Positions 1 to 32,000 of a stretch of 32,000 nucleotides of DNA are shown here, piece by piece. How positions within the stretch are numbered: position 1 is the first letter of the stretch; every line of letters begins with the position of its first letter. The notes under the pieces are model-generated. The model did no database searches, was not told the origin of the DNA, and saw only the letters and a program-made list of their open reading frames with translations. A program made the position numbers and the translations under genes. This DNA comes from Blattabacterium cuenoti (GTDB lineage: Bacteria; Bacteroidota; Bacteroidia; Flavobacteriales; Blattabacteriaceae), in NCBI GenBank assembly GCA_014251975.1, contig CP059204.1:150001-182000 (forward strand), written 5' to 3'.

Positions 1-462
1 AGATATAAAAATAAAAGTAAAAGTAGACAATACTTCACTAAAAAAATTATGTAATTTATTTTTTATAGAAGGTGAAGTAGAAAAGATAGATAGTTTAATT
101 TGTTTACTATCTGTTTCATGAAAATAATCTTTATACAATAACCATACCATGATAGATCCTAACATAGATCCTAAAAATTGAGAAGTAATATAAAAAGGGA
201 CTATATTCCAAGGAATTTTACCAATCATAGCATAACTTATAGTAACACATGGATTTAAATGTGCACCACTATAAGGATAAGCTACTAAAACTCCCATAAA
301 TACGGCTAATGCCCAACCAAAGCTAATAGTTAACCACCCTATACTTGTATCATTATTTTTATTACTACATTTTGTTTTAGACAAAAGTACATTTGCTACC
401 ACACTATTTCCTAAAAATACTAAAATAGTTGTTCCTAAAAATTCTGCATATATTTGTTTCAT
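1..462 (-). CDS. glpF: MIP-family channel, glycerol uptake facilitator-like (N-terminal part; the C-terminus lies outside the window)
   Basis: Absent from the ORF track because it runs off the window edge. Reverse-strand ATG at 462-460, with an open frame down to base 1. My translation is MKQIYAEFLGTTILVFLGNSVVANVLL...ISFGWALAVFMGVLVAYPYSGAHLNPCVTISYAMIGK. This matches the first half of aquaglyceroporins (EFLGT, SGAHLNPxVT). It lies directly upstream of glpK-glpD on the same strand. Confidence 0.8.
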   Translation of the reverse strand, partial: MKQIYAEFLGTTILVFLGNSVVANVLLSKTKCSNKNNDTSIGWLTISFGWALAVFMGVLVAYPYSGAHLNPCVTISYAMIGKIPWNIVPFYITSQFLGSMLGSIMVWLLYKDYFHETDSKQIKLSIFSTSPSIKNKLHNFFSEVLSTFTFIFIS

Positions 463-497
463 TTTGTTTTTTTTATATTTATGTATATATATATTTA

Positions 498-1988
498 TTA
501 TTTAGACCAATAACGAGTTATTTTTATAGCTTTTTCCCATCCTTTTATCATTTTTTTTCTATTAACTATTTTTTTAGGTGTAAAAACAATTTTTTTTAAT
601 TTCCATTTATTTTTAATTTCTTCCAAACTATTCCAATAATTAACTGCTAATCCTGATAAATATGCTGCACCAGCAGCTGTTAATTCAGAAATTTTAGGTT
701 TAACTACTTGAACATTTAAAATATCTGATTGAAATTGCATTAATAATTTATTAACAGTAGCGCCACCATCTACTCTTAATTCTTTTATTGATATTCCAGA
801 ATCTGCTTCCATAGCTTTAAGAACATCCATATTTTGAAATGCAATGCTTTCTAGAGCAGCTCTAGCAAAATGAGAGGATGTAGTACCTCTTGTTATCCCA
901 ACAATTATTCCTCTTGCTTTTTGGTCCCAATAAGGTGCTCCTAATCCAGAAAAAGCTGGTACTATATATAAGCCCTCAGTATCAATAACTGTATTAGCTA
1001 ATGTCTCTGCAGCATTAGCAGATTGAATAATTTCTAAACCATCTCTTAACCATTGTATAACTGCTCCAGCAATAAATACACTACCTTCTAATGCATATTG
1101 AATTTTATCTTTTATTTTCCACGCTACAGTAGTAATTAAATTATTTCTAGAAGAAACTGGATGGTCTCCAACGTTCATCAACATAAAACACCCCGTACCG
1201 TAAGTATTTTTTACCATTCCTACTTTAGTACACATTTGACCAAAAAGTGCTGCCTGTTGATCGCCTGCAATACCAGATATTGGTATTTTATTAGATAATA
1301 TTTTACCAGTAGTATATCCAAATATTTCACTAGATGATTTTACTTCTGGTAGCATTGTCGTTGGTATATCAAATAATTTTATTAATTCATTATCCCAATC
1401 TAAAGTATTAATATTAAACAGCATAGTTCTAGAAGCATTAGTAACATCTGTTACATGTATTTTTTTACCTGTTAAATTCCATATTAACCATGAATCTATA
1501 GTACCGAAGGCTAAACTACCTGAATAAGCTTTTTTTCTAGCTCCTGGTATATTATCTAAGATCCATTTAATTTTAGTGGCAGAAAAATATGGATCTATTA
1601 TTAATCCAGTTTTTTTTCTAATCATACTAGTCAATCCTTCTTTTTTTATTTTATCACAAAATTTAGTAGTTCTTCTATCTTGCCATACAATAGCATTAAA
1701 TATAGGTATACCAGTTTTTTTGTCCCATATTACAGTAGTTTCTCTTTGATTAGTAATTCCTATAGAAATAATATTATCACCTTCTAAATTAGCTTTACAA
1801 ATTACTTCTAAAGCAACTGATGCTTGTGTAGACCATATTTCTTCAGCATTATGTTCTACCCAACCAGGATAAGGATATATTTGGGTAAACTCTCTTTGAG
1901 ATACAGAAATTATATTTCCAATTTTATCAAAAAGTATAGCTCTAGAACTAGTAGTCCCTTGATCTAATGACAGAACATATTTTTTCAT
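498..1988 (-). CDS. glpK: glycerol kinase
   Basis: The ORF 498-2024 carries FGGY-kinase N-terminal motifs ([38 protein letters not shown]). I prefer the internal ATG at 1988 ([13 protein letters not shown]), which matches the usual GlpK N-terminus. The ATG at 2024 would overlap the glpD stop by 8 nt. Confidence 0.9.
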
Positions 1989-2016
1989 AACAAATAAATT
2001 GCAACTATTGTATCCC

Positions 2017-3615
2017 TTATTCATTATCCAATTTTTTTGGATAATAATATTTCATTGCCAATTTTTTAAAAGAATCTACTTGTGATTCTACCCAATTATT
2101 ATTACGAGATAGTTCTTTTGCCATTAATTTTGCTACATTAGTAGATATTTCTATTGATTTTCTAGCATTTAAGAATAATAATCGAAATCTTCTTGCTAAA
2201 ACATCTTCAACAGTTCTAGCCATTTCATAACGTACCATCCATATTACTTCCGCTTCAGAATAATGAAATATATTATCTTTTGAAAACAAAGATCTTTTTA
2301 ATAAAGGATTATCATTTATTAAACCTTTTATATAAAATTTATCTTCTCCATATTTATTCCAGTAAGAATTATCTGTATCAAATAAAACATTAGATCCACA
2401 AATTTTAATATTTTTTGTTATAGAAGGCTTTTTTTCTAATCTACCTATAATTATAGCTCTATCAATAGTATCTTCGGCCATTTTCCTATATGTAGTCCAT
2501 TTCCCACCTATAATACTTATTAATCCAGAAGTATTTATTATTAATTTATGCGATCTAGGTATATCCTTAGTATCTAATAAATTTTTGTTGTTTGTAAAAA
2601 GAGGACGTAACCCTGAAAAAGCACTCAATATATCGCTTTTTTTAGGTTTTGGTATAAAATACTTTCTAAAAGTTTTTATAAGGAATTCTATTTCACTATC
2701 AAATGGGACAGGATCTATAATGCTTTTTTTTACATAAGTATCTGTAGTACCAATTAAAATATGATCATACCAAGGAATACAAAAAAGTACTCTTCCATCT
2801 GAAGTTTTTGGTATTACTATAGCATTTTTACTTCTAAAAAAAGATTTATCCAAAACTATATGTGTCCCTTGACTCGGTCTTATTGGTTGTGAATTATCAT
2901 TATCCATTTTTAAAATAGATTCTGAAAATACACCTGTAGCATTAATAACTGTTTTAGAAAAAATAGAATATTTTTTTTTAGTTTCAATATCACATGCTAT
3001 TACACCTGATATTTTTCCACTTTTTTTTATTAAAGATTTAACTTTAAAATAGTTTAAAACAAAACATCCATATTGGACACAAGTTTGTGCTAAATTAATA
3101 GATAATCTAGAATCATCAAATTGTCCATCGTAATATAAAACACCTCCTTTTAATTTGCTTGATTTTAATTCAGGAAATTCTTTAATAATATCGTTTCTAG
3201 ATAAAAATTTTGATTCTCCAAAACTCAATGATCCAGATAACCATTCATATAATTTTAAACCTATCCAATACCAAACACCTAAATGCCATTCAAATATTGG
3301 AATAATAAATTTTTGTTTTTTTACTAAATGTGCAGCATTATTTAATAAATAACCTCTTTCTTTTAAAGCTTCATAAACTAATTTTATATTTCCTTGAGCT
3401 AAATATCTTATACCACCATGTACTAATTTAGTACTTCTACTAGAGGTTCCTTTAGAAAAATCTGATTGTTCTAAAAGTATAGTTTTATAACCTCTAGATG
3501 AAGAATCTAATGCTATACCTAATCCAGTTGCACCACCACCAATAACAACTACATCCCAAATATTCACATGTTTTAATTCATTTATAAATTTGTTTCTATT
3601 TAGAAAATATTGCAT
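2017..3615 (-). CDS. glpD: FAD-dependent glycerol-3-phosphate dehydrogenase
   Basis: 532 aa. FAD fold [17 protein letters not shown], followed by the GlpD signature [21 protein letters not shown]. Confidence 0.9.
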
Positions 3616-3731
3616 AGTTAAAATTAAAATGGTAGATCAATTATTGAAAAAAAATTAAAGAACAAAGTTAAAAATAAAAAATATTTTTAATAAAATAAAA
3701 TTTTGATTAAAATTAATTTTTTTATTTATTT

Positions 3732-5075
3732 TCATTTTTTATTTTTTTTATTAATCATTTCTAATAATAAATCTTTTATAGTATTTCTACCTAAATTATT
3801 ATTTATATGCTTCATTATTTTTCTCATTTGGTTAAAATGTTTTATAAATAAATTTATATCATTTAATGAATTTCCAGAACCATTAGAAATTCTTTTTTTT
3901 CTATTTTCATTTTGTAATATTTTAGGATTATATCTTTCATAAGGCGTCATAGAATAAATAATAGATTCTATTTTTTTAAAAGAATTTTTATTTTTATCTA
4001 TAAAAGATAATTTATCCATACCAGGGATCATAGAAATAATATGTTTAATGTTACCTATTTTTTCAACTCTTTTAATTTGATCTAAAAGATCATAAAAATT
4101 AAATTGATTTTTTGATATTTTTTTATAAATTTTTTTAGCCCTACTTTCATTAAATTGTTCTTGAATTTTTTCAACAAAAGTGACTACATCTCCCATCCCC
4201 AAAATTCTATTTGCTATTCTATCTGGATAAAAAATTTCTATGTCTTGTATTTTTTCTCCATAACTAATAAATTTAATTGGTTTATTAATTATACTAGAAA
4301 TAGTAATAGATGAACCTGCCTTACTATCTCCATCTAGTTTAGTCATAACAATCCCATCAAATTTTAATGTTTTTGAAAATAATTTAGCTGTATTAATAGC
4401 ATCTTGCCCAGTCATAGAATCAGCAACTAATAAAGTCTCATGTGGGTTAAAATTAATACTAATTTTATTTAATTCCATCATCATAATTTTATCAATTGAC
4501 AGCCTACCAGCTGTATCAATAATTATAGGATCAAATTTTTTTTTAGAAGAAAAAATAATAGATTTATCAATTATATCTATAACATCTTTATTATTTTCCA
4601 AATAGAAAATAGGAATATTGACTTTTTTAGAAATATCATTTAATTGCTTTATTGCAGCAGGTCTATAAATATCTGCTGCTACTAAAAGAGGTGATTTACC
4701 CTTTTTTTTCATAAAAAAAGCTAATTTAGAAGAAAAAGTAGTTTTACCGCTTCCTTGTAATCCACATATTAAAATAATAGTAGGATTACCAGACATATTT
4801 ATATCTGTTTTTTTACCTCCCATTAATTTAACTAATTCATCATGCACTAATTTAATTATAACTTGTTTAGCATTTAAAGGATCTAATATTTTTTTACCAA
4901 TAGATTTTTTTTTAACATTTTTAATTAAATTAAAAACAATATTATGATTAACATCAGAATCTATAAGAGCTTTACCTATCTCTTTTAATACAATAGAAGT
5001 ATCTATTTCAGTAACATTTTTACTCTTAAAAAGAAAAAATGCTTTTTTAATATTTTCTTTTAACGTTTTAAACAT
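3732..5075 (-). CDS. ffh: signal recognition particle protein Ffh
   Basis: 447 aa. SRP54 N and G domains (GLQGSGKTTFSSKLA, DTAGRL, TKLDGDSKAGSS) and a Met-rich M domain (IPGM). Confidence 0.93.
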   Translation of the reverse strand: MFKTLKENIKKAFFLFKSKNVTEIDTSIVLKEIGKALIDSDVNHNIVFNLIKNVKKKSIGKKILDPLNAKQVIIKLVHDELVKLMGGKKTDINMSGNPTIILICGLQGSGKTTFSSKLAFFMKKKGKSPLLVAADIYRPAAIKQLNDISKKVNIPIFYLENNKDVIDIIDKSIIFSSKKKFDPIIIDTAGRLSIDKIMMMELNKISINFNPHETLLVADSMTGQDAINTAKLFSKTLKFDGIVMTKLDGDSKAGSSITISSIINKPIKFISYGEKIQDIEIFYPDRIANRILGMGDVVTFVEKIQEQFNESRAKKIYKKISKNQFNFYDLLDQIKRVEKIGNIKHIISMIPGMDKLSFIDKNKNSFKKIESIIYSMTPYERYNPKILQNENRKKRISNGSGNSLNDINLFIKHFNQMRKIMKHINNNLGRNTIKDLLLEMINKKNKK

Positions 5076-5083
5076 ATTATAAA

Positions 5084-6835
5084 CTACATTTTATTCATCA
5101 TTTTTATTCCTAATAAATTCATTCCATTTTTTAAAATATTACCTGTAATATGAATAATATTCATATAATTATTACTTTTAATAGGGGTAAATGGATCTAT
5201 TAATTTTTTGTTTTGATAAAGATTATTAAATTTTTTTGATACTTCATAAATATAATTTGCTAATATAGATGGATTTAAATTTTTAGCTGATTTTTTTAAT
5301 ATAAAAGGATATTTTTTTATAATTTTAATTATATTTTTTCCATATATATTATCCCATATAATAGAATGTGAAAGATTATAATTGTCAGTAATATTACATT
5401 CTTCAAAAAATTTTGTTTCTAATGATCTAATTCTGGAATAAGTATATTGTATATATATACCAGTTTTACCTTTAAAATCGATTGATTTTTCTGGATAAAA
5501 AACAATTTTTTTTGAAGGATCTACTTTAAGAAAGTAATACTTTAATGCACTTAATCCAATTGTTTTGCAATAATTATTATAATCTTTGCATTGTACTTTT
5601 AATTTTTTTTTTGCCATATTTATCATTTGATAAATTAAATCATCTGCACTAATTACTTGTCCTTCCCTAGACTTCATTTTACCACTTGATAAAAACACCA
5701 TTTCATATGATAAATGATATATTTTACTAACCCATATACATCCAAGTCGTTTTAAAATAGTAAATAGAATTTTAAAATAATCATTTTGTTCTTTACCAAC
5801 TATATATATTAAATTATCTATTTTATATTTATTAAATCTATTTATAGCAGTACCTATATCTTGCGTTATATAAACAGAAGTTTTGTCAGATCTTAATAAT
5901 AATTTGTTATTAAATCCTTCATTTTTTAAGTCGATCCAAATAGATCCATCTTTTTTTTTAAAAAAAATACCATTTTTTAATCCATTTTCTATTATTTTTT
6001 TACCAAAATTATAAATATCACTTTCATATTCAGTTTTATCAAAACTTATATCAAGTTCATTATAAGTTTTTTTAAATCCATTATAAACCCATTTATTCAT
6101 CATTTTCCATATTTTTATGGTTTCTTTATCACCATCTTCCCATTTTTTTAACAGTATTCTGGCTTTTTTTAATATTGGAGCTTCTTTCCCATTAATAGAT
6201 TTTTTTTTTATTTCTTTATCATATATTAAATGAAACATTTTATAAAATCTTCCTACGAAGTGATCTCCTTTTTCTTTTGTTTTTATTGGTGTATTTCTTA
6301 TTCCAAATTCTTTCCAAGCTATCATAGATTTACATATATGTATTCCTCTATCATTAATCATTTGTATTTTCATTATATTATTCCCGACTGAACTTAATAT
6401 TCTTGAAATGGAATCTCCAATTAAAATATTTCTTATATGGCCTATGTGAAGTGGTTTATTAGCATTAGGTGATGAAAATTCTATTAAAATATTTTTAGAA
6501 GAAAAATTTAATTTATAAAAATTTGGATTTAACATATTTTTTAACAAAAAAATATAATATCCATCTAAAAAAATAAAATTTAAAAACCCATTAATAATGT
6601 AATATTTAATTAATCCATTAAAATAATTGGTTAAATAATTCCCAATATTTTCCCCTATTTCTTTAATAGGTTTTTTAATATTTTTAGATAAAGAAAATAA
6701 AACTAGTGTTATATCACCTGGATAACTTTTTTTTTTATATTGAAAATTTAGTTTAAAATTATAATTTATTTTATATAAATCATATAAACATTTTTTAGTA
6801 ATTTTTTCTATAGATTTTAAATAATATTTACTCAT
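5084..6835 (-). CDS. argS: arginine--tRNA ligase
   Basis: 583 aa. Class I HIGH motif (PNANKPLHIGHIRN). Overall ArgS architecture, with a DALR-type C-terminus ending in M. Confidence 0.9.
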   Translation of the reverse strand: MSKYYLKSIEKITKKCLYDLYKINYNFKLNFQYKKKSYPGDITLVLFSLSKNIKKPIKEIGENIGNYLTNYFNGLIKYYIINGFLNFIFLDGYYIFLLKNMLNPNFYKLNFSSKNILIEFSSPNANKPLHIGHIRNILIGDSISRILSSVGNNIMKIQMINDRGIHICKSMIAWKEFGIRNTPIKTKEKGDHFVGRFYKMFHLIYDKEIKKKSINGKEAPILKKARILLKKWEDGDKETIKIWKMMNKWVYNGFKKTYNELDISFDKTEYESDIYNFGKKIIENGLKNGIFFKKKDGSIWIDLKNEGFNNKLLLRSDKTSVYITQDIGTAINRFNKYKIDNLIYIVGKEQNDYFKILFTILKRLGCIWVSKIYHLSYEMVFLSSGKMKSREGQVISADDLIYQMINMAKKKLKVQCKDYNNYCKTIGLSALKYYFLKVDPSKKIVFYPEKSIDFKGKTGIYIQYTYSRIRSLETKFFEECNITDNYNLSHSIIWDNIYGKNIIKIIKKYPFILKKSAKNLNPSILANYIYEVSKKFNNLYQNKKLIDPFTPIKSNNYMNIIHITGNILKNGMNLLGIKMMNKM

Positions 6836-8262
6836 ATACTCATATGATAAAAAAAAATCATAAACAAAAATACAATTATAATGTTTAAAAATTTTTTCTT
6901 AATAAAAATTTCCATTTAAATAGGAAATTATGATGCATTATTTTGTTATATATAATAATTTTATTATTAATTTAACATATAATCTTTTATTTAAATTATG
7001 GTAATTTTAAAAATTTTACTTCATAGCTAATTTTATTAAAAATACTTATAAATTTTTCTGTAAGATATTACAAAAAATTCTTGTAATTAATTTTTTTAAT
7101 GTAATTAATTTTTTTAAATTATTTATGTTTATATTCCTTTCTTACAACCTATATTTTTTTCTAAATAACACTTGTATAGAAGTAATTTAATTTAATAATT
7201 ATAAATTAGCTTTTAGGGATAATTTTTAGGTATAATTAATTTATTTCTTAATAAAGAAAATAAAATTCATTTAATTGTACCAGATAATTATATTTTTATA
7301 TGATATTTTTATATATAATATGTATAATATTTGATAATTTTTTTTTTACTAATTTAGTATGATAATAAAAATAATAATTTACAACATATGCTTTATTTAG
7401 TAAATACCAACTTACTTATGTAGAGCTACTATTTACTATTGTATTTTTTTAGTTAGTTTATCCTACTAAATTTTCACATGCTTTTCTATAAAAAAAGATG
7501 GTATAAAATAAAAAATAATAAAAAATTTCTAAACGTAATACTGATTTATTATTAATTATATTAAAATTATCTTTTTAACGAAATAAAAACACTTAGTTAG
7601 TTAGTATAGTATATTTATATCCTTATTATCAAATAAATACTTTTTAATTAAATTATTAATGAGGATAAAATAATATTTTTATAAAATGGTAAATTATAGT
7701 ATTTTTATAACGTTTTTAACGTTTTTAAATTCGGAACATAAAAAAAATATTATCTGAATAATTAATTCCAAAATATATTAAAATTTATTTTTTAATGTGA
7801 AGTTTTTATTATTTTAATATTCAGTATTATGTTTTTATTTAATATTTTATTTAAGTAATATTTATTTTTATGTAATAATTTTAGTAATTATGAATTTAAT
7901 TTTTTTATATTATATATGTTTTTTATATGTATATGTAAAATTTGTTATATAAAAAATTTAAAAATATTATAGTAATAAAATTATGTTAATTAAATAGTTT
8001 GAATACTAGCATATTAACGAATTAATACTAAATTTTATGATCATTACTTAATTAATTCACGTAAGAAAAATTACATAAAAAAAAATAATTAATATGTAAA
8101 ATCACTAAGTATAATTTTTTTTATTCATATTTTTTGTTAAGTTATTTTTTATTTATATAATAATTAATTAAATAGAAAAATATTTTTTATTAATTATAAT
8201 TATTTTTTCATTTATAATAAATTATAAAAATTTATTTATTAATTTTAATTCAAAAATAGTAT
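6836..8262. other. 1.4 kb hyper-AT non-coding spacer between divergent argS and ndk (unidentified; possibly fully eroded gene remnant)
   Basis: No ORF of 65 aa or more in any frame in the supplied track. By eye, G/C bases are about one in ten or fewer. My hand translation of the few G/C-containing patches on both strands gave no recognisable motif. Confidence 0.6.
7083..7118. repeat. tandem duplication of an 18-nt unit (GTAATTAATTTTTTTAAT / GTAATTAATTTTTTTAAA)
   Basis: Read directly. 7083-7100 and 7101-7118 are identical at 17 of 18 positions. The exact first unit also occurs at 15023-15040. Confidence 0.7.
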
Positions 8263-8703
8263 ATGTTATATAATATTTTTTTTGGTAAAGTTACTTTATC
8301 TATTATAAAACCTGATGCGGTAAAAAATAGATATGTTCTACATATAATTAGAAAAATAATAAATGAAAAATTTAAAATAATTGAATTAAAAATTATAAAA
8401 ATTTCTAAAAAGTTAGCATCAAAATTTTATAAAAAACATAGTGATAAATATTATTTTAATGAATTAACTAATTTTATGTCTTCTGGATTTATAATACCTA
8501 TGATTTTAAAAAAAAATAACGCAGTAAAAGATTTTAGAAAATTAATAGGTAATACAAATCCAAATATTGCAAAAAAAGGAACAATTAGGAGTTTATACGC
8601 AACTTCTATTGAAGAAAATGCTATTCATGGATCTGATAGTAATAATAATGCTATTAAAGAATGTATTTTTTTTTTCCCCACAGAAAATTTTTTAAAAAAA
8701 TAA
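8263..8703 (+). CDS. ndk: nucleoside diphosphate kinase
   Basis: 146 aa. Motifs SIIKPDAV, NPNIAKKGTIRSLYA and the catalytic His context NAIHGSDS. Confidence 0.9.
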   Translation: MLYNIFFGKVTLSIIKPDAVKNRYVLHIIRKIINEKFKIIELKIIKISKKLASKFYKKHSDKYYFNELTNFMSSGFIIPMILKKNNAVKDFRKLIGNTNPNIAKKGTIRSLYATSIEENAIHGSDSNNNAIKECIFFFPTENFLKK

Positions 8704-8710
8704 ATTTTTT

Positions 8711-9307
8711 ATGAGAAGAAACTACTTAAAAATTATATACTCTATAATATTTATTTTATCAATTTTTATTATATGGAGTATTAATATTTATAATAATTTA
8801 ATACAATTTAATGAAAAAACTAAAACGCAATGGGGTCAAGTAGAGAATGTATATCAAAGAAGATCTGATTTAATCCCAAATTTAGTAAATACTGTTAAAG
8901 GATCTGCTAATTTTGAGAAAGAAACATTAAATAAAATTATGGAAGCTAGAGCAAAAGCAACTTCTATTCAAATAAATGATTTAAATCAAAATCAAATAGA
9001 TAAATTTCAAAAAGTTCAAGATAATTTAAGTCATTCTATTGGTAGACTACTTCTAACTGTAGAAAATTATCCAGACTTAAAATCCCAACAAAATTTTTAC
9101 GAATTACAAAATCAATTGGAAGGTACTGAAAATAGAATTAGTGTAGAAAGAAATAGATATAACAAATATGTTAATTATTTTAATACTTATAGGAATCAAT
9201 TTCCTAGAATGATTGTTTCTAATTTATTCTCACAATTTGAAGAAAAAGGGTATTTTAAATCTAGACATGGATCAGAAATTACTCCAATAGTAAATTTTGC
9301 TACATGA
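8711..9307 (+). CDS. lemA: LemA family membrane protein
   Basis: 198 aa. N-terminal TM helix, then LemA-type sequence (YNNLIQFNEKTKTQWGQVENVYQRRSDLIPNLV...VENYPDLKSQQNFYELQNQLEGTENRISVERNRYN). Confidence 0.85.
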   Translation: MRRNYLKIIYSIIFILSIFIIWSINIYNNLIQFNEKTKTQWGQVENVYQRRSDLIPNLVNTVKGSANFEKETLNKIMEARAKATSIQINDLNQNQIDKFQKVQDNLSHSIGRLLLTVENYPDLKSQQNFYELQNQLEGTENRISVERNRYNKYVNYFNTYRNQFPRMIVSNLFSQFEEKGYFKSRHGSEITPIVNFAT

Positions 9308-9326
9308 AAAAAATATAAAAAGTTAT

Positions 9327-10043
9327 ATGAAAAAAATTGTTCTATTTTTTGTTGTAACGCTATTTTTGTTATCAACAGTAAAGAGTCAATTTTATATTCC
9401 TCCACAACCAAAAAAAATATACCCTGTTCAAGACTATACAGGAATTTTATCTATAGAAGAAAAAAATAAACTTAATAAAAAATTAATTTTTTTTTTTAAA
9501 AAAACTTCTATAGAAATTTTAGTTGCTATTATAAATAATACACATGGAGTAAATCCAAATTTTATTGCATATAAATGGGGTGAAAAATGGAAAATAGGTA
9601 AATTAAATGCTAATAATGGAGTAGTAATTTTACTATCTATAAATGATAAAAAAATATCCATACAAAATGGATATGGTATTGAACCATATCTTACTGATAT
9701 AATTTCAAAAAAAATTATAAATAATATTAAACCTGATCTAAAAAAACATTTGTATTACAAAGCAATTGATAATTGTACCTCCGATATATATAAGATATTA
9801 AATGGAAAATTTAATAATAAAAAAAATATTAAAAATAATTCATGGATTCAATATATTATATTAATGTTTTTTATTATAATTTTAATCTATATAAACAAAA
9901 ATTTTAAAAATTTGTCATTTTTAGAAACACTAATTTTAACAAATTTTTTATTCCACAAAAAAGATGATTATAATGAAGATGATTTTGATGGGTTTGAAGG
10001 AGGTGGAGATTTTGGAGGAGGAGGTAGCAATGATAATTGGTAA
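9327..10043 (+). CDS. TPM-domain (YgcG-like) membrane protein
   Basis: The track ORF starts at a TTG (9297) that overlaps lemA. The ATG at 9327 gives a clean signal peptide (MKKIVLFFVVTLFLLSTVKSQ). It is followed by a TPM-like domain (VQDYTGILS...EILVAIINN...NGVVILLSINDKKISIQNGYGIEP), a TM helix and a Gly-rich tail (GFEGGGDFGGGGSNDNW). Confidence 0.75.
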   Translation: MKKIVLFFVVTLFLLSTVKSQFYIPPQPKKIYPVQDYTGILSIEEKNKLNKKLIFFFKKTSIEILVAIINNTHGVNPNFIAYKWGEKWKIGKLNANNGVVILLSINDKKISIQNGYGIEPYLTDIISKKIINNIKPDLKKHLYYKAIDNCTSDIYKILNGKFNNKKNIKNNSWIQYIILMFFIIILIYINKNFKNLSFLETLILTNFLFHKKDDYNEDDFDGFEGGGDFGGGGSNDNW

Positions 10044-10048
10044 TAAAA

Positions 10049-12715
10049 TTATTTATATTTTTTTTTAAGGAAATATAAATTTTCTATTAAAGATTTAATT
10101 TTTTTTGTTATATCTTTTTTCTTTTTATATTCTTTAATAAGTATTTCTTCTGGTACAGAAGATAAATATTTATTATTTGATAGATTATTATTTATTTTTG
10201 TTAACTCAAAATTTAAATATTTAATTTTTTTATTAGCAATAACTATATTGTGTTCTATCATATTATCAGACAATATATTTTTTTCATCTGGTAATAGAAA
10301 AAATTTAAATGAATTTATTGAAAACGTTAATGATTTAAATTTAGGTTCTTTTAATAAAAATGTAATATTAGATAAATTACTCATTTTATATATAATAGGA
10401 TAATATCCTATATCTTTTTTCATTGTAAACAATGTAAAACTTTTTTTGAATGAAATGTTATTTTCATTTCTTATGCTACGTATTTTAGATACTATATCAA
10501 TACTATTTTTAAAATTAATTAATACATCTATATCATAATATTTTTTTTTAGGCCATTTTTCATTTATAAGATATTTATCAGAATTTTTATTTTTTATTAG
10601 TAACCATATTTTTTCAGAAATAAAAGGGATATATGGATGTAATAATTTTAATATCTTTTTAAAATATTTTATAACATTAAAATAAACTTTTTTAGAAATA
10701 TATTTATTATCTATTGGTTTTATTATTTCTAAAAATAATGAGCAAAAATCACCCCAAAAAAATTTGTATAAAATCATAGATGATTCATTTAATTTATATT
10801 CTGACATTTTATTTTCAAAAATTTCTAAAACATAATAAAAACGATTTTTTAACCATTTAATAGCGATACTAGTACTATTTGGAATAGTATTTTTTTCTTC
10901 TATTTTCCAACTTTTTATTAAACGAAAAGAATTCCAAATTTTATTTATAAATTTATTCCCCTGAAAAAATATTTTTTCATCGAAATAAAAATCTTTTCCT
11001 GCATTAGTTTTTAAACTAATACCCATTCTAATAGAATCAGCACCATATTTATCAATTAAATATGTAGAATTAGGACTGTTATTTAATGATTTTGAAATTT
11101 TTTTATTTAAAGAATCTCTAATAATACCAGTAAAAAATACTCTTTTAAATGGTAGTTTTTTTTTAAATAATAATCCTGATATAATCATTCTTGCTACCCA
11201 AAAAAATAATATATCTGAACCAGTAATTAAATCTGTAGTTGGATAATAGTACTGTATATCATTGTTATTAGGGGAATTAATACCATCAAATACAGATATA
11301 GGTAGCAAACAAGAAGAAAACCAAGTATCTAATACATTTTTATCTTTACATAAATTATTATAACCTAAGTTATAATTATTACTTTTATTTTTAGCTTCTT
11401 TTAATGCTTTATGAATATCTTCTTCTACTACAAATTCATTATTATTTTTACCATAATAATAAACAGGTATTCTGTGTCCCCACCATAATTGTCTAGATAT
11501 ATTCCAATCATGTATTTCATTCATCCATTTAAAATATATTTTTTTAAAATTATTAGGATAAAACTTAATTTTTCCATTCTTTACTAAATTAATAGCAGAT
11601 AGAGAAATTTTTTTCATTTTTAAAAACCATTGCATAGATGGTATATATTCTATCATTGAAAATGTACGTTCTGAAAATCCTACTTTATGATGTATTTTTT
11701 TTATATTAGATAGTTTTCCTAACTTATTTAATTCATTAACTACGTTATTTCTAACCTTTAACCTATCCATTCCTGAATAATGCATACCTTTTTCATTAAT
11801 TGTAGCATCTTTGTTAAAAATATTAATAATTTCTAAATTATGTTTTTCAGCTAGAATTTGATCATTTAAATCATGTGCTGGTGTAACTTTTATACATCCT
11901 GTACCGAATTTAATATCTACATATGTATCTTGTATAATAGGTATTATCCTATTTATTATAGGAATTATTGCTTGTTTACCTAATAATTTTTTATATCGTA
12001 TATCATTGGGATTAAAACAAATAGCTGTATCTCCAAATATTGTTTCTGGTCTAGTAGTAGCTATAGTAACAAAATTATTTTCATTTTTTATTTTATATTT
12101 AATATAATACAAATTATCTATTTGTTCTTTATAAATTATTTCTTCGTCAGAAATTGTTGTCTTTGCTTTTGGATCCCAATTAACAACGTGATATTTTCTA
12201 TATATATATCCCTTTTTATATAAATCAACAAATGCTTTTATTACAGATTTTGATAAATTATTATTCATAGTGAATTGAAAACGATTCCAATCACAGGAAC
12301 ATCCTATTTGTTGTAATTGTTTAATAATAATATTTTTATGTTTATCAACCCATTTAAATACATAATTTAAAAAACCTTGTTTACCTAATAATGATTTAGA
12401 TATTCCTTTTTTTTTTAATTCTTCTACAATTTTTGCTTCTGTTGCTATAGAAGCATGATCTACACCTGGTACCCAACAAACATTATATCCTTTCATTCTA
12501 AAATATCTAATTAAAACATCTTGTATTGTATTATTTAAAATATGTCCTATATGTAACGTACCAGTTACATTAGGTGGTGGCATAATAACAGTGTAAGGTG
12601 TTTTATTATGATCTGGATAAGATGAAAAACAATTTCCTTTTATCCATTTATTATATATTTTTTTTTCAATTAGTTTTGGATTATACTTAATTGAAAAATC
12701 TGAAATAGTCTCCAT
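10049..12715 (-). CDS. valS: valine--tRNA ligase
   Basis: 888 aa. HIGH motif (PPPNVTGTLHIGH), KMSKS-like motif (KISKSLNNS), and a C-terminal coiled-coil. Confidence 0.93.
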   Translation of the reverse strand: METISDFSIKYNPKLIEKKIYNKWIKGNCFSSYPDHNKTPYTVIMPPPNVTGTLHIGHILNNTIQDVLIRYFRMKGYNVCWVPGVDHASIATEAKIVEELKKKGISKSLLGKQGFLNYVFKWVDKHKNIIIKQLQQIGCSCDWNRFQFTMNNNLSKSVIKAFVDLYKKGYIYRKYHVVNWDPKAKTTISDEEIIYKEQIDNLYYIKYKIKNENNFVTIATTRPETIFGDTAICFNPNDIRYKKLLGKQAIIPIINRIIPIIQDTYVDIKFGTGCIKVTPAHDLNDQILAEKHNLEIINIFNKDATINEKGMHYSGMDRLKVRNNVVNELNKLGKLSNIKKIHHKVGFSERTFSMIEYIPSMQWFLKMKKISLSAINLVKNGKIKFYPNNFKKIYFKWMNEIHDWNISRQLWWGHRIPVYYYGKNNNEFVVEEDIHKALKEAKNKSNNYNLGYNNLCKDKNVLDTWFSSCLLPISVFDGINSPNNNDIQYYYPTTDLITGSDILFFWVARMIISGLLFKKKLPFKRVFFTGIIRDSLNKKISKSLNNSPNSTYLIDKYGADSIRMGISLKTNAGKDFYFDEKIFFQGNKFINKIWNSFRLIKSWKIEEKNTIPNSTSIAIKWLKNRFYYVLEIFENKMSEYKLNESSMILYKFFWGDFCSLFLEIIKPIDNKYISKKVYFNVIKYFKKILKLLHPYIPFISEKIWLLIKNKNSDKYLINEKWPKKKYYDIDVLINFKNSIDIVSKIRSIRNENNISFKKSFTLFTMKKDIGYYPIIYKMSNLSNITFLLKEPKFKSLTFSINSFKFFLLPDEKNILSDNMIEHNIVIANKKIKYLNFELTKINNNLSNNKYLSSVPEEILIKEYKKKKDITKKIKSLIENLYFLKKKYK

Positions 12716-12737
12716 AATTTAAAAATATTATAAAAAT

Positions 12738-13247
12738 ATGAAAATAATTTTAATTGCATCTGTTTCTAAAAATGGATTTATAGGACAAAATAATAATATG
12801 ATGTGGAATTTACCTAATGATTTAAAAAGATTTAAAAATATTACATTATGTAACTATATTCTTATGGGAAGAAAAACATTTGAATCTATAGGTAAAATTT
12901 TACCAGGTAGAGTAAATATAATTTTTACAAAAAAAAATTTTCATAAATTTAAGAAAAAAGAAAAAAAAAATTTAAAAGTTATCTCTTCAATTAGAGATAT
13001 TAATAAATATTTTTATGACAAAAAAATTTTTGTAATTGGAGGTGAAAAAATTTATAATTTAATGATACAATATGCTTATATTATAGAACTAACATTAGTT
13101 CATCACAATTTTAATGGTAATAAGAAATTTCCTAAAATAGACATAAAACAATGGATAAAAACTTATGAAGTTTTTAATAAAAAAAATAAAAATCATTTAT
13201 ATGATTATAGTTTTATTAGATTTAATAAAAAAAATATAATTCAATAA
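12738..13247 (+). CDS. folA: dihydrofolate reductase
   Basis: 169 aa. Motifs IASVSKNGFIGQNNNMMWNLPNDLKRFKNIT, LMGRKTFESIG and VIGGEKIY. Confidence 0.88.
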   Translation: MKIILIASVSKNGFIGQNNNMMWNLPNDLKRFKNITLCNYILMGRKTFESIGKILPGRVNIIFTKKNFHKFKKKEKKNLKVISSIRDINKYFYDKKIFVIGGEKIYNLMIQYAYIIELTLVHHNFNGNKKFPKIDIKQWIKTYEVFNKKNKNHLYDYSFIRFNKKNIIQ

Positions 13248-13300
13248 AAAAAAGAAATTTATTATTTGTATTTTATATAATAAAAACTTTATATTTTTAC

Positions 13301-14278
13301 ATGAAAGAAAAAACTTTTCGTGAAGTTATAGCTGATGCTATGAGTGAAGAAATGAGAAGAGATAATACTATTTATTTAATTGGGGAAGAAGTAGCTAAAT
13401 ATAATGGTGCTTATAAAGCTTCTAAGGGAATGTTAAAAGAATTTGGCCCAAATAGAATTATTGATACCCCAATTTCAGAATTAGGGTTTGCTGGTATAGG
13501 TATAGGATCAGCTATGAATGGTTGTAGGCCTATAGTAGAATTTATGACTTTTAATTTTTCTTTAGTAGCTATGGATCAAATTATTAATAATGCAGCAAAA
13601 ATACGTTATATGAGTGGAGGCCAATGGAATATTCCTATTGTTTTTAGAGGTCCTACTGGTGCTTCAGGACAATTAGGGGCTACACATTCTCAATCTTTTG
13701 AAAGTTGGTATGCTAGTTGTCCAGGATTAAAAGTAATTATTCCATGTAACCCTTATGATGCAAAGGGATTATTAAAATCAGCAATAAGAGATAATAACCC
13801 AATAATTTTTATGGAATCTGAACAAATGTATGGAGATAAAATGATGATACCAGAAGAAGAATATACTTTGCCAATTGGCAAAGCTGATATAAAAAAAGAA
13901 GGTAAAGATATTAGTGTAGTTTCTTTTGGAAAAATAATTAAAACTGCTTTAAATGTAGCATATAAATTAGATAAAGAAAACATTAGTGTAGAAGTAATAG
14001 ATCTTAGAACTATACGCCCTTTAGATTTTAAATCTATTATTATTTCTGTTAAAAAAACTAATCGTTTAGTAATTTTAGAAGAATCATGGCCATTTTCTTC
14101 TATTTCTTCTGAGATTTCTTTTTTTATACAAAAAAACGCATTTGATTATTTGGATTCACCTATTGATAGAATAAATCTTTTAGATACTCCAGCTCCTTAT
14201 TCTTCAAATTTAATTAATATTTGGTATCCTAGTGAAGAAAAATTAATTAAATCAATAAAAAAATCTCTTTATATTTAA
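13301..14278 (+). CDS. pdhB: pyruvate (2-oxoacid) dehydrogenase E1 component, beta subunit
   Basis: 325 aa. Transketolase-like pyrimidine-binding and C-terminal domains ([35 protein letters not shown]...[10 protein letters not shown]...HSQS). Confidence 0.9.
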   Translation: [325 protein letters not shown]

Positions 14279-14289
14279 TAAAGAACTTA

Positions 14290-15016
14290 AATTTATTAAT
14301 ATTTTCAGTTTTACCACCCAATAGTATAGTAATGAATAATATCAATAATCAATACAAAATTTTTTAATTCCATATATTTATGTATTACAATACTATAATA
14401 ATATTTAATACATTATTTTTATCTTTTGTTTTATTTATAATTAATCTGGTATACTAATATAAAAATTAGTTGAAAAAAAATATTTAAATTATTAAAATAA
14501 ATTGGTTTTTAATTATAGGTATAAATTAGTTCATATATCCCGTGTAATATACATTTTTTGACAAATGAAAAAATATTTTTTTATAAAAAAATATTTTAGT
14601 AACATTAGTAACAATATAATTATCTCCTGAATTAATTTTTTTTTCAAAAAACATAAATTACTTTAAATAGTTCTTATAAATGTTTTTTATTATATTATTC
14701 TACACCAATAAAAAAATAAAATACAGTAGTATTTATCAAAAAAATTAGGTTAAATAAATTTAAATATGTTACTTGTTTTACTAATAATATTTCACACTTA
14801 TACTCATTTTTTTTTGCAAAAAAAAAATCATATTTTATTAAATTTTCTATATTAATACTAAAAAATTATCTATACACAAAAATTTTAAATCTATTAATGA
14901 ATTTTATATAATATTTAATCCATACATATATGGAGTACAGAATTAATAAATACCATATTTATTCATAATAGCTGAACCAATACCTAAAGTACATGGCCTA
15001 ATTAATATTTTTTTTA
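14290..15016 (-). pseudogene. probable eroded short-chain dehydrogenase/reductase (SDR) gene
   Basis: My minus-strand hand translation gives IKKILIRPCTLGIGSAIMNKYGIY* from about 15016 (TLGIGSAI = 14967-14990). This resembles the SDR N-terminus MKKxLITGxxxGIGxAI. About 150 codons downstream, in a shifted frame, is SGDNYIVTNVTKIFFYKKIFFHLSKNV (FHLSKNV = 14550-14570). This resembles IVNISS...YxxSKaA at the expected spacing. Many stops and frameshifts lie in between. The boundaries are approximate. Confidence 0.45.
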
Positions 15017-15157
15017 TAGTAAGTAATTAATTTTTTTAATAAAAGTAGGATTAAATTTGATAAATGGATCTATACAAAAAATATTTTTAATATATAAAAA
15101 AAAAATAAAACTTTTTTCTATATTATGTTATATATTATATAATTTTCATTTTCATAA

Positions 15158-16426
15158 TTATTTTATACTATCAAATCCTGTATATGGTATCAAAACTTTA
15201 GGAATATTTATTTGATAATTTGTTTGATAATTTTCTAATAAAGTAACTAAAATTCTAGGTATTGCTAGAGAACTTCCATTAAGTGTATGACATAATGCTA
15301 TTTCTCCAGTAACATTATTTTTATATTTAATATTTAATCTATTTGATTGAAAATTTGTACAATTAGATATAGAACTAACCTCTAACCATTTTTTTTGTGC
15401 TATAGAATATACTTCAATATCATAAGTTATAGAAGAAGAATATCCAAGATCAGGTCCAGTTAAACGTAAAATTCTAAAAGGCAAATTTAATGATATTATT
15501 ATATTTTTTACATGTAATATCATATTTTTTAATGCATAATTAGAATTTTTGGAAGATGTAATTTGAATTATTTCTACTTTATCAAACTGATGTAATCTAT
15601 TTATACCCTTAGATTTTGTTCCATAAGATCCAGCTTCTCTCCTAAAACAAGGTGTATAAGTAGTAGCTTTAATAGGTAGATCATTTTCATTAAAAATTTT
15701 ATCTCTATAACAATTCATAAGTGGTACTTCTCCTGTAGGAATAAGATATAATTTATCATTTTCTATAAAATACATTTGATTTTCTTTGTCTGGTATTTGC
15801 CCAGTAGAAATACCAGACATTTCATTTATTAAATAAGGTAGATTATATTCTTTATATGAATATTTTATATTTATATCTAAAAAATATTGTATTAAACTTC
15901 TTTGTAATTTAGCACATTTATCAATGTATACTGAAAAACCAGTTCCACACATTTTTGACCCTAAACTCAAATCAAATAAATTAAATTTTTTTGTTAATTC
16001 CCAGTGAGGTAATGGATTATTTACTAATTTTTTAATTTTTTTTTCTTTAAATAAAATATTATTTTTATCAAAATTTTTATTTACATATTTATCTGGTATA
16101 TTAGGTATATTTATTAATTTTTGATTAATTATAAATAAAATATCTTTCAATTCTTTCTTTAATTTTTTTTTTTTATTCTTTGAAAGAATACATTTATTTT
16201 TAATATCATTTAATTCATAATTTTTATTTTTAATTAATAATTTTCCTATTTTTTTTGATAAAATATTTTCTTTTTCCAATATTTTATTTAGAATATTTTG
16301 TATTTTTTTTCTTTTTTTGTCTAATAATAATACTTCATCTATAAGATAAATTTTCTTAAAATTTCTTTTTTTTAATCTAAATAATATTTTTTCTCTATTT
16401 TTAGATATAAAAGATATCCGTAACAT
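15158..16426 (-). CDS. serS: serine--tRNA ligase
   Basis: Class II motifs (FRREAGSYG, LNGSSLAIPR) and an N-terminal coiled-coil arm. The track ORF begins at a TTG (16465). The ATG at 16426 (MLRISFISKNREKI) matches the usual SerS N-terminus. Confidence 0.9.
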   Translation of the reverse strand: MLRISFISKNREKILFRLKKRNFKKIYLIDEVLLLDKKRKKIQNILNKILEKENILSKKIGKLLIKNKNYELNDIKNKCILSKNKKKKLKKELKDILFIINQKLINIPNIPDKYVNKNFDKNNILFKEKKIKKLVNNPLPHWELTKKFNLFDLSLGSKMCGTGFSVYIDKCAKLQRSLIQYFLDINIKYSYKEYNLPYLINEMSGISTGQIPDKENQMYFIENDKLYLIPTGEVPLMNCYRDKIFNENDLPIKATTYTPCFRREAGSYGTKSKGINRLHQFDKVEIIQITSSKNSNYALKNMILHVKNIIISLNLPFRILRLTGPDLGYSSSITYDIEVYSIAQKKWLEVSSISNCTNFQSNRLNIKYKNNVTGEIALCHTLNGSSLAIPRILVTLLENYQTNYQINIPKVLIPYTGFDSIK

Positions 16427-16456
16427 AATTAAAATAAAAAAATTTAATATTATCAC

Positions 16457-17245
16457 ATGAAGCAATATAATAAATATATATATATTTTGAATAAATTTTT
16501 TATTAATAAAAAATTAGGGCAACACTTCCTTATAAAAAATAAAATAGCAAAAAAAATTGTAGACAGTCTTTCTTTTAAAAATTATAATACAGTATTAGAA
16601 GTTGGCCCGGGATTAGGTATTTTAACTAAATATCTATTAAAAAAACCTAATTTATTTATTATAGAAATTGATAAAAGACTAGTTGATTTTTTAAAAAAAA
16701 AATATTACAATATTAAAAAAAAAATAATTCACAAAGATTTTTTAAAATGGGATCCTGAAGATTTTTCATTAAAAAATTTTGCAATTATTGGTAATTTTCC
16801 ATATAATATTTCATCTAAAATACTATTTCATATTTTAAAATATGAACAATATATACCAGAATGTATAGGGATGTTTTCAAAAGAAGTAGTAAAAAAAATA
16901 ACTTCTAAAGAAGGTAACAAAAAATATGGCATTTCTTCTATTTTAGTTCAATCTTTTTATAATATAAAATACCTTTTCACTGTTAAAAAAAATGTATTTT
17001 ATCCAGTACCTAAAGTAGAATCTTCAGTAATTTCTTTAACAAGGAATAATAATGTTTTTTCTTCTTATAAAAAAAAATTATTATTTAATTTTGTGAAAAC
17101 AGCATTTAATAAAAGAAGGAAAAAATTAAAAAATTCTTTGAAACTATATAAAAATACAAATATTTTAAATTTTAATAAAAACAATTTTTTAGATAAAAGA
17201 GCAGAAGAATTGTCTGTAAAAGAATTTAATCAATTAGTTAAATAA
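16457..17245 (+). CDS. rsmA: 16S rRNA (adenine1518/1519-N6)-dimethyltransferase
   Basis: 262 aa. Motifs KKLGQHFL, VLEVGPGLGILT and IIGNFPYNISS. Confidence 0.9.
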   Translation: MKQYNKYIYILNKFFINKKLGQHFLIKNKIAKKIVDSLSFKNYNTVLEVGPGLGILTKYLLKKPNLFIIEIDKRLVDFLKKKYYNIKKKIIHKDFLKWDPEDFSLKNFAIIGNFPYNISSKILFHILKYEQYIPECIGMFSKEVVKKITSKEGNKKYGISSILVQSFYNIKYLFTVKKNVFYPVPKVESSVISLTRNNNVFSSYKKKLLFNFVKTAFNKRRKKLKNSLKLYKNTNILNFNKNNFLDKRAEELSVKEFNQLVK

Positions 17246-17259
17246 AAAATAAATATGAT

Positions 17260-18129
17260 ATGATAACTACTAAATTATTAGATGGTTCTAAAACTTCTAT
17301 TGAAATAAGAAAAAATATAAAAAAAATTATTAAAAAAGAATTTATAAATAAAAAAAAATATTTACCCCATTTAGGTATTATATTAGTTGGAAATTATATA
17401 TCTAGCAAAATATATGTTAATAATAAAATAAAAGAATGTAAAAATATTGGGATGAATTTTACTTTAAAACATTTTAAAAGTAATTATTCTGAAGGGGATA
17501 TTTTACAAGAGATTATAAATATGAATAAAAATCCACTAATTGATGGATTTATAATACAATTACCTTTAGAAAAACATATTGATAAAAATAAAATTATTTT
17601 ATCTATAAATCCTAAAAAAGATGTAGATGGATTTCACCCAGAAAATTTTGGTAAAATGGCATTAGATATGAATAGTTTTATCCCAGCAACAGCATTAGGG
17701 ATTATAACATTGTTGAATAAATATAAAATAAAAATTAATGGTAAACATACAGTAGTTATTGGAAGAAGTAAAATTGTAGGAAGACCAATTAGCATACTAA
17801 TGAGTAGAAAAAATATTATAGGTAATAGCACAGTGACTATAGTACATAGTAAAACTAAAAATATAGAATTTTATACTAAAATAGCAGATATACTAATAGT
17901 AGCTATAGGTAAACCTCAATTTATTAAGGGTAATATGATAAAAAATGGAGTTATAATAATAGATGTTGGAATAAATAATATTAATTATAATAAAATATTA
18001 GGAGATGTAGATTATAAAAGTGTTATAGGTAAAGCATCTTATTTAACACCAGTACCAGGTGGAATTGGGCCTATGACTAGAATAATGCTATTGAATAATA
18101 CTTTAAAAGCAGCATTAAACAGAAAATAA
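17260..18129 (+). CDS. folD: bifunctional methylenetetrahydrofolate dehydrogenase / methenyl-THF cyclohydrolase
   Basis: 289 aa. Motifs PHLGIILVGNYISSKIYVNNKIK, DVDGFHPENFGK, VVIGRSKIVGRPI and TPVPGGIGPMT. Confidence 0.92.
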   Translation: MITTKLLDGSKTSIEIRKNIKKIIKKEFINKKKYLPHLGIILVGNYISSKIYVNNKIKECKNIGMNFTLKHFKSNYSEGDILQEIINMNKNPLIDGFIIQLPLEKHIDKNKIILSINPKKDVDGFHPENFGKMALDMNSFIPATALGIITLLNKYKIKINGKHTVVIGRSKIVGRPISILMSRKNIIGNSTVTIVHSKTKNIEFYTKIADILIVAIGKPQFIKGNMIKNGVIIIDVGINNINYNKILGDVDYKSVIGKASYLTPVPGGIGPMTRIMLLNNTLKAALNRK

Positions 18130-18165
18130 TTAGTATAAATTATTATTAAATTTAATAAATCATAA

Positions 18166-18759
18166 TTAATCATTTTGTTTTTTTATATGTCTTTTTTCTA
18201 GAATATTTAAAACATCTTTAATATATAATTTTTTATAATTTAATAATATTAAGTAATGAAATAATAAATCTGCTGCTTCATTTAATAAATATTTATTATT
18301 TGAATCTTTTGATTCAATAATAAGTTCTATAGATTCTTCACCCAATTTTTGAGATATTCTATTTATTCCTTTAATAAATAATTTATATATATAAGAATTA
18401 TGTGCTTTATCATTAATTCTATTATATATTATTTTTTCTAAAATAAAAAGAAAGTTTTCTTTGTTAGTTTCTTTCCAACAAGTATCATATCCAGTATGAC
18501 AAACTGGTCCTATTGGATCAACTTTAATTAACAAAGTATCTTTATCACAATCTATAAATATTTTTTTAATAAATAAATAATTTCCAGATGTTTCCCCTTT
18601 AGTCCACAATTTTTTTTTAGATCTACTATAGAAAGTTACTTTATTTTCATAAATGCTTTTTTTATAAGATTCTTTATTCATGTATCCCATCATTAAAACT
18701 CTATTTGTTGTTATATCTTGTATAATAGCTGGTATTATTCCATTTTTAAAACTTATCAT
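18166..18759 (-). CDS. hisIE: bifunctional phosphoribosyl-AMP cyclohydrolase / phosphoribosyl-ATP pyrophosphatase
   Basis: 197 aa. HisI part (PAIIQD...VLMMGYMNKES...FYSRSKKKLWTKGETSGN...DCDKDTLLIKV...CHTG) and HisE part (LGEESIELIIE...EAADLLFHYLILL). Confidence 0.9.
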   Translation of the reverse strand: MISFKNGIIPAIIQDITTNRVLMMGYMNKESYKKSIYENKVTFYSRSKKKLWTKGETSGNYLFIKKIFIDCDKDTLLIKVDPIGPVCHTGYDTCWKETNKENFLFILEKIIYNRINDKAHNSYIYKLFIKGINRISQKLGEESIELIIESKDSNNKYLLNEAADLLFHYLILLNYKKLYIKDVLNILEKRHIKKQND

Positions 18760-18803
18760 ATTTTCACAATTTTATTTAATTTTTTTAGTAAAAAAATAAT
18801 TTA

Positions 18804-19562
18804 TTAATTTATTCTAACTGGTATATTATTCTTTTTAAGAAATTTTTTTAATTTAGGTATTTTAACTTCTTTATAATGAAAAATACTTGCTGCTAATGCA
18901 GCATCTGCTTTACCATTTTTAAATATTTCATAAAAATCTTCTATTTTTCCAGCTCCACCAGATGCAATTACAGGTATATTAACATTTTCTGATATATTCT
19001 TAGTAATATCTATTGCAAATCCATTTTTAGTACCATCATTATCCATGGAGGTTAATAATATTTCACCTACTCCTTTATCAATAGCTTTTTTTACCCAATC
19101 TATTACTTTTATCCCAGTTGATATACGTCCTCCATTTAAATATACAATCCATTCATTATCTATATATTTAGTATCAATAGCTAAAACAAGACATTGACTC
19201 CCAAATCTTTTAGATATTATTTCTAATATTTTAGAATTTTTAAAAGCTGCAGTATTTATTGATATTTTATCTGCACCATATTGTAATAATAACTCTACAT
19301 CTTGTTCTTCCTTAATACCTCCACCAACAGTAAAAGGGATATTAATATGTTTAGCAATTTTTTTAACTAACTTTACTAATACTTTTCTTTTTTCATTTGT
19401 AGCTGTAATATCTAAAAATACTATCTCATCTGCACTTTGTGCAGTATACCATTTAACTAATTTAATTGGATCACCAGCATCTTTTAAATATTTAAAATTT
19501 ACACCTTTTACTGTTCTACCATTTTTTATATCTAAACAAGGTATAATACGTTTAGTTAACAT
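18804..19562 (-). CDS. hisF: imidazole glycerol phosphate synthase, cyclase subunit
   Basis: 252 aa. Motifs RIIPCLDIKNGRTVKGVNF, DEIVFLDITA, FTVGGGI and ASGGAG. Confidence 0.93.
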   Translation of the reverse strand: MLTKRIIPCLDIKNGRTVKGVNFKYLKDAGDPIKLVKWYTAQSADEIVFLDITATNEKRKVLVKLVKKIAKHINIPFTVGGGIKEEQDVELLLQYGADKISINTAAFKNSKILEIISKRFGSQCLVLAIDTKYIDNEWIVYLNGGRISTGIKVIDWVKKAIDKGVGEILLTSMDNDGTKNGFAIDITKNISENVNIPVIASGGAGKIEDFYEIFKNGKADAALAASIFHYKEVKIPKLKKFLKKNNIPVRIN

Positions 19563-19565
19563 ATA

Positions 19566-20291
19566 TTAATTTATAATTTTATGTAATTCTTTTAATGATA
19601 TGAAATTTTCATAAATTGCTTTTCCAATTATAACACCATAACACCCTATCTTAATAAGATTTTTTATATCTTTTATATTTCTAATTCCACCACTGGCAAT
19701 ACATTCTATATTAGGAAAATTTTTTATTATTTTTTTATATAAATTAAAAGATGGACCAGATAATTTACCATCTTTTGAAATATCTGTACAAAAAATTCTT
19801 TTAACTCCATTTATATATTTTTGTTTAAAAAAATCAAATAAAGAAATATCCAATAACTTTGTCCATCCATTAATTGCTATATAATTATTTTTAATATCTA
19901 CTCCTAACAATATTTTTTCTTTACCATATATATTTATACTTTTTTTTAAAATAATAGGATTTTTAATAGCTATACTCCCAATAGTTGCTATATTTCCACC
20001 ATTTTCAAAAACAAGTTTTATATCTTCTTCTGTTTTTATACCACCTCCAAAATCTATAATTAAATTTGTTTTATTTGCTATTTTTTCTAAAATATTCCAA
20101 TGTATAACTTTTCCTAATCTTGCTCCGTCTAAATCAACTAAATGTATTCTAGATATTCCATTATCTTCTAATAATAAAGCCATTTCTAATGGATTATTTT
20201 TATAAATTTTTTTATTACAAAAGTTACCCTGTGTTAATCTAACACACTTGTTATTCATTACATCTATAGCAATTATAATATTATTTTTCAT
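19566..20291 (-). CDS. hisA: ProFAR isomerase
   Basis: 241 aa. Motifs IIAIDVMNNKCVRLTQGNF, HLVDLDGA, DFGGGI and ASGGI. Confidence 0.9.
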   Translation of the reverse strand: MKNNIIIAIDVMNNKCVRLTQGNFCNKKIYKNNPLEMALLLEDNGISRIHLVDLDGARLGKVIHWNILEKIANKTNLIIDFGGGIKTEEDIKLVFENGGNIATIGSIAIKNPIILKKSINIYGKEKILLGVDIKNNYIAINGWTKLLDISLFDFFKQKYINGVKRIFCTDISKDGKLSGPSFNLYKKIIKNFPNIECIASGGIRNIKDIKNLIKIGCYGVIIGKAIYENFISLKELHKIIN

Positions 20292-20302
20292 TATTTATTA
20301 AT

Positions 20303-20893
20303 TTATATTAAACTAATAAAATTTTCTAATATTTTATGTCCAACATAAGAAGATTTTTCTGGATGAAATTGAACAGCATAAAAATTATTTTTTTGTAATG
20401 CTGCACTATAACTTATTATATATTTTGTTTTTGCTATTGTATATTCTTTTTCTATAGGTACATAATAACTATGAACAAAATATTGATAACATTTATTTGG
20501 TATTTTATTAAATAAAGCCCCTTTTAAATTATAAATTGTATTCCAACCTACTTTAGGTATTTTATATTTATTAGATTTAAATTTTTTAACAGGTATATCA
20601 AAAATTCCAATACATTTTGTATTACTTTCTTCTGAAGTTTTACAAAGCAATTGCATTCCAAGACATATACCCAATATAGGTTGCTTCAATTCTGATAAAA
20701 GAAGATCTATTTTTTTATTTTTTAAATATTTCATAGCACAACTAGCTTCTCCAACACCTGGTAAAATAATCTTTTCTGCATTTTTAATATATTCTTTAGA
20801 ATCAGTAACTATAGCTTTAACACCAATTCTTTCTAAAGAAAATAAAATTGATTGAGTATTGCCTGTAGGATATTTTATAATTATTATTTTCAT
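20303..20893 (-). CDS. hisH: imidazole glycerol phosphate synthase, glutaminase subunit
   Basis: 196 aa. Class I amidotransferase triad context (GICLGMQLL, VQFHPEKS). Confidence 0.92.
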   Translation of the reverse strand: MKIIIIKYPTGNTQSILFSLERIGVKAIVTDSKEYIKNAEKIILPGVGEASCAMKYLKNKKIDLLLSELKQPILGICLGMQLLCKTSEESNTKCIGIFDIPVKKFKSNKYKIPKVGWNTIYNLKGALFNKIPNKCYQYFVHSYYVPIEKEYTIAKTKYIISYSAALQKNNFYAVQFHPEKSSYVGHKILENFISLI

Positions 20894-20911
20894 AAATTTT
20901 AATTTTTTATT

Positions 20912-22072
20912 TTATAATAAACCTTTAGAACTTAAAATATAATTATGATTTTTTTGTATAGCCATTTTAATTGCTTTAGCAAAACATTTAAAAATAGATT
21001 CTATTTTATGATGTTCATTATTACCAGTAGATATAATATGTAAATTACATTTTGCAGATGAAGAAAAAGATTTAAAAAAATGGTAAAACATTTCTGTTGG
21101 AATGTCACCTATTTTTTCTCTATAAAAATTAGCATTCCAATTGAATTGATCTCTTCCACATAAATCTAATACTACTTTAGATAAACTATCGTCCATTGGT
21201 AATATAAAAAATCCATAACGTTCAATTCCAATTTTATCTCCCAAAGATTTACGAAATATATTTCCTAATGCTATACCAACATCTTCTATAGTATGATGTT
21301 CATCTACATGTAAATCACCATAGGCATATAAATTTATATCCATTAAACTATGAATTGATATTTGTTCTATAAGATGATCAAAAAATCCTATTCCTGTATG
21401 TATATTATTTATCCCATTACCATATAATGATAATGATATCGTAATATTTGTCTCTAATGTATTACGTTTATAAATTTCTATTTTTTTATTTTTATTTTTT
21501 AAATATTCATATATATCTTTCCATTTATTTGTTTTTAAAGAAATTGTTTTATATAATTTTTTTTTATATAATTCATAAAAATATTTTTTTTCTTCTTCTG
21601 TAAAATTTTCAAAATTATTATTTCCTTTTATCCATATTGATTTACAACCCAAATTCTTTGCTAACATTATATCAGTTAATCTATCTCCAATAACAAATGA
21701 TTCTTTAATATTATAAATTGATTTATCTAAATAAGACAATAACATACTTATACCAGGTTTTCTTGTTGATAAATTATCTTTTATATAAGTTTTATCAATA
21801 TGAATAGAAGAAAAAATAATATTTTCATATTTTAAAATATTTATAATATGATTATGAATTGGCCAGAATTTGTTTTCTGGAAAATTAACAGATCCTAATC
21901 CATCTTGATTTGTAACCATAACAAATTCATAATCTAATTCTTCATATATTCTTGATAAGAAAAAAATAACTCTAGGATAAAAAAATAATTTTTCAATTGA
22001 ATCAATTTGATAATTATTAGGATCTTCTTTAATTATAGTTCCATCTCTATCAATAAACAATATTTTTTTCAT
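20912..22072 (-). CDS. hisB: bifunctional histidinol-phosphatase / imidazoleglycerol-phosphate dehydratase
   Basis: 386 aa. HAD N-terminus (FIDRDGTII...VTNQDG) and IGPD C-terminus (DEHHTIEDVGIALG, NEHHKIESIFKCFAKA). The start overlaps the hisC stop (TAATG at 22070-22074). Confidence 0.92.
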   Translation of the reverse strand: MKKILFIDRDGTIIKEDPNNYQIDSIEKLFFYPRVIFFLSRIYEELDYEFVMVTNQDGLGSVNFPENKFWPIHNHIINILKYENIIFSSIHIDKTYIKDNLSTRKPGISMLLSYLDKSIYNIKESFVIGDRLTDIMLAKNLGCKSIWIKGNNNFENFTEEEKKYFYELYKKKLYKTISLKTNKWKDIYEYLKNKNKKIEIYKRNTLETNITISLSLYGNGINNIHTGIGFFDHLIEQISIHSLMDINLYAYGDLHVDEHHTIEDVGIALGNIFRKSLGDKIGIERYGFFILPMDDSLSKVVLDLCGRDQFNWNANFYREKIGDIPTEMFYHFFKSFSSSAKCNLHIISTGNNEHHKIESIFKCFAKAIKMAIQKNHNYILSSKGLL

Positions 22073-23172
22073 TAAATTTTATATTTATTATCGAATTTTT
22101 TTATGTTATCTACAAGATATTTATTTTCTTCATGAGTACCTATGGTTATTCTTAAACAATTGTTACATAATTCAATTTTATTTCTATCTCTAACAATAAT
22201 TTTTTTTTCAATTAAATATTTATATAATTTATAACTTGAATTATATATTTTTACAAGAATAAAATTAGAATCACTAGGATATACTTTTTGTACTACAGAT
22301 ATTTTATTTAAAGAATTTTCCATATATTTTCTTTCTAATAGAATATTTTTTAAATTGAAAAAAAATAAATCTTTATTATCCAATGCATTAATAGCAATTT
22401 CTTGTGACAAGATGTTAATATTATATGGATATTTTATTTTGTTCATAAATTCAATAATATATTTTGAAGCTATACCAATACCTATTCTTATACCTGCCAA
22501 TCCCCAAGATTTAGAAAGAGTTTGTAAAACAATTAAATTAGGATATTTATTTATTTTTGAAGTAAAAGATTTTTCTTCAGAAAAATCTATATAAGCCTCA
22601 TCTATTACTACAATGCCAGAGTACCTTGTTATAATATATTCAATATCTTTTTTTTTTATATTATTTCCTGTTGGATTGTTTGGAGAACAAATAAAAATTA
22701 TTTTACTATATTTATTTATAACGTTATTTATATTTTTTAAGTCTAATTGAAATATTTCTTTTATTAAAGGAATTTTAATTATTCTTATACCATGAATATT
22801 GCCTATTATTTCATACATACCATATGTTGGGGGACAAATAATGCAATTATCTATTTCTGGTATAGAAAAAATACGATATATTAAATCTATAATTTCATCA
22901 CTTCCATTACCTAAAAATATATTTGATACAGGAATTTTTTTTAATTCTGATATTTTTTTTTTTAATTCCATTTGTAATGGATCAGGATATCTATTATAAG
23001 AATTAATACAAGATATAGTAGATCCAAATGAATTTTCATTAGCATCTAAAAATATAAAATTTTCTTTCCTTTTATTCTCTAATCTAGCAGATAAATAAGG
23101 ATTAATTTTCCTAATATTATCTCTAATTAAAGAATATAAATTAAAATTAGAAATATTTTTATTTTTGTACAT
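22072..23172 (-). CDS. hisC: histidinol-phosphate aminotransferase
   Basis: 366 aa. PLP lysine context LQTLSKSWGLAGIRIG. Also NPTG and YPDP. Confidence 0.9.
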   Translation of the reverse strand: MYKNKNISNFNLYSLIRDNIRKINPYLSARLENKRKENFIFLDANENSFGSTISCINSYNRYPDPLQMELKKKISELKKIPVSNIFLGNGSDEIIDLIYRIFSIPEIDNCIICPPTYGMYEIIGNIHGIRIIKIPLIKEIFQLDLKNINNVINKYSKIIFICSPNNPTGNNIKKKDIEYIITRYSGIVVIDEAYIDFSEEKSFTSKINKYPNLIVLQTLSKSWGLAGIRIGIGIASKYIIEFMNKIKYPYNINILSQEIAINALDNKDLFFFNLKNILLERKYMENSLNKISVVQKVYPSDSNFILVKIYNSSYKLYKYLIEKKIIVRDRNKIELCNNCLRITIGTHEENKYLVDNIKKFDNKYKI

Positions 23173-23185
23173 TTAAATTAAAAAT

Positions 23186-24472
23186 TTAATTATTTAATCG
23201 TATATCAATAGATTTTTTATGTGCTAGTAATCCTTCTTCTTTTGATAAAATAGTTATACATTTTGACAAATTTTTAAGACCTTTTTTTGATATTTTTTGA
23301 AATGTTATTTGTTTAAAAAAACTATCTATAGATAAACCACTATAAGATTTAGAAAAACCATTTGTAGGTAGTACATGATTTGTTCCAGTAGCATAATCTC
23401 CAGCACTTACAGGAGAATAATTACCTATAAAAACTGATCCAGAATTAATTACTTTTTCACTCCAATAATTACAGTTATTACAATTTATAATTAAATGTTC
23501 AGGTGCAATTTTATTAACTAGTTTAAAACATTTATTTAAAGTACTCAAAACAATAATTTTACTATTTTTTAAAGATTTTTTAATAATATCTTTTCTAATA
23601 TAAATAGAACAAAATTGTTTCTGTAATTCTTTTTTAACTTTTTCTATCCATAATTCTTGATTTACAGTAGTAAGTATAATCGTATAACTTTCTGGATCGT
23701 GTTCAGATTGAGATAATAAATCTGATGCAACATATTTTGGATTAGCAATATTATCTGCTATTATTACAATTTCTGATGGACCCGCTGGCATGTCAATAGA
23801 AACACCAGTATTTTGAGATACAATTTGTTTTGCTTTAGTTACATAATAATTACCTGGGCCAAATATTTTCCATACACATGGAATACTTTCTGTTCCATAT
23901 GCCATAGCAGCTATTGCTTGGACCCCACCTAATTTGTATACATTTTTTATCCCCAAAAACTTAGATAAATATAAAATAGAAGGATGTATTTCACCACTTA
24001 TATTTGGAGGAGTACATAAAATAATATTTTTACATCCAGCTAATTTCCCGGGTATTCCTAACATTAGTACAGTAGATAATAAAGGAGCTGATCCACCAGG
24101 GATATAAAACCCTACTTTTTCTATTGGAATTTTTTTTCTCCAGCAAGTTATTCCTTCATCAATTTTTATTTTATATTCTTTTTTTAGTTGTTTTTTATGG
24201 AAAGATTTTATATTTCTATATGCTATTTTAATTGATATTTTTAAATCATAAGAGATTTTAGCTTTATTAAATTCTTTATCAGATACTTTAAATTTTTCAA
24301 TATTTACATTATCATACTTATTAGTATAATATTGTAATGCTTTATCTCCGTTTAATTTTACATTATTAATAATAGAATTAATAATATTTATAGATTCTTT
24401 TTTTGAATCTTTAGCTCTATTTAATATAGAAATTAACAATTCATTAGTAGGATTTGTATATACTTTAATCAT
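23186..24472 (-). CDS. hisD: histidinol dehydrogenase
   Basis: 428 aa. Motifs GGVQAIAAMAYGT, GPGNYYVTKAK, LLSQSEHD and GDYATGTNHVLPT. Confidence 0.93.
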   Translation of the reverse strand: MIKVYTNPTNELLISILNRAKDSKKESINIINSIINNVKLNGDKALQYYTNKYDNVNIEKFKVSDKEFNKAKISYDLKISIKIAYRNIKSFHKKQLKKEYKIKIDEGITCWRKKIPIEKVGFYIPGGSAPLLSTVLMLGIPGKLAGCKNIILCTPPNISGEIHPSILYLSKFLGIKNVYKLGGVQAIAAMAYGTESIPCVWKIFGPGNYYVTKAKQIVSQNTGVSIDMPAGPSEIVIIADNIANPKYVASDLLSQSEHDPESYTIILTTVNQELWIEKVKKELQKQFCSIYIRKDIIKKSLKNSKIIVLSTLNKCFKLVNKIAPEHLIINCNNCNYWSEKVINSGSVFIGNYSPVSAGDYATGTNHVLPTNGFSKSYSGLSIDSFFKQITFQKISKKGLKNLSKCITILSKEEGLLAHKKSIDIRLNN

Positions 24473-24475
24473 ATT

Positions 24476-25333
24476 TTATAATATAATTTTTTCTATAGGA
24501 AGTACTAATATATCTTGTACACCAAGAGATTTTAAATTTTCTATAATACCCCAAAAATCATTTTCATTTACTACAGTATGAACTGAACTACATTCAGAAT
24601 TTTCTAAAGGTAATATAACAGGACTTTTAATACCAGGAATGGAAAATATAATTTTGTTTAATTTATTATTTGGAACATTTAACAAAATATATTTGTTATC
24701 TTTAGCTTTTTTTACAGCTCTAATTCTGAATAAAAATTTATTCATTATATTGTTTTTTTCAGAATCTAAATCTAAATTAGAAGCTAAAACGGCTTCTGAT
24801 TTTAAAATTGTTTCTACTTCCTTTAACCCATTCATAAATAATGTTGTACCACTGCTAACTAAATCGCAAATACAATCTGCTAATCCAATTCCTGGTGCTA
24901 TTTCAGCAGCTCCAGATATTTCATGAATATCTGCATTAATGTATTTTTTTGAGAAAAATTTTTTTACTAAATATGGATAACTAGTCGCAATTTTTTTACC
25001 ATTTAAATCTTCTATATCTTTATATACTAATGATTTAGGGACGGCTATTGAAAGACGACATTTACCAAATCCTAAATATTCTTTTATTTTAATTTTATTT
25101 CTTTTTTCCAAAAGAACATTTTTGCCTACAATACCAATATCAGCAATACCATCTTCTAAATATTGAGGGATGTCATCATCTCTCAAAAAAAGTATTTCTA
25201 ATGGGAAATTTATAGCGGTAGTTTTTAATTTATCTATACCAATATTTATTTCAATACTACAATTTTTTAGTAATTTAATTGAATCTTCATAAAGACGACC
25301 TGATTTTTGAATAGCTATTTTAAGTTTATTCAT
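24476..25333 (-). CDS. hisG: ATP phosphoribosyltransferase (long form)
   Basis: 285 aa. Motifs LKIAIQKSGRL, LRDDDIPQYLEDGIADIGIVGKNVL and DLVSSGTTL, plus the C-terminal regulatory domain typical of long HisG. Confidence 0.92.
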   Translation of the reverse strand: MNKLKIAIQKSGRLYEDSIKLLKNCSIEINIGIDKLKTTAINFPLEILFLRDDDIPQYLEDGIADIGIVGKNVLLEKRNKIKIKEYLGFGKCRLSIAVPKSLVYKDIEDLNGKKIATSYPYLVKKFFSKKYINADIHEISGAAEIAPGIGLADCICDLVSSGTTLFMNGLKEVETILKSEAVLASNLDLDSEKNNIMNKFLFRIRAVKKAKDNKYILLNVPNNKLNKIIFSIPGIKSPVILPLENSECSSVHTVVNENDFWGIIENLKSLGVQDILVLPIEKIIL

Positions 25334-25352
25334 AGTTTAGGGAAAAAATAAT

Positions 25353-25376
25353 AAAAGCTTACAATTGTAAGCTTTT
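25353..25376 (-). promoter_or_regulatory. perfect 24-nt palindrome / stem-loop in the hisG 5' region
   Basis: AAAAGCTTACAATTGTAAGCTTTT reads identically on both strands (10-bp stem, AATT loop). On the minus strand it is followed by TTTTATTATTTTTT, and it ends 20 nt before the hisG ATG. It is unusually G/C-containing for an intergenic region here. Its function is not established. Confidence 0.4.
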
Positions 25377-25500
25377 CGTAAAAAAAATTAAATTAAAATA
25401 TTGTTAAAGTATTGTAATAAATAACAAATATAAAAACAATTTTAAAAATTATATAATTATTCGTTGTTTAAATTATTATAAAATATTGTATTTTTTTTTT

Positions 25501-26268
25501 ATGAAAATTATTAGTTATAACATAAATGGTATAAGATCTGTTATAAATAAAGGATTTTGTAGTTGGTTAAAAATAAATAATCCAGATATAGTATGTTTAC
25601 AAGAAATTAAAGCTTTTTCTAATCAAATAAATACTAAATTATTTGAAGAAATAGGGTACTATAATTATTGGTATCCTTCTATAAAAAAAGGATATAGTGG
25701 TGTTGGAATATTGTCAAAACAAAAACCTAAACATGTTGAATATGGAATAGGATTAAAATCTATTGATCAAGAAGGTAGAGTTTTGCGTGTTGATATAAAA
25801 AAATATAAAATATCAATTATTAGCCTATACCTACCGTCAGGTAGTAATATGATTAAACGTTTAAAATACAAGTTTTTGTTCATGAAAAATTTTTTTTTAT
25901 ACATTAAAAAACTTAAATGCAAATTAAATAATATTATTATATGTGGTGATTATAATATATGTCATAATAAAATAGATATTCACGACCCTATAGCTAATAA
26001 AAATATTTCTGGTTTTTTACCAAAAGAAAGAAAATGGATCACTAATTTTATAAAATTGGGATTTATAGATAGTTTTAGAAATTATATTAAGAAAGGTGAA
26101 AATTATAGTTGGTGGAACTATAGGTATAATTCTAGAAATTTGAATAAAGGTTGGAGAATTGATTATATTATGGTCAGTAATTATTTAAAAAATAGAATGA
26201 TAAATTGTTATCATTTGTCAAATATTAAATATTCAGATCATTGCCCAGTAGTTCTAGAAATTATATAA
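25501..26268 (+). CDS. xth: exodeoxyribonuclease III (AP endonuclease)
   Basis: EEP-family motifs (MKIISYNINGIRS, DIVCLQEIK, GDYNICH, WRIDYIMVS, SDHCPV). The track ORF starts at a TTG (25486). The ATG at 25501 matches the usual N-terminus. Confidence 0.9.
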   Translation: MKIISYNINGIRSVINKGFCSWLKINNPDIVCLQEIKAFSNQINTKLFEEIGYYNYWYPSIKKGYSGVGILSKQKPKHVEYGIGLKSIDQEGRVLRVDIKKYKISIISLYLPSGSNMIKRLKYKFLFMKNFFLYIKKLKCKLNNIIICGDYNICHNKIDIHDPIANKNISGFLPKERKWITNFIKLGFIDSFRNYIKKGENYSWWNYRYNSRNLNKGWRIDYIMVSNYLKNRMINCYHLSNIKYSDHCPVVLEII

Positions 26269-26273
26269 TTAAA

Positions 26274-26346
26274 TGACCTGACTGGGATTCGAACCCAGGA
26301 CCCTTACATTAAAAGTGTAATGCTCTACCAGCTGAGCTACCAGGTC
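26274..26346 (-). tRNA. tRNA-Lys (anticodon UUU)
   Basis: The minus strand reads GACCTGG TA GCTC AGCTGGTA GAGC A TTACA CTTTTAA TGTAA GGGTC CTGGG TTCGAAT CCCAG TCAGGTC A. This is a full 73-nt cloverleaf with anticodon TTT in a 7-nt loop. No CCA is encoded. Confidence 0.93.
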
Positions 26347-26385
26347 TTAAAAACAAATATACATTAATAATTAAGTTTTTTTTAT

Positions 26386-26925
26386 ATGAATATTACTTTA
26401 TTGGGATATATGGGTTGTGGAAAAACAACTATAGGTAAAATTTTATCTTATAAATTAAATTTAAAATTTTATGATCTAGATAATATTATTATAAATCATC
26501 AAAATGACACAATAAACAATATATTTAAAAAAAAAGGAGAATTATATTTTAGAAAAATAGAAAAATATTTGCTTAAAGAATTTTTTCTAAAAAATATTAA
26601 AGGATATATTTTATCTGTTGGAGGTGGGACTCCGTGTAGTTTTAATAATATTTATATAATAAATAAATATTCAAAAACATTTTATATAAAATTAGATAGT
26701 TTTTATTTATTTAAAAGATTATTTTTAGATAAAAATAATAGACCTTTAATATCTAAATTAAGTAAATGTGAACTTTTTAAGTTTATAATAACAAATTTAT
26801 ATAAACGAAGTATTTTTTATGAAAAATCATTTAGAATAATTAATGCAAACAACAAAAATAAAAAATATATAGTAATGAATATAATTAAAGAATTTAATAA
26901 TTTTAATCAAAAAAGTTATTTATGA
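26386..26925 (+). CDS. aroK: shikimate kinase
   Basis: 179 aa. P-loop LLGYMGCGKTTIGK, plus DLD and VGGGTP. Confidence 0.85.
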   Translation: MNITLLGYMGCGKTTIGKILSYKLNLKFYDLDNIIINHQNDTINNIFKKKGELYFRKIEKYLLKEFFLKNIKGYILSVGGGTPCSFNNIYIINKYSKTFYIKLDSFYLFKRLFLDKNNRPLISKLSKCELFKFIITNLYKRSIFYEKSFRIINANNKNKKYIVMNIIKEFNNFNQKSYL

Positions 26926-28298
26926 ATAAAATATTATATGATAATAATTTAATTTATGAAATTAAAAATATTTTTTCATATAAATTTTCAAAAAATATAG
27001 CAGTAGCTGTTAGTGGTGGCCTAGATAGTATGGTATTAATTAATTTATTATTAAAATATGTATCTAAAAGTATATTAGAAGTGATTCATTGCAATTTTAA
27101 TCTAAGAGGGATTGAATCATATAAAGATGAAATGTTTGTTAAAAATTTTTGTAAAAACAAAAATATTATATTTAATGTTAAAAGATTTAAAAAATTAAGT
27201 ACTTACAGTAAAAAACAAGGGGTTTCTATACAAATGTATGCCAGAAAATTAAGGTATAATTGGTTTAATGAATTATTAAACAAAAAATCATATAAATATA
27301 TAGTATTAGGACATCATTTAGATGATTCTATAGAAACTTTTTTTATTAACATATTAAGAGGAACTGGTTTACCAGGATTATTAGGTATACCCAAAAAAAA
27401 TGGTAAATTTATTCGTCCACTTTCTAATTTTAGGAAAGAAGATATATTAAATTATGCAAAATTAAATAATATTGAATGGAGAATTGATAAAAGTAATTAT
27501 AATACTAAATATTTAAGAAATAAAATACGTATTCATTTATCATCAATAATAAAACAATTAAATTGTTTTTATAAAGGATTTAAAAAAACAATTAATTTAT
27601 TATATGAAGAAAATAGTTTAATAAAACATATAATAAAAGAAATAATAAATAACATTACTATAGATAAAAAAATTAATCCTTTTTTTTGGAAGATTGACAA
27701 TAAAAAACTTTTAGAATTTAAAACTTTACCTTTATCTGTTATTTTATTCAGATTGTTTAATCCATATGGATTTTCAGATATTGAAAGTTTAAAACGATTT
27801 ATTAATGCACAATCTGGAAAACAAATATTATCTAAAAAATATAGAATAATAAAAAATCAAAATTTTTGGATATTAGTTAGTAATTTTGACTTTTTAAAAA
27901 ATAAAAAAAAAGTTTTTAAAATTAATAATAATTACGAATTAGAAAATTATAATAAAAAATTACCAATAAAAATAAAATTTATTAATAATTATAATAATAA
28001 AAACAAAAAAATTAATAAAAAAATAATTTATTTAATAAATTTTGAAAAAATTAAATTTCCTATTTTATTAAGAACATGGGATAAAGGAGATTACTTTTAT
28101 CCTTATGGAGTGAAAGGTAAACAAAAATTAAGTAAATTTTTTAAAAATGAAAAATTATCTTTATTTGAAAAAGAAAATATATGGTTGTTAATAAATGGAA
28201 ATGGATATATAATTTTAATAATAGGATACCGTTTAGATAAACGATTCAAAATAATAAAAAAAACGAATAAAATATTATGTGTAGAATATAAACGTTAA
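26922..28298 (+). CDS. tilS: tRNA(Ile)-lysidine synthase
   Basis: 458 aa. PP-loop AVAVSGGLDSMVL, plus LGHHLDDSIETFFIN. ATGA overlap with the aroK stop. Confidence 0.9.
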   Translation: MNKILYDNNLIYEIKNIFSYKFSKNIAVAVSGGLDSMVLINLLLKYVSKSILEVIHCNFNLRGIESYKDEMFVKNFCKNKNIIFNVKRFKKLSTYSKKQGVSIQMYARKLRYNWFNELLNKKSYKYIVLGHHLDDSIETFFINILRGTGLPGLLGIPKKNGKFIRPLSNFRKEDILNYAKLNNIEWRIDKSNYNTKYLRNKIRIHLSSIIKQLNCFYKGFKKTINLLYEENSLIKHIIKEIINNITIDKKINPFFWKIDNKKLLEFKTLPLSVILFRLFNPYGFSDIESLKRFINAQSGKQILSKKYRIIKNQNFWILVSNFDFLKNKKKVFKINNNYELENYNKKLPIKIKFINNYNNKNKKINKKIIYLINFEKIKFPILLRTWDKGDYFYPYGVKGKQKLSKFFKNEKLSLFEKENIWLLINGNGYIILIIGYRLDKRFKIIKKTNKILCVEYKR

Positions 28299-28351
28299 AT
28301 AGATTTTAATTAATTTAATTAAAACAATAGTAATAACAAAAAAAAATATTA

Positions 28352-29008
28352 ATGGGAAAATATTATTTAGAGAGTAATTTTTTATCTATAAAAAAATCTA
28401 TACCAAAAAATATTAAAATATTAATAGTTTCTAAAAATCAAAATATTTATTCAATAAATAAGTTATACAATTTAGGTCATAGAGATTTCGGAGAAAATTA
28501 CGTACAGGAAATGAAAAAAAAATATAATTATCTTCCTAAAAATATTAGATGGCATATGATTGGTAAAATACAAAAAAATAAATTAAAATATATAATACCC
28601 TTCGTACATCTAATTCATAGTATACAAAAAATTGAACATATTGAAATAATTAATAAAATATCAAAAAAATTAAATAAAATATCTTATTGTCTTTTACAAA
28701 TAAAAATTTGTTATGATAAATCAGGTATAACTATGGAACAAGCAATTAAAATTTTAGATTATAGCAAAAATATGAATAATATACAAATTATTGGTCTTAT
28801 GGGGATGGCTTCTATTAATAATAAAAAAAGTATAATAAATAAAGAATTTTTTTCATTATATAAATTATATAATAATTTTAAAACTATATATGGACATACT
28901 GTACTTTCAATTGGAATGAGTAAAGATTATTTATTAGCTATAAAAAATGGCTCTACTATTGTAAGATTAGGATCTATAATTTTTGGTCATAGAAATAATT
29001 TAATTTAG
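28352..29008 (+). CDS. yggS: YggS-family pyridoxal-phosphate homeostasis protein
   Basis: 218 aa. Motifs ILIVSKNQ (PLP-lysine context), FGENYVQE, WHMIGKIQKNK, LSIGMSKDY and VRLGSIIFG. Confidence 0.85.
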   Translation: MGKYYLESNFLSIKKSIPKNIKILIVSKNQNIYSINKLYNLGHRDFGENYVQEMKKKYNYLPKNIRWHMIGKIQKNKLKYIIPFVHLIHSIQKIEHIEIINKISKKLNKISYCLLQIKICYDKSGITMEQAIKILDYSKNMNNIQIIGLMGMASINNKKSIINKEFFSLYKLYNNFKTIYGHTVLSIGMSKDYLLAIKNGSTIVRLGSIIFGHRNNLI

Positions 29009-29064
29009 AATATTATTAATATATATTTTTATAATTTTTTTATAGGATACAAAATTTTATTATT

Positions 29065-29163
29065 TTAAAATACATATACAGTCTCTTTTGATAACTTTTT
29101 TACAATATTAACAATATTATATGTAAAATAATTATAATTATCTATAATTAATATTTTGTTCAT
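29065..29163 (-). pseudogene. trpG: anthranilate synthase component II (trpG/pabA-type glutamine amidotransferase), 32-codon N-terminal stub
   Basis: Minus-strand hand translation from the ATG at 29163 gives MNKILIIDNYNYFTYNIVNIVKKLSKETVYVF*. This matches the canonical TrpG N-terminus (ILxIDNYDSFTYNLVqyLgelg). The ATG overlaps the trpE-remnant stop as ATGA. Only about 55 nt remain before the yggS 3' end, so the catalytic part is deleted. Confidence 0.7.
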
Positions 29164-30356
29164 AAACTAATTGATATAAAATAAGCTATTTTTACAGATT
29201 TAAATAAAGCCATAAGTTTATTATTTACCTCTTCTAATTCATTTTTTTTTTTTGAATTAGATACTATACCAGCACCCACCTGAAAAAAAAACATTATTTT
29301 TACTAATAGAAGAACGGATTATAATATAATAGCTGTATCACAATATTTTATGTATTATTTAAACAAAAGTATCCAATATATCCTCCATATAAACCTATAC
29401 TTTTATTTTCAATACAATCTATTAGTTCCATATCTTTATATTTTTGTGCACCTGATAAAGTACCAGCTGTAAAGAAAGGTATCTAAAAAAATTTTAAATA
29501 TAGAAGTTTATTCTTCTATCTATCTATCCAGACAGATCCCTTACCATATGTAATACATGGGATAATGTATGTATTTATTTTAATTTTTATACTTTTACAT
29601 TACTGTAATTTTTACTTAAATTATCTATTGCTAAATCTACTAACATAATATGTTCATAATTTTATTTTGTATTTTTTTTTGTATTTTTTAAAAAACTTAT
29701 TTTTTATACTTTTTTATTTTTTTATAGTTCCTTTTATTGGACTTACATATTCTTTTTTATCTTTAATAATAAATTGTAATTCTGTAAAAAATCCAAATAA
29801 TTTATAACTACTGTAATCAAAATAAAAAATATATGGAGATGGATTTATATATCGTAAAGCAACTATATACATTAAATTCATCACCCTTAAATTTATGTTT
29901 AAATTGTGTCTAGATAGATAATACAATTTGAAAAACATCTCCATTTAAAGTTACTATCCCTTTAAACTAAATTTTTTTTGTATTCTGTATTATTAATATT
30001 TGAAGTATAGTGTTCTACTGATTTAAATTGGTAAAATAAAAAATTTTTTTTATAAATAATTTTTACTAATTTATCTATATAAGTTTTTTTGTCTATTTTT
30101 TGTATATATAAAAAAAACATGTTCAATAATTTTTATTTCATTATTAAAATTATTAAAAATAATCAAATTTTTATAGAAATTTAACCGTATTTTAGGAATA
30201 TTATATACACTATTATTATTTAAAAAATTAATATTTTTAGATCCCAATAATAAAGTATTTGGATATATATCTCTTATTTTTATATACAATTATATAGGTG
30301 TAGTAATATCATCTAAAATTTTTTTTCTGAGTAGTTATAAAATTAAATTTTAACAT
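29160..30356 (-). pseudogene. trpE: anthranilate synthase component I, degraded by multiple in-frame stops and frameshifts
   Basis: Minus-strand hand translation shows TrpE motifs in the correct order. (1) DDITTPI*LYIKIRDIYPNTLLLGS, about 30230-30320. (2) NGDVFQIVLSI*, GDVFQIVLS = 29916-29942, TAG at 29910-29912. (3) ALRYINPSPYIFYF, NPSPY = 29831-29845. (4) SPIKGTIKK*. (5) EHIMLVDLAIDNLSKNYSNVKV*, 29632-29655, TAA at 29587-29589. (6) SHVLHMV. (7) [36 protein letters not shown], 29442-29464. (8) QVGAGIVSNS...ELEEVNNK, 29253-29276. GTLSGAxK, YGGxxGY and GAGIV favour TrpE over PabB. Track ORFs 29714-29944 and 30071-30289 are fragments of this gene. Confidence 0.85.
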
Positions 30357-30519
30357 AATTTGTTATTATTTGTTATACTTAAACTGTTAAACTATATTTA
30401 TATTAAACTACTACGGTAATAATGTAATAATAAAAAAATGGTATTGTATAAAAAAAATTTTAATTTTTTTTACGTATTTTATCTGTTTTTATAAAAACTG
30501 AAAAATTTACATTTTATAT

Positions 30520-31215
30520 ATGCATATGTCAATTTTAATGAAAAATATTTCTTGTTTGCTATTATCTATTTTTATACCAATTTATACTTCTATTTTTATT
30601 AAAAATATTAAAAAAAAAAATGATATAAAAAAAAATGAAATTCAAACTGCTGTCGAATATATTAAAAAATATTCTCATATAGCAGTTAAAGATATGGAAA
30701 AATATGGGATACCAGCTAGTATTAAGTTGGGACAAGCTATGGTAGAATCATCTATTGGTAAAAGTATATTATCAAAAAAAACGAATAATCATTTTGGAAT
30801 AAAATGTGGTAAATATTGGACAGGAAATAAATATCATAATAATGACACTTATCTTTGTTTTAGAAAATATAACACTGTTCAAGATTCTTTTAAAGATCAT
30901 TCAAATGTTTTAAGACTTCCACGTTATTCTAAACTTTTTTCTTGTAAAAAGAACGATTATAGATCTTGGGCAAAAGAATTGAAAAAATTAGGATATGCAA
31001 CTTCTATAGGGTATACAAAATTAATAATAAAAAATATAGAGAAATATTTTTTGTGGAAATTAGATAAAGAAGTAGTATCTAATATAGAGAGAAGAATAAA
31101 CTTACATATAAAATTAATTATGAGAACACATAATAAATATAAGATAAAAAAAACAATGGAAAAAATTAGTTTTTTCCGTAAATTCATTTTTAAAATATTC
31201 AAAAAAAAATTATAG
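30520..31215 (+). CDS. glucosaminidase-domain peptidoglycan hydrolase (mannosyl-glycoprotein endo-beta-N-acetylglucosaminidase family)
   Basis: 231 aa. N-terminal TM/signal segment, then IPASIKLGQAMVESSIGKSILSKKTNNHFGIKC...FRKYNTVQDSFKDHSNVL...WAKELKKLGYATS, typical of the FlgJ/LytD-type glucosaminidase domain. Alternative ATG starts at 30526 and 30538. Confidence 0.75.
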   Translation: MHMSILMKNISCLLLSIFIPIYTSIFIKNIKKKNDIKKNEIQTAVEYIKKYSHIAVKDMEKYGIPASIKLGQAMVESSIGKSILSKKTNNHFGIKCGKYWTGNKYHNNDTYLCFRKYNTVQDSFKDHSNVLRLPRYSKLFSCKKNDYRSWAKELKKLGYATSIGYTKLIIKNIEKYFLWKLDKEVVSNIERRINLHIKLIMRTHNKYKIKKTMEKISFFRKFIFKIFKKKL

Positions 31216-31263
31216 TACAATAGTACATATATAGTAATAAATTACTATAAAAATTTATAAATT

Positions 31264-31647
31264 ATGCATTCAAAAAAAAAATATAGTACAAACCATGAAT
31301 GGGTAGAATTAGATACAATTAATAATTTAATAGGATATATAGGTATTAGTACTTTTGCTAAAAAAGAATTAGGAGATATTATATATTTGGATATAGATTA
31401 TACTATTCTAAAAAAAGAAATTGGTATAAATGAATCTTTTGGAACTATAGAAGCAGTAAAAACAGTTTCAGATTTATTTATGCCTATTTCAGGTAAAATT
31501 ATAGAAATAAATAACAAATTGCTAAAAAATCCAGAAAAAATAAATAATAATATATGGATTATAAAAATAAATATCAAAGATATAAAAGAATACAATAACT
31601 TATTGTCTTTAGAAGAATATGAAAAATATTATAAAAAAAATAATTAA
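31264..31647 (+). CDS. gcvH: glycine cleavage system protein H
   Basis: 127 aa. YSTNHEWVE, and the lipoyl-lysine context FGTIEAVKTVSDLFMPISGKIIEIN. Confidence 0.92.
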   Translation: MHSKKKYSTNHEWVELDTINNLIGYIGISTFAKKELGDIIYLDIDYTILKKEIGINESFGTIEAVKTVSDLFMPISGKIIEINNKLLKNPEKINNNIWIIKINIKDIKEYNNLLSLEEYEKYYKKNN

Positions 31648-31662
31648 AAAATTTACAAATTT

Positions 31663-32000
31663 GTGAAAAAAAATGATAAATATTATGAATTTTTAAATAA
31701 TAATAAAGTATCAGAACAAATAACTGATTTTCACGATAAGAATATAACTATAGTACACTTTTTAATCCCTTCTATTCATTGTAGCTCTTGTATATTATTA
31801 CTAGAAACATTACCAAAAACACAAAAAGGAATTTTTAGTTCTACTGTAGATTTTATAAGCAAAAAAATATGGATTACATTTGATAATACTAAATTAAAAT
31901 TAAGTGATATTGCTATACTCCTTGATAAAATAGGTTATAAACCAACTATAAATTTTGATTCTATAAAAAAAAAAGAAGAAAAAAAAATTGATAGAAATTT
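31663..32000 (+). CDS. heavy-metal translocating P-type ATPase, N-terminal part (continues beyond the window)
   Basis: Absent from the ORF track because it is open at the window edge. The frame opens after the gcvH stop and the first plausible start is GTG at 31663. My translation is VKKNDKYYEFLNNNKVSEQITDFHDKNITIVHFLIPSIHCSSCILLLETLPKTQKGIFSSTVDFISKKIWITFDNTKLKLSDIAILLDKIGYKP. This is an HMA-type metal-binding domain with CxxC (CSSC). The start codon is uncertain. Confidence 0.65.
   Translation, partial: MKKNDKYYEFLNNNKVSEQITDFHDKNITIVHFLIPSIHCSSCILLLETLPKTQKGIFSSTVDFISKKIWITFDNTKLKLSDIAILLDKIGYKPTINFDSIKKKEEKKIDRN

Follow-up and report, generated by a model that had tools for sequence, protein, structure and literature searches.

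Between yggS and a gene encoding a glucosaminidase-domain protein, the window (the entire 32-kb stretch of Blattabacterium DNA that was analysed, with a G+C content of approximately 20%) contains a gap of 1,511 nt in which the open reading frames do not exceed 76 codons; on its minus strand this gap holds a trpE pseudogene (psi-trpE) and a stub of trpG (see Table 1 for the positions of all features). The window was compared with two Blattabacterium loci that have retained the intact trp operon, CP059182.1 (632 kb; L001) and CP059214.1 (561 kb; L082), and with the loci of strain EUPOLsin (639 kb; L002), of a Cryptocercus punctulatus strain (L083) and of a strain with a chromosome of 587 kb that stems from a JGI metagenome (L084). 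Both genes bordering the gap are intact: the yggS product scored 158.7 bits against its NCBIfam model, over the cut-off, and is 58% identical to YggS of L001, and the glucosaminidase gene is syntenic with the PF01832 gene of L001 (tblastn, E = 9e-53). The spacer between the latter gene and trpE comprises 163 nt (30357-30519).

NCBIfam models confirmed the presence of eight his genes (hisG, D, C, B, H, A, F and IE), aroK and yggS in the window, in agreement with the original prediction that the his operon and aroK are intact. The scores of AroK (26386-26925; 141 bits, NCBIfam cut-off 180) and HisA (19566-20291; 226.9 bits, cut-off 228.95) lay below the thresholds of their models, as would fit proteins that evolve very rapidly in this lineage; genes such as these two could be missed by automated annotation. 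The HisC protein (22072-23172, 366 aa) was found clustered with 21 cbb3 oxidase subunit-like proteins of 55 aa, evidently a database clustering artefact. Two other parts of the window are free of genes: a 1.43-kb stretch at 6836-8262 (about 13% G+C), located between the open reading frames 5084-6835 (minus strand) and 8263-8703 (plus strand), and a 0.88-kb stretch at 14279-15157. Neither of them gave a Pfam match in six frames or a tRNA or Rfam signal; the tRNA and Rfam scans retrieved a single tRNA-Lys (26274-26346). The stretch at 6836-8262 may represent one or several fully eroded genes.

Table 1. Features of the decayed trp locus in the window, and decay stages of the same locus in the strains compared (L001, CP059182.1; L082, CP059214.1).
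Feature	Position or locus	Strand	Basis
serC deletion scar, 53-nt spacer between tilS (26922-28298) and yggS	28299..28351	.	synteny, tblastn
yggS, intact; 3' flank of the operon, convergent with trp	28352..29008	+	NCBIfam TIGR00044
Junction of the ~4.8-kb deletion (trpG codon ~54 through trpA), against the yggS stop	29009..29016	.	comparison with L001
trpG remnant tail past the first stop, in frame	29017..29064	-	local alignment score 27, shuffle control
trpG stub, 32 codons, stop TAA 29067-29065	29065..29163	-	ORF, tblastn, NCBIfam
psi-trpE (anthranilate synthase component I)	29160..30356	-	Pfam, NCBIfam, protein matches, frame-aware alignment, tblastn
psi-trpE N-terminal 50 codons, with D..TP and LLE-like motifs	30209..30356	-	alignment, tblastn
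Glucosaminidase-domain gene, intact; 5' flank, divergent from trpE	30520..31215	+	L001 synteny, tblastn
Decay stage 1: intact trpEGDCFBA	L001, L082		
Decay stage 2: psi-trpE and trpG stub	window		
Decay stage 3: about 50 N-terminal trpE codons, frameshifted (E = 1.5e-4)	L002 (EUPOLsin)		
Decay stage 4: 274 nt, no remnant	L083 (Cryptocercus punctulatus strain)		
Decay stage 4: 122 nt, no remnant	L084 (587-kb strain)		

Identity and lesions of the trpE remnant

The TrpE motifs follow each other in the correct order on the minus strand, spread over the three frames of its translation; this arrangement, which had been read from the sequence in the original prediction, agreed with the Pfam matches and with a colinear alignment. 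The stitched C-terminal two thirds of the remnant matched positions 18-257 of the 257-position Chorismate_bind profile (PF00425) with an E-value of 4.5e-38; the N-terminal piece matched Anth_synt_I_N (PF04715) with 23.7 bits at a cut-off of 23 (E = 6e-5) and was also retrieved by tblastn with TrpE residues 16-49 (E = 2e-6). The tblastn search with intact Blattabacterium TrpE resulted in 7-8 colinear HSPs in several frames (combined E = 2e-60) and that with TrpG in one match, the pattern foreseen for a broken trpE-trpG pair. In a collection of 5.8 billion proteins, the best matches of the stitched TrpE were anthranilate synthase component I proteins of Blattabacterium cuenoti (468 aa) with 53-56% identity at 97% query coverage (E about 1e-71).

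The Chorismate_bind domain and the TrpG/PabA amidotransferase fold are common to several enzyme families, and the trpE_most score of the remnant is below the curated cut-off; both points would be compatible with a derivation from pabB/pabA (aminodeoxychorismate synthase of folate synthesis) or from another chorismate-binding enzyme. However, the stitched psi-trpE scored 221 bits against trpE_most, compared with 126 for the best PabB, 84 for the isochorismate synthase and 60 for the salicylate synthase model, and intact Blattabacterium TrpE revealed the same ranking and likewise remained under the curated trpE cut-off. In addition, the orthologous locus of both L001 and L082 continues with trpD, C, F, B and A. 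Family scores and synteny together led us to reject the pabB/pabA derivation as extremely improbable. Given this ranking and its recurrence in intact Blattabacterium TrpE, the remnant descends from trpE itself and not from a paralogue.

The extent of the damage was determined by frameshift-tolerant dynamic programming, in which intact Blattabacterium TrpE (468 aa) was aligned to the window DNA. Colinearity extends from the start codon ATG at 30356 down to position 29175, with identical residues in 223 of the 380 codon columns (59%). Its best path contains nine in-frame stops, nine frameshifts and one internal deletion of 84 codons, the count of the small lesions varying with the alignment chosen. 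Seven of the stops are TAA (30292-30290, 29716-29714, 29664-29662, 29589-29587, 29577-29575, 29510-29508 and 29350-29348) and two are TAG (29912-29910, directly after the VLS motif, and 29522-29520). The frameshifts are located at 30326, 30094, 29967, 29861, 29695, 29526, 29474, 29326 and 29292; several of them fall in A/T runs, that at 30326 being a +1 shift inside a run of eight A. The internal deletion has removed residues 51-134 of the reference TrpE (junction at about 30209/30208). The remnant spans 399 codons compared with 468 in intact relatives, i.e. it is 69 codons short, and in place of an uninterrupted trpE frame of about 468 codons the longest open reading frame has 76. The lesion load of trpE is heavier than first described: at least eight stops and at least three frame changes had been proposed, and those cited at the time (TAG at 29910-29912, TAA at 29587-29589; frame changes corresponding to 30326, about 29861 and 29695) were all recovered on the best path, as was a shortening within the expected 60-70 codons.

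The location of several frameshifts in A/T runs, exemplified by the A8 run at 30326, raises the question of whether the organism itself has an unbroken gene, the lesions being either homopolymer errors of sequencing or assembly or shifts that are corrected by transcriptional slippage; indeed, the rescue of frameshifts by slippage has precedent in some endosymbionts, as cited in a passage of PMC11632294. However, neither the correction of indels nor slippage can repair nine stops of the substitution type, the loss of 84 internal codons or the absence of six and a half genes (see below). In consequence of these stops and of the 84-codon and ~4.8-kb deletions, resequencing could not restore the frame, and the lesions are not homopolymer errors; an artefact or slippage was rejected on these grounds, and an intact gene is hardly credible.

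The trpG remnant and the deleted part of the operon

The TGA that ends trpE (29162-29160) overlaps with an ATG (29163-29161) in the arrangement ATGA; this ATG opens the trpG stub, and both the overlap and the 32-codon reading frame were confirmed where the original prediction had placed them. The N-terminal beta-strand/loop motif of TrpG (ILxxDNYDSFTYNL) is present directly downstream of trpE. The stub matched TrpG residues 6-40 with 60% identity (tblastn, E = 8e-8) and the NCBIfam models of anthranilate synthase component II with an E-value of 6e-7; the Pfam scan of the stub gave no match. Between the stop of the stub and that of yggS lie 56 nt (about 55 according to the prediction). Read through in frame, this tail resembles TrpG residues 37-53 (NNKI-LYPIKKL*KYIL versus NNEIKLSDVEKYSKIIL) and contains a second stop at 29031-29029; its alignment score was reached by 25 of 5000 shuffles in a control limited to the colinear part of TrpG. 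According to the alignment of the tail, about 50 trpG codons with two stops survive instead of just 32, and the deletion junction abuts yggS. The statement that the remainder of trpG is gone holds for most of the gene, the remnant extending beyond the 32-codon frame. A complete GATase domain (about 190 aa with a Cys-His-Glu triad) is absent: the remnant ends before the cysteine region 'GVCLGQQ' of the reference. Intact TrpE and TrpG of CP059182.1 and CP059214.1 are orthologous to the remnants (59% identity) and have the same motif order and flanks; in contrast to them, the copy in the window is no gene, and the amidotransferase partner is cut before its catalytic residues.

In L001 and L082 the genes are arranged in the order gcvH, glucosaminidase gene (in L001), trpEGDCFBA, yggS, serC, tilS, aroK, an Exo_endo_phos gene and hisG, and the window has this order reversed; the flanks common to L001 and L082 place the remnant at the orthologous position, the head of the trpEGDCFBA operon. 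In L001 the start of trpG is at 11421 and the end of trpA at 16377, followed by the end of yggS at 16387. Measured against this locus, a segment of about 4.8 kb that begins near trpG codon ~54 and includes the whole of trpA has gone from the window; this amounts to six and a half genes, and about 1.35 kb remain of the original 6.4 kb of the operon. In the 32-kb window, tblastn searches with TrpD, C, F, B and A remained without a match. The supposition that the downstream trpDCFBA, if contiguous, was gone as well proved correct, since L001 and L082 hold the full operon at the position where the window is without it, and the syntenic alignment with relatives that had been suggested mapped the deletion breakpoint directly against yggS (see Table 1).

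A second difference was found on the other side of yggS. The gene serC (phosphoserine aminotransferase, about 1.07 kb, 354-355 aa) is located between tilS and yggS in L001, L002, L082, L083 and L084 (L001: 17062-18129, NCBIfam 465 bits) and had no tblastn match in the 32-kb window. By this comparison serC is wholly deleted here, a second pathway gene lost beside the trp remnant.

Decay of the locus in other Blattabacterium strains

Taken together, the window and the other strains represent four successive steps in the decay of this locus, extending from the complete operon to its full erasure (see Table 1); such decay has taken place repeatedly and independently, and the window captures one moment of it. 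The case has in common with those of other Blattabacterium strains (Cryptocercus punctulatus, Mastotermes darwiniensis and Geoscapheus spp.) the operon, the locus, the genus and the course of pseudogenisation followed by deletion. It differs from them in its intermediate stage, with a 1.2-kb trpE pseudogene and about 50 trpG codons being kept: nothing is left in strains of the Cryptocercus punctulatus/Mastotermes type, EUPOLsin has about 50 trpE codons, and trpE is reportedly retained in the Geoscapheus strains.

In EUPOLsin, the sole survivor of the trp genes consists of trpE codons ~2-54 (L002 11014-11153). The breaks in trpE are situated near codon 50-54 both in this strain and in the window, where the deletion begins at about codon 51, which could reflect a coincidence or a deletion hotspot. 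It is conceivable, albeit improbable, that the 5' end of trpE is preferentially spared during the decay of the operon; a recurrent deletion breakpoint could explain such a sparing, or, alternatively, signals that the neighboring glucosaminidase or porin gene requires may reside in the divergent upstream region together with the initial ~150 nt of trpE. A related proposal is that the remnant is kept for a new role, serving either the glucosaminidase gene as a divergent promoter or 5' region or yggS as a terminator or spacer. In its favor, the trpE 5' end survives in three independent cases (the window, EUPOLsin and the Geoscapheus strains that have trpE only, PMC11632294), in the first two with the break near codon 50-54. 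However, the operon has been erased wholly in L083 and L084 with its neighbors intact, the 5' codons that remain are themselves damaged, by a stop and a frameshift in the window and by a frameshift in EUPOLsin, and a pattern seen in no more than two or three cases could be due to chance; a new role is accordingly considered quite improbable.

The surroundings of the operon vary as well. The trpE remnant of EUPOLsin adjoins an open reading frame of 644 aa that is 48% identical to a Porin_10-family gene of L083. This gene (623-644 aa) lies between the trp locus and the glucosaminidase gene in EUPOLsin (L002 11316-13250) and next to gcvH in L083 (10935-12806), where the glucosaminidase gene is lost and reduced to a remnant of roughly 370 nt (L083 12807-13179; intact in the window). 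It is absent from the window, where 163 nt are left at 30357-30519, and the 711-nt spacer of L001 (9290-10000) contains a weak Porin_10-family remnant (E = 0.004). The tilS gene, intact in the window, is split in two frames in L083 (7515-8933; HSPs with residues 9-101 and 99-448).

Among the matches listed, YggS of the window is 58-66% identical to all other Blattabacterium YggS proteins; the neighboring proteins show 47-67% identity to their orthologues in L001 and L082, L082 being no closer than L001. As no close sister strain was found, the trp loss cannot be dated by comparison, and as the identity of the TrpE remnant (59%) is about that of its intact neighbors (47-67%), the age of the inactivation is poorly constrained.

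Probable loss of the tryptophan pathway

Only 32 kb of the chromosome were read directly, which leaves room for the view that psi-trpE is a decaying duplicate and that an intact trp operon elsewhere in the genome maintains the pathway. Against this view, the remnant occupies the ancestral single-copy position of the operon, as seen in L001 and L082, and gene order is conserved across the genus, high synteny and hardly any rearrangements having been reported for Blattabacterium genomes (preprint 10.64898/2026.08.23.746292). Moreover, a search of the protein collection with the TrpE of the window yielded no TrpE of the window's own chromosome among the best 120 matches listed, the Blattabacterium proteins among them originating from chromosomes of 561-640 kb. 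The same applies to TrpA: about 52 Blattabacterium clusters with at least 62% identity, from chromosomes of 561-645 kb, and proteins of other bacteria with at most 60% identity were among the best 120 matches listed, and none of these came from the window's own chromosome. As a positive control, YggS of this chromosome was retrieved from the same collection. Finally, a doubled 7-kb operon is implausible in the smallest genome known from the genus. A decaying duplicate is in consequence very unlikely, and trp genes are probably absent from the rest of the chromosome.

With high confidence, we interpret the DNA that separates yggS from the glucosaminidase gene as what is left of the ancestral trpEGDCFBA operon, still in its original place and decayed under relaxed selection. 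Gene loss in endosymbionts generally proceeds from relaxed selection to inactivating mutations and, by a deletion bias, to the removal of the inactivated genes. In the present case, selection for tryptophan provision would have been relaxed at first; trpE would then have gathered stops, frameshifts (several in A/T runs) and the 84-codon internal deletion, and one or more larger deletions would have taken ~4.8 kb, comprising trpG from codon ~54 onward and all genes up to and including trpA, and fused the stub to the 3' end of yggS. This order of the mutational events and relaxed selection as their cause are our reconstruction from the present state of the locus. On this reading, the remnant is non-functional and non-coding and is heading for erasure by the deletion bias of endosymbionts.

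Recurrent trp loss in Blattabacterium is already known, and the genome has been published. Neef et al. are said to have described trp loss in this genus in 2011. In the comparison of 67 Blattabacterium genomes of 511-645 kb by Kinjo et al. 2021 (PMC8382890), trpB (tryptophan synthase beta) was the gene most often lost in the genus, with 24 independent losses, and the tryptophan pathway was among those "lost as a whole", termed a 'domino effect'; the 511-kb genome in this data set, that of a Euphyllodromia sp. strain, is without 130 genes and fast-evolving. Beasley-Hall et al. 2024 (PMC11632294) documented that Geoscapheus strains have lost all trp genes but trpE and that the loss is complete in Cryptocercus and Mastotermes strains. 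The reading of the locus as an instance of pathway loss is supported; such losses are far commoner in Blattabacterium (24 for trpB, PMC8382890) than assumed in the original prediction, which spoke of some lineages of wood-feeding hosts. The repeated loss of an expensive essential-amino-acid pathway likewise occurs in Buchnera with Serratia co-symbionts and in Carsonella, a parallel drawn in PMC11632294; these belong, however, to another phylum and live in other hosts, and for the strain of the window no co-symbiont or compensating source is known.

The value of the locus is illustrative and lies in annotation (the marking of psi-trpE and psi-trpG) rather than in discovery. According to the genes retained, the symbiont would no longer be able to make tryptophan from chorismate, with the histidine genes and the shikimate kinase gene being kept. 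The window provides a base-by-base intermediate in the loss of an essential-amino-acid pathway: trpE at the head of the operon is full of lesions, the genes behind it have been excised, and the neighboring operons are untouched.
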